From the NCBI GenBank assembly GCA_041648395.1, contig JBAZPC010000004.1, positions 1-36,791 of the forward strand: a DNA stretch of 36,791 nt. Direction: 5' to 3'. Origin of the DNA: Minisyncoccota bacterium (GTDB lineage: Bacteria; Patescibacteriota; Minisyncoccia; UBA9983). This document shows, one piece after another, positions 1-36,791 of the stretch. How positions within the stretch are numbered: the stretch's first letter is position 1; the number at the start of each line of letters is the position of its first letter. A program made the position numbers and the translations under genes. The notes under the pieces are model-generated. The model did not search any database and had not been told where the DNA came from. It saw only the letters and a list, made by a program, of their open reading frames with translations.

Positions 1-83
1 ATCTCGCGAATAGATATTCCGGTCTCAAGCAAGCGCTCTATTCTGCGCCGTTCGCTGTCCGTTATGTGGTTGTATCCCTTCAT
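1..83 (-). mobile_element. 5' end of probable IS30-family transposase (N-terminal HTH), truncated by window start
   Basis: Not in ORF track. Minus strand from ATG at 83 reads MKGYNHITDSERRRIERLLETGISIREI..., matching the Y-x-H-L/I-T-x-x-E-R...G-x-S-x-R-x-I pattern of IS30 N-terminal HTH. AGGA lies just upstream. Confidence 0.6.
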
Positions 84-100
84 ATTTTCCTATGTTAGGG

Positions 101-126
101 TGTTCGGCTTCAAAGGTAAATTTGCT
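101..126 (-). repeat. Candidate left terminal inverted repeat of the IS30-like element
   Basis: Minus strand AGCAAATTTACCTTTGAAGCCGAACA lies 18 nt upstream of the transposase ATG and loosely resembles IS30-type ends. The partner end is outside the window. Confidence 0.35.
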
Positions 127-172
127 ACCCTCGCCTGGGCGAGGAAAAGTTCTTTAATAAGGGAGGATTGTC

Positions 173-850
173 ATGGACGACAACAAGACCTTGAGTAACG
201 CGGAACTGGAGTTGACGCAAAAAATTCAAATGCATTTTCCGAGAGGAATTATCTCTCTAGATGTGCTGAAAGCATGGAATTCCAGTAAAAAGGAGTTGAT
301 TACAGCGCGTCTTATTGAGACGTTTGGTAAAAGACCGGGAAAAAACAGCTTTGAATTTGAAAAGGATCCCATCCTTACCCTCATCGCCACCGTCAAAGTT
401 CCCGCGAGAACCGGCAGATTCGTCGCCAAAGTCCACTTCATAGTAGACACCGGCAAAAAGGCAAAGGTGAAGATTTCCTATCTGGGAGATAACTTCAGAG
501 AACATTTTCTCGGCAAAACCGAGGAACCAACTTCTGAAACAACCCTCTGCCAGCACGAGCTCAAGAAACCATCAAGAGACATCCCGATCATCAGCGAGCT
601 CGGCGGCGAAAACAAAGCGGAAACAACGCTTTCCGCAATGTTCGGCCTTATGGAAATGCAACCGAATGGTGAAACAGGAACACTGCTTACCAACGGCTAC
701 GCCAACATATTCTATGTTCGTGACCTCGGTGGTGTGCTGTGGACGGTCCGCTGCCTCTGGTCTGGCGTTGGCTGGCTTGTGGGTGCGTCTTCTGTTGACT
801 CTCCGCGCGATTGGGACGCGGGCGACCGTGTCTTTTCTTGCAATTCCTGA
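173..850 (+). CDS. Hypothetical protein, 225 aa; candidate DGR target (C-terminal variable region)
   Basis: GGAGG SD before ATG. C-terminus LLTNGYANIFYVRD...GVLWTVRCLWSGVGWLVGASSVDSPRDWDAGDRVFSCNS resembles CPR DGR target C-termini. Confidence 0.8.
   Translation: MDDNKTLSNAELELTQKIQMHFPRGIISLDVLKAWNSSKKELITARLIETFGKRPGKNSFEFEKDPILTLIATVKVPARTGRFVAKVHFIVDTGKKAKVKISYLGDNFREHFLGKTEEPTSETTLCQHELKKPSRDIPIISELGGENKAETTLSAMFGLMEMQPNGETGTLLTNGYANIFYVRDLGGVLWTVRCLWSGVGWLVGASSVDSPRDWDAGDRVFSCNS
731..850 (+). other. Candidate DGR variable region (VR)
   Basis: Only 5 A in 731-840 and none in 744-797, versus 22 A in 181-240. Many NNC/NNT codons lie between fixed W/G/V residues. Confidence 0.6.
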
Positions 851-897
851 AAACTTAAAAACTTTAAATCTTTAAGAAAGGAGGATTAGACACTTAG

Positions 898-927
898 ACC
901 CTTGGAAACTTTAAAATTTCCAAGGGT
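898..927 (+). terminator. Perfect 11-bp hairpin (terminator and/or DGR homing hairpin)
   Basis: ACCCTTGGAAA-ctttaaaa-TTTCCAAGGGT followed by a T-rich run, 48 nt after the stop of 173..850. Confidence 0.7.
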
Positions 928-938
928 TTTTATTTTTG

Positions 939-947
939 TGTTATAAT
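939..947 (+). promoter_or_regulatory. Extended -10 promoter of recJ
   Basis: TGtTATAAT ending 6 nt before ATG 954. Confidence 0.6.
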
Positions 948-953
948 CAAAAA

Positions 954-2681
954 ATGGCAAAGCAATGGGTGGTAAGGGAAAAAATTTCTGACGACTTGGT
1001 TCGGCAGATTTTGTTTTATAGGGGCGTTAAGGAAGAAAAAGAAATTGAAAAATTTTTGAATCCCGACTATGAAAAAGGCCAGTATGACCCCTTTCTGATG
1101 AAAGATATGGATAAGGCGGTGGAGAGAATTTTGCGGGCGGTAAAGAATAACGAGAAAGTCGTCATTTACGGCGACTACGACGCCGACGGCGTGTGTTCCT
1201 CCGCGATTTTCCACGAATTTTTCAAAAAAATCGGCTTCAATAATTTTCACATTCACATACCCGACCGGCACATGGACGGATACGGGTTGAATTCAAGCGC
1301 CATTGATGAATTTAAAAACTTGAAGGTTAATTTAGTCATCACTTTGGATTGCGGAATAAGCGACTATGAAGAAGTTGAGGAGTTAAATAAGGCGGGGATT
1401 GACACGGTTATTACCGACCATCATTTAACCCCAGAAAAATTGCCAAACGCACACGCTGTTGTTGATTCAAAACAAAAAGACGACAGCTATCCGTTTAAAT
1501 TTCTCTGCGGAGCGGGAGTGGCGTTCAAAACTATTCAGGCGCTAATAAAAAAAGGCGACTTTAATATCACATTCGGCTGGGAAAGGTGGCTTTTGGATTT
1601 GGTTTGTTTGGCGACAATTGCCGACATGGTTCCTCTTGTTGATGAAAATCGCGTGCTTGCTGGCTTCGGCTTGAAGGTCTTAAGAAAAACACAAAGGGCG
1701 GGGCTCAAGTCCTTTTACAGGAGATTGTCATTCAATTCGGCAAATTTAAATGAAGATGATATATCTTTCATGCTTGTGCCGCGGCTCAATGTCTCGGGCA
1801 GAATGGACCATGCCAACGCCAGTTTTGAATTGCTGGTGACGGAATCGGCGGAGGAGGCGGATTGGATTACCGGAAAAATGGAAATGATGACAGCGGAAAG
1901 AAAAAGCATCGTGGAAGATATCACAAAAGAAATAAATGAAAAAATAAAACAAGCTGGCGGAGCGCCGGAAATTATCGTTGCCGGAAATATGGATTGGAAT
2001 ACGGGTGTGCTGGGAATGACCGCCTCACGCGTCGTGGAAAAATACAACAGGCCGGTTTTTTTGTGGGGGAAGGGAGGAGCAAAAGAAATTAAGGGGTCGG
2101 CGCGAAGCGACGGCTCTATAAGTGTTGTTGATTTGATGAATGCGGTGGCGGAAGGAGTTTTAATTGAGGCGGGCGGACATGCCATGGCAGGAGGATTTTC
2201 GGTGAGCGACGGGAAAATAGGCGATTTGGAAAAAGAAATTTTGGCGGCGTTCGCGAAAATTCCAAAACAAGCAACTGATGGTGAAACTTTACACATAGAC
2301 AAGGAATTAAAAATTGAAGACGTGAACGAAGAAACTTACGCGGCCATAGAAAAATTAAGCCCATTTGGGAAGGATAATCCGAAGTCGGTTTTTTTGTTTT
2401 CCGACTTGGAAATTTTCAATGTGCGCAAATTCGGCAACGGCGGAATTCATTTGCAGTTGGATTTCAAAAAAACGGACGGCGGTGTTGTTTCAGCAATAAG
2501 CTTTTTCTCCAATGGCAATAACCACCGACGCCAGGCGTCGGTTGAACAACCGACGCCTGGCGTCGGTGCGGGTCAGCGCATTGACCTTGTTGCCACTTTG
2601 GAAAAATCATTCTTCCGCGTCACACCCGAATTGCGATTGAGGATAGTTGATGTAAAATTAAAGCATGTTAAAATTTCCTAA
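954..2681 (+). CDS. recJ: Single-stranded-DNA-specific exonuclease RecJ
   Basis: YGDYDADG, DCG, TDHH and GGHAMAGG DHH/DHHA1 motifs. ATG 954 preferred over the ORF-track start at 936. Confidence 0.95.
   Translation: MAKQWVVREKISDDLVRQILFYRGVKEEKEIEKFLNPDYEKGQYDPFLMKDMDKAVERILRAVKNNEKVVIYGDYDADGVCSSAIFHEFFKKIGFNNFHIHIPDRHMDGYGLNSSAIDEFKNLKVNLVITLDCGISDYEEVEELNKAGIDTVITDHHLTPEKLPNAHAVVDSKQKDDSYPFKFLCGAGVAFKTIQALIKKGDFNITFGWERWLLDLVCLATIADMVPLVDENRVLAGFGLKVLRKTQRAGLKSFYRRLSFNSANLNEDDISFMLVPRLNVSGRMDHANASFELLVTESAEEADWITGKMEMMTAERKSIVEDITKEINEKIKQAGGAPEIIVAGNMDWNTGVLGMTASRVVEKYNRPVFLWGKGGAKEIKGSARSDGSISVVDLMNAVAEGVLIEAGGHAMAGGFSVSDGKIGDLEKEILAAFAKIPKQATDGETLHIDKELKIEDVNEETYAAIEKLSPFGKDNPKSVFLFSDLEIFNVRKFGNGGIHLQLDFKKTDGGVVSAISFFSNGNNHRRQASVEQPTPGVGAGQRIDLVATLEKSFFRVTPELRLRIVDVKLKHVKIS
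2523..2568. repeat. 46-bp perfect nested palindrome inside recJ
   Basis: CACCGACGCCAGGCGTCGGTTG-aa-CAACCGACGCCTGGCGTCGGTG. Each arm is itself a hairpin. Confidence 0.9.
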
Positions 2682-3894
2682 AAACTTTTATTGGGGCGCG
2701 GCGACTTCCAGCCATCAGGTTGAGGGCGGGAATAATAATGATTGGTCAGAGTGGGAAAAAGATAATGCTGAACGGCTGGCAAAAGAAGCGGGAGAACGAT
2801 GGCAGAAATGGCAACAGGAAAAGTTTCCGGAAATGTTTGACACGCAGAATTACATTTCCGGTCGCGCCTGCGACCATTACAACAGATATGAAGAGGACTT
2901 TGACATTGCCAAATCGTTGGGTCACAACGCGCATCGTTTTTCCGTGGAATGGTCGCGCATAGAGCCGGAGGAGGGGAAATTTGACGAAAAAGAAATTGAA
3001 CATTACAGAAAGGTGATTGAGGCGCTGAAAAAGAGGGGCATTGAGCCATTTGTCACTCTTTGGCATTGGACCTTGCCTGTTTGGCTTTCCAAAAAAGGCG
3101 GAGTGGCTTGTCGCGGGTTCTCGGTGTTTTTTGAGCGATACGCGGAAAAAATGGCGGGTTCTCTCGGAGATTCGGTAAAGTTTTGGCTGACAATCAACGA
3201 ACCGGAGATTTACGCGCTGAACGCCTATAATCGCGGAAGATGGACTCCTCAAAAAAAGGGAATCTTTTCTTTCTTCAAAGCGATGCGAAGTTTGATAAAA
3301 GCGCACCGCAGGGCGTACAAAAAAATCAAGAATTCAAGCCCGTATTCTTTTGTCGGCATTGTTTGCAACTTGTCGGATTTCAAGTCCGCGGAAGGTTTTA
3401 TAAATGCCATTCTGAAAATTTTTTCTGAAAGATATTGGAACCATTATTTTCTAAGGTATGTCAAAAATCAGATTGACTGCATTGGCTTGAATTTTTATTT
3501 TCATAACAGAATAGATTACGGATTGAATAAAAATAAAAATGAAGTTGTTTCTGATGTGGGCTGGGATTTGCATCCGGAAGGCATTGAAAATGTTTTGATG
3601 AATTTAAAAAAATACAACAAGCCAATTTATATAACGGAAAGCGGATTAGCGGACAAAGAAGACAAAAACAGAAAATGGTTTATAGAAAAAACAATTGAGG
3701 CCGTGGCTGGCGCTATAAATCAAGGCGCGGATGTGCGCGGTTATTTTCATTGGTCGCTTCTTGATAATTTTGAATGGGACAGCGGTTTTTGGCCGAGATT
3801 CGGTTTGGTGGGGATAAATTACGAAACTTTAGAGCGAAAAATTCGCCCAAGCGCATTAGTGTATAAAAAAATAATTGAAGAAAACGGATTATGA
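2665..3894 (+). CDS. Glycoside hydrolase family 1 (beta-glucosidase-like)
   Basis: FPKNFYWGAATSSHQVEG, RFSVEWSRIEP, TINEP (acid/base), ITESG (nucleophile), WSLLDNFEW. Confidence 0.93.
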   Translation: MLKFPKNFYWGAATSSHQVEGGNNNDWSEWEKDNAERLAKEAGERWQKWQQEKFPEMFDTQNYISGRACDHYNRYEEDFDIAKSLGHNAHRFSVEWSRIEPEEGKFDEKEIEHYRKVIEALKKRGIEPFVTLWHWTLPVWLSKKGGVACRGFSVFFERYAEKMAGSLGDSVKFWLTINEPEIYALNAYNRGRWTPQKKGIFSFFKAMRSLIKAHRRAYKKIKNSSPYSFVGIVCNLSDFKSAEGFINAILKIFSERYWNHYFLRYVKNQIDCIGLNFYFHNRIDYGLNKNKNEVVSDVGWDLHPEGIENVLMNLKKYNKPIYITESGLADKEDKNRKWFIEKTIEAVAGAINQGADVRGYFHWSLLDNFEWDSGFWPRFGLVGINYETLERKIRPSALVYKKIIEENGL

Positions 3895-5714
3895 GCTGGA
3901 TTTTGATTGCCGTTCTTGCGCAAGTTATTTTGGGAACCTCGGCGGTTTTTGACAAGCTTCTTTTGGGCCGCAAATTTTTTAATCCGTTGGCTTATACTTT
4001 TTGGCTGGGCGTTTTAGGAATTTTTGCGGCAGTTTTGTTGCCTTTTGGGTTTCAAATTGTTTCCTTGGGCGTTATTGTTAAAGCTGTTTTTGCCGGCATC
4101 TTTCTTATTCTGGCCATGCTGTTTCTTTTTTACGGGCTTGATAAAGGCGAGGCGTCGCATATATTGCCGGCCGTGGGGGGAATCTCTCCCATATTTACTT
4201 TAATTTTTGGATATTTTTTCCTCAATATTTGGCTGGGGGCGGGAGAATTGCTGGCGTTTTTTGCTCTTATTGCCGCCGCTCTTATTCTTTTTCTTACCGA
4301 CAAAAAAGATACCAGAAAAATTTCTCTTTTTCTGATATTGGCCAGCTCTTTTTTCTTCGGCATATCAAATGTTTTAAGCAAGATTGTTTTCAGCGCCGGA
4401 AATTTCATAACCGGATTTTTTTGGATAAAAATAGGCGGATTGATTTTTGTCCTGTTGTTTCTGTTCTCCGGAAAAATCAGAAAAAACATTTTTGATTCCT
4501 CACACCAAAGTCCTCGCCGGCATCGGTTTCTCTATTTTTCCAATCGCTTGTACGCAGGCGTCGGTTCTGTGCTAGTAAGTTTTGCCGTTTCCCTTTCGTA
4601 TATTCCTGCTTTAGTTGACGCCTTTCAGGGGTTGAAATATGTCATAATTTTTATTTTTGCATGGGTTTTTTTAAAAGAAAAATTCAAAGGAAAAATTCTT
4701 GCCGGAAAAATTATAGCCACAATTTTTGTGTCGTTGGGAATTATCTTATTGGCCCTCATAAGTTACGCGAGGAACATCCCCATCAACGACAGCCGTTCCA
4801 TAACATGGGGGCTGACTTATTCAACAAAACAGGCCGAGGGGCTGGGCTTGGATTGGCGAAAAACATACGAAGATATTTTAAAAGAATTAAATCCTAAAAA
4901 AGTGCGGCTTGTTGTTTATTGGGACCAGGTTGAATCGGAAAAAGGAAAATTTAATTTTTCAGAAACGGACTGGTTGCTCAAAAAAACGGAGGAAAGTGGC
5001 GCAAGGACGGTTTTAGCTTTGGGAATCAAAGTTCCGCGATGGCCGGAAGTCCACCTTCCCGTTTGGGCAAGAAATCTAACCCCGGAAGAAAGGGAAGAGG
5101 CACTGAAAAATTATCTTGAAAAAACAATAGGCCGCTACAAAGACAATCCGGCTGTGGAAATGTGGCAAATTGAAAACGAACCATATCTTAGATTTGGCGA
5201 AAAAACGGAGCGCGGCAAAAATTTTTTAGAAAAAGAAATTGAAATGGCCAAAAAAACAGACAACAGTCATCCAATTCTCATAACCGACGGGGGAGAATTC
5301 GGCCTTTGGTATAAGGCGGCGAAAGCCGGCGATGTTTTCGGCACAACAATGTATCGAAACACTTATACGAATATTTTGGGCTGGCTTTTTGGAAACACAG
5401 AATACCCGTTTAGTCCCGGTTACTTTAAATTAAAAGAAAAAATAATAAGATTTTTAATTAACAATAATGAAAAAAAATTCATAGTGATAGAATTACAAGG
5501 AGAGCCATGGAGCAATGTTGGCTTGAATCGGCTTTCTCATGAGGAACAAGTGAAGCTATTCAGCCCTGACTATTTTGCTGATACAATTAAATATGCGAAG
5601 GAAACTGGATTTGACGAGTATTATCTTTGGGGCGCGGAATGGTGGTATTATATGAAAGAAAAATATAACGATTATTATTATTGGGAATATGCAAAAAATT
5701 TATTTGGGCGTTGA
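3891..5714 (+). CDS. Fusion of EamA/DMT-like membrane domain (about 10 TM) and clan GH-A glycoside hydrolase domain
   Basis: About 290 hydrophobic N-terminal residues with DMT-like repeats. The C-terminal soluble domain has WQIENEP and VIELQGEPW motifs. Confidence 0.75.
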   Translation: MSWILIAVLAQVILGTSAVFDKLLLGRKFFNPLAYTFWLGVLGIFAAVLLPFGFQIVSLGVIVKAVFAGIFLILAMLFLFYGLDKGEASHILPAVGGISPIFTLIFGYFFLNIWLGAGELLAFFALIAAALILFLTDKKDTRKISLFLILASSFFFGISNVLSKIVFSAGNFITGFFWIKIGGLIFVLLFLFSGKIRKNIFDSSHQSPRRHRFLYFSNRLYAGVGSVLVSFAVSLSYIPALVDAFQGLKYVIIFIFAWVFLKEKFKGKILAGKIIATIFVSLGIILLALISYARNIPINDSRSITWGLTYSTKQAEGLGLDWRKTYEDILKELNPKKVRLVVYWDQVESEKGKFNFSETDWLLKKTEESGARTVLALGIKVPRWPEVHLPVWARNLTPEEREEALKNYLEKTIGRYKDNPAVEMWQIENEPYLRFGEKTERGKNFLEKEIEMAKKTDNSHPILITDGGEFGLWYKAAKAGDVFGTTMYRNTYTNILGWLFGNTEYPFSPGYFKLKEKIIRFLINNNEKKFIVIELQGEPWSNVGLNRLSHEEQVKLFSPDYFADTIKYAKETGFDEYYLWGAEWWYYMKEKYNDYYYWEYAKNLFGR

Positions 5715-6462
5715 TGTCGGGGGGACAAAAATAAAGGCAATCCTACTGAATATAAAATCAGGCCGTCGTTTTGGCGCCTTTGAGGGAAAAACTCCCCAAA
5801 ATTTTCCTGCTTTTAATAAATTTTTGGAAAAAGGCATTAAGGGAGTAATTAAAAAAACTAAAATTTCCGGCATCGGAATTGGCCTGCCTGGCGTGGTAAA
5901 AGACGGAAAATTATTAGAAGCGCCACATCTTCATTTTTTGAAAAATTGGAATGTCCGCAAATTTCTTTCGCGTTTTCGCGTTCCAGTAAAAGTGGAAAAT
6001 GACAGCAGATGCTTTCTTGTTAGTGAATCAATATTGGGTGCCGGAAAAAATAAAAAAAATATCGCCGTTTTGACGATAGGGACGGGCATAGGCGGAGGAT
6101 TAATGATTAACGGGAAAATTTATCGCGGCGGAGGCAGCGCGGGAGAATTCGGTCACATGATTATAAACAGGGAAAAAACATTGGAGGAATTGGGAGCCAA
6201 AAAAGCGTTTTTAAAAATGGGCGACAGGAGTAAGGTTATAGGCGCCGGCATTGCGGACATAATCAACGCATTTGACCCCGATGTTGTTATTTTGGGCGGT
6301 GGCGGAGTTTTTCACGGCGGCATGAATATGGAAAAAGTGAAAAAAGTCGCGAGAAAAAACATAATTTCTCCCGTTTCAAAAAAGACAAAAATTGTGAGAG
6401 GTAAACTGGGAGAAAGCGCTCAGGCAATCGGCGCGGCGTTGTTGTTTAAAGTAAAATTATGA
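5689..6462 (+). CDS. ROK family sugar kinase (glucokinase-like)
   Basis: GVDVGGTK, VENDS, TIGTGIGGG, GEFGH. Confidence 0.92.
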   Translation: MQKIYLGVDVGGTKIKAILLNIKSGRRFGAFEGKTPQNFPAFNKFLEKGIKGVIKKTKISGIGIGLPGVVKDGKLLEAPHLHFLKNWNVRKFLSRFRVPVKVENDSRCFLVSESILGAGKNKKNIAVLTIGTGIGGGLMINGKIYRGGGSAGEFGHMIINREKTLEELGAKKAFLKMGDRSKVIGAGIADIINAFDPDVVILGGGGVFHGGMNMEKVKKVARKNIISPVSKKTKIVRGKLGESAQAIGAALLFKVKL

Positions 6463-6908
6463 AAATAAAAAAAGAGAAGTTAATCGTTTATACCGACGGC
6501 GGGTCGCGGGGGAATCCGGGGCCGGCGGGGGTGGGCGTGGTGATTTGCAATGAAAAAGGAAGCGTCGTCAAGGAATATGGGAAGGATATTGGCGTGCGTA
6601 CTAACAACGAAGCGGAATACGAGGCGGTTGTTTTCGCCTTGCAGAAAATCAAGCAATTGTTCGGCAAGGGCAAGATAAAAAATTTTGAAATTGAAATGAG
6701 AATGGACAGCCAACTGATAGCGCGCCAACTTAAAGGAGAATACAAAATTGAAGAAGAAAAATTATTTCCGTTATTTATAAAAATTTGGAATCTTCGCATG
6801 AGTTTCGGCAAAATCTCGTTTACCGAAATCCCGCGCGAAAAAAACCGCGAAGCCGACCGGCTCGCCAACGAGGCGATGGATAAAAAAGAGACAAAGAGAA
6901 TGTTTTAG
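6459..6908 (+). CDS. rnhA: Ribonuclease HI family protein
   Basis: YTDGGSRGNPG, NNEAEY, DSQL, NREADRLAN. Confidence 0.9.
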   Translation: MKIKKEKLIVYTDGGSRGNPGPAGVGVVICNEKGSVVKEYGKDIGVRTNNEAEYEAVVFALQKIKQLFGKGKIKNFEIEMRMDSQLIARQLKGEYKIEEEKLFPLFIKIWNLRMSFGKISFTEIPREKNREADRLANEAMDKKETKRMF

Positions 6909-7076
6909 AGGTTAAAAAAATGCTTCGAAAAACCAGCGATCGCAGAAATATCAAATCTTTTTATATACTCCAATTTATTCCATTGTCGCATATTGATTTT
7001 GTTTTGATGGCTTGCTAAGCTTATTACAGAATCAAATCTGCATTGCGGATTGAAAATTAACAAAAAGGAGGTAGTC

Positions 7077-7586
7077 GTGACAAACGATTTAGATAAAAAA
7101 GAAACTGATAAGTATAAGGTTTTTTTCGAGGCCCGCGCTATTCCGCAAATTCTTTTCAAGGAATTCACGGAAAAATACAGCCAAGGACCTCCTATTGAGA
7201 TTGCGGTCGGAAGCAATCTTTTTCAGATGTCTGACATTGTTGTTGAGGAAAAAGTCTCAGGATATCTAGGTTTATCGCAGTTTGATAATGAAAAAACAAT
7301 TCTTGTTGTATGGGCATGGAAGCCTAAAGATAAGGACGATCGTTTTGAAGGAACGGAACCAGAGCGGCTTCTTGAGGTTGTTTGCGGCCCGACGCCGTTT
7401 GGGGGATGGGATTGCGTGCGAGGTCAATGTTACGATAACCTTGTAAGCCTAAGTTTTCCATTTAGAGGATATAAGGCGGACATCCTTGCCGCAAAGCTCG
7501 CAGCAATGGTGCAGATCCGTGTGTGCGAGTTGCTAAATAGCCCTCATTATGAAAAAACAAAGCCAACTTATGATAGCTGTGTTTAG
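7077..7586 (+). CDS. Hypothetical protein (about 169 aa)
   Basis: Open frame. GGAGG at 7067-7071 favours GTG 7077 over TTG 7050. No recognisable motif. Confidence 0.65.
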   Translation: MTNDLDKKETDKYKVFFEARAIPQILFKEFTEKYSQGPPIEIAVGSNLFQMSDIVVEEKVSGYLGLSQFDNEKTILVVWAWKPKDKDDRFEGTEPERLLEVVCGPTPFGGWDCVRGQCYDNLVSLSFPFRGYKADILAAKLAAMVQIRVCELLNSPHYEKTKPTYDSCV

Positions 7587-7595
7587 AAGAAAAAT

Positions 7596-7623
7596 AAAAA
7601 AGGGGACTAAGTCCCCTTTTTTT
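7596..7623. terminator. Bidirectional intrinsic terminator
   Basis: AAAAAAGGGGAC-taa-GTCCCCTTTTTTT between convergent ORFs. Confidence 0.75.
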
Positions 7624-7840
7624 AACGATATTTTTTAGCAAGCTCGTGAGCTTTTTTGCCCCCGGGATCATGCTTTTCCATTTCGTCAATTAATCTCATT
7701 CTTGTGCTTATAGCAATTGCTTTTTCGCCGTCTGGATCATACCCCTTCATTTTTTTTGCCCAAGCAGAAAGATTTGTTCCACCTCTTTCTTCGCGGTCCA
7801 CCTTTTCTTTGTTTGAACCATAACGCTTTTTGACTTTCAT
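7622..7840 (-). CDS. Small basic hypothetical protein, 72 aa
   Basis: AAAGGAGG SD before ATG; ends at the terminator. Confidence 0.7.
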   Translation of the reverse strand: MKVKKRYGSNKEKVDREERGGTNLSAWAKKMKGYDPDGEKAIAISTRMRLIDEMEKHDPGGKKAHELAKKYR

Positions 7841-7850
7841 GCTTCCTCCT

Positions 7851-8003
7851 TTAAATTTTATTCAGTCGTTTCATGATTTTTCTCATTCTTTTTGTGATTT
7901 TTATAACATGCTTCTTGTCTACCGATGCAAGAAAAGTTTGATCCCTATCACAAGTTTGATTCATAAATCTGCTAGTCTTTTTTATCTGATTTTTGGTCAG
8001 CAT
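7851..8003 (-). CDS. Small basic hypothetical protein, 50 aa (MLTKNQIKKTSRFMNQTCDRDQTFLASVDKKHVIKITKRMRKIMKRLNKI)
   Basis: Below the ORF-track cutoff. GGGGGAG before ATG; its stop abuts the SD of the next small ORF. Confidence 0.55.
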   Translation of the reverse strand: MLTKNQIKKTSRFMNQTCDRDQTFLASVDKKHVIKITKRMRKIMKRLNKI

Positions 8004-8067
8004 AACTCCCCCTTTGTTTTTTAATAAAAGTTCTTTCTGGGCTTATGTTATCATTTTAATCAAATAT

Positions 8068-9513
8068 ATGCAAAAGACGGTTGCAATTTTATTGGCGGGG
8101 GTTGTGGCGGGGGTTTGTTTGCGGTCTTTTATTGATTTTGGCCTGGCATTTGCCGGGCTTTTTGTTTTTCTCGGGGTAATTTTTATTGTTGTTAGACACT
8201 CGGTGTCTAACAAGATTATTTTAGGTGTCGCATTATTTTTTATCGCGATGGGTTTGGGGATGTTTCGCTATGATATTAAAGATGCGCGCGATTTGTCGCT
8301 TGATAAAAATGTCGGCTCGCGGGTGGTGTTGCAGGGAATTATTAATGGCGAGCCGGACGAGCGGGAGAATTATACCCGCCTTGTGGTTGAGGCAGACCCG
8401 CCTGACGGCGAGGCAGGCAAAAATAAAATTTTAGTTTATACCCAACATTATCCGGAATTCAAATATGGAGACGAGGTAAAAATAAGTGGCGTATTAAAAA
8501 AGCCAAGCAATTTTAGTAATGACTTTGATTGGGAGTCATATCTTGCCAAAGACGAAATTTATTATGAAATGTTTTATCCCCAGACAAATCTGATTTCGTC
8601 TGGCAATGGATTTTTTATCAAGCGCTGGATGTTCGCGATAAAAGAAAAATTTATTAGTGTCTTAAATAACGCCATGCCGGAGCCGAATTCCGGTTTTATG
8701 GCGGGAGTCACCATCGGCGCAAGAAAAAGCATGCCGAAAGATTTATTGGATGATTTCAAAAAAACGGGAATTATCCATGTAGTCGTGCTTTCCGGATACA
8801 ACATCACCTTGGTTGCCGATTTCATAATGCGCGCGTTTTCTTTTTTACCGCAGGCGCTGGGGATAAATTTGGGCGCAATCGGTATTATTCTTTTTACTTT
8901 GATGGCGGGCGCCAGCGCGGCGACCGTGCGCGCCTCAATTATGGCACTGCTTGTTATTTTGGCGCGGGCGACTGGCAGGATTTACGCCATCACTTGGGCG
9001 CTTTTTCTCACCGGCTTTTTTATGGTTTTGCAAAATCCAAAAATTCTCCGTTTTGACGCCGGTTTCCAGCTTTCGTTTCTTGCCACACTGGCGCTGATTT
9101 ATTTGGCGCCGCATTTTGACAAAAAACTTCACTTTATCACAAATAAATGGAAAATTCGCGAGATTGTTTCTGCTTCTATTGCCACGCAAGCTTTCGTTCT
9201 GCCACTGCTTTTATATAAAACGGGAATTTTCTCCGTCGTTGCCTTGCCGGTTAATCTTTTAATTTTAATTTTTATGCCAGTCACCATGCTTTTGGGATTT
9301 GTCACTGCCGGCGCTGGCATGATTTGGGGAGTGTTAGCTGTTCCTCTTGGCTGGCTCGGCTATGCCCTCACCCAATATGAACTTTTTGTGGTAAAAATTT
9401 TCGCCAACCTGCCCTTCGCGTCATTTAATATAAAAAACTTTCCGTTATGGCTGATGCTGGGAATATATGCAGTTTACGCTTGGTGGATTTATAAAATAAA
9501 AAAGAGCGGTTGA
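8068..9513 (+). CDS. comEC: ComEC/Rec2 competence membrane protein (OB-like and Competence domains, no MBL domain)
   Basis: HVVVLSGYN, RASIM, GFQLSF and multiple TM segments. ATG 8068 follows TGtTATCAT. Confidence 0.9.
   Translation: MQKTVAILLAGVVAGVCLRSFIDFGLAFAGLFVFLGVIFIVVRHSVSNKIILGVALFFIAMGLGMFRYDIKDARDLSLDKNVGSRVVLQGIINGEPDERENYTRLVVEADPPDGEAGKNKILVYTQHYPEFKYGDEVKISGVLKKPSNFSNDFDWESYLAKDEIYYEMFYPQTNLISSGNGFFIKRWMFAIKEKFISVLNNAMPEPNSGFMAGVTIGARKSMPKDLLDDFKKTGIIHVVVLSGYNITLVADFIMRAFSFLPQALGINLGAIGIILFTLMAGASAATVRASIMALLVILARATGRIYAITWALFLTGFFMVLQNPKILRFDAGFQLSFLATLALIYLAPHFDKKLHFITNKWKIREIVSASIATQAFVLPLLLYKTGIFSVVALPVNLLILIFMPVTMLLGFVTAGAGMIWGVLAVPLGWLGYALTQYELFVVKIFANLPFASFNIKNFPLWLMLGIYAVYAWWIYKIKKSG
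8397..8417. repeat. 21-bp GC-rich palindromic element inside comEC
   Basis: CCCGCCT-gacggcg-AGGCAGG; the reverse complement shares both arms with 14879-14899. Confidence 0.65.
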
Positions 9514-9526
9514 TTTCCCGCTCTTT
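9501..9526. terminator. Hairpin terminator between comEC and convergent ORF
   Basis: AAAGAGCGG-ttgatttc-CCGCTCTTT. Confidence 0.7.
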
Positions 9527-9535
9527 AGTCTTCCT

Positions 9536-9952
9536 TTACTTTCCCTTTCCTCCGTAATTTTTGTGCCACGATGGCTTGTATACCTTAACGTCGTTTTTAC
9601 CCACTTCTAACTCTAAAGCAACTTCTTTAAGGAGCTTTTTCTCTTTCTTATTGAATAATCCTAATGAATGCACGCGCGTTAATGCGGAAGTAACCTCATA
9701 ATCTTTTAGATCAATCATGGAGAGCATACTGCAGGCATGCAGATTACTTAAGGCGCTATCTACCTGCTCGCAATAAGGAGAATAGTCCCTTGTGTCAAAA
9801 ATAAAATCTTTGAATATTTTTTTAAACCTCTCTTTTTTTGACATGGCGTAAAAGAAAGCCATTATTTCTGGTTTGCTCGCTCTTACTCTTGTGCCTGCGT
9901 CCAAAAGGCCAAAAACACAAAAAACAACGTCTGACGGAATTTTTGGTATCAT
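9536..9952 (-). CDS. Hypothetical protein (about 138 aa), possibly winged-helix/SocA-like
   Basis: AAGGAG SD before ATG 9952. F..YSPYCEQVDSALSNL weakly resembles the SocA/DUF4065 GP.S motif (low confidence). Confidence 0.6.
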   Translation of the reverse strand: MIPKIPSDVVFCVFGLLDAGTRVRASKPEIMAFFYAMSKKERFKKIFKDFIFDTRDYSPYCEQVDSALSNLHACSMLSMIDLKDYEVTSALTRVHSLGLFNKKEKKLLKEVALELEVGKNDVKVYKPSWHKNYGGKGK

Positions 9953-10014
9953 CTTTTCTCCTTTTAAATTAAAGTTCAAATATCTGCCCTTATGCTAAAA
10001 TAAAACCATAAAAA

Positions 10015-10869
10015 ATGCAATCTTTTAGAAAAAATTTTAAATGGTATTTTGTCGGTGTTCTGTTTCTGGCGGCGTTTTTTGTTTGGTACGCGGTTTATGC
10101 GGAAAGCAGGCAGGAATTGGAAGTTGATTTTCTTGATGTTGGGCAAGGCGATGCCATTTTTATCCAAGCATCAAACGGCAACCAAATTTTGATTGACGCC
10201 GGGCCGAACAAGGCGGTTTTGCGCGAATTGTCAAAGGTGATGCCGTTTTACGACAGAAGCATTGATATGGTAATAGAATCGCATCCGGATTCTGACCACA
10301 TCGGCGGTTTGCCTGAAATTCTTAACAGGTATGATGTTGGCGTAGTGATGGAATCGGGAGTGAATACTGATAGCGCCGTTTACGCCGAAACGGAAAAATT
10401 GATTAGTGAGAAAAATATTAAAAAAATACTGGCGAGAAAAGAAACGCGCGTAAACTTGGGTGACGGCGGATATATGGATATTTTATTTCCAGACAGAGAC
10501 GTTGCCGGCATGGATACTAACGACGCGTCTATAATAATGAAATTGCAATATGGCAGCAAGTCATTTCTTTTTACCGGCGACTCGCCGGCGAAAATGGAAA
10601 AATACCTCATTTCTTTAGATGGAAAAAATTTAGATGCTGATGTTTTGAAGGTCGGTCATCATGGCTCAAAAACTTCCAGCTCACAAGAGTTTCTCGGCTA
10701 TGTTTCGCCGGAGTACGCGGTTATTTCCGTCGGCAAGGACAACAAATACGGACATCCGCATCAGGAAATATTGGACCGCTTTCAAAAATTCGGTATCAAC
10801 ATTCTCCGCACCGACCAACTCGGCGCGATTAAAATAAAATCAGACGGAGAAAATTTTAAAATCCAATAA
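10015..10869 (+). CDS. ComEC C-terminal-type MBL-fold hydrolase, stand-alone
   Basis: FLDVGQGDA, HPDSDHIGG, FTGD, KVGHHGS, YGHP; N-terminal TM anchor. Confidence 0.9.
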   Translation: MQSFRKNFKWYFVGVLFLAAFFVWYAVYAESRQELEVDFLDVGQGDAIFIQASNGNQILIDAGPNKAVLRELSKVMPFYDRSIDMVIESHPDSDHIGGLPEILNRYDVGVVMESGVNTDSAVYAETEKLISEKNIKKILARKETRVNLGDGGYMDILFPDRDVAGMDTNDASIIMKLQYGSKSFLFTGDSPAKMEKYLISLDGKNLDADVLKVGHHGSKTSSSQEFLGYVSPEYAVISVGKDNKYGHPHQEILDRFQKFGINILRTDQLGAIKIKSDGENFKIQ

Positions 10870-10977
10870 CCCACTAGGGTATTCCAAGTTCTTGCTATCG
10901 CTAGAAGTTGGTATACTCTTAGATTGTTTGCAGATTAATTGTTTGCAAATTAGAGAAAAATCTTTTAAGATTATTTT

Positions 10978-11574
10978 ATGAAAAACGAACGAACACTTAT
11001 TATAATTAAACCGGACGGGATACAAAGAACTCTCATTGGAGAAATAATAAAAAGGTATGAAAGAACCGGCCTCAAATTGATTGGCTTGAAAATGTCCATT
11101 CCAAATAAAGAGCATGTGAAAAAACATTATCTGGTTGACCCAGAATGGGTGAGAAAAGTCGGCGAGAAAGCCATCTCTTCTTATCAAAAAAAAGGATTGA
11201 CCCCGCCGTCAAACAATCCGGAGGAAATCGGCAATAAAATTCTTGAAAATCTTCAGAATTATCTTTCTTCCGGCCCAGTGATTGCCATGGTGTGGCAAGG
11301 AAATCAGGCAGTGGGCATTGTCAGGAAGATTACCGGCGGCACGGAACCGCTCACTTCCGATGTGGGCACTATCCGCGGTGACCTAACCGTTGATTCTTAT
11401 CAAATTGCGGACACGGACAGCCGTCCCATTAGAAATTTAATTCACGCTTCCGGAACAGTTGAAGAGGCAGAAAAAGAAATCGCTCTTTGGTTTTCGAATG
11501 ATGAAATTTTAAACTACCGCCTGATTCAAGAACAAATTCTTTACGACGTCAACTTAGATGGAATTTTAGAATAA
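10978..11574 (+). CDS. ndk: Nucleoside diphosphate kinase
   Basis: IIKPDG, SGPV, GTIRGD, NLIHASG. Confidence 0.95.
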   Translation: MKNERTLIIIKPDGIQRTLIGEIIKRYERTGLKLIGLKMSIPNKEHVKKHYLVDPEWVRKVGEKAISSYQKKGLTPPSNNPEEIGNKILENLQNYLSSGPVIAMVWQGNQAVGIVRKITGGTEPLTSDVGTIRGDLTVDSYQIADTDSRPIRNLIHASGTVEEAEKEIALWFSNDEILNYRLIQEQILYDVNLDGILE

Positions 11575-11686
11575 ACGGCTCTTTTTAACGCTCTAAAAGT
11601 TGACCCCCTGTCTTTTTGTGTTTGAGATTGGGAAAGTGGATAATTTTTCTTGTGAAGTTTTTTCATCGCGGGTGTATAATATGAGC

Positions 11687-11815
11687 AGGTTATTGAGGGT
11701 GTACTTTCTAGATCAAATAATTTGCTTCGGGAGCCCTAAGTCTTATCGGCCCTTGGGTCGGTTCGCTGGCACCCACCTGGCATTTAGCTAGGAAAGTTCC
11801 CACCTTCAGTAACCT
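11687..11815 (+). ncRNA. ssrS: Probable 6S RNA, compact (about 129 nt)
   Basis: 5' AGGTTATTGAGGGTG pairs with 3' CACCTTCAGTAACCT; ACTTTCTAG pairs with CTAGGAAAGT; central bubble; GGGAGCC/GGCACCC-ACCTG motif typical of 6S. TATAAT at 11675-11680 and a terminator downstream. Confidence 0.7.
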
Positions 11816-11822
11816 AATAAAG

Positions 11823-11845
11823 AATCTCGCTCGGCGGGATTTTTT
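11823..11845 (+). terminator. Intrinsic terminator after 6S-like RNA
   Basis: AATCTCGC-tcg-GCGGGATT-TTTT. Confidence 0.7.
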
Positions 11846-11875
11846 ATTTCAAGAAATTAATGTATGATATAGGAA

Positions 11876-13261
11876 ATGGCGCAAAAAGATAAAATTCGTT
11901 TCTCATTTTTTGGCGGAGTCGGAGAGGTGACCGGCGCCAATTATCTCTTGGAAGGAGAAAAGGGAGGCAAAAAAACATCTCTGATTATTGATTGCGGGTT
12001 TTTTCAGGGTTCAAGAATAAGCGAAGAAAAAAATAAGGAGCCGTTCCCATTCAATATAAGTTCCGTTGACGCCGTTCTTATCACCCATGCTCACATTGAC
12101 CATATCGGCAGAATTCCAAAACTGGTAAAAGATGACTATAAGGGGAAAATTTTTTCCACTATTCCGACAAAAGAATTTTCCGAAATAATGCTGGAAGACA
12201 GCTTGGGAATTTTAATGAAAGAAAACAAGCGCAACGGGAAACAGGATTTGATTTACGATGAAAACGACATTAGGAAAGCAATGAGCCAATGGGAGGCGGT
12301 TGATTATCATCAAGAATTCAGTGTGGGCGACTTTAAAATAGTTTTCAAAGACGCCGGTCACATTCTCGGCTCGGCGATAATTGAACTGGAATTTAACGGC
12401 AAGAAAATTGTTTTTTCCGGCGACCTAGGCAACCCGCCCAACCCTTTGCTTAAAAACACGGAAAAAATAACCGATGCCGATTATATGGTGGTGGAAAGCA
12501 CTTATGGCGACAGGGAACACGAGCACTTAGGTGATGCCAATTTAAAACTAGAAAGAGTAATTGAAGATACAATTCAAAAAAGAGGCGTTTTAATGATTCC
12601 TGTTTTTTCCATTGAACGGACCCAAAAAATCCTTTTTGAAATAAACGATTTCGTTGAGCACGGCCGTATTCCGAAAGTGCCTATTTTTTTAGACAGCCCT
12701 TTGGCAATTAAGGCCACCAACATATACAAAAAAAATCAAAAATATTTCAATGAAAGCGCCAAAAACATCATCCGTTCCGGAGACGAGCTTTTCAATTTTC
12801 CCGGCCTCAAAATGACTCCGACCGTTGAGGAATCAAAAGCCATAAACGAAGTGCCGGCGCCGAAAATTATTTTGGCCGGTTCGGGAATGTCCAACGGCGG
12901 AAGGATTGTGCACCATGAAATGCGTTATCTTTCCGATTCTAAAAACGCCTTGCTTCTTATCGGATACCAAGCGGCTGGGTCCTTGGGCAGATATATTCAG
13001 GACGGGGCGAAGACGGCGAATATTTTGGGCGAGACGGTGGCGATAAGAGCGAAGATTGAAAACATCAGCGGTTATTCGTCCCATCCCGACACCAATGAGC
13101 TTTTTGATTTCGTCCATAATTCAGAAGACACATTAAAAAAAGTTTTTGTCGTTCAGGGCGAGCCAAAAAGCTCGTTATTTTTTGTTCAAAAACTGCGGGA
13201 CAATCTCGGCATTGACGCTGTTATGCCGAAATATGGAGAAAGTTACGAGTTTGAGGTATAA
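11876..13261 (+). CDS. MBL-fold metallo-hydrolase, beta-CASP (RNA-processing type)
   Basis: THAHIDHIG, AGHILGS, FSGDLG, ESTYGDR, SSHPD. Confidence 0.9.
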   Translation: MAQKDKIRFSFFGGVGEVTGANYLLEGEKGGKKTSLIIDCGFFQGSRISEEKNKEPFPFNISSVDAVLITHAHIDHIGRIPKLVKDDYKGKIFSTIPTKEFSEIMLEDSLGILMKENKRNGKQDLIYDENDIRKAMSQWEAVDYHQEFSVGDFKIVFKDAGHILGSAIIELEFNGKKIVFSGDLGNPPNPLLKNTEKITDADYMVVESTYGDREHEHLGDANLKLERVIEDTIQKRGVLMIPVFSIERTQKILFEINDFVEHGRIPKVPIFLDSPLAIKATNIYKKNQKYFNESAKNIIRSGDELFNFPGLKMTPTVEESKAINEVPAPKIILAGSGMSNGGRIVHHEMRYLSDSKNALLLIGYQAAGSLGRYIQDGAKTANILGETVAIRAKIENISGYSSHPDTNELFDFVHNSEDTLKKVFVVQGEPKSSLFFVQKLRDNLGIDAVMPKYGESYEFEV

Positions 13262-13274
13262 TTTAAAATAACTT

Positions 13275-13847
13275 ATGGATCAAGACAGGCACATGCATTT
13301 GAAAATAAAAATCTGCGTCTCGGGCGCGGCGGAAACGGGGCACTGCGGCCCAGATTCTTTGGAGCTGGCAAAGGAAGTAGGGAGGGAGATAGCGCGACAG
13401 GGAGCGGTGCTCGTCACAGGCGCCACCACTGGCTTTCCTTTTTGGTCAGCCATGGGCGCTAAGGAAGTCGGCGGAATATCATTGGGACTTTCGCCCGCGT
13501 CCACAGAAAAGGAGCACGTTGAGGGCTATAAACTGCCTTTAGAATTTCAGGATTTGATTATTTATACCGGTTTTGGTTATTCCGGCAGAAACCTGCTTCT
13601 CACTCGTTCGTCTGACGCCGTTATTGTCGGCTGCGGCAGAATGGGCACGCTGAACGAATTTACTATCGCCTATGAAGACGACAAGCCGATAGGAATTCTG
13701 CAGGGGAGCTGGCAAACAGACGAATTGATAGACAAAATTATCAAAGAATCTCACAGGGGGCCGGGGAAAGTTATTTTTGATTCAGACCCGAAAAAACTCG
13801 TGGAAAGAATAATTGAGCTCGTAAAAAAAGACAAAATCAGCAAATAA
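13275..13847 (+). CDS. LOG/SLOG-family (TIGR00725-like) protein
   Basis: LVTGATTG, GYSGRN, GTLNEF pattern. Confidence 0.8.
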   Translation: MDQDRHMHLKIKICVSGAAETGHCGPDSLELAKEVGREIARQGAVLVTGATTGFPFWSAMGAKEVGGISLGLSPASTEKEHVEGYKLPLEFQDLIIYTGFGYSGRNLLLTRSSDAVIVGCGRMGTLNEFTIAYEDDKPIGILQGSWQTDELIDKIIKESHRGPGKVIFDSDPKKLVERIIELVKKDKISK

Positions 13848-13853
13848 TTTTTA

Positions 13854-16538
13854 ATGAATAAAAATTGGCATACTCTTTCAACTCTTGATGTTATTAAATT
13901 GTTGGGGTCGGAAGAATACGGACTGACTAAAGAAGAGGCAAAAAAGCGTCTCCAAGAATATGGCCCAAATAAACTAGCGGAAGGAAAGAAAGATTCTCTT
14001 GCCGTTATTTTTTTGCGTCAGTTTCAAAGCCCTCTGATATATATTCTTTTTGCGGCGGGCATGATTGTTTTTGCCATGGGAAATATTACTGATGGCTTTG
14101 TTATTTTTGCTGTCCTTATTTTTAACGCCATTGCGGGGACATTGCAAGAAGGCAAGGCGCGAAACACTTTACTTGCCCTTAAAAATTTTTCTGAGACCAA
14201 CGCCACTGTGTTACGTGACAACAGGGAAATAGTTGTTCCAGACAAAGAAGTGGTTCCGGGAGACATTATTGCGATTCAAGAAGGAGAAAAGGCGCCGGCT
14301 GACGCCAGAATTATTTTTTCTAATTATTTCAAAGTTGACGAAGCGGCATTGACCGGTGAATCAGCGTCTATTCATAAAACTCCCGACATTTTGGCAGACG
14401 AAGATTTGCCGGTTGCCGACCAAAAAAATATGATTTTCAAGGGAACCCATATTGTTGCAGGTAATGCAAAAGCTATTGTTGTTGCCACTGGCCCCTTGAC
14501 CGTTATTGGAAAAATTTCCAGGGAGATCGCCGGTATAAAAACGGAAATTCCTTTAAAAGCAAATATCCGTTATCTTTCTAGGATTATTATCGCGGCCGTA
14601 GCGGTAATAAGCTTTACTTTGTTTTTTCTTGGCCTCGCTATGGGGAAACCAGCCAAGGAGATGTTTGCCACGGTCGTTTCTCTCTCTGTTTCCATTATTC
14701 CGGAAGGTTTGCTCGTCGTGATGACTTTAGTTTTGGCAACGGGGGTGTGGAGAATGAGCAGGCGCAATGCCTTGGTAAAAAAACTTCAAGCGGTGGAGGC
14801 GTTAGGCCAAGCGCGCGTTATTGCTATGGACAAGACGGGAACTATCACTAAAAACGAAATGGTTGTTAAAAAAGTTTACCTGCCTGCCGGCAAGGCGGGC
14901 ACAAACGGCAATTTTTTTGAAGTTGGCGGCGACGGATACGAACCTAGAGGCGAGATAACGCTTGGAGATAGAGCCGTAGACCCCCTTAATCATCCGGAAA
15001 TGATTTTAGCCGGAAGAGTCGCTTCCTTTTGCGCAAATGCGCATACTTTTTTTCTGGAGGAGGAAAAACGGTGGCATATTGCCGGAGATCCGACTGAAGC
15101 GGCTATCGGGGTATTTGCCGAAAAAATCGGTTTTCATAAAGACGAGCTGGAACGCGAGTCGCCGAGAATTGCTGACATCCCTTTTGATTACAAAAATAAA
15201 TATCATGCGACTCTTCATGAAGAAGTCGGGGGTGGAGGATTTTTAACCGTGGTCGGCGCGCCGGAAGTCATACTGGATCTTTCTAAATTATCAGAAGAAG
15301 AAAAAATGAAATTGGAATCCGTTTTTCATAAAATGTCTGAAGACGGCCTGCGAGTCCTTGCTTTTGCGGCCAAAAAGGGAAAAAAGGAAAATATTTCTCC
15401 TGAAGATGTTAATAATCTAACCTTTGCCGGTTTTTTCGGAATAAAAGACAGCTTGCGGCCCGAAGCGATTGAATCAATTGGGAAGGCAAAATCGGCGGGA
15501 ATAAAAGTAGTGATGATTACTGGCGACCATAAAATAACCGCCATGTCTATTGCGAAAGAAGCCGGTATTTTGGGAGAAAAAAAAGAAGAAGAAATAATTA
15601 TTACAGGTAAGGAAATAGACGGCCTTTCCGATTCCGAGCTTCGCAAAATAGTTGGAAAAGTTTTGGTATTTGCCAGAGTTACCCCTGAACATAAATTGAG
15701 AATCATTAGAGCGTACAGAGAAAATGGAGAAATTGTGGCCATGACCGGAGATGGGGTGAATGACGCCCCTTCTCTTGTGGCGGCCGATCTTGGAATAGCT
15801 ATGGGAAAAATCGGCACGGAGGTGGCAAAAGAAGCGTCAGATATAGTTATTTTGGACGACAATCTCAACAGCATCGTCTCTGCCATTGAGGAAGGGAGAA
15901 GTATTTATAAAACAATAAAAAAAGTCATTCTCTATCTTTTTTCGACAAGCATCGGCGAGGTGTTTACTATTGCCGGCGCGCTTCTTCTTGGTTTTCCTCT
16001 TCCTCTTTTGCCGGCGCAAATCATTTGGCTTAATTTTGTGACCGACGGATTTCTTGATGTGGCATTAGCCATGGAGCCGAAAGAAAAAGGCCTGCTTCAA
16101 AAAAAATTTGAACGGCCCAAAAAATATCTCGTCGATTTGCTGATGACAAAAAGAATGTTTCTTATGGCCATACCCATGGCGGTCGGAACGCTTTTTGTTT
16201 TTGAAAAATATTTCGGGACGGATATAGTGAAAGCATGGACAATATCTTTGACAATTTTGGCGGTGTTCCAGTGGTTTAACGCATGGAATTGCCGCTCTGA
16301 AGAGAGGTCAATTTTCCGGATGAATCCGTTTTCCAATAAATTTCTTATCGGCGCCACCATAGTTGTTATTTTACTGCAGTTATTGGTTATTTATAATCCT
16401 TTGATGCAAAAAATTATGCGGACAAGCCCTTTGGCTCTTTCTGATTGGCTGATTATTGTCCCGATTGCTTTTTCAATCATATTTTTTGAAGAAATAAGAA
16501 AATTCTTTTACCGAAGGAAACTAATTCCGCTCCGTTAG
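13854..16538 (+). CDS. Cation-transporting P-type ATPase (P2A/Ca2+-like)
   Basis: LTGES, IPEGL, DKTGT, GDPTE, ITGD, GDGVNDAP. Confidence 0.95.
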   Translation: MNKNWHTLSTLDVIKLLGSEEYGLTKEEAKKRLQEYGPNKLAEGKKDSLAVIFLRQFQSPLIYILFAAGMIVFAMGNITDGFVIFAVLIFNAIAGTLQEGKARNTLLALKNFSETNATVLRDNREIVVPDKEVVPGDIIAIQEGEKAPADARIIFSNYFKVDEAALTGESASIHKTPDILADEDLPVADQKNMIFKGTHIVAGNAKAIVVATGPLTVIGKISREIAGIKTEIPLKANIRYLSRIIIAAVAVISFTLFFLGLAMGKPAKEMFATVVSLSVSIIPEGLLVVMTLVLATGVWRMSRRNALVKKLQAVEALGQARVIAMDKTGTITKNEMVVKKVYLPAGKAGTNGNFFEVGGDGYEPRGEITLGDRAVDPLNHPEMILAGRVASFCANAHTFFLEEEKRWHIAGDPTEAAIGVFAEKIGFHKDELERESPRIADIPFDYKNKYHATLHEEVGGGGFLTVVGAPEVILDLSKLSEEEKMKLESVFHKMSEDGLRVLAFAAKKGKKENISPEDVNNLTFAGFFGIKDSLRPEAIESIGKAKSAGIKVVMITGDHKITAMSIAKEAGILGEKKEEEIIITGKEIDGLSDSELRKIVGKVLVFARVTPEHKLRIIRAYRENGEIVAMTGDGVNDAPSLVAADLGIAMGKIGTEVAKEASDIVILDDNLNSIVSAIEEGRSIYKTIKKVILYLFSTSIGEVFTIAGALLLGFPLPLLPAQIIWLNFVTDGFLDVALAMEPKEKGLLQKKFERPKKYLVDLLMTKRMFLMAIPMAVGTLFVFEKYFGTDIVKAWTISLTILAVFQWFNAWNCRSEERSIFRMNPFSNKFLIGATIVVILLQLLVIYNPLMQKIMRTSPLALSDWLIIVPIAFSIIFFEEIRKFFYRRKLIPLR
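14879..14899. repeat. 21-bp GC-rich palindromic element inside P-type ATPase
   Basis: CCTGCCT-gccggca-AGGCGGG (peptide LPAGKAG); same arms as the comEC copy in opposite orientation. Confidence 0.65.
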
Positions 16539-16568
16539 AAATTTTGCTATTTCTGCTATAATAAAGTT

Positions 16569-17600
16569 ATGGTAAATCATCAAAAATCAGAACTCTATTT
16601 CTTGTTCTTTCTCCTCGCTGGAATTTTTATCATCGTCTTTTTCATTTTTAAACCTTTTCTCTATGTCATTGTCTTGGCGATAGTTTTTGCAACTGTTTTT
16701 GGACCGCTACATAAAAAAATGCTCGCTATGACGCGAGATAGAAAGAGTTTGGCGGCGCTCCTCGTCACTGCCACTATTCTTGCCGTCGTTGTCGTACCCC
16801 TCACATTTTTAGGAATACAGATTTTTCAGGAAGCATCGGGGCTTTACTCTTCTCTCGTCGGCAATGGCGACGCAACCAACCTTTCTCGCGTCGTGGGTGA
16901 TACCATACAGGGTCTCGCAAGATTTTCTCCTGTGCCGATAGAGTTCTCCGTTGATGTTAACCAGTACTTAAAGCAGGGATTGAGTTGGTTACTCCAGCAT
17001 CTTGGTCCGCTTTTTGCGAATGTTGCAAAAGCAATGGCGAGCGTTTTTATATTCCTCATTGCTCTTTATTACTTATTTAAAGACGGTCACAAACTAAAAA
17101 GAGCCATCGTCGCTTTAAGTCCTTTGCAAGATATTCACGATGAAACAATTTTTAATAAACTTACCTCGGCAATTAATTCGGTCATCAAAGGAAATCTTGC
17201 GGTAGCGATCATTCAAGGCATATTAACCGCAATCGGGTTCGCTATTTTTGGAGTTCCCAATGCGACACTATGGGGCAGTGTTGCGGCAATCGCCGCATTA
17301 ATTCCCGGTATTGGAACGGCTTTGGTGCTTCTCCCTGCTATTCTCTACCTTTTCTTCAGTGGAGAAATGCTTTTCGCGGTTGGCCTTCTTATTTGGGGAG
17401 TGACGGCGGTGGGGCTTGTTGATAACTTTTTAGGACCAAAACTCGTTGGACGAGGGACACGGCTTCATCCGTTTCTTATTCTTCTTTCTATCTTGGGTGG
17501 CATTGTTTTTTTTGGCCCCCTCGGATTCTTACTAGGACCGCTTGTTTTAAGCTTACTTTTTGCTCTCCTTGAGATTTATTTCGCCATTAGTAACAAATAA
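16569..17600 (+). CDS. AI-2E family transporter
   Basis: Hydrophobic; QGILTAIGF, IPGIGT, DNFLGP...HP...GFLLGP pattern. Confidence 0.88.
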   Translation: MVNHQKSELYFLFFLLAGIFIIVFFIFKPFLYVIVLAIVFATVFGPLHKKMLAMTRDRKSLAALLVTATILAVVVVPLTFLGIQIFQEASGLYSSLVGNGDATNLSRVVGDTIQGLARFSPVPIEFSVDVNQYLKQGLSWLLQHLGPLFANVAKAMASVFIFLIALYYLFKDGHKLKRAIVALSPLQDIHDETIFNKLTSAINSVIKGNLAVAIIQGILTAIGFAIFGVPNATLWGSVAAIAALIPGIGTALVLLPAILYLFFSGEMLFAVGLLIWGVTAVGLVDNFLGPKLVGRGTRLHPFLILLSILGGIVFFGPLGFLLGPLVLSLLFALLEIYFAISNK

Positions 17601-17604
17601 AGAA

Positions 17605-18780
17605 ATGACAGGGATTTATATAAAGGGGATTGGGATGATGGCCGGCATGATTTTCGGCGCCGGCATTTTCGTTCTGCCTTATATGTTTAGCCAGTCGGGG
17701 CTGTTCTGGGGTTTGGTTCATTTCGCGGTGGCGCTTTTTGTAATTTTGACTTTAAATTTTTTGTATGCCGAAGTTTCCTATTACACGAAAGGAAGACACA
17801 GGTTTACGGGATATACGGAAATTTTTTTAGGGAAAACAGCGAAGCATTTGGCTTTTTTATCAACTCTTTTTTCTTACTACGGTTCGCTTCTTATCTACGG
17901 CCTATTGGGCGGAGTTTTTTTGTCAAATTTTTTCCAAAACGGCGGTTCGCATAAAGTCCTGGCTTCCGTTTTGTTTTTTGCGGCGGCGGGCGTTTTTGCG
18001 TTTTTTAACTTGAGAAAAATCGGAATTATCAATTTTTATCTCACAGTCCCTCTTTTTGGATTTATTGTTTATCTTGTCGCTGTTGCTTTTCCGTCAATCA
18101 GGCCGGAAAATTTTTTGATGAATTTGAATTTTAATTTCAGCAGCGGCTGGTTTTTGCCGTACGGAATTTGGATATTCACGCTTAGCGGGTCGGCGGTCAT
18201 TCCTGAGGTGCGGGATATTTTTTCCAAATCCCCGCTCAAGGACTTAAAAAGAGTTATTCTGATAAGTTTGATTTTATGCGCGTTTTTTTCTTTGATTTTC
18301 GGTTTGGCTGTTTGGGGGGCGAGCAACAATAAGACAACAGAAGACGCTCTCGGCGGCATGATGAAGGTTTTAGGGAATGAAGCGTTTTTAATCGGGTCTT
18401 TAGTCGGATTTTTGGCGGTTTTTACTTCTTTCATCGCTTTGGCGGCGGACATGAGGGGGATATTCAAATACGATTACGGCGTTTCTAGATTTTTGGCGTG
18501 GCCTTTAGTTGTGATTCCGCCGGTAATTCTATTTTTTTTGGGTGTGACCAACTTTGTGAAAATTCTTGGTTTTGTCGGCGCGTTAGGATTGGGAATCGGA
18601 GGTGTTTTCACTATTCTTATGGCGCGCAAGATGAGGAAAAGAATAGCCGACGGCGACCCGGGCGACCTGCTTGAGCCGGACAACGGCGAATACATGAAGC
18701 CCAGCAGGGCGCTGGAAATAATTGTTCTTGTCGGCATTCTTGCCGGCGCACTTTACGAAATTTGGCGGATATTAGTGTAA
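17605..18780 (+). CDS. Amino-acid permease (aromatic amino acid/HAAAP-like)
   Basis: GMIFGAGIFVLP N-terminal motif and about 11 TM segments; ATG 17605 lies just after the upstream stop. Confidence 0.8.
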   Translation: MTGIYIKGIGMMAGMIFGAGIFVLPYMFSQSGLFWGLVHFAVALFVILTLNFLYAEVSYYTKGRHRFTGYTEIFLGKTAKHLAFLSTLFSYYGSLLIYGLLGGVFLSNFFQNGGSHKVLASVLFFAAAGVFAFFNLRKIGIINFYLTVPLFGFIVYLVAVAFPSIRPENFLMNLNFNFSSGWFLPYGIWIFTLSGSAVIPEVRDIFSKSPLKDLKRVILISLILCAFFSLIFGLAVWGASNNKTTEDALGGMMKVLGNEAFLIGSLVGFLAVFTSFIALAADMRGIFKYDYGVSRFLAWPLVVIPPVILFFLGVTNFVKILGFVGALGLGIGGVFTILMARKMRKRIADGDPGDLLEPDNGEYMKPSRALEIIVLVGILAGALYEIWRILV

Positions 18781-18784
18781 AAAA

Positions 18785-19381
18785 ATGTCAAAAAAGGAAC
18801 TATTGGAAAATTTGAATAAAGAAATGCTGGCGTGCAGTAAGTGCGCGCTGCGGGCGGGGTGCAGTCGGGTGGTGCCGGGAGAAGGCAGTGCCGAGGCGGA
18901 GATTATGTTTATCGGCGAAGGGCCCGGTAAAAAAGAAGACGAACTGGGCCGGCCGTTTGTCGGCGCGGCGGGAAAATTTTTAGACGAAATGCTGACGTCT
19001 ATTAAATTAAAAAGAGAAGATATCTATATTGCCAATATCGTGAAATGCCGCCCGCCGGAAAACCGCGACCCGTTGCCGGAGGAAATAGAAGCATGCTGGC
19101 CGTGGCTGTTGGAGCAGATAAAAATAATTGAACCTAAGTTGATAGTTTTCTTAGGCCGGCACAGCATGAACAGATTTTTTCCGAACGAAAAAATATCGGA
19201 AACGCACGGCAAGCTTTTGATAAAAAATTTCGGGCTAAACCCCAATGGGTCGCCCAAGAGACAACACTTTTTGGCTCTCTATCATCCCGCCTCCGCTTTG
19301 TACAACGGGGGAATGCGGGAAACGCTTCTGAAGGACTTTAAAAAAATACCAATGGCGCTGGAAGTTGCCAAAGGAAAATGA
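18785..19381 (+). CDS. Uracil-DNA glycosylase family 4
   Basis: C..C.L Fe-S motif, GEGPG, PFVGAAG, KCRPPENR, YHPA. Confidence 0.93.
   Translation: MSKKELLENLNKEMLACSKCALRAGCSRVVPGEGSAEAEIMFIGEGPGKKEDELGRPFVGAAGKFLDEMLTSIKLKREDIYIANIVKCRPPENRDPLPEEIEACWPWLLEQIKIIEPKLIVFLGRHSMNRFFPNEKISETHGKLLIKNFGLNPNGSPKRQHFLALYHPASALYNGGMRETLLKDFKKIPMALEVAKGK
19232..19255 (+). repeat. 24-bp hairpin module in-frame in UDG
   Basis: GGGCTAA-ACCC-caat-GGGT-CGCCC encodes GLNPNGSP; same scaffold as modules at 22265-22297 and 22695-22730. Confidence 0.7.
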
Positions 19382-19382
19382 A

Positions 19383-19408
19383 AAAAGCCACCGCGTTGGA
19401 TGGCTTTT
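19383..19408 (+). terminator. Terminator after UDG
   Basis: AAAAGCCA-10 nt-TGGCTTTT. Confidence 0.6.
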
Positions 19409-19592
19409 ATATTTTTTCCCGTTTAGGGAGAGTTTTTTATTTTTAAAGAACGATCTACAATAAATTTCTTGTGAGAAAGAGGAATCCGAGTTGGATCAAT
19501 ATTATTTTATTTTCGCTTGAGACACCTTATTGCGTCTTCTTTTTTCCATTGGATTTCTCCCACCCACTTAAAGCATAATAATACCAAAAATC

Positions 19593-19612
19593 AAAAACCT
19601 CGCCAAGCGGGG
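19593..19612 (-). terminator. Terminator of infC-rpmI-rplT
   Basis: Minus strand CCCCGC-ttg-GCGAGG-TTTTT. Confidence 0.6.
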
Positions 19613-19648
19613 CTGTGGATAACCTTTCGATAAGCTCAAGGCAAGCTC

Positions 19649-19993
19649 TTAAGACACTTTTTTGATTATCTCTGAGAAAACCTCTGGATGTTTTTCCGCC
19701 AGCTCCGCCAAGACCTTTCTATCCAGCGCGATGCCCGCTTTTTTCATTTTTCCCATCAATTTGCTGTAAGAAATTCCTTCCTGTCTTGCGCTGGCGTTTA
19801 TTTTTATCTGCCATAATGCCCTAAAATTTCCCTTCTTCTTTTTTCTGTCAAAAAAGGCGTGTTTGCCGGCATGCAACAGCGCTTCCTTCGCCAGTCGCTC
19901 TTTTGATTTTCTGCCAAAACGAAACCCTTTCGTCTGTTTCAAGACGTTTCGTCTTCGCTTCATTGAAATTTTTCCGCGCTTAACTCGTGTCAC
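19649..19993 (-). CDS. rplT: 50S ribosomal protein L20
   Basis: MTRVKRG...FRALWQIKINASAR...YSKL...DRKVLAELA. Confidence 0.97.
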   Translation of the reverse strand: MTRVKRGKISMKRRRNVLKQTKGFRFGRKSKERLAKEALLHAGKHAFFDRKKKKGNFRALWQIKINASARQEGISYSKLMGKMKKAGIALDRKVLAELAEKHPEVFSEIIKKVS

Positions 19994-19994
19994 G

Positions 19995-20198
19995 TTAATT
20001 TTTAGGCAGATATCTGCCTAATTCGCTTTTACTAATATCCAAAAGTTGCTGTCTTTTATCATTCAGCTGTTTTGATCTTTTTTGCTTGGCGTTGAAGTGG
20101 CAATGTCCCGCTTTTCTTTTCATCACTTTGCCTTTTTTTGTCACCCTCAAGCGCTTTGCCAACGATTTATTTGTTCTTCCTGTTCCGATTTTTGTCAT
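19995..20198 (-). CDS. rpmI: 50S ribosomal protein L35
   Basis: KRLRVTKKGKV...HFNAK; position between infC and rplT. Confidence 0.9.
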   Translation of the reverse strand: MTKIGTGRTNKSLAKRLRVTKKGKVMKRKAGHCHFNAKQKRSKQLNDKRQQLLDISKSELGRYLPKN

Positions 20199-20204
20199 TG
20201 TTTT

Positions 20205-20714
20205 TTATTTTGCCTTTTCTATGACGACCATTAATCCTCTCGGGGCTTGTTTTGGCCCATCAGCAATCTTATAATTTTCTCCGATAAGATGCAAGAGGCG
20301 GTCCAGTCGTTCTCTTTTAAAATTATTATCAAGATATTTTTCCCTGCCTCTTAAAATGAGGTCAATCTTCACCCTGTTTCCTTCTTTCATGTAGTCGGCC
20401 GCTTTTTTCGCCCGCATTTCCAAATCGTGCTGGGAGATTCCGATGCTTATTTGGATGCTTTTTGTTTCAACCTTATGAGTTTTTTTTGTCGCGTCTCTTT
20501 CTTTTTTCTCCTCCAGATAAATATATTTGCCGAGGTCCATTATTTTAGCGACGGGCGGTTTGGCGGTCGGCGCGATTTCAATAAGGTCAAGACCGAGCTC
20601 CTTTGCCTTCTCCAGCGCTTCGGAAATTTTAAGGACGCCGAAATTTTCGGCGTTTGGTCCGACCACGCGCAACTCCGGCGCGCTTATTTGGTTGTTGATT
20701 CGCGGTTTCTTAAT
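20205..20714 (-). CDS. infC: Translation initiation factor IF-3, ATT start
   Basis: Frame extends upstream of the ORF-track start to ATT-AAG-AAA-CCG-CGA-ATC-AAC-AAC-CAA (IKKPRINNQI). LDLIEIAP and IMDLGKY motifs. An AUU start is established for infC. Confidence 0.93.
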   Translation of the reverse strand: MKKPRINNQISAPELRVVGPNAENFGVLKISEALEKAKELGLDLIEIAPTAKPPVAKIMDLGKYIYLEEKKERDATKKTHKVETKSIQISIGISQHDLEMRAKKAADYMKEGNRVKIDLILRGREKYLDNNFKRERLDRLLHLIGENYKIADGPKQAPRGLMVVIEKAK

Positions 20715-20737
20715 AGGATTTTAGTATAACGGATTTT
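20684..20737. repeat. 54-bp direct repeat, copy 1 (infC -10 box and first 10 codons)
   Basis: 52/54 identical to 21468-21521. Confidence 0.95.
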
Positions 20738-20753
20738 TTAATATCTTGCAAAA

Positions 20754-21344
20754 TTAATCAAGCAATGTTTTGGGAAAATATGAGATAATATCTTCTCTTC
20801 TTAAAATAATAATATTATTATCCGTTGCTTTTGTTAGGCCGAAAGATTGTCCTTTGGGAACTCCCACGTAGCAAACCTTTTTATTAAAAGATTTAACTTC
20901 TTCAATTGCCGGTACAAGGTCGGTATCAGAGCTTAAAAGATATGCAGTATCGTATTTATCTTCACGGGCGAAACGTATCATTTCAACGGCTATTCTTACA
21001 TCTACGCCTTTTTCATGAAAACTTTTGTCTGGATGTTGTATTAAGTTACCTAAAATAACCTGTATATTTTGTTGCTGAAGTTTGGCTATTAGTTTTTGTT
21101 GATTGGCGTACAATTTATCAGATTTTTCTTTATTTTCTCCGTTTTGCCTTTTCACGGCGCCGACATAATATCTAATTTCAACTAATGAATTATCTTTTAC
21201 AAGATTTTTGGAAAAATCACGGAAATTAAAGTCAAGCAATTTTAATAACCCTGTTTCCTTAGAGACGAAATCTTTCAATTTATAGTAAAAATTATTGCCG
21301 TCTATAAATATAAAAGCTCTGTTTTTGGACTTATTTTCCGCCAT
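20754..21344 (-). CDS. NYN domain protein (PIN-like nuclease fold, LabA/DUF88-like)
   Basis: FIDGNNFY, EKGVDVRIAVEM, LSSDTDLVPAI; ATG 21344. Confidence 0.88.
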   Translation of the reverse strand: MAENKSKNRAFIFIDGNNFYYKLKDFVSKETGLLKLLDFNFRDFSKNLVKDNSLVEIRYYVGAVKRQNGENKEKSDKLYANQQKLIAKLQQQNIQVILGNLIQHPDKSFHEKGVDVRIAVEMIRFAREDKYDTAYLLSSDTDLVPAIEEVKSFNKKVCYVGVPKGQSFGLTKATDNNIIILRREDIISYFPKTLLD

Positions 21345-21358
21345 AATTGCAATCAAAA

Positions 21359-21390
21359 ACTGCCGTCCTGGAGTTAACCAAGAAGGCAGT
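21359..21390 (-). promoter_or_regulatory. Hairpin plus U-run in the NYN 5' leader (attenuator-like)
   Basis: Minus strand ACTGCC-t-TCTTGG-ttaact-CCAGGA-c-GGCAGT-TTTT between promoter and ATG. Confidence 0.5.
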
Positions 21391-21405
21391 GAGATTAATA
21401 CACAT

Positions 21406-21435
21406 ACTATAACAAATCTCAACCCCAAAAGTCAA
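21406..21435 (-). promoter_or_regulatory. Sigma70-type promoter of NYN gene
   Basis: TTGACT-18 nt-TATAGT with TG extension. Confidence 0.6.
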
Positions 21436-21467
21436 CTTGGCTGCTGTGGATAATTTATCAAGCGCGG

Positions 21468-21521
21468 TTATTTGGTTGTTGATTCTCGGTTTCTTAATAG
21501 GATTTTATTATAACGGATTTT
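21468..21521. repeat. 54-bp direct repeat, copy 2 (orphan infC 5' end)
   Basis: 52/54 identical to 20684-20737; homology stops after codon 10. Confidence 0.95.
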
Positions 21522-21540
21522 AAAAAAGATTTCAAAGATT

Positions 21541-21807
21541 TTAGTTTTTTGTTTCTAGTTCTAATAAATATCTTTTTATCAACATCTCTTTCTTTTCTCT
21601 GCGCCATTTTTTGAGCTGAATTTCTCTTTGCCTTGCTTCTTTTAGCGTATCATATTTCTCTTGAAAAACGAGTTCAAAACTATTTTTATTCTTAGTGAAA
21701 TTCGCCCCTTGATTTATATTGTGCGAATTAATTCTTTTATCAATATTTTTCGTAACGCCGATATAAAGCTTATTGGCGTTATTTTTTATCATGTATACGT
21801 AAAACAT
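21541..21807 (-). CDS. Small stand-alone GIY-YIG nuclease (#1, 88 aa)
   Basis: FYVYMI...LYIGVT...KRINSH...REIQLK. Confidence 0.9.
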   Translation of the reverse strand: MFYVYMIKNNANKLYIGVTKNIDKRINSHNINQGANFTKNKNSFELVFQEKYDTLKEARQREIQLKKWRREKKEMLIKRYLLELETKN

Positions 21808-21813
21808 AATTTT

Positions 21814-21896
21814 GTCCCTCGACTTCGCTCGGGACACTCGATTCGCCTATATGGCTTGCCACGAGTGAGCCCGAGTTTATGAGGGCGAATCGAGTG
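21814..21896. repeat. REP-like hairpins at tmRNA 3' end
   Basis: GTCCC-tcgacttcgctc-GGGAC (21814-21835) plus a perfect 13-bp IR CACTCGATTCGCC/GGCGAATCGAGTG (21835-21847, 21884-21896). Confidence 0.75.
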
Positions 21897-22237
21897 GAAG
21901 TGGGCGGATTTGAACCGCCGTGCAAAAAGTTTCTTAAAACAACTCTACAAGTTTGCTTCGGCTGTTTTTAATCAAGAAGTATTAGCCGAAGAAAATCTTC
22001 TTGATTTTGACCCAGTTTAATTTTGGCAAAATCCCTGAATCAAAAATTTTTGCCTATCCCAATGATGACGCCGGATTCCGCTTATTGGGAATCAGCGAAG
22101 CGGCGCCGCTTTACGCGTATGCGAAAGCGGAAATTGGTGACAAGTTTGCACTTATCGATTTTCTAAAAGTTTAGCGAGATTTTAGAATACTCGACTTGCA
22201 TGATTTAATACGTTTTTTGTCGATGCCTTTCACCCCC
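21895..22237 (-). ncRNA. ssrA: tmRNA; tag peptide ANLSPISAFAYA* at 22149-22111
   Basis: 5' GGGGGTGAAAGGCATCGAC; 3' T-arm GGCGGTTCAAATCCGCC and CACTTCCA; resume GCA codon with a hydrophobic/Ala tag; smpB upstream. Confidence 0.93.
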
Positions 22238-22404
22238 TAAAACTTTTTGCGAAGCAAAAAGTTCGGGCGACAGATTTCAGGGAAATCTGTTTAGCCCCTA
22301 AAACTATTTATTTATAAAATAGTCGGGCGACCCTAGCCCTAAACCCGACTGCAAAGCAGTCTAGGGTCGGGCGGGTTTAGCCCCTAAAACTATTTATTTA
22401 TAAA
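22234..22404. repeat. Array of alternating hairpin modules (CCCTAA...CGGG / GGGCG...TTAGCCC)
   Basis: CCC(C)TAAA at 22234, 22295, 22337, 22381; TCGGGCG at 22263, 22323, 22367; 30-bp direct repeat at 22289-22318 and 22375-22404. Confidence 0.85.
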
Positions 22405-22649
22405 TATTCTTTCAATACTTTTCTTTTTGTACGTCCACCCCAAAGGCTTTTCAAAAATCTTTCTCTATTAAATGCCCCTGCTTTATCTTGAAAATTTTCA
22501 GAATGGATAAGAACGAGTGGCCTCCTATTTTTTGTGGAAATAACATTTCCGTCGTTATGTTTTTTAATTCTATTTTCTAAATCACTCGTGCAGCCGACAT
22601 ATAATTTTTTGTCTTTTAAGCTGTAAAGTATATAAACAAAATAATCCAT
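22398..22649 (-). CDS. Small stand-alone GIY-YIG nuclease (#2, 83 aa)
   Basis: YFVYIL...LYVGCT...NRIKKH...RERFLK. Confidence 0.9.
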   Translation of the reverse strand: MDYFVYILYSLKDKKLYVGCTSDLENRIKKHNDGNVISTKNRRPLVLIHSENFQDKAGAFNRERFLKSLWGGRTKRKVLKEYL

Positions 22650-22660
22650 AACCTACTTAT

Positions 22661-22730
22661 CCCCTAAACCTCAAATCGCAAAGCGATTGAGGTCGGGCGA
22701 CAGATTTTGCTTTGCAAAATCTGTTTAGCC
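22661..22730. repeat. Two further hairpin modules between GIY-YIG #2 and smpB
   Basis: CCCCTAA-ACCTCAAATCGC-aaa-GCGATTGAGGT-CGGGCG-ACAGATTTTGC-ttt-GCAAAATCTGT-TTAGCC; includes the smpB stop codon. Confidence 0.85.
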
Positions 22731-23168
22731 TTGCTTTATCATTCGTTCTATCTCTCTGTTTGCCTCTCGTTTTTTTATCGTCTCTCTTTTTTCAAATTTC
22801 TTCTTTCCTTTCACGAGCGCCAATTCAATCTTGATTCTTCCGTTCTTAGCATACAACTTTGTTGGCACCATTGTCAACCCCTTCTGCCTTAACTTTCCCT
22901 CTAGCGAATTTATTTCTTTTTTTTGCAATAATAATTTTATTGTCCGCTCTTTTTCAAATCCCTTCGGCATATTTTCCGGCTGATAAGGCGGAATGTCCAG
23001 CCCCACCAAAAAAATTTCTCCTCCCCTAATTATCGCCCGACTTCCGGCAAGATTGCCTCGCTTGTTTTTCAGGGACTTCACCTCCCATCCGCGCAACTCC
23101 AACCCCGCCTCCATTTTTTCGAGTATTTCATAGTCATAATATGCTTTTTTGTTTTCAAGAAGAATCAT
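22725..23168 (-). CDS. smpB: SsrA-binding protein SmpB
   Basis: ENKKAYYDYEILEKMEAGLELRGWEVKSL...KFEKRETIK. Confidence 0.97.
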   Translation of the reverse strand: MILLENKKAYYDYEILEKMEAGLELRGWEVKSLKNKRGNLAGSRAIIRGGEIFLVGLDIPPYQPENMPKGFEKERTIKLLLQKKEINSLEGKLRQKGLTMVPTKLYAKNGRIKIELALVKGKKKFEKRETIKKREANREIERMIKQG

Positions 23169-23186
23169 AATGATTTCATAATTTTA

Positions 23187-23220
23187 CCCCGTAGTTAAAC
23201 CGCAGGTTTATACTTCGGGG
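23187..23220. repeat. 34-bp MITE-like hairpin with CCCCGTAGT terminus
   Basis: CCCCGTAGTTAAACC-gca-GGTTTATACTTCGGGG; termini resemble the TIRs at 25739 and 26048. Confidence 0.6.
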
Positions 23221-23309
23221 CAAAAAACGCTTTTTTGTTTTCCAATAACGCGGACATGGTTTAAGTTTAGCAATTTGCTTTCCCTTCAACAATGCTATAA
23301 AATTTTGCT

Positions 23310-25187
23310 ATGCCTAACTTGAAAAAAAGCTCGGGCGGAGATCTCGCTAAAAATATCATTTCGGTTATTTTGGTTTTTATGATTTTAGCGGGGCTTTATT
23401 CTTTGATAACGGAAGGCGTCAAAAAGCCGGAAGTCATTTCACTTTCCCAGCTTGCCACAGAAATAAACAATGGCAACATCGTGGAAATAATAGTGAGTGG
23501 CGACGACTTGCAGGTAAAATTCAAAGACAATTCAACCAAGGCGTCTCGAAAAGAAGCGGAGGCGGCGCTTTCGCAAACACTTGTCAATTACGGCGTGGCA
23601 AAAGAACAGCTAGATAAAATTTCTCTCTCTGTGCAGAATCCGTCCGGCTTCTGGGTGGTGGCCGCCAACATTTTGCCGTTCCTGCTTCCTCTATTAGTGG
23701 TGGCGTGGTTTTTTTGGATGGCGGCAAGGCAGGTAAAGAGTTCAAGTTTACAGGCGTTCAGTTTTGGAAAATCACGGGCGCGCGTCATCGGTCCCGAAGA
23801 TAAAAAAGAAAGAATAACTTTCAAAGACGTCGCCGGCGTGAAAGAGGCGAAGGAAGAGCTAGTGGAGATTGTGGACTTTTTGAGAAATCCCAAAAAATTT
23901 TTGGACATCGGCGCGCGCATTCCCAAGGGTGTGCTTCTGATGGGCGCGCCGGGCACGGGAAAGACATTATTGGCGCGGGCGGTCGCCGGCGAGGCGGGCG
24001 TGCCGTTCTTTCACATTTCCGGTTCGGAATTTGTGGAGATGTTCGTGGGCGTGGGAGCGAGCCGCGTGCGGGACTTATTCGTGATGGCGAAGAAAGCGGC
24101 GCCGGCGATTGTTTTCATTGATGAAATTGACGCCGTAGGCAGACATCGCGGCGCGGGCATGGGCGGAGGACACGACGAGCGGGAACAAACCTTGAATCAA
24201 ATTCTTGTTGAGATGGACGGCTTTGAGCCGCATGAAAAAGTGATAGTGATGGCGGCCACCAACAGGCCGGATGTTTTGGACCCGGCTTTATTGAGGCCCG
24301 GCCGGTTTGACCGGCGCGTCATCCTTGATTTACCTGACCTTGCCGACCGGGAAGAAATTTTAAAAATTCACGCGCGCTCCAAACCGTTGGCGGAAGACGT
24401 GAAAATTCGCGTTATTGCCGAAAGGACACCGGGATTTTCCGGCGCCGATTTGCAAAACCTGATGAACGAGGGAGCCATTCTCGCGGCGCGCGAGGAAAGA
24501 AAAAAAGTGAGCCAATACGATTTAATCCGTTCCATTGAGAAAGTAATGCTGGGACCGGAACGCAAGAGCCACATTTTAACAATGGAGGAGAAAAAAATTG
24601 CCGCTTATCATGAGGCGGGGCACGCGCTTGTCGCCTCCGTTTTACCGCACGCCGATCCGGTGCACAAGGTTTCCGTTGTTGCGCGCGGGAAGGCGGCGGG
24701 GTACACTTTGAAATTGCCGATGGAAGAAAAGCATCTTTTTTCCAAAAAACATTTTCTTGACGAGCTGGCGGTTTCTCTCGGAGGATACTCGGCGGAAAAA
24801 ATGGTTTTCAATGACATAACGACTGGCGCGTCCAACGATATTTTTGTGGCGACAGACATCGCGCGTTCTTTGGTGACGAAATACGGCATGTCGGACAAGA
24901 TAGGACCGGTGGCGCTGGAAGGAAAAGAGGGAATGATTTTTCTGGGCAAAGATTTTTACGGCGAAAAAAATTATTCCGAAGAGGTGGCTAAGGAAATTGA
25001 CAGCGAAGTAAAAAAATTCATGACCGACGCGCAAAAAAAGGCGACAGAGCTTTTGAAGAAGAATCGCAAAGCGCTGGAAGCGATCGCGGGCGAGCTCATA
25101 GAAAAAGAGACGATAGAAAGGAAAGAGTTTGACGACATCTTGATTTCTTCGGGAATTAAGTTAAAAAAAGAAAGGGATCAGGTATAA
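23310..25187 (+). CDS. ftsH: ATP-dependent zinc metalloprotease FtsH
   Basis: Two TM segments, [31 protein letters not shown]. Confidence 0.98.
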
Positions 25188-25202
25188 TAGAACCATACAC
25201 CT

Positions 25203-25274
25203 GCGTGCGTAGCTCAATGGCAGAGCACAGAGCTTATACCTCTGCGGTTGTAGGTTCGACTCCTACCGCACGCA
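25203..25274 (+). tRNA. tRNA-Ile(UAU), CCA not encoded
   Basis: Acceptor GCGTGCG/CGCACGC plus A; anticodon stem CAGAG/CTCTG with loop CT-TAT-AC; GGTTCGACTCC T-arm. Confidence 0.9.
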
Positions 25275-25315
25275 TTGTTTTTATAATAAAATTTATATAG
25301 AATAACTACATTGGA

Positions 25316-25666
25316 ATGGAAAAATTTGGAGAAAATTTTGGACAGGCAGAAAATGCATTAGAACAGCCGAAAATGTCTCAAGAAATATTTGAGCGTTTGA
25401 TTGGCGCGCAAATAGATGGAATCAGGGATTTTTTTGACGGCGGAAATGCGGAAGATTGGATTGATAATTTTAAGGACAAGCTGGGAGAAATTGAAAAATT
25501 AGCAGACACAGTTGAAGCCATAGAATTTTACGGAAAAAGCGCCCAAGAAAGCGCCATGTTGGCAATAGGAAATATGAAAAAAAACTTAGATAGTCTTGAT
25601 TCTGACAAACTTTCAAAAGATGTAAAGGAAGCCCTTTTGAAAAGTTTAAACAATCTTTTTAACTAA
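25316..25666 (+). CDS. Acidic hypothetical protein, 116 aa
   Basis: Open frame directly downstream of the tRNA; no recognisable motif. Confidence 0.65.
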   Translation: MEKFGENFGQAENALEQPKMSQEIFERLIGAQIDGIRDFFDGGNAEDWIDNFKDKLGEIEKLADTVEAIEFYGKSAQESAMLAIGNMKKNLDSLDSDKLSKDVKEALLKSLNNLFN

Positions 25667-25669
25667 AGA

Positions 25670-25698
25670 TTGACTCTTTTTTAGGCATTTGCTAGTAT
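25670..25698 (+). promoter_or_regulatory. Promoter of the rplW-rplX cluster
   Basis: TTGACT-17 nt-TAGTAT with TG extension; small GAAA-loop hairpin at about 25702-25725. Confidence 0.6.
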
Positions 25699-25738
25699 AT
25701 TTAAACGCCCTGAAAGGGGAGTTTTAATTTATAATATG

Positions 25739-26048
25739 CCCCGTAGTAGAATTTCCAATTAATTATGTTCTACAATTATGTTCTCCAAAGCCTTAAAAAT
25801 GGCAATCTATACATAGGTTATACAACAGACCTAAAAAGAAGATTAAAGGAACATAATCAAGGATTAAGCAGGTCAACAAAACCGTATAAGCCATGGAAAT
25901 TGATATATTACGAAGCATGTTTAAATGAAAAAGATGCAAAACGTCGAGAGGGTTATTTAAAAAAGACCCAAGGACAAAGATTAATGAGAAGAAGATTAAA
26001 AGAATATTTTTATCAGCTTAATCCTTAATTGGAAATTTCACTACGGGG
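25739..26048 (+). mobile_element. 310-bp TIR-bounded element carrying a GIY-YIG gene, flanked by TATG duplication
   Basis: TIRs 25739-25762 and 26025-26048 match at 22/24; TATG at 25735-25738 and 26049-26052. Confidence 0.8.
25765..26028 (+). CDS. Small stand-alone GIY-YIG nuclease (#3, 87 aa)
   Basis: FYNYVL...LYIGYT...RRLKEH...REGYLK. Confidence 0.9.
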   Translation: MFYNYVLQSLKNGNLYIGYTTDLKRRLKEHNQGLSRSTKPYKPWKLIYYEACLNEKDAKRREGYLKKTQGQRLMRRRLKEYFYQLNP

Positions 26049-26049
26049 T

Positions 26050-26496
26050 ATGGCCTTACTGGATGTTTTTAAAAAGAAAAAAGAGTCGGAATCGGAAAAA
26101 TTCGCAAGAAAGCATAAAGTCCGCCAGCTGGCGGAAGACGAAGCGAAGAAAAAAGAAAAAACCGAAGATGATTCTAAAGAAAAAAAAGTAGATAAAAAAG
26201 CGGCAAAGAAGGCCGTTGATTTGTCGTCTTCAAAAGTTTTAATCAAACCGCACGTGACGGAAAAGGCGACCTATCTTAACGAAGCGAATGTCCATGTTTT
26301 TAAAATCGCCTCCAATGCCAATAAAATAATGGTGAGACAGGCGGTGAAAAAAATTTACGGGGTCTTGCCGGAAAGGATAAATATTATAAATATCCCGGAT
26401 AAGAAAAAATTCGTGCGCGGGAAACGCGGCGCCAAAGCCGGATACAAAAAGGCCTTAGTTTATTTAAAGAAGGGAGATAAGATAGAAACGGCATAA
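26050..26496 (+). CDS. rplW: 50S ribosomal protein L23 with long charged N-terminal extension
   Basis: LIKPHVTEKA...ANKIMVRQAV...YKKALVYL; ATG 26050. Confidence 0.93.
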   Translation: MALLDVFKKKKESESEKFARKHKVRQLAEDEAKKKEKTEDDSKEKKVDKKAAKKAVDLSSSKVLIKPHVTEKATYLNEANVHVFKIASNANKIMVRQAVKKIYGVLPERINIINIPDKKKFVRGKRGAKAGYKKALVYLKKGDKIETA

Positions 26497-26498
26497 TT

Positions 26499-27329
26499 AT
26501 GAAAAAATACAGTCCGACAACGCCATCAAGAAGACATCTGACCGGAATTTCTTTCCGAGATGTTTTGACTGCCACCAAACCGGAAAAAAGTTTGACGAAA
26601 GGAAGGAAGAGACATGTTGGAAGAAATTCTGCCGGACGCATCACCGTTCGCCACAAAGGAGGCGGAGTGAAGAGAGTGTATCGCGACGTTGATTTTAAAT
26701 ATGAAAAGAAAAATATTCCGGCTGTCGTTAAGACCATAGAGTATGACCCAAACAGATCCGGCTTTATCGCTCTTGTTTTTTACGCGGATGGAGAAAAAAG
26801 ATATATTCTTGCTCCGGGCAAAATGAAAGTCGGAGACAAAATAATGGTTTCTGAAAATGCCGATGTTAAGGCCGGCAACCGCCTGCCGTTGGAAAAAATT
26901 CCGGTTGGCACTTTTGTGTATAATATAGAATTGAAACCGAATGGGGGAGCGAAAATGGGAAGGGCGGCTGGCAATTACGCGGAAGTGGCGGCGCTGGACG
27001 GAGACAAAGCGCTTTTGAAACTTCCTTCGGGGGAGATAAGAACGGTTTTGGGAAAATGCTGGGCGAGCATCGGCCAGGTTTCCAAAGATGAATATAAATT
27101 GATGAATATCGGCAAAGCGGGAAGGTCGCGCTGGCTCGGTATCAGGCCGACAGTCCGCGGTTCCGCCATGAATCCAGTTGACCATCCATACGGAGGAGGC
27201 GAGGGACGGCAGGGACGCGGCACGCGACGCGCGAAGAGCCTTTGGGGCAAGCCAACCGGCGGCCACAAAACAAGGAAGCCGAAAAAATATTCCAACATTT
27301 TTATTGTTAGCAGAAGAAAGAAAAAATAA
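26499..27329 (+). CDS. rplB: 50S ribosomal protein L2
   Basis: GRNSAGRIT, IEYDPNRS, RGSAMNPVDHPYGGGEG. Confidence 0.98.
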   Translation: MKKYSPTTPSRRHLTGISFRDVLTATKPEKSLTKGRKRHVGRNSAGRITVRHKGGGVKRVYRDVDFKYEKKNIPAVVKTIEYDPNRSGFIALVFYADGEKRYILAPGKMKVGDKIMVSENADVKAGNRLPLEKIPVGTFVYNIELKPNGGAKMGRAAGNYAEVAALDGDKALLKLPSGEIRTVLGKCWASIGQVSKDEYKLMNIGKAGRSRWLGIRPTVRGSAMNPVDHPYGGGEGRQGRGTRRAKSLWGKPTGGHKTRKPKKYSNIFIVSRRKKK

Positions 27330-27338
27330 AAAACAATT

Positions 27339-27680
27339 ATGGCGCGCAGTGTAAAAAAGGGTCCGTACATTGACCCAAAATTATTGAAAAAATTGAGCAA
27401 AATAAAATCCGGAGGTGAGGAGATTATTAAGACGTGGTCGCGGGATTCCCAAATTTCTCCGGAAATGGTGGGTTACGCTTTTGGCGTGCATAACGGCAGG
27501 GATTTCATCACGGTAAGAATTTCCGAGGAAATGGTGGGCCATCGTTTGGGAGAATTCAGTTTGACGAGAAAATTCACAAGGCATGGAGGAAAGATGCAGA
27601 AGGAAATTGACACAAAGAAAAAAGAATCGGAAATAACGGCGGCCCAGGCGGCAAAGGCGGCTCCTGCGGCAAAAAAATAA
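27339..27680 (+). CDS. rpsS: 30S ribosomal protein S19
   Basis: [22 protein letters not shown]. Confidence 0.97.
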
Positions 27681-27686
27681 AATAAC

Positions 27687-28073
27687 ATGGCAGACGTAAC
27701 GGCAAAATTAAAATATCATCATTTGGCGCCCAGAAAGGTGCGTCTGGTTGCCGACTTGGTTCGCGGCAAGAAAGTCGGCGTGGCCATGTCCCAACTTGCT
27801 TTTTCAACAAAGAAGTCAGCCCAAGCCATAGCAAAGCTTTTAAAGTCAGCCGTAAGTAACGCCAAGCATAATTTTAAAATAGATGCTGACAAAAAAGATT
27901 TATATATTAAAGAAATCAGAGTGGACGAAGGACCGCCGATGAAAAGATACAGGACGGCATGGAGAGGAACAACCAAGCCGTTCAAAAGAAGGACAAGCCA
28001 CGTCGTTATTGTTTTGGGAGAAAAAACAGAAACGAAAACAAAAAAAATAAAAAAAATTAAAAAACATGAGTAA
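27687..28073 (+). CDS. rplV: 50S ribosomal protein L22
   Basis: APRKVRLVADLVRG, KSAVSNA, VDEGP, RTSH. Confidence 0.97.
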   Translation: MADVTAKLKYHHLAPRKVRLVADLVRGKKVGVAMSQLAFSTKKSAQAIAKLLKSAVSNAKHNFKIDADKKDLYIKEIRVDEGPPMKRYRTAWRGTTKPFKRRTSHVVIVLGEKTETKTKKIKKIKKHE

Positions 28074-28719
28074 AACAGTTCACCCATATTCATTCAGAAT
28101 AGGAATTTTGCACGGCTGGAAGTCGCGCTGGTTTAATTTGAAAAATTACAGGCACCTTTTAAGAGCGGACGTGCTTATTCGCGAATGGCTGGAAAAACGT
28201 CTGCGGGGAATGTACATTGAAAGCATTGACATAGAAAGATCGCCGGTTCTTTTTCATCTCATTATCAAGACATCAAGGCCCGGACTTCTTATTGGAAGAA
28301 AAGGCGAGGGAACGGAAAAATTGAAGGACGAAATAAAAAAGAAAATACTGAAGCTTAAAATTGAAATGCCGCAGGAACTCAAACTCACCGTGGAGGAAGT
28401 CCGTTCGCCGGAAACCCACGCCAAGATTGTGTGCCAAATGATAGCAGAGAACTTGGAAAAACGGCTTCCTTTCAAAAGAGTGATGAAGCAGACGATGGAA
28501 AAAATGCTGGCAAACAAAGAGGTGAAGGGAGCGAGAATCGTTCTTTCCGGCCGGCTGGGTGGATCGGACATGAGCCGATTGGAGAGTTTAAAAAAGGGAA
28601 GAATCCCCCTTCAAACGCTTCGGGTGGATATTGATTTCGCGAAAGAAAGGGCGCATTTGCCGTACGGCGATATCGGCATAAAGGTTTGGATTTGCAAGGG
28701 AGAAAAGTTTAAGAGCTAA
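28066..28719 (+). CDS. rpsC: 30S ribosomal protein S3
   Basis: HPYSFRIG, RPGLLIGRKG, GRIPLQTLRVDID. Confidence 0.97.
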   Translation: MSKTVHPYSFRIGILHGWKSRWFNLKNYRHLLRADVLIREWLEKRLRGMYIESIDIERSPVLFHLIIKTSRPGLLIGRKGEGTEKLKDEIKKKILKLKIEMPQELKLTVEEVRSPETHAKIVCQMIAENLEKRLPFKRVMKQTMEKMLANKEVKGARIVLSGRLGGSDMSRLESLKKGRIPLQTLRVDIDFAKERAHLPYGDIGIKVWICKGEKFKS

Positions 28720-28743
28720 TGAAGCTGAAAGCTAAAAGCTAAA
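28716..28743 (+). repeat. 28-bp AAAGCT-periodic repeat, copy 1 (rpsC/rplP junction)
   Basis: CTAATGAAGCTGAAAGCTAAAAGCTAAA; 27/28 identical to 29397-29424. Confidence 0.8.
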
Positions 28744-28746
28744 CAC

Positions 28747-29163
28747 ATGTTGTTTCCAAAAAAAGTAAAATTTAGAAAAATGCAAAGGGGAAGAATAAAC
28801 CCGAAGAAAAAACAGCTGGCGTCGCGCGGCGCGACTTTGTCGTACGGTTCTTTTGGGCTTAAGGCGGAAGAGCCGAAATGGATCAAGTCAAATCAGATAG
28901 AGGCGGCCAGAAAAGCGATGGCGAAATTTTTTCAGAAAAGCGGAAAAATTTGGATAAGAATTTTTCCGGATAAAGCTATTACAGCCAAACCGCCAGAGGT
29001 CGGCATGGGAAAAGGCAAAGGAGACCTCACCGGCTATGTGGCAATAGTAAAATCTGGCACGATTATTTTTGAAGTGGACGGCATTGAGGAGGCGAACGCG
29101 AGAGAAGCGTTGCGAAAGGCGGGAACAAAACTGCCGTTAAAAACAAGAATTATAAGCAGATAA
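28747..29163 (+). CDS. rplP: 50S ribosomal protein L16
   Basis: [30 protein letters not shown]. Confidence 0.98.
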
Positions 29164-29167
29164 AAAT

Positions 29168-29416
29168 ATGTCAAAGAAAAAATTAAAAGGCGCAATCGTT
29201 TCAGACGCAATGGACAAGACCGTTGTGGTTGTTGTTAATCGCTTCAAAAAACATCCGAAATATCAAAAATACATGAAAGTAAGCAAAAAATACAAAGCGC
29301 ACGATGAAAAGAACGAATATAAAAAAGGAGAGGTTGTGATTATTGAAGAGTGCCAGCCGATATCAAAAGACAAAAGGTTCAAAGTTATTGGTAAAACTAA
29401 TGAAGCTAAAAGCTAA
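29168..29416 (+). CDS. rpsQ: 30S ribosomal protein S17
   Basis: MDKTVVV, HPKY, KAHDE, PISKDK. Confidence 0.97.
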
Positions 29417-29424
29417 AAGCTAAA
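29397..29424 (+). repeat. 28-bp AAAGCT-periodic repeat, copy 2 (rpsQ/rplN junction)
   Basis: CTAATGAAGCTAAAAGCTAAAAGCTAAA. Confidence 0.8.
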
Positions 29425-29427
29425 AAT

Positions 29428-29799
29428 ATGATTCAGTCAAAAACAATGTTAAATGTGGCGGATAACACGGGGGCGACACTGGTCCAAGTTTTTAAGGTTT
29501 TGGGCAGCACTAGAAAAAGATACGCCCAATTGGGAGACGTGGTGGTTGTTTCCGTCAAAGTTGCTGAGCCGAGAAAGATGGTGAAGAAAAAAGATATTCT
29601 TCGCGCTTTAATAGTGAGGCAAAAACAGCCGTTCCGAAGAAAAGACGGCTCTTACATTCGCTTTGACGAAAACGCGGCGGTGATTGTGGACGACAAAAAG
29701 AAAGAACCGAAGGGCGGAAGAATTTTCGGGCCCATCGCGCGCGAAATTCAAGAAAAGGGATATGCGAAAATAATTTCATTGGCGCCGGAAGTTGTTTAG
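29428..29799 (+). CDS. rplN: 50S ribosomal protein L14
   Basis: MIQ...VADNTGA, IRFDENAAV, RIFGP, SLAPEV. Confidence 0.98.
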   Translation: MIQSKTMLNVADNTGATLVQVFKVLGSTRKRYAQLGDVVVVSVKVAEPRKMVKKKDILRALIVRQKQPFRRKDGSYIRFDENAAVIVDDKKKEPKGGRIFGPIAREIQEKGYAKIISLAPEVV

Positions 29800-29805
29800 A
29801 AAAAT

Positions 29806-30114
29806 ATGTATATTAAGAAAAATGACACAGTTAAAATAATTTCGGGAAAAGATAAGGGTAAGACCGGCAAGGTTACCCATGTTCTTGTTGGGGAAAATAA
29901 AATTGTGGTTGAAGGAGTCAACATCCATAAAAAACATTCCAAGCCGAAAAAGCAGGGGCAGAAGGGTCAGATAATCCAGATGCCGAAGCCGATAAGCGCT
30001 TCCACGGCGATGGTGGTTTGTTCTTCCTGCAACAAGCCGGCGCGGCTCGGCAGAAAAACCGTGGGCACCAAAAAATTCCGCGTCTGCAAAAAATGCGGAG
30101 CAGAGATGGAGTAA
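29806..30114 (+). CDS. rplX: 50S ribosomal protein L24
   Basis: IKKNDTVKIISGKDKGKTG, VEGVN. Confidence 0.97.
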   Translation: MYIKKNDTVKIISGKDKGKTGKVTHVLVGENKIVVEGVNIHKKHSKPKKQGQKGQIIQMPKPISASTAMVVCSSCNKPARLGRKTVGTKKFRVCKKCGAEME

Positions 30115-30239
30115 AAAATGTGGATAACTTTGCTATATAAAAAAACGATTAATGGTAATTTTAAATATGTGAACTGGAGTTGATACTATTTATGATTTGA
30201 AACCATAAAGGTCGTTTCATAAAAAAAATTAAATAAAAA

Positions 30240-30443
30240 ATGGCAAATATTTTAAAAAAAGCTTCCGTGGTTATCCTTGTTATATCAGTTGTCCTTATGA
30301 CTTTTCTGGCAATCCTGTCTATATGGGATTTTTTGCAAAAGGATGTATTGCAAAAATCATTAACCACCATAGGCGTAGTTGGTTTTGCTGCGCTCGTTGT
30401 TTTACTTGCGGCAAAATATGTTGAGGACAAAAATTTAAACTAA
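30240..30443 (+). CDS. Small membrane protein (2 TM), 67 aa
   Basis: Two hydrophobic stretches; followed by a terminator. Confidence 0.7.
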   Translation: MANILKKASVVILVISVVLMTFLAILSIWDFLQKDVLQKSLTTIGVVGFAALVVLLAAKYVEDKNLN

Positions 30444-30457
30444 AGTATTTTCCTTAA

Positions 30458-30502
30458 AAAAACCAAAAGAACCGACATCGTAAGTCGGTTCTTTTGGTTT
30501 TT
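30458..30502. terminator. Strong bidirectional terminator
   Basis: 19-bp perfect stem AAAAACCAAAAGAACCGAC-atcgtaa-GTCGGTTCTTTTGGTTTTT between convergent genes. Confidence 0.85.
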
Positions 30503-30624
30503 ACTCAAAAATATATTAGTCAAATTACGCATATGCGGGAAATGGCTAACTTCGGTTTTTAAACGCCATAAAATCTTACCACTTACAAGCGATCGCTGGC
30601 CAATGGTAAGATTTTAAAACTATT

Positions 30625-32718
30625 TTACTCAAAGTGAATAATTTTGTCTTGGTTTTTTAGCCGCTCGGCGATGAGCGGGTATTTTTTTAGTTCGGGGTCG
30701 GTGGCGATTATTTTTTGCGCCTCTAGGCGCGCCGCTTCTACCATTTTTATATTTTTCAGCGCCTCCATGCCGATGTCGGAAACGCCCCATTGTTTCGCTC
30801 CGCCGAGTTCGCCGGTGCCGCGGAATTGCAAATCGTATTCTGCTAATTCAAAACCACTCTTAGCACTAACTAAAGCCCTTAGCCGTTCCGAAGTTTTTTG
30901 GGAAGACGAATCAGTAAAAACAAAACAATACGACTGATGCGTGCTGCGCATCACGCGTCCGCGCAATTGGTGCAGTTGCGCCAAGCCGAAACGCTCCGCG
31001 CCTTCAATCACAATCATGGTGGCGTTGGGCACGTCAATGCCGACTTCTATGACGGAAGTGGAAACAAGAATTTGAATTTCATTATTTCTGAACTCATGCA
31101 AAATCCTTTCCTTTTCTTTTGGGAGCATCCTGCCGTGCAGGACGGCGATTTCAAATTCCGGAAATACTTCTTTTTGCAAGCGTTTCGCCTCGTCTGTCAC
31201 ATTTTTCGTCTCTATTTTTCCCGTTTCAATGAGCGGGCAGATGACATACGCCTGCCGGCCGTTGTTTATTTCTTCTCTAATTTTTTCGTACGCTCTTTCG
31301 CGATGCTCGGGGTCAATTATTTCGGTAATTATTTTCTGTCTGCCGGCCGGCATCTCGTCCAAAAGAGACAAATCCAAATCGCTGTAAAGAGTGAGCGCCA
31401 AAGTGCGGGGGATGGGCGTGGCAGTCATAGAAAGCAAGTGCGGAATTTTTTCCGATTTATCTTTTGCTAAAACGGCCCTTTGACGGGTGCCGAAGCGATG
31501 CTGTTCGTCAATAATGACAAGGGATAAATTTTTAAACTTCACGCTTTTTTGAATAAGCGAATGCGTGCCGATTAAAATCGGGATTTCGCCGTTGGCGACC
31601 CATTTCAATAATTGCGCGCGGGAAATATGCGTCGCGTCATTTAAATTTATCTTTGACGGAAATTTTTTGCATTCAGAAGAGGTGATGAGCCCGATTTTTG
31701 TCGTTAATCGCAATTGGGAAAAATAATTTATGAACGACTTGAAATGCTGTTGGGCGAGAATTTCCGTCGGCGCCATGTAGGCGACCTGATAGCCGTTTTT
31801 CACGGCGGCGTATGAGGCGACCACTGCCACTGCCGTCTTGCCGGAACCAACATCGCCTTCCAGCAGGCGCGACATGGCGGATGTTTTTCCAAAATCGCCG
31901 ATAATATGTCCGATTGATTTTTTTTGCGCCGACGTGAGTTCAAAAGGAAAAATGGAAATAAAATCTTTCAGTTCTTTTTCGCTGATATCCATCTTGAATG
32001 AGCGATGCTGGTCGTGCTCTCTGCGTTCCTTCATTCTCGCCAGCTGGATGAAAAATATTTCCTCAAAACTGAAACGCTTCCGCGCCGTTTCGGCATCGCC
32101 CAGTTTCTGCGGCGTATGGATGAAAATCAAGGCGGACTTAAGGGAAGGCAAATGATATTTTTTCAGAATTTCTTCATAAATCGGGTCAGCCGGAAATTGT
32201 TCCAAATTTTGCAAAATTTTTCTAATCGCGAATCTCATCCAGCGTGAGGTGACGCCGCGCGTTTCCGGATAGATGGCCAGAATTTCCGAACCTTCGCCGA
32301 GCGCCTCATAGGAAGAAATTTTTTCATAAGACGGGTTGGCGATATAAAGGCCGGATTTTCCTCTGGTGATTTTTCCAGTGAGCGCCACTTTGTCGCCCTC
32401 TTTCAGGATGTTGGCAATGTACGGCTGGCTGAACCAGACGGCGCTGATGGTGCCGGTCATGTCGCTTACCACCGCGCTGGCCATGGCTACTCGCCGTTTC
32501 CACGACTTGTTCATTTTAAGATTGGAAATTTTTCCGTAGACGGTAGTTTTGTCGCCCTCTTTTAAGTTAGCGATGTTTTTTCTTTCCGAAAATGACTCAT
32601 GCCGCGAGGGAAAATAAAAAAGCAAATCGCGCAGATTTTTCAACCCCAATTTTTTCAAGGCCTTCCTTTGTCCGTCCACAAGCCGAAAATTTTCCTCAAT
32701 AGGAGAATTGAGTGTCAT
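30625..32718 (-). CDS. recG: ATP-dependent DNA helicase RecG
   Basis: GDVGSGKT, APTEILA, DEQHRFG, TATPIPR, QLRGRV; ATG 32718 (the ORF-track start lies inside the tRNA). Confidence 0.97.
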   Translation of the reverse strand: MTLNSPIEENFRLVDGQRKALKKLGLKNLRDLLFYFPSRHESFSERKNIANLKEGDKTTVYGKISNLKMNKSWKRRVAMASAVVSDMTGTISAVWFSQPYIANILKEGDKVALTGKITRGKSGLYIANPSYEKISSYEALGEGSEILAIYPETRGVTSRWMRFAIRKILQNLEQFPADPIYEEILKKYHLPSLKSALIFIHTPQKLGDAETARKRFSFEEIFFIQLARMKERREHDQHRSFKMDISEKELKDFISIFPFELTSAQKKSIGHIIGDFGKTSAMSRLLEGDVGSGKTAVAVVASYAAVKNGYQVAYMAPTEILAQQHFKSFINYFSQLRLTTKIGLITSSECKKFPSKINLNDATHISRAQLLKWVANGEIPILIGTHSLIQKSVKFKNLSLVIIDEQHRFGTRQRAVLAKDKSEKIPHLLSMTATPIPRTLALTLYSDLDLSLLDEMPAGRQKIITEIIDPEHRERAYEKIREEINNGRQAYVICPLIETGKIETKNVTDEAKRLQKEVFPEFEIAVLHGRMLPKEKERILHEFRNNEIQILVSTSVIEVGIDVPNATMIVIEGAERFGLAQLHQLRGRVMRSTHQSYCFVFTDSSSQKTSERLRALVSAKSGFELAEYDLQFRGTGELGGAKQWGVSDIGMEALKNIKMVEAARLEAQKIIATDPELKKYPLIAERLKNQDKIIHFE

Positions 32719-32720
32719 TT

Positions 32721-32807
32721 CGGAGAGGGTGGGATTCGAACCCACGAACCAGTTTCCCGGTTAACACCTTAGCACGGTGCCGCTTTCGGCCGCTCAGCCA
32801 CCTCTCC
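32721..32807 (-). tRNA. tRNA-Ser(GCU), CCA not encoded
   Basis: GGAGAGG/CCTCTCC acceptor, long variable arm, anticodon loop GT-GCT-AA, discriminator G. Confidence 0.9.
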
Positions 32808-32876
32808 AACAGGTTTTTATTTTAACACAATCGTAGGCATGAGACAATCAAAATTTGTTTGTGATATTGTAATATT

Positions 32877-33269
32877 ATGAAAAAATTAAGCCATGCGGAG
32901 TTTGAGAAAATTGTGGCGGAAGGAATTGAAGCGATTCCGGAAAAGTTTTTGCAAAAATTGGATAATGTGGCCATCGTTATTGAAGACGAGCCGACGCCGG
33001 AGCAAAAAAAGAAACTGGACATCCGCCGCGACTGGGCGCTCCTCGGCCTTTACGAAGGCATTCCGCAGGCGGTCCGGGAAACAAATTACAGCGCGGTGCT
33101 TCCCGACAAAATAACCATTTTCCAAAAGCCGATTGAAGAAGAAGCCAACGATGAAGAAGACATTAAAGAAATTGTAAAAAATACCGTCTGGCACGAAATC
33201 GCCCACCATTTCGGGATGAGCGAAGCCCGAGTGCGCCAAGCCGAAGCCAAAAGAAAGAAAATCTCTTAA
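32877..33269 (+). CDS. Minimal zincin-like metallopeptidase (DUF1025-like)
   Basis: LLGLYEG, PDKITIF, HEIAHHFG. Confidence 0.85.
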   Translation: MKKLSHAEFEKIVAEGIEAIPEKFLQKLDNVAIVIEDEPTPEQKKKLDIRRDWALLGLYEGIPQAVRETNYSAVLPDKITIFQKPIEEEANDEEDIKEIVKNTVWHEIAHHFGMSEARVRQAEAKRKKIS

Positions 33270-33356
33270 TTTCACGCCGGAAATAGTGGAAATAATATTG
33301 AAATAATCATAAAATAAAACAAATGGGGTAGAAACAAGAAGCCCAAGGTTGTAAAA

Positions 33357-33400
33357 ATCGTATCAATTTGATACGATAAAAATAATTAAATGATACGATA
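33357..33400. promoter_or_regulatory. Operator-like repeat upstream of Fic gene
   Basis: ATCGTATCA-att-TGATACGAT (33357-33377) plus a third half-site TGATACGATA at 33391-33400. Confidence 0.65.
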
Positions 33401-33411
33401 ACCGCAAGCAC

Positions 33412-34467
33412 ATGGATAAATTAAACAAAAAACAACAAAATGTTATCACAATACTCCTTGAAAAAAGCGATTTGTCATCTTCGGATATTCATGCAGGGTT
33501 AGCCAAAAAAGGGGAGGATATGGCTTTAGTAACAACTAAGCGCATACTATCAGAAATGGCTAAACTGGGGTTACTTGCGATTCACGGTTCAGGCCCAGCC
33601 ATCAAATATACATTGAGCGCGCCCGGGCGGTTGAATGCCGACATTGACGCAAAAATTTACTGCGCCATTGAGCCGGACAAACGATACGGGATGAGCCTTT
33701 TTAATTTTGAACTTTTACCGGCAATTTCCTCCGATATTTTACAAGCTGGCGAAATAGATATTTTAGAAAAAGCTACCAAAGAATATTACCGTCGCACGGC
33801 GGACATATCGGATGCTATCCAAAAAAAAGAATTGGAGCGGCTGGTCATTGAGCTTTCATGGAAATCTTCCAGAATTGAAGGAAATACTTACACGCTTTTA
33901 GATACGGAAAAACTTATTTTGGAAAACAAAAGAGCACCTGGCCACGCCAAAAGCGAGGCACAGATGATATTAAATCACAAAAACGCCTTTACGTTTGTTC
34001 ATGAAAATTCAAACCAGTTTAAAAATTTGACACGAGCGAACTTGGAAAAACTGCACGCTATTTTGACGGAGAAATTAAGTGTTGATTTTGGTTTTAGAAA
34101 AAAACCCGTGGGCGTGCTTGGTTCAAAATATCAGCCGCTTGATAATATACATCAAATAACTGATGCCGTAGACACTCTCTCGCTCGCTGTTTCCAGAATG
34201 GCAACTCCTTACGCTAAAGCGCTTGTCGCGCTGCTGGGAATTAGTTATATTCAGCCGTTTGAAGACGGCAATAAAAGAACCTCTCGGATTATGGCAAACG
34301 CCCTGCTTTTAGCGCACGGTCGCGCACCTTTGTCGTACCGAAGCGTTGATGAGAATGAATACCGCGAAGCAATGCTGGTATTTTACGAATTAAATTCAGC
34401 GGTTCCGTTTCGGCGCATATTCGTATCCCAATACGATTTCGCGGCGCGGAATTACGCAATGAAATAA
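33412..34467 (+). CDS. Fic/DOC family protein with N-terminal HTH-like region; His-to-Gln motif variant
   Basis: SSRIEGNT, LHAIL, YIQPFEDGNKRTSR. Confidence 0.88.
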   Translation: MDKLNKKQQNVITILLEKSDLSSSDIHAGLAKKGEDMALVTTKRILSEMAKLGLLAIHGSGPAIKYTLSAPGRLNADIDAKIYCAIEPDKRYGMSLFNFELLPAISSDILQAGEIDILEKATKEYYRRTADISDAIQKKELERLVIELSWKSSRIEGNTYTLLDTEKLILENKRAPGHAKSEAQMILNHKNAFTFVHENSNQFKNLTRANLEKLHAILTEKLSVDFGFRKKPVGVLGSKYQPLDNIHQITDAVDTLSLAVSRMATPYAKALVALLGISYIQPFEDGNKRTSRIMANALLLAHGRAPLSYRSVDENEYREAMLVFYELNSAVPFRRIFVSQYDFAARNYAMK

Positions 34468-34517
34468 TTTATACAAACTATGAATTTTATATTAAAAAAA
34501 ACGATAAAATAAACTCA

Positions 34518-36791
34518 ATGAGACCTGCATGGAAATCCCCAATCGCTTCTCATAGCCGTTTGCGCACGCGGTATTATGATATGCGTGAAAAGGCGAAACG
34601 CATCGCCTTGATTTTAGGAGTGGCTGTTTTTATTTTCTTCACCTTTCAATACTTCTCCTTAGTATCAAAATCATATGCCTATCTTTTGAACGCCTCGGAT
34701 TTATTGGGCCAGTTGGATGAAAACGACCAGCCGGTTTATACAAAAATGGGTATTGGTAATTCGCCAAATAATTCTGGGTTAAATTATCCTTTGGCGGGCA
34801 TAGGCGGTGTTACAGTTGATTCTTCTAACCATCGATTATTTCTTTCTGATACCTATAACAATAGAGTTTTGATTTTTAATCTCGATATTAATAATCATCT
34901 CATTGATCGAATAGCCGATTATGTCCTAGGACAACTTAATTTTTCGACCAATCAAGGAGGTATTGGTTCTAATGTTTTGAATCATCCAACCAATTTAATT
35001 TACGACGCAGACGGGCAACGCCTCTTTGTTCTTGACCCTGACAATAATCGAATTTTAATATTTGATGTTAATATAATAATTAACGGAGAAAATGCTGTTA
35101 ATGTATTGGGGCAAAATGATTTTTTAAGCAATACATCTGGATTGGGCCCCAATAAATTAACATTAGGATCTAGTGAGGTTAATGGTTTAACTTATGATTC
35201 AGTTAATAAACGATTGTTTGTTGGCGACCTTGGTAATAATCGTATAATGATTTTTGATGTATTAACAATCACCAATGGAGAAAATGCCGTTAATGTTTTG
35301 GGAGCTATTAATTTAACTACTCTCGGTAGTGGTGCCTGTGCTACTAGTTCTGTTTATGCGGTCACAGATTTAACTTATGATTCAACGAAACAATTCCTTT
35401 ATGTAGTTGCTGGTTGGGCATTAACATCACAAAGAGTTTTGGTATTTGATGTCAATTCTATAACTAATGGCGAAGATGCCATAAACGTTCTTGGCCAACA
35501 AGATTTTATTACTTGTACGGACGGAGTTGCTGCAAATAAATTTTCTTACCCAATGGGAGCAGTTATTGATCAAGCTAATCAAAAACTATATGTTGCCGAT
35601 CAAAATAATTTCCGTATTCTTATTTTTGATGTATCAACAATCACCAATGGAGAAAATGCCGTTAATGTTTTGGGACAGACAGATTTTATTTCCAATTCTG
35701 GCGGGACAACTCAAGATAAATTAAACCAACCGACGGCCTTAGCTTTATCAAATAACCAGTTGTTTGTTATTGATACAAGAAATAATCGTTTAGTAATTTT
35801 TGATACGGAAGTAATTTCCAATGGTGAAGCAATGGTTGACTTAATAGGTCAGACCGATGATTTATATAATGCTGTTTATACTAACTCAAATGTGAATAAT
35901 TCCCCAAATGGAAGAGGTTTTAATAGCCCAACTCATAGCGCTTTAGATTCTATTAACCGTCGTTTGTTTATTGCTGATTATTCTAACAATCGTATTCTTA
36001 TTTTTAATTTAGATGCGAACGATAGGCCTCAAGATTATATGGCTGATTATGTTTTGGGACAGACAGATTTTATTTCAAATATTAGCGGTGTGACACAAAA
36101 TAAATTTTCAGGTCCGGTGCGGTTACACTATGATTCTGATCATAATAGACTTTTTGTGTTAGACAGGAATAATAGTAGAATTCTTATTTTTGATCTTTCT
36201 TCTGGTATTATCAACGGCATGAATGCTTCTTACGTTTTAGGACAGACAGATTTTATTTCAAACATATCAATCACCACCCAGAGCGGTCTTAGTAGCTCTC
36301 GTGGTTTAACATATGATTCAATAAATCAAAAGCTTTTTGTTGCGGACAGTTCTAATAGCCGCGTCATGATTTTTGATGTGGCCTCTATTACCAATGGCGA
36401 AGATGCTGTGAATGTTTTAGGACAAACTGATTTTATTTCAAACGGGGTCACTCCCACTCAAAGCGGGTTAAATTATCCTGATGGCGTTGCCTACGATTCT
36501 ACCAACCAAAGATTATTTGTTGCGGATAAATTTAATAACCGCGTCATGATTTTTGATGTGGCCTCTATTACCAATGGCGAAGATGCTGTGAATGTTTTAG
36601 GACAGACAGATTTTATTTCAAACATATCAATCACCACCCAGAGCGGTCTTAGTAGCTCTCGTGATTTAACATATGATTCAATAAATCAAAAGCTTTTTGT
36701 TGCGGACAGTTCTAATAGCCGCGTCATGATTTTTGATGTGGCCTCTATTACCAATGGCGAAGATGCTGTGAATGTTTTAGGACAAACTGAT
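34518..36791 (+). CDS. Large NHL-repeat/beta-propeller surface protein, 3'-truncated by window (alternative start 34581)
   Basis: Missing from ORF track (no stop). The frame is open for 758 codons, with an N-terminal hydrophobic segment and 12 (V/L)(L/I)G(Q/A) units about 60 aa apart, e.g. RVMIFDVASITNGEDAVNVLGQTDF. Confidence 0.85.
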   Translation, partial: MRPAWKSPIASHSRLRTRYYDMREKAKRIALILGVAVFIFFTFQYFSLVSKSYAYLLNASDLLGQLDENDQPVYTKMGIGNSPNNSGLNYPLAGIGGVTVDSSNHRLFLSDTYNNRVLIFNLDINNHLIDRIADYVLGQLNFSTNQGGIGSNVLNHPTNLIYDADGQRLFVLDPDNNRILIFDVNIIINGENAVNVLGQNDFLSNTSGLGPNKLTLGSSEVNGLTYDSVNKRLFVGDLGNNRIMIFDVLTITNGENAVNVLGAINLTTLGSGACATSSVYAVTDLTYDSTKQFLYVVAGWALTSQRVLVFDVNSITNGEDAINVLGQQDFITCTDGVAANKFSYPMGAVIDQANQKLYVADQNNFRILIFDVSTITNGENAVNVLGQTDFISNSGGTTQDKLNQPTALALSNNQLFVIDTRNNRLVIFDTEVISNGEAMVDLIGQTDDLYNAVYTNSNVNNSPNGRGFNSPTHSALDSINRRLFIADYSNNRILIFNLDANDRPQDYMADYVLGQTDFISNISGVTQNKFSGPVRLHYDSDHNRLFVLDRNNSRILIFDLSSGIINGMNASYVLGQTDFISNISITTQSGLSSSRGLTYDSINQKLFVADSSNSRVMIFDVASITNGEDAVNVLGQTDFISNGVTPTQSGLNYPDGVAYDSTNQRLFVADKFNNRVMIFDVASITNGEDAVNVLGQTDFISNISITTQSGLSSSRDLTYDSINQKLFVADSSNSRVMIFDVASITNGEDAVNVLGQTD
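36234..36791 (+). repeat. Near-identical 360-bp-period intragenic duplication
   Basis: 36234-36431 vs 36594-36791: 1 mismatch in 198 bp. The 60-nt blocks at 36361, 36541 and 36721 are identical. Confidence 0.95.

What the first reader, a model, noticed from the sequence alone, without database searches (positions are those of the whole stretch)
173..927. Probable remote (orphan) diversity-generating retroelement target
Seen: the last ~120 nt of the gene are strongly A-depleted (5 A in 731-840, none in 744-797; 22 A in 181-240). NNC/NNT codons alternate with fixed W/G/V residues, and a perfect 11-bp hairpin lies 48 nt after the stop. Knowledge: DGRs mutate template adenines (AAY codons) into a C-terminal VR followed by a hairpin, and CPR genomes are rich in DGRs, including targets far from the RT. 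Inference: this protein is diversified in trans, since I found no TR or RT in the window.
Basis: partly seen in the sequence, partly recalled or inferred. Interest (0 to 1): 0.75.

Follow-up and report, generated by a model that had tools for sequence, protein, structure and literature searches.

The report
Retroelement-diversified gene, template found elsewhere
This small gene of an ultra-small groundwater bacterium has a tail that was rewritten by a diversity-generating retroelement whose template lies on another piece of DNA in the same sample; this is a known kind of system, and this copy now looks static.

Summary
ORF 173-850 (225 aa) belongs to a very large Patescibacteria-only protein family with no Pfam, NCBIfam or PHROG match. 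In 35-36 of 80 species-level relatives the gene sits in a compact cassette: target, structured spacer RNA, template repeat (TR), avd, reverse transcriptase.

The A-poor tail (726-847) is a variable repeat (VR). The one public run that holds the window also holds an 823-nt contig at similar depth (16.3 vs about 17). It matches 726-838 with 25 differences, and almost all are A in that contig.

A cassette from another metagenome (L083) agrees with that contig wherever it can be read. It gives 23 of 26 differences at TR adenines, all at codon positions 1-2. The window holds no TR, avd or RT.

The TR sits just downstream of a paralogue (P0002) with a different N-terminal module. P0002 is identical to the window over 575-742 and 840-912.

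The window's VR looks static. It has four non-A mismatches (more than any of 35 cis pairs), one changes a conserved Arg to Cys, and two co-existing haplotypes share the allele.

The hairpin is terminator-like. The fold is only weakly C-type-lectin-like.

Verdict: a new member of a known kind.

The parts
173..850 (+). Target (variable-protein) gene, 225 aa, no signal peptide or membrane segment evident
   Evidence: ORF list. 329 homologues, all ~220-aa hypothetical proteins of Patescibacteria. 2508 representative clusters at E<=1e-3. No Pfam, NCBIfam or PHROG family.
173..355 (+). N-terminal three-helix module (aa 1-61), one of several interchangeable N-terminal types in the family
   Evidence: Alignment A1 shows unrelated N-termini on the same C-terminal domain. 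AF2 predicts helices at 9-20, 29-36 and 40-51. P0002 shares only aa 65-225.
356..850 (+). Conserved ~164-aa domain that carries the VR at its end
   Evidence: Alignments A2 and A4. AF2 domain model has pLDDT 93.8 and pTM 0.88. Best PDB fold match is a C-type lectin, but not significant: E 0.96, TM 0.33-0.35.
726..838 (+). Variable repeat (VR) core
   Evidence: In run X1 an 823-nt contig matches this stretch with 25 differences, nearly all N>A. Against the L083 TR there are 26 differences, 23 at TR adenines, all at codon positions 1-2. The TR has 28 A and the VR keeps 5.
839..850 (+). VR-specific 3' end (IMH-like boundary), TGCAATTCCTGA. TR and VR homology stops here. T839 is a non-A mismatch that turns the conserved Arg223 into Cys.
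   Evidence: The TR reads CGAAACTGCTGT here; the cis VRs read CGCAATTCCTGA. The same CGC-AA (VR) versus CGA-AA (TR) contrast is seen in the L020/L028 and L007/L010 pairs. Arg is present in 97 of 112 homologues.
896..939 (+). Hairpin (13 pairs, 8-nt loop) plus T-run: terminator-like
   Evidence: Terminator scan and fold. 53 of 79 family genes have a stem of 8 bp or more plus a T-run within 140 nt of the stop, in cis and solo loci alike.
575..912 (+). Block shared with the paralogue P0002 in the same sample. It is identical outside the VR apart from C839 in P0002 (575-742 and 840-912).
   Evidence: Shared unitigs 575-742 (depth 28.2) and 840-912 (25.3) branch into two VR alleles at depths 15.7 and 10.2. 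The 15.7 allele translates to the P0002 tail.
1..127 (-). End of a repeated element. A 28-aa ORF start at 83..1 matches the HTH_38 domain, which I know as the N-terminus of IS30-type transposases. The contig ends inside it.
   Evidence: HTH_38 at E 4e-6, 26.8 bits against a cut-off of 27. In X1, 1-127 lies on a 1092-nt contig at depth 44.3, against ~17 for the rest, with a branch at 127.

Best explanation
ORF 173-850 is a variable-protein (target) gene of a Patescibacteria-type diversity-generating retroelement. Its last ~113-122 nt are a variable repeat. This repeat was written by mutagenic retrohoming: an RNA copy of a template repeat is reverse-transcribed with random misincorporation opposite adenines, and the cDNA replaces the VR. 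The template is not next to this gene. It lies on another contig of the same sample, directly downstream of a paralogous target (P0002), in the standard order target, structured spacer RNA, TR, avd (opposite strand), RT. The window's copy is therefore a second, non-adjacent target served in trans. It shares the 3' two-thirds of the gene and the 3' UTR with the cis copy but has a different N-terminal module. It sits beside an IS-like repeat. Shown: VR-TR relation, family membership, absence of TR/avd/RT in the window, the paralogue. Inferred: same genome, presence of an intact RT in this organism, and that this VR is currently static rather than actively diversified.
For: A-depletion and codon pattern.

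The TR is in the same run. An 823-nt contig at depth 16.3 carries A at 756, 761, 762, 765, 768, 776, 777, 782, 783, 788, 789, 800, 801, 806, 807 and 828. Window-specific unitigs have depths 18.2, 14.9 and 17.4.

The contig begins with 34 nt of the shared 3' UTR (joint 916>726). After the TR it continues with CGAAACTGCTGTATTTCTCCCGTCACCTGG.

L083 has the same TR bases at all 19 listed positions and the same 30-nt continuation. It carries a P0002-type target, TR, bAvd/DivGenRetAVD and the start of an RT.

Against that TR the window VR has 23 of 26 differences at TR-A, none at codon position 3.

Family level: 35-36 of 80 loci have a TR 330-480 nt downstream of the VR with 0-3 non-A mismatches. 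42 have an RT homologue, and the L005 RT hits RVT_1. Hypervariable alignment columns (entropy above 3 bits) coincide with the AAY codons of the TR (Mann-Whitney P 1e-6).

Precedents: L020 TR against the L028 VR on another contig of the same MAG (16 of 17 mismatches at A), L007 against L010 (14 of 17), and the two-target cassette L051 with different N-termini.

For stasis: 4 non-A mismatches (793, 808, 831, 839) against a maximum of 3 and a mean of 0.6 in 35 cis pairs. The cis VR of P0002 has none. R223C lies at a 97/112-conserved residue. A minor haplotype (5.4x, 4 SNPs in 861-913) carries the same VR allele.
Against: The RT and avd of this organism were not seen directly. Six of its 25 differences and its avd part are inferred from L083.

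Same-genome membership rests on similar depth and identical flanks only.

The two VR alleles lie between identical 168-nt and 73-nt flanks. Which allele belongs to which gene therefore depends on the assemblers. Unitig depths are noisy: the window allele is at 10.2 against ~17 for its flanks.

Contigs drop rare variants, so low-level ongoing diversification cannot be excluded.

An avd search did not recover an avd on the 99-kb contig that carries P0002.
Confidence: 0.88

Rival explanations
1. The same DGR target, but still actively diversified in trans. The four non-A mismatches would be errors of the low-fidelity RT made in the last homing event.
For: The flanks shared with the cis target are identical over 241 nt while the VR holds 4 non-A differences. 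That excess (about P 0.01, my estimate) fits RT errors better than slow drift. Non-A mismatches also occur in cis pairs (0-3) and in the remote pair L007/L010 (3 of 17). The window allele's unitig depth (10.2) is below that of its flanks (~15-18), as expected if some reads carry rare variants. The 73 nt downstream of the VR are the same as for the cis target.
Against: Four non-A mismatches exceed every one of the 35 cis pairs. All four lie in the 3' half, which in the Bordetella-phage model (my knowledge) is overwritten at each event. C839T changes a conserved Arg and sits in the last bases of TR-VR homology. Two haplotypes share one allele.
Confidence: 0.3
2. Not remote at all. It would be the second target of the same cassette (target1-TR-avd-RT-target2, as in L051), separated from the RT only by an inserted IS-like repeat that broke the assembly.
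For: L051 has exactly this two-target layout with two different N-terminal modules. The window's gene starts 46 nt from the end of a repeat at 2.5-fold depth that begins with an HTH_38 (IS30-type) ORF, and the contig ends there.
Against: Nothing links the far side of the repeat to an RT. The alternative 27-nt upstream sequence seen in X1 matches none of the fetched cassettes. In other assemblies, family members lie on contigs separate from their TR.
Confidence: 0.3
3. Assembly artefact. The VR allele in the window would really belong to the cis gene (alleles swapped between two near-identical paralogues), or the two 'paralogues' would be alleles of two strains rather than two genes of one genome.
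For: Identical flanks of 168 and 73 nt around the VR cannot be bridged by 31-mers or by single short reads. Depths would fit the swapped pairing about as well: 14.9-18.2 upstream against 15.7 and 10.2 for the alleles.
Against: Both upstream contexts and both downstream contexts (recJ side 14.8-17.4; TR side 16.3) are present at roughly single-copy depth, so two loci exist. The P0002 protein of an independent record pairs the other N-terminus with the other allele. Either pairing leaves the window's gene a DGR target without a local TR.
Confidence: 0.12
4. No retroelement is involved. The A-poor tail would simply reflect a Gly/Trp/Val/Ser-rich sequence.
For: Such residues use A-poor codons.
Against: A matching TR with A at exactly the variable codon positions exists. 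Family variability maps onto the AAY codons. Half of the relatives sit next to a TR and an RT.
Confidence: 0.01

Closest known systems
Patescibacteria/CPR DGRs: 'DGR clade 2' of Roux et al. 2021 (PMC8144416) and the 'CPR set' of Wu et al. 2018 (PMC5758913)
   Same: Cellular, groundwater CPR hosts. Small targets without any recognisable domain, signal peptide or membrane segment. C-terminal VR, AAY-rich TR, avd plus RT cassette.
   Different: Here the target has no TR or RT within 36.8 kb. [quoted passage not shown] I could not map this VR family onto their UVR1-6 classes because no supplement is held.
Non-adjacent and remote DGR targets, e.g. the Treponema DGR with seven such targets (as summarised in PMC5758913)
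   Same: One TR/RT serves several paralogous VRs, some far from the cassette. They were assigned by A-to-N-only differences, allowing minor exceptions. The same logic was used here and in the L020/L028 and L007/L010 pairs.
   Different: Wu et al. found remote targets (over 100 kb) only near their Lineage 4, not among CPR DGRs. Here the distance is unknown, and this VR carries more non-A mismatches than is usual.
Bordetella phage BPP-1 DGR (Mtd; target recognition by IMH plus hairpin/cruciform, Guo et al. 2011, PMC3240598, abstract seen; details from my own knowledge)
   Same: Adenine-specific TR-to-VR information flow, a VR at the C-terminus, a VR-specific 3' end where TR and VR diverge, and a hairpin downstream.
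   Different: No G/C-only IMH stretch. The hairpin is 46-48 nt away, AT-rich, has an 8-nt loop and is followed by a T-run (terminator-like). avd is on the opposite strand downstream of the TR. A ~240-nt structured RNA lies upstream of the TR. The fold is not demonstrably C-type lectin.

Membership tests
DGR variable (target) protein | A VR matched by a TR, with differences concentrated at TR adenines | tested here: met
   The X1 contig has 25 differences in 726-838, nearly all N>A. Against the L083 TR, which agrees with that contig at all readable positions, 23 of 26 are at TR-A.
DGR variable (target) protein | Substitutions fall at codon positions 1-2 of AAY-type TR codons, and homologues vary at those columns | tested here: met
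   11 substitutions at position 1, 12 at position 2 and none at position 3. Mean entropy is 2.5 bits at A-containing codons against 0.66 at the others, P 1e-6.
DGR variable (target) protein | A DGR-type reverse transcriptase in the same genome | not testable with these tools
No RT is in the window. RTs lie next to the TR in 42 of 80 relatives. The start of an RT follows the matching TR in L083.
DGR variable (target) protein | Accessory protein Avd with the TR | tested here: inconclusive
   bAvd/DivGenRetAVD lies beside the matching TR in L083. In X1 only the first 30 nt after the TR could be read, and they are identical to L083.
DGR variable (target) protein | Target-recognition elements at the VR 3' end (IMH, hairpin/cruciform) | tested here: inconclusive
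   A VR-specific 3' end exists and 840-912 is identical to the cis target, but T839 deviates. The hairpin is terminator-like and 46-48 nt away.
DGR variable (target) protein | Evidence of ongoing diversification (several VR alleles at one locus) | tested here: not met
   Only one allele was assembled for this locus, and two haplotypes share it. Contigs hide rare variants, so this is weak negative evidence. It bears on activity, not on origin.
C-type lectin-fold VR scaffold (Mtd/TvpA type) | Structural similarity to C-type lectin folds | tested here: inconclusive
   The AF2 models are confident (pLDDT 92.3 and 93.8). The top PDB hit is the C-type lectin MCL (3whd), but at E 0.7-1.0 and TM 0.26-0.35. 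There was no hit at E<=0.001 in PDB or BFVD and no PDB hit by sequence profile.
Rfam RT-9 RNA (for the spacer RNA of the cis cassettes, not in the window) | Score at or above the gathering threshold | tested here: not met
   29.8 bits against 46.1 in L083. No hit at gathering score in 13 cassettes.

The most novel reading that the evidence does not exclude
In Patescibacteria, one compact DGR may routinely serve a dispersed set of paralogous cytoplasmic targets. These would be built by shuffling different N-terminal modules onto one VR-bearing domain that is not a recognisable C-type lectin or Ig fold. Supporting counts: 26 of 80 species-level family members are 'solo', and two same-assembly trans pairs were verified. 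Individual remote copies such as this one would be cut off and frozen by IS insertion and by point mutation of the VR 3' end. This would give natural 'before and after' pairs for working out what a DGR needs to recognise a target.
Probability: 0.25. Interest if true: 0.5.

Novelty: new member of a known kind. Interest (0 to 1): 0.3.

Why it matters
It shows that an A-depleted, NNY-patterned gene tail can be recognised as a DGR target from sequence alone, and that its template can be recovered from the sample's contigs even when it is missing from the binned genome. For DGR biology the case is modest. It adds a documented non-adjacent target to the CPR clade, where single adjacent targets were thought to be the rule. 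It also offers a cis/trans paralogue pair with identical flanks: one copy perfectly matches the TR at non-A sites, and the other carries four transitions, including one at the homology boundary. That is a ready-made comparison for testing target recognition. The target family is huge (over 2500 clusters at 50% identity), unnamed, apparently cytoplasmic and of unknown ligand.

Tried and rejected
- Degenerate VR/TR pattern scans of genome contigs and metagenome contigs found nothing, not even the window's own VR. The window's assembly is therefore not in those collections.
- Exact look-up of P0002's contig: not on record.
- Laying X1 on a narrow VR stretch returned only the identical contig, because the TR and the other allele fall below 80% likeness there.
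- Laying X1 on L004 to reach an RT failed. L004 has lost its RT (mreB follows the TR), and only the spacer and TR start matched at depth ~16.
- An avd search did not find an avd on a 99,189-nt contig.
- No second run holds the gene, so there is no time series.
- The T-poor stretch at 27180-27289 was considered as a possible minus-strand VR. It is the basic C-terminus of ribosomal protein L2.
- Paul et al. 2017 is not held, and the Wu et al. supplements are not held.
- The 27-nt alternative upstream sequence at position 127 matched nothing fetched.

Full report
**Observation**

ORF 173-850 (+) encodes 225 aa. Stretch 710-842 is the only place in the window where a 110-nt frame has 6 or fewer A. 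Stretch 744-797 is the longest A-free run of the window. Given the A fraction of the rest of the gene (0.33), 5 A in 113 nt has P = 7e-14. The hairpin is present: 11 perfect pairs at 898-908/917-927, or 13 pairs at 896-929. It is followed by a T-run, so it scores as an intrinsic terminator.

**What the protein is**

There is no Pfam, NCBIfam or PHROG match.
- A word-indexed search found 329 relatives. All are ~220-aa hypothetical proteins from Patescibacteria MAGs.
- An exhaustive HMMER search found 2508 representative clusters at E<=1e-3, 1452 of them at E<=1e-10.
- The alignments show a conserved ~160-aa C-terminal domain behind several unrelated N-terminal modules.
- The tail reads GVLxAVxxxWxxxGWxVxAxSVxxPxxWxxGxQVFSRNS. 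Fixed scaffold residues alternate with columns of more than 3 bits entropy.

**The family is a DGR target family**

I fetched 80 species-level loci.
- 35-36 have a second copy of the tail 330-480 nt downstream on the same strand. Its mismatches to the gene copy are almost all A in the downstream copy, for example 22/22, 18/18 and 14/14.
- 42 have a reverse-transcriptase homologue just beyond it. The L005 RT reaches the RVT_1 threshold.
- 26 loci with at least 2 kb downstream have neither a TR nor an RT within the fetched flanks.
- Same-assembly trans pairs exist. The TR of L020 matches the VR of L028 on another contig, with 16 of 17 mismatches at A. The TR of L007 matches the VR of L010, with 14 of 17.
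- L051 carries two targets with different N-termini around one TR-avd-RT.

**The window's own template**

The window holds no TR, avd or RT. One public run (X1, a groundwater metagenome kept as contigs) holds 96% of the window's sampled words.

Laying its contigs on 560-960 at 80% likeness gave four relevant pieces:
- The window's VR allele on a 148-nt unitig, depth 10.2.
- A second allele at depth 15.7. It translates exactly to the tail of P0002, a 221-aa relative with a different N-terminus.
- Shared flanks 575-742 (depth 28.2) and 840-912 (depth 25.3).
- An 823-nt contig at depth 16.3 that matches 726-838 with 25 differences. Nineteen of these are listed. Sixteen are N>A; the others are 793 T>C, 808 C>T and 831 T>C.

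The 823-nt contig starts with 34 nt of the shared 3' UTR (joint 916>726). After position 838 it continues with CGAAACTGCTGTATTTCTCCCGTCACCTGG.

P0007 has the P0002-type N-terminus. Its 1830-nt contig (L083, from another metagenome) holds four parts:
- the target gene at 202-867;
- a TR at 1198-1310;
- a bAvd/DivGenRetAVD gene on the opposite strand at 1333-1644;
- the N-terminus of an RT.

The L083 TR agrees with the X1 contig at all 19 listed positions and in the 30-nt continuation.

Against the L083 TR, the window VR differs at 26 positions in 726-838.
- 23 are TR adenines, 11 at codon position 1 and 12 at position 2.
- The TR has 28 A and the VR keeps 5.
- The TR encodes Asn (AAY) exactly at the family's hypervariable columns.

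Window-specific unitigs have depths 18.2, 14.9 and 17.4. This is close to the TR contig's 16.3 and compatible with one genome, but it is not proof.

**Mechanism**

Shown:
- The tail is a VR derived from this TR or its immediate ancestor.
- The TR lies downstream of a paralogous target and not in the window.

From established knowledge of DGRs: TR RNA is reverse-transcribed by the RT-Avd complex with misincorporation opposite A, and the cDNA replaces the VR. avd-TR-RT can act in trans (Wu et al. 2018, PMC5758913).

Inferred: the window's gene is a second, non-adjacent target of that cassette.

**Is it still active?**

Four observations argue for a static copy.
1. In the 105-nt frame used for all loci, the window VR has 4 non-A mismatches (793, 808, 831, 839). 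The 35 cis pairs have a maximum of 3 and a mean of 0.6. The P0002 allele has none.
2. T839 lies in the last bases of TR-VR homology. It changes Arg223, which is conserved in 97 of 112 homologues, to Cys.
3. A minor haplotype (113-nt unitig, depth 5.4, with SNPs at 861, 889, 892 and 913) continues from the same unbranched VR unitig. Two haplotypes that differ 4 times in 53 nt therefore share one VR allele.

Three points count against this.
- The flanks shared with the cis copy are identical over 241 nt. The four mismatches might therefore be RT errors of a recent event.
- Unitig depths are noisy.
- Contigs hide rare variants.

I put ongoing activity at about 0.3.

**Distance**

The gene starts 46 nt from the end of a repeat at 2.5-fold depth. 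On the minus strand this repeat begins with an HTH_38 ORF, a domain I know from IS30-type transposases. The contig ends inside it. The cassette could therefore lie just beyond the repeat, as in the L051 layout, or anywhere else.

**Hairpin**

53 of 79 family genes, cis and solo alike, have a long stem plus a T-run 20-60 nt after the stop. A terminator is the simplest reading. A second role in target recognition is not excluded.

**Fold**

The AF2 models are confident: full length pLDDT 92.3, and domain pLDDT 93.8 with pTM 0.88. Foldseek ranks a C-type lectin (MCL, 3whd) first, but at E 0.7-1.0 and TM 0.26-0.35. Nothing in PDB or BFVD reaches E 0.001, and a sequence profile finds no solved relative. 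A lectin-like fold is therefore neither confirmed nor excluded.

**Comparison and novelty**

This matches the CPR 'clade 2' DGRs. Their targets lack known domains (Roux et al. 2021). Non-adjacent targets are a known DGR feature: 45 of 372 DGRs in Wu et al.. The same paper reports that CPR DGRs tend to have one target, and that remote targets cluster elsewhere in the RT tree. The case is a new member of a known kind.

Two earlier notes of this scan on other genomes describe the same family. I used them only as leads.

Noticed in passing
L083:960-1205 and the equivalent stretch of 32 other cassettes (alignment A3); absent from the window: The ~240 nt between the target gene's terminator and the TR form a conserved structured RNA. 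It has 6 helices and 44 pairs, with 96.4% of cells paired and 35 pairs showing compensatory changes. None of 500 shuffles reaches this, and slid controls give 40-53% paired. No Rfam family reaches its gathering score in 13 cassettes. The only similarity is a weak one of the first two hairpins to RT-9 (29.8 bits against 46.1). The known BPP-1 motif RT-10 lies downstream of the TR (PMC5737381), so this upstream RNA may be an undescribed part of the CPR DGR RNA.
   Followed up: partly
window 1-127 (minus strand ORF start at 83): End of a repeated element at 2.5-fold depth, with an HTH_38 (IS30-type) ORF start. The contig ends in it, and X1 shows a branch exactly at 127, with an alternative 27-nt upstream sequence.
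   Followed up: partly
L083:1681-1698: A (GA)8 tract lies between the divergent avd gene and the RT start. The X1 TR contig ends at about this point.
   Followed up: no
L083:1310-1345 and L004, L059, L067, L076: A small hairpin CTCCCG...CGGGAG plus T-run lies immediately 3' of the TR. The C-terminus of the avd gene on the other strand overlaps it.
   Followed up: no
L004:10800-11400; L001:11010-12100: These cassettes keep target and TR but have lost the RT. In L004 mreB follows. In L001 a T1R_D3-like ORF follows. L006 has an in-frame stop inside its RT.
   Followed up: partly
L060, L041, L065: Family loci without a detectable TR still hold sequence similar to the spacer RNA downstream of the gene. 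These may be decayed cassettes.
   Followed up: no
P0121 (926 aa) and P0122 (379 aa): Relatives with five and two tandem copies of the VR-bearing domain in one protein.
   Followed up: no
window 667: The window has T (Asn166). The only run that holds it has G (Lys, as in P0002) in all contigs there. The window was therefore assembled from a slightly different data set or variant.
   Followed up: no
window 27180-27289: The most T-poor stretch of the window. It is the basic C-terminal part of ribosomal protein L2, which is ordinary.
   Followed up: yes
window 34518-36791: An open-ended ORF built of 180-192-nt tandem repeats (several repeat families at 60-95% identity), running off the contig end.
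   Followed up: no

What the first reader, a model, noticed from the sequence alone, without database searches (positions are those of the whole stretch)
20684..21521. NYN gene cassette bracketed by a 54-bp duplication of the infC promoter and first codons
Seen: two direct repeats 784 bp apart (52/54 identical) contain the -10 box (TATACT vs TATAAT), the ATT start and 10 codons of infC. Between them is only a NYN gene with its own promoter and leader hairpin. The upstream copy is a dead-end infC stub. Knowledge: att-like duplications restore a target gene after integration, usually at tRNA/tmRNA genes and with an integrase. Inference: an integrase-less single-nuclease cassette entered at the 5' end of an essential protein-coding gene and could excise as a 784-bp circle.
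Basis: partly seen in the sequence, partly recalled or inferred. Interest (0 to 1): 0.7.

Follow-up and report, generated by a model that had tools for sequence, protein, structure and literature searches.

The report
Mobile NYN cassette inside infC start
A small self-contained nuclease gene was inserted into the first codons of infC, an essential translation-factor gene of an ultra-small groundwater bacterium; infC survives because its promoter and start were duplicated, and the same cassette sits at unrelated gene starts in related bacteria, which points to a way of moving genes that I could not find described.

Summary
Two direct repeats 784 bp apart (52/54 core, about 79 nt in all) each carry a sigma-70-type promoter, the ATT start and 12 codons of infC. 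They bracket only a 196-aa NYN/LabA-like gene with its own promoter and leader hairpin.

It is an insertion. The closest relatives I could fetch (L080, L081, L082) have one promoter and start copy and no NYN. A relative about 88% identical (L040) has the same bracketed structure.

The NYN unit is a conserved module: a DnaA-box-like 9-mer, a promoter, a 12-bp hairpin with covariation, then the ORF. It sits in about 25 unrelated contexts across Patescibacteria. At least three other contexts are flanked by 45-95-nt duplications of unrelated target sequence, and in two of them the duplicate is the start of the downstream gene. That argues against a fixed att site and integrase, and for a recombinase-less or host-recombination route.

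The mechanism is unresolved, and circle excision could not be tested because only contigs were available. The upstream "stub" is not clearly dead. It is conserved, and its ATT-initiated frame runs through the NYN leader and stops 13 nt after the NYN ATG. I found no literature on such cassettes.

The parts
21462..21540 (-). Upstream copy of the duplicated infC 5' region ('stub'). It holds -35 TTGAAA (21535-21530), -10 TATAAT (21512-21507), ATT (21498-21496) and 12 infC codons.
21331..21498 (-). Stub ORF of 55 codons, starting at the ATT. The first 12 codons are infC codons. The frame then reads through the cassette's DnaA-box-like site, promoter and hairpin (...LSTAAKLTFGVEICYSMCINLTAFLVNSRTAVFDCNYGGK*) and stops 13 nt after the NYN ATG.
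21445..21453 (-). TTATCCACA, a perfect DnaA-box consensus, 9 nt upstream of the NYN -35. It is conserved as TTATC[A/C]ACA in most homologous cassettes and lies in reverse orientation in L064 and L067.
   Evidence: reading it as a DnaA box rests on my own knowledge
21406..21435 (-). The NYN gene's own promoter, TTGACT-18-TATAGT with TG upstream of the -10. It is conserved across the family.
21355..21389 (-). Leader hairpin CUGCCUUCUUGG-UUAACU-CCAGGACGGCAG followed by U5 (terminator-like or attenuator-like). The stem is 12 bp with a conserved pyrimidine-pyrimidine mismatch.
   Evidence: (98.6% of cells paired, 4 pairs with compensatory changes, 0/500 shuffles)
20754..21344 (-). NYN/LabA-like gene, 196 aa. 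The conserved acidic residues are intact (FIDGNNFY, GVDV, SSDTD).
20678..20755 (-). Downstream copy of the duplicated region, which is the working infC promoter and start: -35 TTGCAA (20751-20746), -10 TATACT (20728-20723), ATT (20714-20712).
20205..20714 (-). infC (IF3, 169 aa, ATT start), followed by rpmI and rplT.
20756..21461 (-). The inserted DNA, absent from the empty sites: about 706 bp running from just after ...ACCGCGC (infC codon 12/13) to the NYN stop codon.
21541..21837 (-). Context: a mini GIY-YIG gene (98 aa) between the tmRNA 3' end and the stub. It is itself variably present (absent in L081 and L082).
21894..22237 (-). Context: tmRNA (ssrA). The ancestral neighbourhood is smpB-ssrA-infC.

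Best explanation
The repeat is the footprint of an insertion. A self-contained module of about 706 bp was inserted after codon 12 of infC. The module consists of a DnaA-box-like site, its own promoter, a conserved leader hairpin and a LabA-like NYN nuclease gene. During insertion the target stretch from the infC -35 to codon 12 (about 79 nt) was duplicated. The downstream copy still drives a complete infC. The upstream copy remains as a promoter+ATT stub that now reads into the cassette.

Shown: the insertion, the duplication, the empty sites, the conserved module at unrelated sites, and the recurrence of target-derived flanking duplications.

Inferred: the module is a horizontally mobile cassette that carries no recombinase of its own. 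My preferred routes are as follows.
(a) About 45% of my belief: Campbell-type single-crossover integration of a small circular copy that carries a target 5' fragment, or another host-recombination or transformation-driven insertion-duplication.
(b) About 25%: widely staggered breaks at gene starts, filled in after the cassette is joined, possibly made by the NYN nuclease itself.
(c) The rest: unknown.

Also inferred: the NYN protein is an RNase-type nuclease that recognises its own leader hairpin. At this locus its expression is additionally fed by the copied infC promoter and by translation from the IF3-sensitive ATT start, through termination-reinitiation coupling.
For: Empty sites. L080 (IF3 95% aa identity) has GIY-YIG, then one promoter+ATT, then infC, with no NYN. 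L081 and L082 have the tmRNA 3' end followed directly by the infC promoter (alignment A4). In run X2 an abundant relative about 90% identical has depth of about 124 on infC and 0 on most of the NYN cassette. X6 holds contigs that join the infC promoter to the tmRNA end, or to GIY-YIG through 315 unrelated letters.

Same architecture in L040, which is about 88% nt identical and comes from a different sample.

Conserved module. 33 loci share TTATC[A/C]ACA, then TTGAC(-35), then the -10, then the hairpin, then ATG. The hairpin shows covariation.

Unrelated contexts. The module lies upstream of dnaG, argS, a sigma factor, a protease, a PemK-like gene, a large membrane protein, and convergent with clpP.

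Independent flanking duplications of unrelated target sequence. L067/L064: about 95 nt, z 40 and 18. L057: 57 nt covering the start of a PemK-like gene, z 12.6. L066: start of a membrane protein, 30/43 nt, protein-level z 6.8.

NYN is less diverged than its neighbours. Window versus L040: NYN dS 0.14 and 96.8% nt identity, infC dS 0.35 and 90.5%. In L075, NYN is 81% aa identical while IF3 is 63%, L20 65% and L35 50%. The whole clade collapses to about 2 representatives at 50% identity although it spans several Patescibacteria classes.

Several copies are pseudogenes, as expected for a dispensable or selfish gene.

No integrase or transposase was found among the window's large ORFs, whereas comEC, recJ and recG are present.
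Against: Nobody has seen it move. No circle junction or empty-site variant is visible in the source population, but only contigs could be laid, and contigs drop rare variants.

Only 4 of roughly 25-29 distinct contexts show a convincing flanking duplication. L048 and L058 are marginal. Nine or more well-flanked loci show none.

I found no constant cassette termini or inverted repeats.

The low dS of the NYN ORF could reflect constraint rather than transfer. The cassette's own promoter spacer is only 73% identical between the window and L040.

The origin of a first circle carrying a target fragment is unexplained. The NYN biochemistry (RNA or DNA substrate) is unknown. The only solved relative is 2QIP, of unknown function.
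Confidence: 0.75

Rival explanations
1. This is an att-type integrative element moved by a site-specific integrase acting in trans. The 54-79-bp repeat is attL/attR, and the element carries a replacement copy of the target's 5' end.
For: The geometry (direct repeats that restore the gene) matches islands that integrate into gene ends. The tmRNA-infC interval is a hotspot for small insertions: GIY-YIG and Zn-ribbon ORFs are variably present.
Against: Other family members are bracketed by unrelated sequences of different lengths (infC, a PemK-like start, a membrane-protein start, a GC-rich element), so there is no shared att core. No integrase lies in the cassette or among the large ORFs of the window.
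Confidence: 0.08
2. There is no mobile element. NYN is an old resident next to infC, and the infC promoter and start were later copied upstream of it as a local regulatory duplication. Relatives without NYN lost it by deletion between the repeats.
For: The stub is conserved and could serve NYN expression. Recombination between the repeats would regenerate exactly the single-copy sites seen in L080. L075 also has a (truncated) NYN upstream of infC, without a duplication.
Against: More distant outgroups (L081, L082, L001, L002, L005, L014, L039) have ssrA-infC without NYN. The same module sits at many unrelated sites, and in at least 3 other lineages it is bracketed by their own target duplications. 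NYN is less diverged than its flanks.
Confidence: 0.1
3. The NYN gene is a free-standing homing endonuclease gene. The protein cuts the empty infC site in DNA, and the gene is copied in by repair. The duplication is a by-product of widely staggered cuts.
For: Presence/absence polymorphism among close relatives at one precise site. The element is less diverged than its flanks. The same insertion point occurs in the window and in L040. Both L040 repeat copies share a derived base (AAAACCC), as expected if the duplication arose after the lineages split, although gene conversion would explain it too. An earlier AI note claims intein-nested relatives.
Against: Classical homing leaves no target duplication. 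NYN/LabA domains are known or predicted RNases. The intein claim was not reproduced here: no hit longer than 444 aa among the best 150 representatives. The sites differ between lineages, so one protein clade at 65-80% identity would need many specificities.
Confidence: 0.12
4. Assembly artefact: a collapsed or chimeric repeat.
For: The source is a metagenome and short repeats can mislead assemblers.
Against: Two independent assemblies and a Logan contig agree base for base. A diverged relative from another sample has the same structure.
Confidence: 0.01

Closest known systems
Campbell-type insertion-duplication, and integrative elements that enter a gene end and carry a replacement copy (tRNA/tmRNA-targeting islands; e14 and phage 21 at icd, from my own knowledge)
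   Same: Direct repeats made of the target gene's end. The gene stays intact, an orphan stub is left, and recombination between the repeats would restore the empty site precisely.
   Different: It is at the 5' end, not the 3' end. The cargo is a single 0.6-kb gene. There is no integrase and no att core shared among family members. The duplicated lengths vary (45-95 nt).
Free-standing homing endonuclease genes (phage T4 seg/mob genes, from my own knowledge)
   Same: A lone nuclease gene wedged beside or into conserved genes, patchy among close relatives, and less diverged than its flanks.
   Different: The nuclease has a NYN/PIN-like fold, not GIY-YIG, HNH or LAGLIDADG. There are long target duplications, which homing does not make. 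DNA cleavage has not been shown.
Bacterial insertion sequences
   Same: A small unit with one gene, found at many sites, flanked by duplicated target.
   Different: There is no transposase fold and no terminal inverted repeats. The duplications are 5-20 times longer than IS target-site duplications and vary in length.
LabA-like NYN proteins: PDB 2QIP (VPA0982) and the PADLOC candidate HEC-09 (bioRxiv 10.1101/2024.01.29.577857)
   Same: Pfam NYN. HEC-09 profile hit at E 3e-23 over the full length. 2QIP is the only significant fold match (TM 0.80 normalised to the target). The acidic active-site residues are conserved.
   Different: This is a tight clade largely confined to Patescibacteria, with an extra IQHPDKSFHEKGVDV segment. 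It is not embedded in an Hma defence locus. HEC-09 itself showed no phage defence in that paper.
Type III toxin-antitoxin loci (ToxIN), and Regnase-1-type self-regulation through a stem-loop (from my own knowledge)
   Same: Promoter, then a structured RNA with a terminator-like U-run, then an endoRNase-type gene. The hairpin stem is conserved in sequence, which suggests protein recognition.
   Different: There is one hairpin, not a tandem repeat array. No toxicity or RNA-binding data exist.

Membership tests
NYN / LabA-like (Pfam PF01936) nuclease domain | Profile match above the curated cut-off | tested here: met
   77.7 bits against a cut-off of 24.2, residues 10-178
NYN / LabA-like (Pfam PF01936) nuclease domain | Conserved acidic metal-binding residues and the PIN-like alpha/beta fold | tested here: met
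   D15, D115, D140 and D142 are invariant in 25 homologues. AlphaFold model pLDDT 87.6. Best PDB match 2QIP, E 1.4e-9.
NYN / LabA-like (Pfam PF01936) nuclease domain | Ribonuclease activity | not testable with these tools
   Needs biochemistry
PADLOC HEC-09 candidate defence gene | Match to the HEC-09 profile | tested here: met
   E 3.3e-23, residues 8-191 on profile positions 2-185 of 203
PADLOC HEC-09 candidate defence gene | Embedded in an Hma or other defence locus; antiphage activity | tested here: not met
   The context is ssrA-infC. The type member gave no protection in the paper.
Integrase-mediated integrative element (att type) | Integrase or recombinase gene in or near the element | tested here: not met
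   The cassette has one ORF (NYN). No recombinase was found among the 20 largest ORFs of the window.
Integrase-mediated integrative element (att type) | A common att core at the insertion sites of family members | tested here: not met
   The flanking repeats of WIN/L040, L067/L064, L057 and L066 are unrelated sequences
Integrase-mediated integrative element (att type) | A duplication that restores the target gene | tested here: met
Insertion sequence / transposon | Transposase gene, terminal inverted repeats, short fixed-length target-site duplication | tested here: not met
   The only ORF is NYN. No inverted repeat at the ends. The duplications are 45-95 nt and variable.
Integron gene cassette | An attC recombination site at the 3' end; a promoterless ORF | tested here: not met
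   The cassette ends at or within 18 nt of the stop codon with no conserved palindrome, and it carries its own promoter
Free-standing homing endonuclease gene | Patchy presence at one precise site among close relatives, and less divergence than the flanks | tested here: met
Free-standing homing endonuclease gene | Site-specific DNA endonuclease; insertion without target duplication | tested here: not met
   A 79-nt duplication is present. DNA cleavage is not testable here.
Campbell-type insertion-duplication by homologous recombination | The repeats equal a fragment of the target that includes its promoter and 5' end, so the downstream copy is complete | tested here: met
Campbell-type insertion-duplication by homologous recombination | A circular intermediate of cassette plus one repeat (784 bp) | not testable with these tools
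   Only Logan contigs were available for the source run. They show no such joint.
Type III toxin-antitoxin (ToxIN-like) | A tandem array of antitoxin RNA repeats before a terminator and an endoRNase toxin gene | tested here: inconclusive
   There is a single conserved hairpin plus a U-run, and no repeat array

The most novel reading that the evidence does not exclude
The hairpin-plus-NYN unit is an autonomous mobile element of an undescribed class. Its PIN-like NYN nuclease would be the mobility enzyme. It would cut the two strands tens of bases apart at opened DNA near gene starts (promoter or initiation bubbles), and the cassette would be joined in with a long target duplication of variable length that rebuilds the hit gene. 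The element would be built to borrow the target's promoter and start codon. In all four protein-coding cases seen here (WIN/L040, L057, L066/L068, and possibly L079) the upstream ORF enters the cassette in the same frame (..N-L-T-A-F..) and stops at the NYN start. At infC this would wire the nuclease to the cell's IF3 sensor, the AUU start.
Probability: 0.22. Interest if true: 0.88.

Novelty: new variant of a known kind. Interest (0 to 1): 0.68.

Why it matters
Patescibacteria (CPR) have tiny genomes and few classical mobile elements. Here a 0.7-kb single-gene unit colonises gene starts, including the start of an essential translation factor gene, without killing the host and without a recognisable recombinase. 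If the route is host recombination plus natural transformation, it shows how small accessory genes spread in these organisms. If the NYN nuclease itself drives insertion, it would be a new class of mobile element and a new activity for the PIN-like fold.

This locus is also a clean natural test bed. Filled and empty sites exist in relatives. The target has a well-understood autoregulatory start codon (AUU, sensed by IF3). The retained stub may couple a nuclease to translation status. The conserved leader hairpin is an uncatalogued RNA motif with no Rfam match.

Tried and rejected
I therefore could not search the rest of this genome for further NYN copies, recombinases or dnaA.

Circle or empty-site reads. 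Only one run (X1, Logan contigs, no raw reads) holds the organism. It shows no 784-bp skip or go-back joint. A 'goes back 795' joint in X2 comes from a 2-kb contig of another organism that matches only 36 nt with 4 mismatches, so I rejected it as a circle junction. I first read an X6 joint (20723->21547) as a direct empty site. The second lay showed 315 unrelated letters between the two sides. It is still NYN-free, but it is not a clean joint.

Intein-nested NYN relatives (from an earlier AI note). Not reproduced: no protein longer than 444 aa among the best 150 representatives.

Antisense small RNA at the NYN 3' end (earlier AI notes). Here there is only a weak 9/12 promoter-like site on the + strand at 20780-20807, and no room after the stop codon. 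I did not pursue it.

Rfam. No family matches the leader hairpin or the region, apart from tmRNA.

Terminal inverted repeats or constant cassette ends. None found. The left ends begin TGRATAA-like in 4 loci, but this is weak.

Structure search. It gave only 2QIP, of unknown function, so it did not separate an RNA from a DNA substrate.

Literature. Searches for NYN with Patescibacteria, homing/intein, target site duplication, and DUF88/LabA found nothing on mobile NYN cassettes.
Full report
WHAT IS THERE

All the genes concerned lie on the minus strand. Their order is:
- smpB (23168-22725)
- a mini GIY-YIG gene (22649-22398)
- tmRNA (22237-21894)
- a second mini GIY-YIG gene (21837-21541)
- repeat copy A (21540-21462)
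- a NYN-domain gene (21344-20754)
- repeat copy B (20755-20678)
- infC (ATT at 20714, to 20205), then rpmI and rplT

It is 75 nt at 88% identity without gaps, with a 54-nt core at 52/54 and a spacing of 784. A gapped alignment gives about 79 nt, with z = 29.5 against shuffles.

Each copy contains a full promoter. Copy A has TTGAAA-17-TATAAT, 11 of 12 consensus positions. Copy B has TTGCAA-17-TATACT. After the promoter come 8 nt, the ATT start and 12 IF3 codons. The NYN ORF hits Pfam PF01936. It has its own promoter, TTGACT-18-TATAGT with an upstream TG, and a leader hairpin followed by five U.

The structure is not an assembly artefact. A second assembly (L041) is identical over 3.4 kb, a Logan contig of the source run is identical, and a diverged relative has the same layout.

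IT IS AN INSERTION, AND EMPTY SITES EXIST

I found close IF3 homologues and fetched their contigs.
- L080 (IF3 95% aa, about 84% nt): smpB, tmRNA, GIY-YIG, then one promoter and ATT copy, then infC. No NYN.
- L081 (IF3 90%) and L082 (IF3 80%): the tmRNA 3' end is followed directly by the infC promoter, with neither GIY-YIG nor NYN (alignment A4).
- More distant Parcubacteria also keep ssrA upstream of infC without NYN (L001, L002, L005, L014, L039).

Contigs of relatives in other groundwater runs agree. In X2 an abundant relative about 90% identical covers infC, tmRNA and smpB at depth of about 100-190, but has 0 depth on most of the NYN cassette. X6 has contigs that join the infC promoter to the tmRNA end. 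X6 also has one contig that joins it to the GIY-YIG end through 315 unrelated letters, too short to hold NYN.

L040 comes from another sample and is about 88% identical. It has the same bracketed cassette at the same base. Copy A ends ...ACCGCGC in both genomes, then the cassette begins. The NYN stop codon abuts copy B in both. So the inserted DNA is about 706 bp (20756-21461). The insertion point lies between codons 12 and 13 of infC, and the duplicated target runs from the -35 to codon 12.

THE NYN UNIT IS A CONSERVED MODULE FOUND AT MANY UNRELATED SITES

Homologues at 57-98% identity are abundant in Patescibacteria (Lipton-, Giovannoni-, Taylor-, Vogelbacteria, Paceibacterota). In a library clustered at 50% identity the whole clade collapses to about two representatives, and the next relatives are at 45% identity or less.

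I fetched 38 metagenome loci and five more from long contigs. In 33 distinct upstream regions the same non-coding layout recurs:
- TTATC[A/C]ACA. The window has TTATCCACA, the DnaA-box consensus. Reading it as a DnaA box is my own knowledge, not a test.
- About 6-9 nt, then TTGAC (-35).
- An extended -10.
- UAAUCUCACUGCCUUCUYGG-loop-CCRGGACGGCAG-U3-5.
- The ATG.

The hairpin is supported by covariation. 98.6% of cells are paired, four pairs show compensatory changes (22 cells), 0 of 500 shuffles reach the observed score, and all slid registers collapse. A pyrimidine-pyrimidine mismatch is kept, and in two loci it is swapped from U.C to C.U. Rfam has no match.

The neighbours differ from locus to locus: dnaG, argS, a sigma factor, a trypsin-like protease, an RluA-like gene, a PemK-like gene, a large membrane protein, and clpP in convergent orientation. 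Only L075 (a truncated NYN) is also near infC. Several copies are frameshifted or truncated (L052, L060/61, L073, L075, L078, L079).

THE FLANKING DUPLICATION RECURS, WITH UNRELATED SEQUENCES

I compared the flank upstream of each module with the flank downstream of it, using local alignment and shuffles. These loci are significant:
- WIN (z 29.5) and L040 (z 37). Target: infC.
- L067 (z 40) and L064 (z 18). These share one target, about 95 nt of a GC-rich, strongly folded element.
- L057 (z 12.6). The duplication is 57 nt spanning the start of a PemK-like gene. The upstream stub reads MKKDFDKWNN and the gene reads MIKKDFDKWNN.
- L066, at the protein level (z 6.8) and as 30/43 nt. The stub MSQSIIFSIIGLV matches the downstream gene's start MTQFIIFLIIGLL.

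L048 and L058 are marginal. About 20 other contexts show nothing.

So at least four independent lineages carry target-derived duplications of 45-95 nt, and these share no common core. This speaks against an att site read by a dedicated integrase. No recombinase or transposase is in the cassette or among the 20 largest ORFs of the window, while comEC, recJ and recG are present.

AGE AND DYNAMICS

Between the window and L040, NYN has dS 0.14 and dN 0.009 (96.8% nt identity). The adjacent infC has dS 0.35 (90.5% nt identity), and the cassette's own promoter spacer is only 73% identical. In L075, NYN is 81% identical in protein while IF3, L20 and L35 are 63, 65 and 50%. NYN is therefore either exchanged between lineages or unusually constrained, and I cannot separate the two.

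Both repeat copies of L040 share a derived base (AAAACCC) where the window, L080 and L081 have AAAATCC. This fits gene conversion between the copies. It also fits a duplication that arose in the L040 lineage after the split, which would mean a second hit at the same site.

THE STUB IS NOT OBVIOUSLY DEAD

The 53-nt core of copy A (from the -10 to codon 12) differs from the single-copy L080 site at one base, and that change improves the -10 to TATAAT. It differs from L040's copy A at two bases. The adjacent spacers are about 57-73% identical. With neutral divergence of 12-25%, two or fewer changes in 53 nt is unlikely (about 0.04 or below by my binomial estimate).

The ATT frame stays open for 55 codons. 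It runs through the DnaA-box-like site, the NYN promoter and the hairpin, and stops 13 nt after the NYN ATG. A 3-nt indel between the window and L040 preserves the frame.

In L057, L066/L068 and L079, an upstream ATG-started ORF enters the cassette in the same frame (..N-L-T-A-F..) and stops within 10 nt of the NYN ATG. For L057 and L066 this ORF is a stub of the downstream gene. That makes four of four in one frame, although that frame is also open in many cassettes that have no upstream start.

My inference, which is not shown: transcripts from the copied infC promoter are translated from the IF3-sensitive AUU. The ribosome would melt the terminator-like hairpin and hand over to the NYN start, coupling NYN output to IF3 status.

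WHAT THE PROTEIN IS

It is a LabA-like NYN domain with invariant D15, D115, D140 and D142. The model is confident (pLDDT 87.6). The only significant structural neighbour is 2QIP, a Vibrio protein of unknown function.

It matches the PADLOC candidate HEC-09 at E 3e-23. In its source paper HEC-09 is a NYN protein embedded in Hma loci that gave no phage protection (bioRxiv 10.1101/2024.01.29.577857).

The hairpin stem is conserved in sequence directly after the transcription start, which suggests that the protein recognises its own leader. By analogy this resembles type III TA loci or Regnase-1. That comparison is my own knowledge.

MECHANISM, RANKED

That this is an insertion with target duplication of a horizontally mobile NYN module: about 0.75.

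Within that reading:
- (a) About 45%: Campbell-type single crossover, or another host-recombination or transformation route. This gives exactly a promoter-bearing stub plus an intact gene, and precise reversal, but it does not explain how a cassette first acquires a target fragment.
- (b) About 25%: widely staggered breaks at gene starts followed by fill-in, perhaps made by NYN.
- The rest: unknown.

Rivals are given separately: an integrase acting in trans (0.08), an ancestral NYN with a later regulatory duplication (0.10), classical homing (0.12), and an assembly artefact (0.01).

EARLIER NOTES OF THIS SCAN

After I had formed this reading (stated), look-ups showed that other agents reported the same kind of NYN cassette with duplicated gene starts at trpS, radC, rsmI, a GIY-YIG gene, hup, a Pif1 gene and cbf5 in other genomes. 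These are unchecked AI notes and I do not count them as evidence.

My own independent cases (L057, L064/67, L066) agree with them. Their DnaA-box, hairpin and overlapping-ORF observations match what I measured. I could not reproduce the intein claim.

NOVELTY

I found no paper that describes mobile NYN cassettes or this kind of gene-start duplication. I file it as a new variant of known kinds (selfish nuclease genes, insertion-duplication footprints). I give about a 0.2 chance that it is a truly new class of mobile element.

Noticed in passing
window 22260-22296 and 22690-22730 (flanking the GIY-YIG gene 22398-22649): The second mini GIY-YIG gene is also bracketed by direct repeats about 430 nt apart (AG[T/G]TCGGGCGACAGATTT...AAATCTGTTTAGCC, a hairpin after smpB). 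Relatives join smpB directly to tmRNA (skip of 500-515 nt in X2 and X6; also L080 and L082). So this gene is another small insertion with duplicated target.
   Followed up: partly
L057 3588-3680 versus 4193 onward: Nested start duplication. A small ORF, MSQLFKIITISVLVAGFFLAPVSGGIEI, upstream of the PemK-like gene copies the N-terminus of the large membrane protein that follows that gene (MKKIWSKKILISVLMVAAFLAPVSGGIRI). The PemK-like gene therefore seems to be a second cassette bracketed by a copy of its neighbour's start.
   Followed up: partly
L064 362-403; L067 721-814 and 1498-1590: The duplicated target in these loci is GC-rich and strongly folded (z -9.5 for L067 1495-1900). In L064 the upstream copy gives a sub-threshold Hammerhead_3 hit (25.9 bits, E 0.02, gathering score 48.5). 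The identity of this target is unknown.
   Followed up: partly
L040 4642 (infC start); L001 about 4298: The true infC start is ATA in L040, while its stub keeps ATT. In L001 the start appears to be CTG. So the non-canonical infC start varies among close Parcubacteria.
   Followed up: no
window 20723-20712: Only 8 nt separate the infC -10 (TATACT) from the ATT, so the infC mRNA should be leaderless or nearly so and has no Shine-Dalgarno sequence. That is unusual in combination with an AUU start.
   Followed up: no
L052, L060/L061, L073, L075, L078, L079: The NYN copies in these loci carry premature stops, frameshifts or truncations, while their promoter and hairpin remain intact.
   Followed up: partly
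proteins P0040, P0043, P0047, P0048, P0055, P0060, P0119: Versions of the same NYN clade about 300 aa long are fused to an ASCH domain (PF04266).
   Followed up: no
many NYN loci, 25-35 nt upstream of the TTATCAACAG site (e.g. L042, L052, L077, L083, L085, L086, L088): A second, extended -10-like element (TTTTnTGATAAGAT or similar) precedes the DnaA-box-like site. In one subfamily the 60 nt around it are conserved, so some cassettes extend further left than the window's does.
   Followed up: partly
L040 3471-3785; L001 upstream of infC: Small Zn-ribbon ORFs (CxxC...CPNC...CPNC) occupy the tmRNA-infC interval in some relatives. The interval is a hotspot for small-gene insertions.
   Followed up: no
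window 25202-25275: tRNA-Ile with anticodon UAU (ARAGORN).
   Followed up: no
window 6459-6908: A 149-aa ORF with RNase H / RVT_3 (reverse-transcriptase-like RNase H) hits.
   Followed up: no

What the first reader, a model, noticed from the sequence alone, without database searches (positions are those of the whole stretch)
21541..26052. Three unrelated mini GIY-YIG genes in 4.5 kb, each with its own repeat architecture
Seen: 83-88-aa GIY-YIG proteins with intact Y...Y(I/V)G, R, H and E residues and low mutual similarity. Each sits at the edge of a highly expressed essential locus (ssrA 3' end, smpB/ssrA junction, rplW start) and touches a different structured repeat, with no transposase or integrase nearby. 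Knowledge: small GIY-YIG domains (YhbQ/SLX1-like) cut branched or hairpin DNA. Inference: a candidate class of minimal selfish elements in which a structure-specific nuclease and its cognate hairpins spread together; each nuclease may mobilise its own non-autonomous repeat family.
Basis: inference. Interest (0 to 1): 0.75.

Follow-up and report, generated by a model that had tools for sequence, protein, structure and literature searches.

The report
Three tiny nuclease cassettes around tmRNA
Three related small GIY-YIG nuclease genes in a groundwater Patescibacteria (CPR) genome are each the core of a separate tiny insertion, one at each end of the tmRNA gene and one on the rplW start codon, and each nuclease lineage carries its own hairpin-forming DNA wherever it is found.

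Summary
All three are single-domain, UPF0213/SLX1-like GIY-YIG proteins, 26-38% identical to one another.

Each gene is an insertion relative to close relatives:
- **C (25739-26048):** a 310-bp element with 24-bp inverted ends and a TATG duplication on the rplW start codon. Across 53 non-redundant related loci the ends co-vary. 41 loci have 4-5-bp duplications (12 different sequences), and 37 sit on a gene start.
- **B (22238-22734):** lies between smpB and the tmRNA 5' end, together with ~60-nt double-hairpin units. All 8 lineages examined have it at this site. The units occur only in loci that carry a B-type gene.
- **A (21541-21894):** abuts the tmRNA 3' end behind a conserved structured leader. 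This holds in 8 of 9 lineages.

Among near relatives, L187 has A only, L188 has B only, and L001 has neither. Contigs from other groundwater samples show empty B and C sites. All three lineages have gene-less derivatives.

That each nuclease moves its own cassette is inferred, not shown. The closest published parallel is the Ssn nucleases with their hairpin repeats.

The parts
21541..21807 (-). A-type GIY-YIG gene (88 aa)
   Evidence: PF01541 E 3.8e-19. 55 homologues found. In 8 of 9 lineages the gene lies right after the tmRNA 3' end.
21808..21894 (-). A-type structured leader. Long-range stem P0 (21884-21896 with 21835-21847), hairpin P1 (21869-21886), conserved CTCGTGGCAAGCCAT (21851-21865), and hairpin P2 (21814-21835), whose 3' arm holds the GAGG before the ATG.
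   Evidence: Homologous leaders in L187, L003, L178, L180, L185, L189 and L197. The consensus fold has 6 pairs with compensatory changes. Close matches (2 or fewer mismatches) next to a tmRNA-type 3' end occur only with A-type genes or their remnants. Coordinates.
21892..22237 (-). tmRNA (ssrA), the host gene flanked by cassettes A and B
   Evidence: ARAGORN; Rfam RF00023, 116 bits.
22238..22734 (-). Whole B cassette: an insertion between the last smpB codons and tmRNA G+1
   Evidence: A contig in run X2 joins 22237 to 22735 with only 'GT' between them. L187 and L001 have smpB abutting or overlapping the tmRNA.
22398..22649 (-). B-type GIY-YIG gene (83 aa)
   Evidence: PF01541 E 2.3e-14. 547 homologues. 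All 8 lineages examined have it directly after smpB and before the tmRNA. Model pLDDT 96; best fold matches are UPF0213 1ZG2 and SLX1.
22238..22294 (-). Double-hairpin unit next to the tmRNA: CTAAAC-hp1-GTCGCCCGAAC-hp2-GTTTTA, flanked by GGGG
   Evidence: An almost identical 66-nt unit lies in frame inside the UDG gene of L188.
22299..22380 (-). Further, partly nested hairpin modules between the B gene and the tmRNA
   Evidence: A 30-nt perfect direct repeat at 22289-22318 and 22375-22404 is unexplained.
22665..22728 (-). Double-hairpin unit between smpB and B; its CTAAAC supplies the present smpB stop codon
   Evidence: This unit is absent in L188, where B overlaps the smpB stop as ATGA.
25739..26048 (+). 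C-type element: 24-bp inverted ends (25739-25762 and 26025-26048) around the gene, flanked by a TATG duplication (25735-25738 and 26049-26052)
   Evidence: Contigs in runs X2 and X3 join 25733 to 26050 with 'CC' between them, which is an empty site.
25765..26028 (+). C-type GIY-YIG gene (87 aa)
   Evidence: PF01541 E 4.1e-18. More than 2200 homologues, many 75-90% identical.
25736..25762 (+). 8-codon uORF (MPRSRISN*) opened by the left copy of the rplW ATG; it ends 2 nt before the nuclease ATG
   Evidence: Read from the sequence. Family-wide, the left junction gives 22 short uORFs, 13 longer uORFs overlapping the nuclease start, and 6 in-frame fusions.
19232..19255 (+). Shortened B-type hairpin module in frame in the UDG gene (LNPNGSPK)
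   Evidence: L188 (B present) has a full 66-nt unit at the same codon; L187 (no B) has none.
23187..23220 (+). Gene-less 34-nt hairpin with C-type ends (CCCCGTAGT..ACTTCGGGG), inside a defunct copy of the smpB 5' end
   Evidence: Absent in L187, L188 and L001, and in the X2 contig.

Best explanation
The region holds three diverged lineages of one family of single-domain (UPF0213/SLX1-like) GIY-YIG nucleases. Each gene is the only gene of its own very small insertion cassette, and each lineage has its own stem-forming DNA and its own target.

- C is a 310-bp transposon-like element. It has 24-bp inverted ends and a 4-bp target duplication, and it lands on start codons, here that of rplW.
- B sits between smpB and the tmRNA 5' end. 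It is accompanied by ~60-nt double-hairpin units that are flanked by GGGG. These units also insert elsewhere: inside tmRNA genes and in frame in the UDG gene.
- A sits at the tmRNA 3' end behind an ~85-nt folded leader, whose outer stem pairs with the last tmRNA bases.

Shown: the insertions, their borders, empty sites in relatives, the clade-specific DNA structures, the gene-less derivatives, and sporadic presence among near relatives.

Inferred: each nuclease recognises the stem formed by its own cassette's ends in single-stranded DNA. Such DNA arises at replication or on uptake; the genome encodes ComEC. The nuclease would cut at the base of the stem, as shown biochemically for the Ssn nucleases. 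Host repair or ligation would complete the move. On this reading A and B behave like free-standing homing endonuclease genes specialised on the two conserved ends of ssrA.

All three borrow host expression signals: the rplW ATG plus an 8-codon uORF for C, the smpB transcript for B, and the tmRNA 3' trailer for A.
For: **Family and fold.**

**C.**
- About 60 of 78 related metagenome loci have co-varying inverted ends.
- Of 53 non-redundant elements, 41 have a 4-5-bp duplication and 3 have a 3-bp one, 14 different sequences in all (22 are TATG).
- In 37 of 53 a downstream ORF starts within 0-2 nt of the element end, against 2.3% at random positions.
- 36 downstream proteins hit 53 Pfam families, including GroES, SecA and EF-G.
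- An empty site and a 25-nt-core mini copy are seen in other samples.

**B.**
- All 8 lineages lie at the smpB|ssrA junction.
- The units were in 19 of 19 B-type loci and 0 of 168 other loci, about 1.3 Mb in total.
- Units lie inside the tmRNA in L163, L173 and L197.
- Units lie in UDG only in the genomes that carry B.
- Empty sites are seen in L187, L001 and the X2 contig.
- In other relatives the smpB stop overlaps the tmRNA 5' end, so the insertion is the derived state.

**A.**
- 8 of 9 lineages lie at the tmRNA 3' end and share the leader.
- The leader fold has 6 covarying pairs.
- Decayed genes (L058, L013), a leader-only remnant (L173) and a tandem leader (L189) are present.
- Empty sites are seen in L188 and L001.

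**Near relatives.** L187 (FtsH 94% identical to the window) has A only. L188 has B only. L001 has neither.

**Mechanism by analogy.** Single-domain GIY-YIG SsnA cuts only ssDNA, next to hairpin repeats that flank its own gene (PMC11893778).
Against: - No transposition, homing or cleavage has been observed.
- A hydrolytic 83-88-aa nuclease cannot by itself rejoin DNA.
- A and B were found at only one genomic site per lineage. Ancient residence with repeated precise loss is therefore not strictly excluded.
- The published SRM consensus of Ssn repeats has no match in the window.
- The Kaiserbacteria A-type loci (L180-184) show no detectable tmRNA upstream.
- Hairpin P2 of the A leader contains the likely Shine-Dalgarno sequence. 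It may therefore be an RNA-level translational hairpin rather than a DNA recognition site.
Unit-to-gene co-occurrence therefore rests on loci, not on complete genomes.
Confidence: 0.7

Rival explanations
1. The genes are host-serving Ssn-like nucleases, not selfish elements. On this reading they cut incoming or replicating single-stranded DNA at their hairpin repeats, for example to modulate natural transformation or to guard the ssrA locus against integrating elements. The hairpins would be binding sites that accumulate near the gene.
For: SsnA with its NTS repeats does this in Neisseria (PMC11893778). The window encodes ComEC. A and B recur together around the tmRNA in distant lineages (L189, L197). 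tmRNA 3' ends are integration sites: a serine recombinase island follows the tmRNA in L163 but not in L166.
Against: Presence is sporadic among near relatives: L187, L188 and L001 differ. Pseudogenes and remnants exist. C-type copies land on dozens of unrelated genes with target duplications. Units are inserted inside a tmRNA gene and inside the UDG coding sequence. All of this looks like parasitism rather than a conserved function.
Confidence: 0.15
2. The cassettes are passive cargo. On this reading the repeats are MITE- or MIC-like elements moved in trans by an unidentified conventional transposase or recombinase, and the GIY-YIG gene is only a passenger.
For: 4-bp duplications and inverted ends are typical of DDE-type insertion sequences. 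GIY-YIG enzymes are not a recognised transposase class (my own knowledge).
Against: No transposase or integrase was found among the annotated ORFs of the window or the 20-kb L081 copy. In 53 non-redundant C-type loci the only gene between the ends is the nuclease gene. Each end type goes with one nuclease clade.
Confidence: 0.08
3. The structures act at the RNA level. On this reading the hairpins are processing or stability signals for the smpB-tmRNA transcript and the rplW mRNA, and A and B help tmRNA maturation.
For: A and B are probably co-transcribed with the tmRNA. Stem P0 stacks on the acceptor stem, and P2 hides the GAGG before the ATG. A freshwater metatranscriptome contig covers a module upstream of a related tmRNA.
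Against: Most relatives mature their tmRNA without these structures. SsnA does not act on RNA. RNA function does not explain the target duplications or the insertion in UDG.
Confidence: 0.05
4. The genes are syntenically stable repair nucleases inherited vertically.
For: A and B always occupy the same site relative to ssrA.
Against: Empty sites occur in the closest relatives and in other samples. In relatives the smpB stop overlaps the tmRNA start, so absence is the ancestral state. C is found in many different contexts.
Confidence: 0.02

Closest known systems
Ssn family: single-domain GIY-YIG site-specific ssDNA nucleases with NTS/SRM hairpin repeats (Chenal et al. 2025, PMC11893778)
   Same: A nuclease of about 90 aa consisting of the GIY-YIG domain alone. 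The gene is flanked by its own hairpin-forming repeats, and repeat type tracks nuclease type. The authors note an IS-like layout and the REP/RAYT analogy.
   Different: The repeats here do not fit the SRM consensus. The best structural relatives are UPF0213/SLX1, and cd10448 membership could not be tested. There are clean target duplications, empty sites and fixed targets (start codons, the two tmRNA ends). Ssn repeats are not shown to be mobile.
Free-standing GIY-YIG homing endonuclease genes (phage T4 Seg proteins; I-TevI family)
   Same: A nuclease gene wedged between conserved genes at the same site in different genomes. It is sporadic among close relatives, and decayed copies exist (A and B).
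   Different: Those enzymes carry a separate DNA-binding domain and are 200-250 aa long (my own knowledge). Here there is only the 83-88-aa catalytic domain, plus structured flanking DNA. The fold match to I-TevI is weak (E 0.35).
Insertion sequences with MITE derivatives; REP/BIME repeats with RAYT transposases
   Same: Inverted ends, short target duplications, many contexts and gene-less mini copies (C). Mosaic hairpin modules in alternating orientation next to a single nuclease gene (B).
   Different: No DDE, HUH, serine, tyrosine or DEDD enzyme is present. The only protein is a GIY-YIG nuclease. At 310 bp the element is far smaller than known autonomous IS elements (my own knowledge).
UPF0213 proteins (B. 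halodurans BH0048, 1ZG2; E. faecalis EF2693, 1YWL) and the SLX1 nuclease domain
   Same: Best sequence and fold matches. SLX1 cuts branched and flap DNA.
   Different: UPF0213 proteins have no assigned function. SLX1 needs SLX4 and has a RING domain.

Membership tests
GIY-YIG superfamily (PF01541) | Profile match above the curated cut-off | tested here: met
   69.2, 53.9 and 65.9 bits against a cut-off of 22.6.
GIY-YIG superfamily (PF01541) | Catalytic residues: GIY Tyr, YIG Tyr, Arg, His, Glu | tested here: met
   Aligned in A, B and C. In 44 B-type sequences Y6, Y17, H31 and E63 are invariant and R27 is nearly invariant.
GIY-YIG superfamily (PF01541) | Three-stranded sheet packed by helices | tested here: met
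   B-type model, pLDDT 96. Foldseek matches: 1ZG2 E 6e-5; SLX1 TM 0.65-0.70 at about 2 A rmsd. A and C were not modelled.
Ssn nucleases (cd10448) with SRM repeats | Single-domain protein of about 90 aa whose gene is flanked by hairpin repeats | tested here: met
Ssn nucleases (cd10448) with SRM repeats | Repeats fit the published SRM consensus HGTCWYN(0-2)YYVSBRHN(0-5)WNVSBRGN(0-2)RNCYNB | tested here: not met
   0 matches in the window on either strand.
Ssn nucleases (cd10448) with SRM repeats | Assignment to CDD cd10448 rather than the UPF0213 model | not testable with these tools
   No CDD library is available. The best PDB sequence hits are UPF0213 proteins.
Ssn nucleases (cd10448) with SRM repeats | Cleaves only ssDNA, a few nt from the hairpin | not testable with these tools
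   Requires a biochemical assay.
Transposable element with inverted ends (applied to C) | Terminal inverted repeats and a fixed-length target duplication of varying sequence | tested here: met
   24-bp ends. Of 53 non-redundant elements, 41 have 4-5-bp and 3 have 3-bp duplications, 14 different sequences in all.
Transposable element with inverted ends (applied to C) | Many unrelated insertion contexts, and an empty site | tested here: met
   53 Pfam families among 36 downstream genes. The join 25733|CC|26050 in runs X2 and X3.
Transposable element with inverted ends (applied to C) | Encodes a recognised transposase class (DDE, DEDD, HUH, Ser, Tyr, Cas1) | tested here: not met
   The only ORF is the GIY-YIG gene.
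Free-standing homing endonuclease gene (applied to A and B) | Same intergenic site in different genomes, with sporadic presence among close relatives | tested here: met
   B in 8 of 8 lineages and A in 8 of 9 lineages at the ssrA ends. L187, L188 and L001 differ.
Free-standing homing endonuclease gene (applied to A and B) | Separate DNA-binding domain giving a long recognition site | tested here: not met
   83-88 aa, the catalytic domain only.
Free-standing homing endonuclease gene (applied to A and B) | Cuts the empty allele near the insertion point | not testable with these tools
   Requires a biochemical assay.

The most novel reading that the evidence does not exclude
Single-domain GIY-YIG nucleases of 83-88 aa are the sole enzymes of a new class of minimal mobile DNA in Patescibacteria. 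The class has diversified into lineages with different targets: gene start codons, the tmRNA 5' end and the tmRNA 3' end. Each lineage recognises the stem formed by its own ends in single-stranded DNA. This would add GIY-YIG to the recognised transposase or homing chemistries, in elements of about 300-500 bp.
Probability: 0.4. Interest if true: 0.9.

Novelty: new variant of a known kind. Interest (0 to 1): 0.74.

Why it matters
One locus shows three sister nuclease lineages side by side, each with its own folded DNA partner and its own target. That makes a specificity matrix directly testable: three proteins against three substrates. If the nucleases prove to be the movers, these would be among the smallest self-contained mobile elements known and would use an enzyme type not counted among transposases. 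The tmRNA-end cassettes also matter for annotation. Units inserted inside tmRNA genes make ARAGORN miss the gene in L163 and L173 (against Rfam). They also change the smpB stop codon. Sequence- or structure-specific ssDNA nucleases are of practical interest as tools, as argued in the Ssn paper.

Tried and rejected
- **Suspected strain without C.** The exact C protein was listed on one contig only. I suspected a strain lacking C, but L081 and L082 are identical to the window across the C element and its flanks (alignment covers window 25640-26080 only).
- **Viral contigs.** These hold no close relatives of A, B or C.
- **SRM consensus.** The consensus from the Ssn paper has no match in the window.
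- **RNA runs.** These hold only tmRNA fragments of relatives and say nothing about expression of A or B.
- **Kaiserbacteria A-type gene.** Rfam finds no tmRNA upstream of it in L180, even at E up to 1. That lineage remains an exception.
- **Literature.** Searches for GIY-YIG with Patescibacteria, YhbQ, inverted repeats and target duplication, or tmRNA found no description of these cassettes. Only the Ssn paper is close.
- **B-gene ends.** I looked for inverted ends or a clean duplication around the B gene itself and around the right end of the A cassette, and found none. Only the double-hairpin units show GGG(G) flanks.


Full report
**What is there**

The window comes from a groundwater Patescibacteria (Parcubacteria) genome. 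Its closest species-level relative in the genome collection is a Candidatus Terrybacteria MAG (L001, SmpB 87%).

Between 21541 and 26052 lie three small ORFs that match the GIY-YIG catalytic domain well above Pfam's cut-off:
- A: 21541-21807(-), 88 aa.
- B: 22398-22649(-), 83 aa.
- C: 25765-26028(+), 87 aa.

No further copy is in the window. The neighbours are:
- tmRNA at 21892-22237(-);
- smpB at 22725-23168(-);
- ftsH, tRNA-Ile(UAU) and a 116-aa ORF;
- rplW, starting at 26050.

The three proteins are homologues, not unrelated (phmmer E 1e-16 to 2e-8). Their best solved relatives are the UPF0213 proteins 1ZG2 and 1YWL, followed by SLX1. A confident model of B (pLDDT 96) superposes on SLX1 nuclease domains at about 2 A rmsd. 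In a tree of 135 homologues the three form separate clades. Identity is 62-77% within clades and 26-38% between them. These sets are the top hits to each query, so the separation is partly by construction.

**All three are insertions**

In many Patescibacteria relatives with adjacent genes the order is smpB, tmRNA, infC, rpmI, with ftsH and tRNA-Ile upstream in the closest ones, and no GIY-YIG gene. The smpB stop often lies inside the first tmRNA bases. Three close relatives differ from the window in informative ways:
- L187 (FtsH 94%, InfC 96%, SmpB 93% identical to the window) has A only. It has neither B nor the NYN gene.
- L188 (FtsH 75%) has B only, plus one double-hairpin unit.
- L001 has neither A nor B.

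Logan contigs from two other groundwater runs add direct empty sites. One contig joins 22237 to 22735 with only 'GT' between them. This gives ATGATAAAACGGGGGTGAAAGGC, almost the same as the L187 junction ATGATTAAACGGGGGTGAAAGGC (one base differs). Another joins 25733 to 26050 with 'CC' between them, which leaves an intact rplW ATG.

The identical contigs L081 and L082 are the same organism as the window and carry all three genes. No within-strain polymorphism was seen.

**Cassette C (25739-26048)**

The gene is bracketed by 24-bp inverted ends, CCCCGTAGTAGAATTTCCAATTAA and its near complement, and by a TATG duplication. The right-hand ATG is the rplW start. The left-hand ATG opens an 8-codon uORF that stops 2 nt before the nuclease ATG. 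The nuclease stop lies in the right end, 21 nt before the rplW ATG.

I fetched 80 metagenome loci encoding relatives 60-88% identical. About 60 of the 78 loci with enough flank show the same layout, with ends that differ between loci but stay complementary. Each keeps one G.T plus one A.C irregularity at positions 10-11 of the arm.

Among 53 non-redundant elements:
- 41 have a perfect 4-5-bp flanking duplication, and 3 more have a 3-bp one. The sequences are TATG x22, TGGA, TGAA, ATGA, TGTG, TGAT, AAAA, TTTA, GGAA, AGGA, TTCAC and others.
- In 37 an ORF starts within 0-2 nt of the element end, against 2.3% at random positions.
- Where the duplication is TGAA or TGGA, the element's last base rebuilds an ATG or GTG.

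The 36 downstream proteins fall into 53 Pfam families, including GroES, SecA, EF-G, pilus ATPase and PlsY. Gene-less mini copies also exist. One is a 25-nt-core version in runs X2 and X3. Another is a 34-nt hairpin at 23187-23220.

Earlier agents of this scan reported the same family in other genomes. I re-derived it here from independent loci.

**Cassette B (22238-22734)**

B-type relatives (66-90% identical) were traced in eight lineages: the window, L188, L007, L163-172, L173-175, L176-177, L189-192 and L197. In every one the gene follows the smpB stop, from a 4-nt overlap to 75 nt, and precedes the tmRNA.

Between the gene and the tmRNA lie units of the form CTAAAC-hairpin-GTCGCCCGAAC-hairpin-GTTTTA. 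The hairpin stems vary and the flanks are constant. The units are bounded by GGGG, and the last GGGG is the tmRNA 5' end.

A pattern search found these half-units in 19 of 19 B-type loci then in hand and in none of 168 other loci, about 1.3 Mb that is mostly Patescibacteria. Loci fetched later (L188, L189, L197) have them too.

The units also insert elsewhere:
- Inside the tmRNA gene in L163, L173 and L197. This gives tmRNAs of 451 nt in L163 and L173 that Rfam finds but ARAGORN misses.
- In frame in the UDG gene. L188 has a full 66-nt unit there and the window has a shortened 24-nt one (19232-19255). L187, which lacks B, has none.

In the window, one unit lies between smpB and B and supplies the present smpB stop codon.

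**Cassette A (21541-21894)**

A-type relatives (54-86% identical) start right after the tmRNA discriminator base in the window, L187, L003, L178, L185, L189-196 and L197, and as a decayed gene in L058. All share a leader made of four parts:
- a long-range stem (CACTCGAyTC with GArTCGAGTG) whose first bases are the tmRNA 3' end;
- a variable hairpin;
- the conserved CTCGTGGCAAGCCAC;
- a second hairpin (GyCCyGAG..TCGArGGrC) that holds the GAGG before the ATG.

The consensus fold has six pairs with compensatory changes. Close matches to the motif next to a tmRNA-type 3' end occur only with A-type genes or their remnants. L173 has a leader-only remnant and L189 has a tandem leader. The Kaiserbacteria loci L180-184 have the leader but no detectable tmRNA upstream, which is an exception. 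The 3' border of the cassette is not sharply defined; homology to empty sites resumes near the infC -10 box.

**How it most likely works**

What is shown: three sister nuclease clades, each tied to its own stem-forming DNA and its own target; independent gain or loss among near relatives; and gene-less derivatives for each.

What is inferred: each nuclease recognises the stem formed by the ends of its cassette in single-stranded DNA and cuts at its base. The inference rests on two published facts:
- SsnA, a single-domain GIY-YIG protein, binds and cuts only ssDNA next to the hairpin repeats that flank its own gene (PMC11893778).
- SLX1, the closest fold, is a structure-specific nuclease.

The 4-bp duplications of C and the GGG(G) flanks of B units fit a short staggered target cut. 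Rejoining must come from host functions. A and B behave like free-standing homing endonuclease genes specialised on the two most conserved pieces of local sequence, the tmRNA ends. The genome encodes ComEC, so DNA uptake is a plausible route for single-stranded substrates and for spread between lineages. All three cassettes rely on host expression signals.

**Comparison and novelty**

The nearest published system is Ssn with its SRM repeats. Its authors already remark on the IS-like layout and the REP/RAYT analogy. The cassettes here differ in several ways:
- The repeats do not fit the SRM consensus.
- The proteins look UPF0213/SLX1-like.
- There are clean target duplications, empty sites and fixed targets.

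No recognised transposase class is present. Searches of the paper library found no description of these cassettes. I therefore file this as a new variant of a known kind. The bolder reading is that GIY-YIG nucleases are the movers of a new class of minimal mobile DNA, and I give that about 40%.

**Limits**

- The co-occurrence statistics rest on fetched loci, not complete genomes.
- No activity was observed.
- The RNA data were uninformative.

Noticed in passing
window 20678-21536: The NYN-domain gene (20754-21428) sits in a 784-bp insertion flanked by a 75-nt direct repeat (88% identical) of the infC promoter and leader. L187, the closest relative, goes straight from the A gene to infC.
   Followed up: partly
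window 23143-23257: The smpB 5' end is duplicated. A defunct first copy (ATGTCCGCGTTATTGGAAAAC.., 23221-23257) is in register with the real smpB start of L187 and L188. It is interrupted by the 34-nt C-type hairpin, and a second start follows. An X2 contig joins 23142 directly to 23229, so it lacks this 86-nt stretch.
   Followed up: partly
window 22289-22318 and 22375-22404: A perfect 30-nt direct repeat, 86 nt apart. The second copy overlaps the B stop codon. Its origin is unexplained; it may be a recent module duplication or recombination.
   Followed up: no
L163:3399-3849, L173:3396-3846, L197 around 3045-3120: tmRNA genes carry a ~70-nt double-hairpin unit inside. ARAGORN misses the tmRNA in L163 and L173 while Rfam finds it at 105-110 bits.
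   Followed up: partly
window 25202-25275: tRNA-Ile with anticodon TAT (UAU), between ftsH and the 116-aa ORF. The same order is seen in relatives L001-L004.
   Followed up: no
L013:6806-7018: An 18-nt copy of the tmRNA 3' end (AACTCCGGCCATCTCCAC) is repeated 166 nt downstream, just before a frameshifted GIY-YIG gene.
   Followed up: no
L163-L170 against L166 (downstream of the tmRNA): The same species cluster has either a large serine recombinase gene or infC after the tmRNA. This suggests an island integrated at the tmRNA 3' end. FtsH in these loci carries an intein with a LAGLIDADG domain.
   Followed up: no
window 25187-26500: rplW is preceded by ftsH, tRNA-Ile and a 116-aa ORF without a Pfam hit, not by rpsJ-rplC-rplD. 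A sigma-70-like promoter (TTGACT..TAGTAT) lies about 60 nt upstream of the C element.
   Followed up: no
L180:2800-2873: Upstream of the Kaiserbacteria A-type leader is a short stretch starting GGGGCG and ending ..ATCCCCAC. It may be a remnant of the two tmRNA ends. No RNA family matched it.
   Followed up: partly

What the first reader, a model, noticed from the sequence alone, without database searches (positions are those of the whole stretch)
22234..22730. Mosaic array of alternating-orientation hairpin modules with constant scaffold and variable stems, enclosing GIY-YIG #2
Seen: modules of the form closing stem-TAA-A[variable stem-loop]T-C-closing stem alternate strand. Plus-strand CCCTAA...CGGG occurs at 22235, 22296, 22337, 22382 (truncated) and 22662. 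Minus-strand GGGCTAA...CGCCC occurs at 22265, 22325 and 22369 (both collapsed) and 22695. Stems differ but stay paired. The array starts at the smpB stop codon (its TAA belongs to a module), ends in the GGGG of the tmRNA 5' end, and has a 30-bp direct repeat (22289/22375) that includes the GIY-YIG stop. Knowledge: this resembles REP/BIME mosaics, which are normally linked to HUH (RAYT) enzymes. Inference: a BIME-like system whose associated enzyme may be GIY-YIG; the fixed TAA/C asymmetric loop suggests a protein-recognition signal.
Basis: partly seen in the sequence, partly recalled or inferred. Interest (0 to 1): 0.8.

Follow-up and report, generated by a model that had tools for sequence, protein, structure and literature searches.

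The report
Double-hairpin mobile elements flanking tmRNA
The hairpin array between smpB and the tmRNA gene is a pile-up of a tiny, apparently undescribed double-hairpin selfish DNA element found throughout ultra-small (Patescibacteria) bacteria, lodged around a mini GIY-YIG nuclease gene that may, but is not shown to, move it.

Summary
All stated modules, the 30-bp repeat, the smpB stop inside a module and the tmRNA 5' GGGG inside the last module are present.

**What it is**
- The modules pair into roughly 55-90-bp units: NN|CTAAA-hairpin-TCG-N'N'-CGA-hairpin-TTTAG|NN.
- The window holds three units, nested or truncated pieces, and an 83-aa Slx1/UPF0213-like GIY-YIG gene.

**Evidence that it is dispersed and mobile**
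- At least 118 genome loci, almost all Patescibacteria, carry units. Some lie flush with tRNA/tmRNA 5' ends and about 35 of 126 lie in frame inside ORFs.
- The flanking and central dinucleotides covary (52 of 76; shuffles give at most 26).
- Stems are 96% Watson-Crick with G.T as frequent as A.C, which points to DNA palindromes rather than RNA selection.
- A related metagenome contig joins smpB directly to the tmRNA and lacks the whole 497 bp.
- The window's tmRNA-proximal hairpin pair also sits inside the UDG gene of a sister lineage.

**The nuclease**
- The GIY-YIG family lies upstream of unit(s) and the tmRNA in every lineage sampled, and after smpB in all but one. It co-diverges with SmpB and is twice a pseudogene.
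- GIY-YIG is the only nuclease family enriched beside units, but about 90% of units have none nearby.

The BIME-like reading holds. The enzyme is unproven (about 0.3).

The parts
22725..23168 (-). smpB (147 aa). Its stop codon TAA is supplied by the CTAAA scaffold of unit 1.
   Evidence: Pfam SmpB E=1.7e-49; ORF list; sequence
22662..22730 (-). Unit 1. Sense strand reads GG-CTAAA-CAGATTTTGCAAAGCAAAATCTG-TCG-CC-CGA-CCTCAATCGCTTTGCGATTTGAGG-TTTAG-GG. It lies between the smpB stop and the GIY-YIG start and is absent from this position in the seven relatives read (smpB-GIY gap 0-20 nt).
22398..22649 (-). GIY-YIG #2, an 83-aa stand-alone GIY-YIG domain of the Slx1/UPF0213 type. The family-invariant residues include Y6, Y17, G19, R27, H31 and E63; reading these as the catalytic set rests on general knowledge of GIY-YIG enzymes. 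A CAA-to-TAA change ends it 6 codons before the 89-aa relatives.
   Evidence: Pfam GIY-YIG 2.3e-14; 547 homologues; invariant residues; PDB 1ywl/1zg2 E about 1e-9; C-terminal comparison
22375..22404 (-). Copy 2 of the 30-bp direct repeat. It comprises the last GIY-YIG codons, the stop, TTTAG-GGGG-CTAAAC, and forms the truncated module at the gene's 3' end.
   Evidence: (D2)
22296..22382 (-). Unit A. hp1 is a long composite hairpin (22331-22375) enclosing an inner complete module (22336-22372). The centre is TCG-CC-CGA (22323-22330). hp2 is 22303-22323, and its 3' arm and loop are copy 1 of the 30-bp repeat (22289-22318), that is, a duplicate of the GIY-YIG 3' end.
   Evidence: (homologous long hairpin in L003)
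22235..22296 (-). Unit B, next to the tmRNA. It reads GG-CTAAA-CAGATTTCCCTGAAATCTG-TCG-CC-CGA-ACTTTTTGCTTCGCAAAAAGT-TTTAG-GG. Its terminal G plus GG are tmRNA nucleotides 1-3. The same hairpin pair occurs inside the UDG gene of L003.
21894..22237 (-). tmRNA (ssrA), tag ANLSPISAFAYA*
   Evidence: ARAGORN; Rfam RF00023 116 bits, E=4e-46
22238..22734 (.). A 497-bp accessory block (all units plus GIY-YIG #2) that is missing from a related organism's contig. There, smpB runs straight into the tmRNA with 2 nt between.
   Evidence: read laying joint 22237->22735 in run X2, contig 1342 nt, sides at least 255 nt
19233..19254 (+). Single module GG-CTAAA-CCCCAATGGG-TCG-CC, in frame in the uracil-DNA glycosylase gene (adds PNGSP). 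At the same site L003 has a full unit and L225/L226 have no insert.

Best explanation
**What it is.** The interval between the smpB stop and base 1 of ssrA is accessory DNA made of two kinds of selfish or semi-selfish passengers.
- Copies of a miniature double-hairpin element that is widespread in Patescibacteria.
- A small Slx1/UPF0213-like GIY-YIG nuclease gene that is a long-term resident of the ssrA 5' flank.

**Unit anatomy.** One unit reads NN|CTAAA-hairpin1-TCG-N'N'-CGA-hairpin2-TTTAG|NN.
- The two halves read identically on opposite strands and share the central dinucleotide. Orientation therefore has to alternate.

**Shown.**
- The scaffold is constant, the stems differ but stay Watson-Crick, and the closing dinucleotides covary.
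- Units occur at hundreds of unrelated sites.
- Units are gained and lost between close relatives.
- The same hairpin pair sits at different loci in sister lineages.

**Inferred.**
- Units spread as DNA. A structure- or sequence-specific nuclease cuts at the hairpin feet or at the palindromic junctions TTTAG-NN-CTAAA and TCG-NN-CGA, and repair then copies another unit in.
- They survive at places that tolerate them:
  - flush with G-starting tRNA/tmRNA 5' ends, which they regenerate with their terminal G plus GG;
  - surface loops of proteins;
  - helix tips of structured RNAs.
- Arrays grow by re-insertion at existing junctions, by nesting in hairpins and by tandem duplication.
- Intrastrand repair keeps the arms perfectly paired while they drift and occasionally flips the loops.

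**The enzyme.** It is unidentified. The mini GIY-YIG family at this locus is the best candidate, with a sub-claim probability of about 0.3.
For: **Family and distribution**
- 105 of 126 units have two near-perfect hairpins.
- There were no hits in viral contigs.

**Contexts of the 126 units**
- 19 are flush with tRNA or tmRNA 5' ends, and others are flush in the reverse orientation or at tRNA 3' ends.
- About 35 lie inside long ORFs.
- Some lie inside tmRNA genes, for example L006 and L013.

**Covariation**
- Among 76 units whose centre is not CC or GG, both flanks are the reverse complement of the centre in 52. Shuffling centres gives a mean of 17 and a maximum of 26.
- 71 of 76 fit if G.T pairs are allowed.
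- Five dinucleotide classes are represented.

**DNA-level symmetry**
- Stems are 96% Watson-Crick, with 23 G.T and 27 A.C mismatches.

**Mobility**
- The X2 contig lacks window positions 22238-22734.
- The UDG site exists in three states: empty (L225, L226), half unit (window) and full unit (L003). The L003 unit carries the window unit B hairpins.
- The array holds 1 unit in L003 and L009, 2 in L004, L006, L011 and L013, and 3 plus extra pieces in the window.
- Tandem duplications occur in L054 and L123.
- Loops are flipped relative to the scaffold in 8 of 108 same-stem pairs.

**GIY #2**
- In 9 of 9 lineages found without using the tmRNA-proximal unit as bait, the gene is followed by unit(s) and then the tmRNA.
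- Its pairwise distances track those of SmpB (Mantel r = 0.62, 0 of 2000 permutations).
- It is a pseudogene in L040 and L062.
- Its best PDB relatives are the UPF0213 proteins 1ywl and 1zg2, called bacterial Slx1-family members in PMC1564403.
- GIY-YIG is the top Pfam family among ORFs next to units, and 17 of 20 GIY ORFs lie within 300 bp of a module against 16% expected.
Against: - No transposition intermediate, cleavage site or enzyme activity has been observed.
- The 2-nt flanking repeat is not proven to be a target-site duplication. The 'empty' UDG alleles already read GGGCTAAAC, the first 9 nt of the element. The mechanism may therefore be sequence-directed conversion, or these alleles may be footprints.
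- The genome scans used fixed scaffold patterns, so scaffold invariance is partly imposed. It was seen without that bias only in the roughly 15 units found through the protein.
- The empty tmRNA site rests on one Logan contig from another organism.
- Many of the covarying units are orthologous copies of the same site, for example 16 of the CA/TG/CA class.
Confidence: 0.7

Rival explanations
1. It proposes a REP/RAYT-like two-component system in which the single-copy, vertically inherited GIY-YIG #2 acts as the dedicated trans-acting 'transposase' of the double-hairpin units. GIY #2 would cut around the central and flanking dinucleotides with a short 3' stagger.
For: - GIY #2 is never found without an adjacent unit, in 9 of 9 unbiased lineages.
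- It is flanked on both sides by units of different subfamilies in the window and in L136.
- It co-diverges with SmpB, as domesticated RAYTs co-diverge with host genes.
- GIY-YIG is the only nuclease family enriched among ORFs next to units, and no HUH, DDE or integrase family appears among the 25 listed.
- It is related to the Slx1 family, which is structure-specific.
- GIY-YIG restriction enzymes act as dimers on palindromes such as TCN|GA and leave 1-2-nt 3' overhangs (PMC3045582). This fits the palindromic junctions around a dinucleotide.
Against: - About 90% of units have no GIY gene within 400 bp. That is compatible with action in trans, but it is not evidence for it.
- Units persist where GIY #2 is deleted or absent: L038, L040, L062 and the L131 genome.
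- Other mini GIY-YIG families also sit beside units at tRNA genes, in cassettes that duplicate tRNA 5' fragments (L171, L097). Co-location can therefore be explained by a shared preference for stable-RNA genes.
- There are no biochemical data.
Confidence: 0.3
2. The units and the GIY-YIG gene are independent passengers that merely share a safe haven at stable-RNA gene boundaries. Units would be moved by an unlinked enzyme (RAYT/IS200-like HUH, or another), or by host replication and repair through template switching at palindromes.
For: - Most units are far from any GIY gene.
- Units occur at tmRNA 5' ends without GIY #2 (L038).
- GIY cassettes of other families target tRNA genes on their own.
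- The pairing between the flanks and an internal dinucleotide resembles the guide/cleavage-site pairing of IS200/IS605 TnpA. This comparison is from general knowledge and was not tested.
- The UDG empty alleles carry the element's first 9 nt, which suits microhomology-driven copying.
Against: - No HUH, DDE, integrase or resolvase family appeared among the 25 Pfam families listed for 133 neighbouring ORFs. However, a trans-acting single-copy enzyme would not be expected there.
- GIY enrichment remains when the smpB locus is excluded: 5 of 8 against 16%.
Confidence: 0.35
3. The hairpins are functional RNA structures of the smpB-GIY-ssrA transcript. They would serve as a leader that guides RNase P or RNase III processing, insulates the tmRNA 5' GGGG, or stabilises the mRNA.
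For: - All genes and the array are co-oriented, and no sigma-70-like promoter was found inside the array.
- In L163 a consensus promoter lies upstream of GIY #2, so the tmRNA would be made with this leader.
- The central CCC can pair either with the upstream GGC or with tmRNA G1-G3.
- The unit next to the tmRNA is the best conserved one.
Against: - Stems show as many A.C as G.T mismatches.
- Units occur in both orientations, at tRNA 3' ends, inside ORFs and inside tmRNA.
- A close relative has no leader at all, and there smpB overlaps the tmRNA.
- There is no Rfam match.
Confidence: 0.07

Closest known systems
REP/BIME elements with RAYT (TnpA_REP) in Proteobacteria
   Same: - They are short imperfect palindromes with a conserved foot and variable stems.
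- They cluster in alternating orientation.
- They form a dispersed genome-wide family.
- A single-copy, vertically inherited nuclease gene is flanked by the repeats. GIY #2 mirrors that layout.
   Different: - There is no GTAG or CGTC head (families described in PMC3733652). The scaffold is CTAAA/TCG instead.
- About a quarter of copies lie inside ORFs and structured RNA genes rather than being extragenic.
- Neighbouring modules overlap by sharing the central dinucleotide.
- The adjacent enzyme is a GIY-YIG protein, not an HUH-Y1 protein.
- The host is Patescibacteria.
Mitochondrial double-hairpin elements (DHEs) of chytrid fungi and Schizosaccharomyces (Paquin et al. 2000, as summarised in PMC10085805)
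   Same: - They are elements of tens of nucleotides made of two adjacent hairpins.
- They are found in intergenic regions and inside rRNA genes.
- They are considered potentially mobile.
- No enzyme is known.
   Different: - DHEs are GC-rich and organellar.
- No sequence relationship was tested or is expected.
- A covarying flank/centre dinucleotide and tRNA-flush placement are not mentioned in the passages of PMC10085805 read here.
Rickettsia palindromic elements (RPE) and bacterial MITEs (e.g. Correia elements)
   Same: - They are small non-autonomous palindromic insertions that can sit in frame in protein genes and in RNA genes.
- They have terminal inverted repeats. Here these are CTAAA...TTTAG with a 2-bp flanking repeat.
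   Different: - The units are much smaller (55-90 bp, against about 100-150 bp).
- They have a two-hairpin architecture with a palindromic centre.
- No parent insertion sequence with the same ends is known.
Free-standing GIY-YIG homing endonuclease genes (phage T4 Seg type)
   Same: - A GIY-YIG ORF is wedged between two conserved genes.
- It is absent from some relatives and decayed in others (X2, L038, L040, L062).
- The neighbouring stable-RNA gene is kept intact.
   Different: - The protein is only 83-89 aa and has no DNA-binding domain.
- It belongs to the Slx1/UPF0213 clade rather than the HEase/UvrC clade.
- It co-diverges with SmpB over deep divergences instead of showing a rapid gain-loss cycle.
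IS200/IS605 (TnpA-Y1) ends
   Same: - They have subterminal hairpins.
- Short flanking nucleotides are matched by an internal complementary sequence.
   Different: - This resemblance is from general knowledge only.
- No Y1 transposase was seen.
- Here the complementarity is simply the closing stem of each hairpin.
- Hairpins lie on both strands, not on one.

Membership tests
REP/BIME | 20-40-nt imperfect palindromes clustered in alternating orientation | tested here: met
   Modules of about 30-36 nt alternate strand in the window and in relatives.
REP/BIME | Conserved GTAG (or CGTC) tetranucleotide head | tested here: not met
   The scaffold is CTAAA...TCG, with no GTAG or CGTC at the hairpin foot. 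The definition comes from the title and abstract of PMC3733652.
REP/BIME | Extragenic location | tested here: not met
   About 35 of 126 units lie inside long ORFs. Others lie inside tmRNA genes.
REP/BIME | Cognate RAYT (Y1 HUH) gene in the genome, flanked by the repeats | not testable with these tools
No HUH family appeared among the 25 Pfam families listed for 133 neighbouring ORFs.
MITE | Terminal inverted repeats | tested here: met
   The ends are CTAAA...TTTAG, commonly extended to CTAAAHCA...TGDTTTAG. This is partly imposed by the search pattern, but it was also seen in units found through the protein.
MITE | Target-site duplication | tested here: inconclusive
   The same dinucleotide lies on both sides in 65 of 76 units. 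However, the empty UDG alleles already contain GGGCTAAAC, and the tmRNA site lies in a run of G.
MITE | Autonomous parent element with the same ends | not tested
   None was seen in the loci read, and no genome-wide search was possible.
Free-standing GIY-YIG homing endonuclease | GIY-YIG catalytic domain with the invariant catalytic-type residues | tested here: met
   Pfam PF01541, E = 2.3e-14. Y6, Y17, G19, R27, H31 and E63 are invariant in the family.
Free-standing GIY-YIG homing endonuclease | Separate DNA-binding domain that gives a long target site | tested here: not met
   The protein is 83-89 aa in total and is a catalytic domain only.
Free-standing GIY-YIG homing endonuclease | Sporadic distribution, or a phylogeny incongruent with the host locus | tested here: inconclusive
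   - It is absent in X2, L038 and L131, and a pseudogene in L040 and L062.
- Its distances nevertheless track SmpB (Mantel r = 0.62).
- The window's copy is unusually close to the L004/L107 clade.
Bacterial Slx1/UPF0213 minimal GIY-YIG nucleases | Stand-alone domain of about 90-100 aa, closest to UPF0213 structures | tested here: met
   The best PDB matches are 1ywl (E = 9e-10) and 1zg2 (E = 2e-9), followed weakly by SLX1. PMC1564403 assigns 1ywl and 1zg2 to the bacterial Slx1 family.
Mitochondrial double-hairpin elements | Two adjacent hairpins in a short dispersed element found in intergenic DNA and in rRNA genes | tested here: met
   This is an architectural match only. The description comes from PMC10085805.
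Mitochondrial double-hairpin elements | Sequence relationship and GC-rich composition | not tested
   No DHE sequence was compared. The stems here are mostly AT-rich.

The most novel reading that the evidence does not exclude
The double-hairpin units and the Slx1-like mini GIY-YIG protein form a REPtron-like two-component system built on a GIY-YIG nuclease instead of an HUH enzyme.
- A domesticated, vertically inherited 89-aa nuclease is expressed from the tmRNA transcript.
- It recognises the CTAAA/TCG scaffold on extruded hairpins, or on the palindromic junctions TTTAG-NN-CTAAA and TCG-NN-CGA.
- It cuts around the dinucleotide, and this drives copy-in, excision and hairpin inversion of units throughout Patescibacteria genomes. 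Targets would include essential protein genes, tRNA leaders, tmRNA and RNase P RNA.
Probability: 0.3. Interest if true: 0.9.

Novelty: new variant of a known kind. Interest (0 to 1): 0.7.

Why it matters
- **A distinctive repeat family.** Patescibacteria have tiny, streamlined genomes. Yet this 55-90-bp element has colonised tRNA and tmRNA leaders, structured RNAs and essential proteins across the group.
- **Not found in the literature searched.** Searches of the held library found no description of the element or of the smpB-GIY-YIG-ssrA arrangement.
- **Practical consequences.**
  - ARAGORN misses tmRNA genes that carry an internal unit.
  - Units add residues to proteins, as in UDG, and supply stop codons, as in smpB.
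- **Mechanistic interest.** The element has an unusually explicit architecture: two palindromic junctions centred on covarying dinucleotides. The only enriched neighbour is a minimal Slx1-type nuclease. This makes the long-open question of what bacterial UPF0213/Slx1-like proteins do directly testable with a handful of oligonucleotides.

Tried and rejected
- **Rfam.** Only the tmRNA matched, and no family matched the hairpins.
- **Viral contigs.** There were no units, so a phage origin is not supported.
- **Promoter and terminator scan.**
  - Nothing above shuffle level was found inside the array.
  - The hairpins are not followed by T-runs, so the terminator reading was dropped.
- **RNA-level selection.** It was rejected because A.C mismatches are as frequent as G.T mismatches in the stems.
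- **Strain comparison in the source sample.**
  - L001 and L002 are identical to the window.
  - Only contigs, not raw reads, were available, so within-population polymorphism could not be seen.
- **Joined-flank BLAST for empty sites.** Among about 210 loci it yielded only the UDG case.
- **Classical homing reading for GIY #2.** It was weakened by co-divergence with SmpB.
- **Simple 2-bp target-site duplication.** It was left open because the empty UDG alleles already carry GGGCTAAAC.
- **UDG tree.** A small tree of homologues was too poorly resolved to decide between a landing pad, a footprint or allelic co-conversion.
- **tmRNA 5' fragment upstream of GIY #2.** A duplicated fragment, as in the tRNA-splitting cassettes, was looked for. 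Only a weak 10-of-16 similarity at the smpB end was seen.
Full report
**Layout.** All relevant genes lie on the minus strand.
- smpB: 23168..22725.
- An 83-aa GIY-YIG ORF, called GIY #2: 22649..22398.
- tmRNA: 22237..21894 (ARAGORN; Rfam 116 bits).
- A second mini GIY-YIG gene: 21807..21541.
- The finding covers everything between the smpB stop and tmRNA base 1.

**Observation.**
- Read on the transcribed strand, the modules pair into units: GG-CTAAA-hairpin1-TCG-CC-CGA-hairpin2-TTTAG-GG.
- The window has three units.
  - Unit 1 is 22662-22730. Its CTAAA supplies the smpB stop.
  - Unit A is 22296-22382. Its hairpin1 is a long composite hairpin that encloses a complete inner module. The 3' arm of its hairpin2 is the 30-bp duplicate of the GIY #2 3' end.
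  - Unit B is 22235-22296. Its terminal G plus GG are tmRNA nucleotides 1-3.
- The full-unit pattern is found twice in the window against 0.03 expected.
- The array folds with z of about -5.4 as RNA and -5.5 as DNA.

**The locus in relatives.**
- GIY #2 has 547 homologues at E of 1e-5 or better. The few that carry names are labelled Patescibacteria-group, and most are 87-89 aa.
- Six homologues at 69-84% identity were traced to contigs. All sit immediately after smpB (gap 0-20 nt) and before the tmRNA, in otherwise different neighbourhoods.
- Between the GIY stop and the tmRNA each has the same kind of unit. There is one in L003 and L009, and two in L004, L006, L011 and L013.
- L006 and L013 carry a further unit inside the tmRNA gene, at the tip of a helix. 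ARAGORN finds no tmRNA in L006 or its near-identical copies L007 and L008.
- The hairpin next to the tmRNA is conserved in four lineages (ACTTTTTGC-NNN-GCAAAAAGT), but the loop varies. It is TTC in the window and the reverse complement GAA in L003.

**A dispersed family.**
- A strict unit pattern was scanned over one genome per prokaryotic species. IMG/VR gave none.
- Of 126 units, 105 have two near-perfect hairpins.
- Contexts of the 126 units:

| Context | Count |
|---|---|
| Flush with the 5' end of a tRNA | 11 |
| Flush with the 5' end of a tmRNA | 8 |
| Inside long ORFs | about 35 |
| Within 400 bp of a mini GIY-YIG gene | 14 (12 at the smpB-GIY #2-tmRNA locus) |

- Further units are flush in the opposite orientation or at tRNA 3' ends.
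- The family is therefore not confined to this locus. Several genomes carry copies on different contigs.

**Closing stems covary.**
- A metagenome scan restricted to units whose centre is not CC or GG gave 76 distinct units.
- The two flanking dinucleotides are identical in 65.
- Both flanks are the reverse complement of the centre in 52. Shuffled centres give a mean of 17 and a maximum of 26.
- 71 of 76 fit if G.T is allowed.
- Five classes exist: GG/CC, GA/TC, CA/TG, CT/AG and GT/AC.
- It shows that each module is a hairpin with a 3-bp closing stem (XYC/GY'X') around a fixed TAAA/TC internal loop.
- The two modules share the centre. This is why they must alternate strand, and why the junctions TTTAG-NN-CTAAA and TCG-NN-CGA are palindromic.

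**DNA, not RNA.**
- Stem pairs are 96% Watson-Crick, with 23 G.T and 27 A.C mismatches. There is no strand asymmetry of the kind RNA selection would leave.
- Units also occur in both orientations, in ORFs and inside RNAs.
- Loops flip relative to the scaffold more often than chance: 8 of 108 same-stem pairs, including 4-nt loops. This is expected of DNA palindromes.

**Mobility.**
1. In another groundwater metagenome, one 1,342-nt contig aligns to the tmRNA (98% identity) and then, after two bases, to smpB (86% identity). It skips exactly 22238-22734.
   - Read in sense, this is ...ATGATAAAAC|GGGGGTGAAAGG.
   - smpB therefore ends in a TGA at tmRNA nucleotides 6-8. This is a coherent empty site.
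2. The window's UDG gene carries a single in-frame module at 19233-19254.
   - At the same codon, L003 carries a full unit whose two hairpins are those of window unit B, with one loop flipped.
   - Two closer relatives, L225 and L226, have no insert.
3. Tandem duplication of units occurs in L054 and L123.

One result remains unexplained. The empty UDG alleles already read GGGCTAAAC, the first nine bases of the element. Insertion may therefore be sequence-directed, by a landing pad or by conversion, or these alleles may be footprints. A small tree did not resolve this. For this reason I do not call the 2-nt repeat a proven target-site duplication.

**GIY #2.**
- It is a bare catalytic domain in which Y6, Y17, G19, R27, H31 and E63 are invariant.
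- It is closest to the UPF0213 structures 1ywl and 1zg2, and weakly to SLX1. This is the minimal bacterial Slx1 family of PMC1564403.
- The window's copy ends six codons early through a CAA-to-TAA change.
- Across 18 loci its distances track those of SmpB (Mantel r = 0.62; 0 of 2000 permutations).
  - It diverges about as fast as SmpB among close relatives and saturates lower.
  - At DNA level it is the most conserved gene of the neighbourhood between the window and L003: 82.5% against 68-78%.
- It is dispensable.
  - L040 and L062 carry internally deleted pseudogenes.
  - L038, L131 and X2 have none.
- In L163 it has a consensus promoter and no smpB upstream, so the conserved core is GIY #2, unit, tmRNA.
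- In L136, as in the window, a second unit of a different dinucleotide class sits at the smpB/GIY boundary.

**Is GIY-YIG the enzyme?**
- For:
  - 17 of 20 mini GIY-YIG ORFs in 1.42 Mb of loci lie within 300 bp of a module, against 16% for random segments. Without the smpB loci the figure is 5 of 8.
  - Among 133 ORFs next to units, GIY-YIG is the top Pfam family with 11 members. No HUH, DDE or integrase family is among the 25 listed.
  - GIY-YIG restriction enzymes act as dimers on short palindromes and leave 1-2-nt 3' overhangs (PMC3045582).
- Against, or confounded:
  - Most units are far from any GIY gene.
  - Units outlive GIY #2.
  - Other mini GIY-YIG cassettes target tRNA genes in their own right, as in L171 with a duplicated tRNA 5' fragment. 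Shared habitat could therefore explain the association.
- I put this sub-claim at about 0.3.

**Comparison and novelty.**
- Functionally the system resembles REP/BIME-RAYT, mitochondrial double-hairpin elements (PMC10085805) and RPE or MITE insertions.
- It fails REP membership on the GTAG/CGTC head and on extragenic location.
- It fails classical homing-endonuclease membership on the missing DNA-binding domain.
- Literature searches found no description of the element or of the smpB-GIY-YIG-ssrA arrangement.
- I rate it a new variant of a known kind. It is well supported as a mobile palindromic element family, with an open and testable question about its nuclease.

**Limits.**
Copy number in the window's own genome and the presence of a RAYT elsewhere are therefore unknown.
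- The scans used fixed scaffold patterns.
- The empty tmRNA site rests on one contig.

Noticed in passing
window 19233-19254 (UDG gene 18785-19381): A single hairpin module sits in frame in uracil-DNA glycosylase and adds PNGSP. The same codon holds a full unit in L003 and no insert in L225/L226. The empty alleles still read GGGCTAAAC.
   Followed up: yes
UDG homologues P0149, P0153, P0173, P0176, P0180: A different 5-7-aa insert, (S/N)LPAGR, lies a few residues from the same UDG loop. It may be the GC-rich in-frame palindrome family reported by earlier notes for this genome. This loop looks like a hot spot for hairpin insertions.
   Followed up: no
L006:3609-3666, L013 (about 2890-2950 nt after the GIY), L083, L165, L181: Units are inserted at the tip of a helix inside tmRNA genes, and the position is conserved across lineages. 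ARAGORN reports no tmRNA in L006, L007 and L008.
   Followed up: partly
window 21894-23156 versus the run X2 contig: Similarity is mosaic: the tmRNA is 98% identical but smpB only 86%. The 358 nt beyond the tmRNA 3' end do not match the window's GIY-YIG #1 cassette. This suggests a recombination breakpoint at the smpB/ssrA junction, or horizontal exchange of the tmRNA gene.
   Followed up: partly
window 21541-21893: GIY-YIG #1 lies directly after the tmRNA 3' end, behind two different hairpins (ACTCGATTCGCC...GGCGAATCGAGT and GTCCCTCGACTTCGCTCGGGAC). L165 and L181 show a mini GIY-YIG gene in the same position after their tmRNAs.
   Followed up: partly
L171:1103-1500; L097: Mini GIY-YIG cassettes of another family sit beside tRNA genes. 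In L171 a duplicated tRNA 5' fragment (GAAGGGTGGCTG) follows a unit, and the intact tRNA follows the GIY gene.
   Followed up: partly
window 25202-25275; L006:416-489: ARAGORN reports tRNA-Ile with anticodon TAT next to ftsH, both in the window and in a distant relative.
   Followed up: no
window 36396-36780 (ORF 34518-36791): The 25-nt string CTAAAACATTCACAGCATCTTCGCC recurs exactly every 180 nt (three copies) on the minus strand, overlapping the long + strand ORF. This suggests a 180-bp tandem repeat. It is not a hairpin module.
   Followed up: no
L013/L015:1-1979: The ftsH gene next to smpB in these relatives encodes a 1,076-aa product with intein and LAGLIDADG domains.
   Followed up: no
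metagenome loci with flanks GTTTCA...CACCCA (e.g. L142, L148, L150, L153): A CA/TG/CA-class unit occupies the same site in many contigs. MraZ was the second most frequent family among ORFs next to units (5 of 133).
   Followed up: no

What the first reader, a model, noticed from the sequence alone, without database searches (positions are those of the whole stretch)
25735..26052. 310-bp transposon-like unit whose only cargo is a GIY-YIG nuclease, inserted at the rplW start codon
Seen: 24-bp TIRs (CCCCGTAGT-AG/GA-AATTTCCAATTAA, 22/24) tightly bracket the gene, with the ATG 2 nt inside the left TIR and the stop within the right TIR. TATG is duplicated on both sides. Removing the unit restores ...TTTATAATATG-GCC-TTA, an intact rplW start. 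The left ATG now opens an 8-codon uORF (MPRSRISN*, 25736-25762) ending 2 nt before the nuclease ATG, and the right ATG restarts L23. Knowledge: TIR plus TSD is the signature of DDE transposition; GIY-YIG enzymes are not known transposases. Inference: either a MITE that captured a nuclease and is mobilised in trans, or an undescribed nuclease-driven element. It inserts harmlessly by duplicating a start codon and hitchhikes on the r-protein promoter.
Basis: partly seen in the sequence, partly recalled or inferred. Interest (0 to 1): 0.88.

Follow-up and report, generated by a model that had tools for sequence, protein, structure and literature searches.

The report
Tiny nuclease-only transposon on rplW start
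A 310-base mobile DNA element that carries only an 87-residue GIY-YIG nuclease gene has landed exactly on the start codon of ribosomal protein L23 and duplicated that codon, so the gene survives. It belongs to a widespread family in ultra-small (Patescibacteria) bacteria that I did not find described in the papers I could search, and it may move without any classical transposase.

Summary
Arms of 24 bp (22/24 matching, 25739-25762 and 26025-26048) bracket an 87-aa GIY-YIG gene, and TATG stands on both sides.

**It is an insertion.** A syntenic relative (L081, 86% nt identity) has the same promoter, leader and L23 N-terminus with no element. Its sequence aligns without a gap to the window once the unit and one TATG are removed.

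**It belongs to a family.**
- 61 of 80 homologous loci from Patescibacteria genomes carry the same arms.
- The usual duplication is 4 bp (TATG, ATGA).
- 37 of 61 sit on the first ATG of a long ORF. About 17% would be expected even if only harmless ATGs were allowed.
- All 43 ATG-type duplications run in the host gene's direction.
- Two elements that are 96.5% identical sit at unrelated genes with different duplications.

**The arms look like a folded structure.** They co-vary as a helix and always keep a non-Watson-Crick irregularity about 10 bp from the tip, on either arm. The nuclease keeps its catalytic residues and resembles UPF0213, Slx1 and the published Ssn hairpin-specific ssDNA nucleases.

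**What remains open.** No transposase was seen, but the mover is inferred, not shown. I rate the nuclease-driven reading at about 45-50% and a MITE moved in trans at about 25%. I found no published description.

The parts
25670..25698 (+). Host promoter-like site (TTGACT, 17 nt, TG-TAGTAT) that would drive the element and rplW
   Evidence: It is conserved base for base in the empty relative L081.
25707..25731 (+). Conserved host leader GCCCTGAAAGGGGAGTTTTAATTTA (small hairpin plus GGGGAG)
   Evidence: Identical in L081. A one-mismatch copy precedes the related element in L161.
25735..25738 (+). Left copy of the 4-bp target duplication TATG. Its ATG is the original rplW start and now opens the uORF.
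   Evidence: Empty site in L081.
25739..25762 (+). Left terminal inverted repeat. AG at 25748-25749 forms the conserved irregularity.
25736..25762 (+). 8-codon uORF MPRSRISN*, ending 2 nt before the nuclease ATG
25765..26028 (+). 87-aa single-domain GIY-YIG nuclease gene (Slx1/UPF0213/Ssn-like)
   Evidence: - Pfam E 4e-18.
- Invariant Y5, Y16, R26, H30, N31, E50, E62.
- Model pLDDT 92.6.
- Foldseek matches 1ZG2 and Slx1.
26025..26048 (+). Right terminal inverted repeat. TC at 26038-26039 faces AG of the left arm.
26049..26052 (+). Right copy of the duplication TATG. Its ATG (26050) is the present rplW start.
26050..26496 (+). rplW (L23) with a conserved 60-aa lysine-rich N-terminal extension
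   Evidence: PF00276 on residues 62-146. The extension has dN/dS about 0.12 against L081.

Best explanation
**What it is.** A 310-bp mobile element (25739-26048) with 24-bp terminal inverted repeats and a 4-bp target duplication (TATG). It inserted exactly on the rplW start codon of a Patescibacteria genome.

**How it is probably expressed (inferred from geometry).**
1. The element has no promoter-like site of its own on its coding strand. It is transcribed from the host promoter.
2. Ribosomes start at the original ATG and read an 8-codon uORF.
3. They stop 2 nt before the nuclease ATG and restart there.
4. They terminate inside the right arm, which opens the terminal helix.
5. They restart 21 nt later at the duplicated ATG of L23.

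**How it probably moves (inferred).** Its only gene is an 87-aa Slx1/UPF0213/Ssn-like GIY-YIG nuclease, and I take this to be the element's own mobility enzyme. In single-stranded or extruded form the two arms pair into one helix. The nuclease would recognise the conserved outer 9-10 bp plus the conserved helix irregularity and cut at the base of the helix. Cuts 4 nt apart at the target, followed by host repair and ligation, would give the 4-bp duplication.

**Shown:** the insertion, the empty allele, the family, the 4-bp duplication, the start-codon and orientation bias, the helix covariation, and the intact active site.

**Inferred:** the translational relay, and that the nuclease is the mover.
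For: **Insertion in this window**
- L081 is syntenic (ftsH, tRNA-Ile, hypothetical gene, rplW, rplB) and 86% identical in DNA. It lacks the unit at exactly this point.
- The L23 N-terminal extension is under purifying selection (dN 0.07, dS 0.59). So the ATG at 26050 is the start in use.

**Family and movement**
- 357 relatives were found in species-representative genomes, and the 80 fetched were almost all labelled or recognisable as Patescibacteria. 61 of those 80 carry the same CC..GTAG.. arms.
- L036 and L039 hold elements that are 96.5% identical. The homology starts and stops exactly at CC...GG, the flanks are unrelated, and the 4-bp duplications differ (ATGA and TATG).
- One MAG holds two copies, 92% identical, at different genes (L066, L071).
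- The closest relative (90% aa, L161) sits in the rplE leader with the duplication TTTA.

**Target**
- 37 of 61 elements sit on the first ATG of an ORF of at least 60 aa. That compares with 7.7% of all ATGs, and with 17% if only start and intergenic ATGs are tolerated (p = 6e-14).
- In 10 host proteins the Pfam domain begins at residue 1-18, within the first five residues in eight of them. They are GroES, RuvA, Def, RecR, AlaRS, TopA, L10, EF-G, MreB and SerRS.
- 43 duplications contain ATG and none contains CAT.

**Helix**
- 18 of 22 arm pairs change on both sides. There are 196 compensated cells against 76 +/- 12 in shuffles, 0 of 500 shuffles reach this, and slid controls collapse.
- The two positions about 10 bp from the tip are Watson-Crick in only 1 of 112 counted cells, across 56 elements. 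49 of 58 show an AG/GA swap, in either orientation relative to the gene (30 and 19).
- Folding as ssDNA gives z = -4.7 and as RNA z = -7.3.

**Nuclease**
- The catalytic Y, Y, R, H, E residues are invariant in 44 sequences.
- The fold matches UPF0213 (1ZG2) and Slx1, with TM 0.65.
- SsnA is a 94-aa single-domain GIY-YIG enzyme that cuts ssDNA beside hairpin repeats flanking its own gene (PMC11893778).

**Link between gene and hairpin**
- Six GIY genes without arms of their own are followed at once by 60-140-bp gene-less hairpin copies on the next start codon.
- No transposase-sized unit bounded by these arms turned up in about 0.7 Mb of loci.
Against: - No excision or insertion event was seen directly. 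The one public run that holds the locus is kept as contigs and shows only the filled form.
- GIY-YIG enzymes hydrolyse DNA and are not known to join strands (my knowledge). A ligase or repair step must be assumed.
- Characterised GIY-YIG homing and restriction enzymes leave short 3' overhangs (my knowledge), which does not obviously give a 4-bp duplication.
- Linkage of gene and arms is expected under any model, so covariation of the arms does not name the mover.
- My sample was chosen through intact GIY proteins. That inflates the apparent bias to expressed, co-oriented, start-codon sites.
I could not test whether gene-less copies occur only with a cognate nuclease, nor look for an unlinked transposase.
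- Shine-Dalgarno-like motifs are not enriched before the left ATG (6 of 43, at background level). The relay model rests on geometry alone.
Confidence: 0.48

Rival explanations
1. It is a cargo-carrying MITE, or mobile insertion cassette. The arms are the ends recognised by an unlinked, so far unseen transposase (for example a DDE enzyme that makes 4-bp duplications). The GIY-YIG gene is a selfish or stabilising passenger that does not catalyse movement.
For: - TIR plus a fixed 4-bp duplication is the classical footprint of DDE transposition.
- Gene-less copies of 60-140 bp exist.
- GIY-YIG enzymes have no known strand-transfer activity (my knowledge).
Against: - No unit with these ends carrying anything but the nuclease gene was found in 160 loci.
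- The nuclease is tied to the hairpin in two different layouts, inside the loop and directly beside a mini-hairpin. A single capture event does not predict that.
- The arms co-vary as a helix and keep a mismatch on either arm. This is unlike two protein-binding ends.
- The nuclease is under strong purifying selection across the lineages sampled, at 60-90% aa identity.
Confidence: 0.25
2. It is an Ssn-type nuclease with its recognition hairpin, and it spreads by nuclease-induced repair, recombination or homing-like copying rather than true transposition. It may be partly domesticated, for example to act on incoming or replicating single-stranded DNA. The start-codon positions would then be only the survivors.
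For: - SsnA-like size, active-site spacing and flanking inverted repeats. The authors of PMC11893778 themselves note that NTS-ssnA-NTS looks like an insertion sequence.
- The same window holds two further mini GIY-YIG genes with other hairpin repeats.
Against: - Homology between near-identical copies ends sharply at CC...GG, with different 4-bp duplications and unrelated flanks. This is a transposition footprint, not co-conversion of flanks.
- The published SRM search motif has no match in the window.
- The start-codon bias exceeds a survivorship model.
Confidence: 0.17
3. The unit acts mainly at RNA level. The long terminal stem in the mRNA would be a processing or translational-control module for rplW, and the ORF would be incidental.
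For: The RNA fold places both ATGs at the base of a very stable stem (z = -7.3).
Against: - The relative L081 expresses the same gene without it.
- The ORF is a conserved nuclease with an intact active site.
- The same unit sits at dozens of unrelated genes.
- There is no Rfam match.
Confidence: 0.05

Closest known systems
Ssn family: SsnA of Neisseria meningitidis with NTS/SRM hairpin repeats (Chenal et al. 2025, PMC11893778)
   Same: - A single-domain GIY-YIG protein of about 90 aa.
- Catalytic Tyr, Tyr, Glu at almost the same spacing (SsnA Y6, Y17, E64; here Y5, Y16, E62).
- The gene is flanked by inverted repeats, and gene-less repeat copies lie elsewhere.
- The authors note an IS-like layout.
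   Different: - Each SRM is a self-contained 20-50-nt hairpin beside the gene. Here the gene lies inside the loop of one hairpin formed by the two arms.
- A 4-bp target duplication, start-codon placement and a translational relay are not described for Ssn.
- The SRM search motif is absent here.
- Assignment to cd10448 could not be tested.
UPF0213 / COG2827 proteins (BH0048, PDB 1ZG2; EF2693, 1YWL) and the Slx1 nuclease domain
   Same: These are the best sequence and fold matches (E 1e-6; Foldseek TM 0.65 to Slx1). Slx1 is a structure-specific nuclease of branched DNA.
   Different: They are chromosomal genes without arms or duplications, and no mobility is known. Slx1 carries a RING domain and needs Slx4.
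Bacterial MITEs and mobile insertion cassettes (for example Correia elements, MIC231; from my own knowledge)
   Same: TIR plus a short duplication, no transposase inside, co-transcription with host genes, and short gene-less derivatives.
   Different: Known MITEs and MICs trace to an IS family with a transposase that shares their ends; none was found here. Start-codon targeting with rebuilding of the ATG, and a helix irregularity conserved on either arm, are not features of those elements.
IS200/IS605 and REP/RAYT systems (Y1 HUH transposases acting on ssDNA hairpins; from my own knowledge and cited in PMC11893778)
   Same: Very small elements. Folded single-strand DNA with imperfect hairpins is recognised, and gene-less hairpin repeats accompany them.
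   Different: Those elements have subterminal hairpins at each end, no terminal inverted repeats and no duplication. Their enzyme forms a covalent intermediate, whereas the enzyme here is a hydrolytic GIY-YIG nuclease.
GIY-YIG ORFs in non-intron insertions of CPR rRNA genes (Tsurumaki et al. 2024, PMC11270868)
   Same: Small GIY-YIG genes in CPR bacteria inside insertions that are not group I or II introns. The authors judged them to lie outside spread by homing.
   Different: That paper does not mention inverted repeats (no occurrence of the phrase in its text). I also saw no mention of duplications or protein-gene start codons in the passages I read. Whether those insertions are the same family was not tested.
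Free-standing GIY-YIG homing endonucleases (Seg proteins of T4, I-TevI; from my own knowledge)
   Same: A selfish GIY-YIG gene wedged between essential genes.
   Different: Homing enzymes carry a DNA-binding domain, copy themselves into the same locus of a naive allele, and have no arms or duplication. Here the same element is found at more than 35 different genes.

Membership tests
GIY-YIG nuclease superfamily (PF01541) | Domain match above the curated cut-off | tested here: met
   65.9 bits against a cut-off of 22.6, E 4e-18.
GIY-YIG nuclease superfamily (PF01541) | Catalytic Tyr, Tyr, Arg, His and Glu conserved; beta-beta-alpha-beta-alpha fold | tested here: met
   - Y5, Y16, R26, H30, N31, E50, E62 are invariant in 44 sequences.
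- The model has pLDDT 92.6 with the expected order of elements.
UPF0213 / Slx1-like branch | Closest solved relatives are UPF0213 and Slx1 | tested here: met
   - phmmer: 1ZG2 at 1.1e-6 and 1YWL at 1.4e-5.
- Foldseek: 1ZG2 first, Slx1 with TM 0.60-0.66.
Ssn family (cd10448) | Single-domain protein of about 90-100 aa with the catalytic Tyr, Tyr, Glu | tested here: met
   87 aa with Y5, Y16, E62, against SsnA's 94 aa with Y6, Y17, E64.
Ssn family (cd10448) | Gene flanked by SRM hairpins matching HGTCWY...RNCYNB | tested here: not met
   The published degenerate motif has 0 matches on either strand of the window.
Ssn family (cd10448) | CDD assignment to cd10448; site-specific cleavage of ssDNA only | not testable with these tools
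   No CDD library and no Ssn sequence were at hand. The activity needs a biochemical assay.
Insertion sequence (autonomous, transposase-encoding) | Terminal inverted repeats and a fixed-length target duplication | tested here: met
   - 24-bp arms.
- 4 bp is the modal duplication, 29 of 54.
- Boundaries and different duplications shown by L036 versus L039.
Insertion sequence (autonomous, transposase-encoding) | Encodes a recognised transposase (DDE, DEDD, HUH, Ser, Tyr) | tested here: not met
   The only ORF is the GIY-YIG gene. Pfam and NCBIfam give no transposase match.
MITE / mobile insertion cassette | A cognate autonomous element whose transposase gene shares the same ends | tested here: inconclusive
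   None was found among 160 loci.
Homing endonuclease gene (free-standing or intron-borne) | Occupies one cognate locus; no arms or duplication; an intron or intein host where present | tested here: not met
   - The element sits at dozens of different genes.
- It has arms and a duplication.
- No intron family was found in Rfam.
IS200/IS605 | Y1 HUH transposase, subterminal hairpins, no terminal repeats, no duplication | tested here: not met
   Terminal repeats and a duplication are present, and there is no HUH protein.

The most novel reading that the evidence does not exclude
A bare 87-aa GIY-YIG nuclease is the only element-encoded protein needed to move a 310-bp transposon. That would be a new mechanistic class of prokaryotic transposable element and, to my knowledge, the smallest autonomous one.

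In this reading:
- The nuclease recognises the element's two arms folded into one helix, using the conserved helix irregularity as a landmark.
- It makes cuts 4 nt apart at the helix base and at the target.
- The non-palindromic 4-nt ends (TATG) are rejoined by host ligase. This would also fix the orientation and explain why all 43 ATG-type insertions point the same way as the host gene.
- The element has evolved to land on start codons, rebuild them, and make host translation pass through its own gene.
Probability: 0.4. Interest if true: 0.95.

Novelty: new variant of a known kind. Interest (0 to 1): 0.8.

Why it matters
**If the nuclease is the mover:**
- It adds a sixth chemistry to the recognised transposase classes.
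- It sets a new lower size limit for autonomous mobile DNA.
- It offers a very small hairpin-guided DNA-cutting module, in the way the Ssn enzymes are already proposed as ssDNA tools.

**Whoever the mover is:**
- The element shows a clean way of parasitising essential genes without harming them, by inserting on the start codon, duplicating it, and passing ribosomes through the parasite's gene.
- It explains why small "GIY-YIG nuclease family protein" genes and short inverted-repeat cassettes recur in front of housekeeping genes in these genomes.
- For annotation, start codons behind such elements are easily miscalled.

Tried and rejected
- **Whole-genome tools.** I could not count copies in the window's own genome or test co-occurrence of gene-less copies with the nuclease.
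- **Reads.** Only one public run holds the locus, and it is kept as contigs. It shows no empty-site or circle junction. It does show one other contig with the same termini and 116 nt between them.
- **Rfam.** There is no intron, ribozyme or other family on the element, so an intron reading is rejected.
- **Viral contigs.** Three exact matches to the arm pattern all lie inside coding sequence, two of them probably dUTPase genes (my reading of the sequence). None has a partner arm and none encodes a GIY-YIG relative, so they are chance hits. There is no sign of phage carriage.
- **Ssn SRM motif.** No matches in the window.
- **Structure inside the element.** RNAalifold on 55 elements keeps only the terminal helix, so that is not supported for this subfamily.
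- **Shine-Dalgarno motifs.** Not enriched before the left ATG, so the relay model cannot lean on a retained ribosome-binding site.
- **Alternative boundary.** I considered arms that include ATG/TAT with no duplication. That would need a 2-nt gap against L081. L036 versus L039 place the boundaries at CC...GG with a 4-bp duplication, so it is rejected.
- **Leader as part of the element.** The promoter and leader also stand before the related element in L161, which raised this idea. L081 has the leader without the element, so it is rejected.
- **Literature.** Four full-text searches found no description of the family. Subscription journals are not covered.
Full report
**1. The observation**

The left arm CCCCGTAGTAGAATTTCCAATTAA is at 25739-25762. 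The right arm is at 26025-26048, and its reverse complement reads CCCCGTAGTGAAATTTCCAATTAA.
- The arms match at 22 of 24 positions. The only difference is a dinucleotide swap, AG versus GA.
- With up to three mismatches the pattern occurs only at these two places in 36.8 kb. No shuffle produced a match.
- TATG abuts both arms (25735-25738 and 26049-26052).
- Between the arms lies one ORF, 25765-26028, of 87 aa. It matches PF01541 GIY-YIG at E 4e-18. Its ATG is 2 nt after the left arm and its stop is inside the right arm.
- The left ATG opens MPRSRISN*, which ends 2 nt before the nuclease ATG. The right ATG (26050) opens L23 (PF00276).

**2. It is an insertion: an empty allele exists**

- A metagenome contig (L081) carries the same gene order: ftsH 3' end, tRNA-Ile, a 118-aa hypothetical gene, rplW, rplB. 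It is 86% identical in DNA and 84% identical in L23.
- Its promoter-like site and leader match the window almost base for base. It then reads TTTATACCATGGCTTTATTG with no element.
- With the unit and one TATG removed, the window aligns to L081 over 90 columns without a gap. The only differences beside the site are the two bases before the ATG (AT here, CC there).
- The 60-residue lysine-rich N-terminal extension of L23 is conserved. Of its 61 codons, 41 are identical, 13 differ only synonymously and 7 change the residue (dN 0.07, dS 0.59). So the ATG at 26050 is the start codon in use, and the element sits exactly on it.

**3. It belongs to a large family that has moved**

*Size of the family.*
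- The protein has thousands of close relatives at 60-90% identity. Every taxon named for them is a Patescibacteria group.
- A scan of species-representative genomes found 357 relatives, and I fetched 80 loci.
- At least 61 of the 80 have the same arms around the gene, of the form CC(N)GTAGTRRA... My detector missed a few more that are visible by eye.

*Element boundaries and the duplication.*
- The elements in L036 and L039 are 96.5% identical.
- Their homology starts exactly at CC and ends exactly at GG.
- Their flanks are unrelated.
- Their 4-bp direct repeats differ: ATGA at an alanyl-tRNA synthetase gene, and TATG at another gene.
- This fixes the boundaries and shows that the repeat comes from the target.

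*Other signs of movement.*
- One Buchananbacteria MAG holds two copies, 92% identical, at different genes with unrelated flanks (L066, L071).
- The closest relative of the window's protein (90% identity, L161) sits in the leader of rplE, 10 nt before the ATG, with the duplication TTTA.

*Length of the direct repeat.*
- Four bases is the modal length (29 of 54).
- The apparent 5-base repeats of the T-CCCGTAG subfamily can be read as a 4-bp TGNA duplication, with the element's last A completing the ATG.
- A minority do not fit a clean 4-bp rule.

**4. Target choice**

- After removing each element in silico, 37 of 61 sites fall on the first ATG of an ORF of at least 60 aa.
- Only 7.7% of all ATGs in the same loci do so.
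- Selection would remove insertions inside genes, so I also asked what fraction of "harmless" ATGs are gene starts, counting gene starts plus intergenic ATGs on either strand. With a crude ORF-based gene call the answer is 17%. The observed 61% differs at p = 6e-14.
- Pfam domains of ten host proteins begin at residue 1-18 counted from that ATG, within the first five residues in eight of them. The proteins are GroES, RuvA, peptide deformylase, RecR, AlaRS, topoisomerase I, L10, EF-G, MreB and SerRS. These are true N-termini of housekeeping genes.
- Orientation is absolute: 43 duplications contain ATG and none contains CAT.
- Two caveats apply. The loci were found through intact nuclease genes, which favours expressed copies. 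And some copies sit at stop codons or in leaders (TAA, TAG, TTTA).

**5. Expression**

- A promoter-like site lies at 25670-25698 (TTGACT, 17 nt, TG-TAGTAT) and is conserved in L081. No terminator-like site lies between it and the element.
- Across the family the left ATG is never fused in frame to the nuclease. Its short ORF either stops a few bases before the nuclease ATG (1-18 nt in 22 of 39 cases, 40 nt in one) or runs on in another frame.
- The nuclease stop lies a median 18.5 nt before the host ATG.
- This geometry fits termination-reinitiation. It also fits unmasking of the host ATG when ribosomes melt the terminal stem. That is inference.
- Shine-Dalgarno-like motifs are not enriched before the left ATG.

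**6. The arms behave as one helix**

- On 56 elements, 18 of 22 arm positions change on both sides while staying complementary. There are 196 compensated cells against 76 +/- 12 in shuffles. No shuffle reached this, and sliding the partner by one column halves the pairing.
- The outer 9-10 bp are conserved in sequence. The inner part varies freely but stays paired.
- The two positions about 10 bp from the tip are almost never Watson-Crick: one cell in 112 forms a Watson-Crick pair. 49 of 58 elements show the AG/GA swap, which gives A.C plus G.T. RNAalifold reads the same place as two opposed single-base bulges 2 bp apart.
- The swap lies on either arm relative to the gene (30 versus 19). So it is the irregularity that is kept, not the identity of an end.
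- This is what one expects of a folded single strand or cruciform that is recognised by its shape. Imperfect hairpins of IS200/IS605 and integron attC sites behave this way (my knowledge).
- The element folds well as ssDNA (z = -4.7) and as RNA (z = -7.3).

**7. The protein**

- Y5, Y16, G18, R26, H30, N31, E50, R61 and E62 are invariant in 44 sequences.
- The AlphaFold model is confident (pLDDT 92.6).
- The best solved relatives are the UPF0213 proteins 1ZG2 and 1YWL and the Slx1 nuclease domain.
- The nearest functional precedent is the Ssn family. SsnA is a 94-aa single-domain GIY-YIG enzyme with catalytic Y6, Y17 and E64. It binds a hairpin repeat only as ssDNA and cuts a few bases upstream. 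Its gene is flanked by such repeats, a layout its authors call identical to insertion sequences (PMC11893778).
- The published SRM motif is absent here, and I could not test CDD membership.

**8. Who moves it?**

*Points for the nuclease:*
- It is the only gene in the element.
- It is strongly conserved with an intact active site.
- No unit with these ends carried anything else in about 0.7 Mb of loci.
- The nuclease is tied to the hairpin in two layouts. It lies either inside the loop, or directly upstream of a 60-140-bp gene-less copy that sits on the next start codon (L009, L015, L017, L019, L030, L040).

*Points against:*
- No event was observed.
- GIY-YIG enzymes hydrolyse and do not join DNA.
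- I could not survey whole genomes.

I therefore put the nuclease-driven reading at a little under one half, a trans-mobilised MITE at one quarter, and an Ssn-like non-transposing module at about one sixth.

A speculative but testable detail follows from the geometry. Symmetric cuts 4 nt apart at both ends would release the element with non-palindromic TATG/CATA ends. The donor flanks would be left able to rejoin precisely. The orientation of reinsertion would be fixed, which would explain the 43:0 bias without selection.

**9. Comparison with the literature and earlier notes**

- Four full-text searches found no description of this family.
- Tsurumaki et al. 2024 noted GIY-YIG ORFs in non-intron insertions of CPR rRNA genes and judged them to lie outside homing. 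That may be the same family.
- Earlier notes of this scan describe the same family in many other genomes. I used them as leads only.
- What this window adds is an empty allele for an essential ribosomal gene, the L036/L039 boundary proof, the survivorship-corrected start-codon test, the orientation count, and the measure of the conserved helix irregularity.

**10. Verdict**

The feature is real and is a mobile insertion. It is a member of a widespread family that I did not find described. What is shown is a new variant of TIR/TSD elements with an unprecedented cargo and target. Whether it is a new class of transposon depends on experiments that remain to be done.

Noticed in passing
window 22234-22730: A second mini GIY-YIG gene (22398-22649, minus strand, 83 aa, 43% identical to the first) lies between tmRNA and smpB. 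Arrays of hairpin modules flank it on both sides, of the form CCCCTAAAAC-hairpin-TCGGGCGAC-hairpin-GTTTAGCC. The layout resembles Ssn with its repeats, but the published SRM motif does not match.
   Followed up: partly
window 21541-21896: A third mini GIY-YIG gene (minus strand, 88 aa from the ATG at 21807) starts just after two hairpins that abut the 3' end of the tmRNA gene.
   Followed up: no
window 23187-23220: A 34-bp hairpin, CCCCGTAGT...ACTTCGGGG, shares the outer 9 nt of the element's arms. It lies between the divergent smpB and ftsH starts. I saw no clear duplication. It may be a relic or a chance match.
   Followed up: partly
window 25670-25731; L161 200-267: The promoter and leader before rplW (TTGACT...TAGTAT...GCCCTGAAAGGGGAGTTTTAATTTA) recur almost unchanged before rplE in another organism, again just upstream of a related element. 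L081 has the leader without the element. So it looks like a lineage-specific leader of a fragmented ribosomal-protein cluster: rplW here follows ftsH and tRNA-Ile, not S10-L3-L4.
   Followed up: partly
window 26050-26232: L23 carries a 60-residue lysine- and glutamate-rich N-terminal extension that is conserved in L081 (dN/dS about 0.12).
   Followed up: partly
window 25202-25275: A tRNA-Ile gene with anticodon TAT (UAU), which is an uncommon way for bacteria to read AUA.
   Followed up: no
L009 2879-2940; L015 1208-1340; L017 3287-3425; L019 3267-3404; L030 3279-3401; L040 3278-3403: GIY-YIG genes that lack arms of their own are each followed at once by a 60-140-bp gene-less hairpin copy with the same termini and irregularity. 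Each copy sits on the next gene's start codon with ATGGA-type repeats.
   Followed up: partly
run X1, a 1056-nt contig laid on window 25735-25755 and 26032-26053: In the same groundwater sample, another contig at lower depth (5.9 against 19.5) carries the same termini and TATG flanks, with only 116 nt between them. This is a gene-less derivative in a different context.
   Followed up: no
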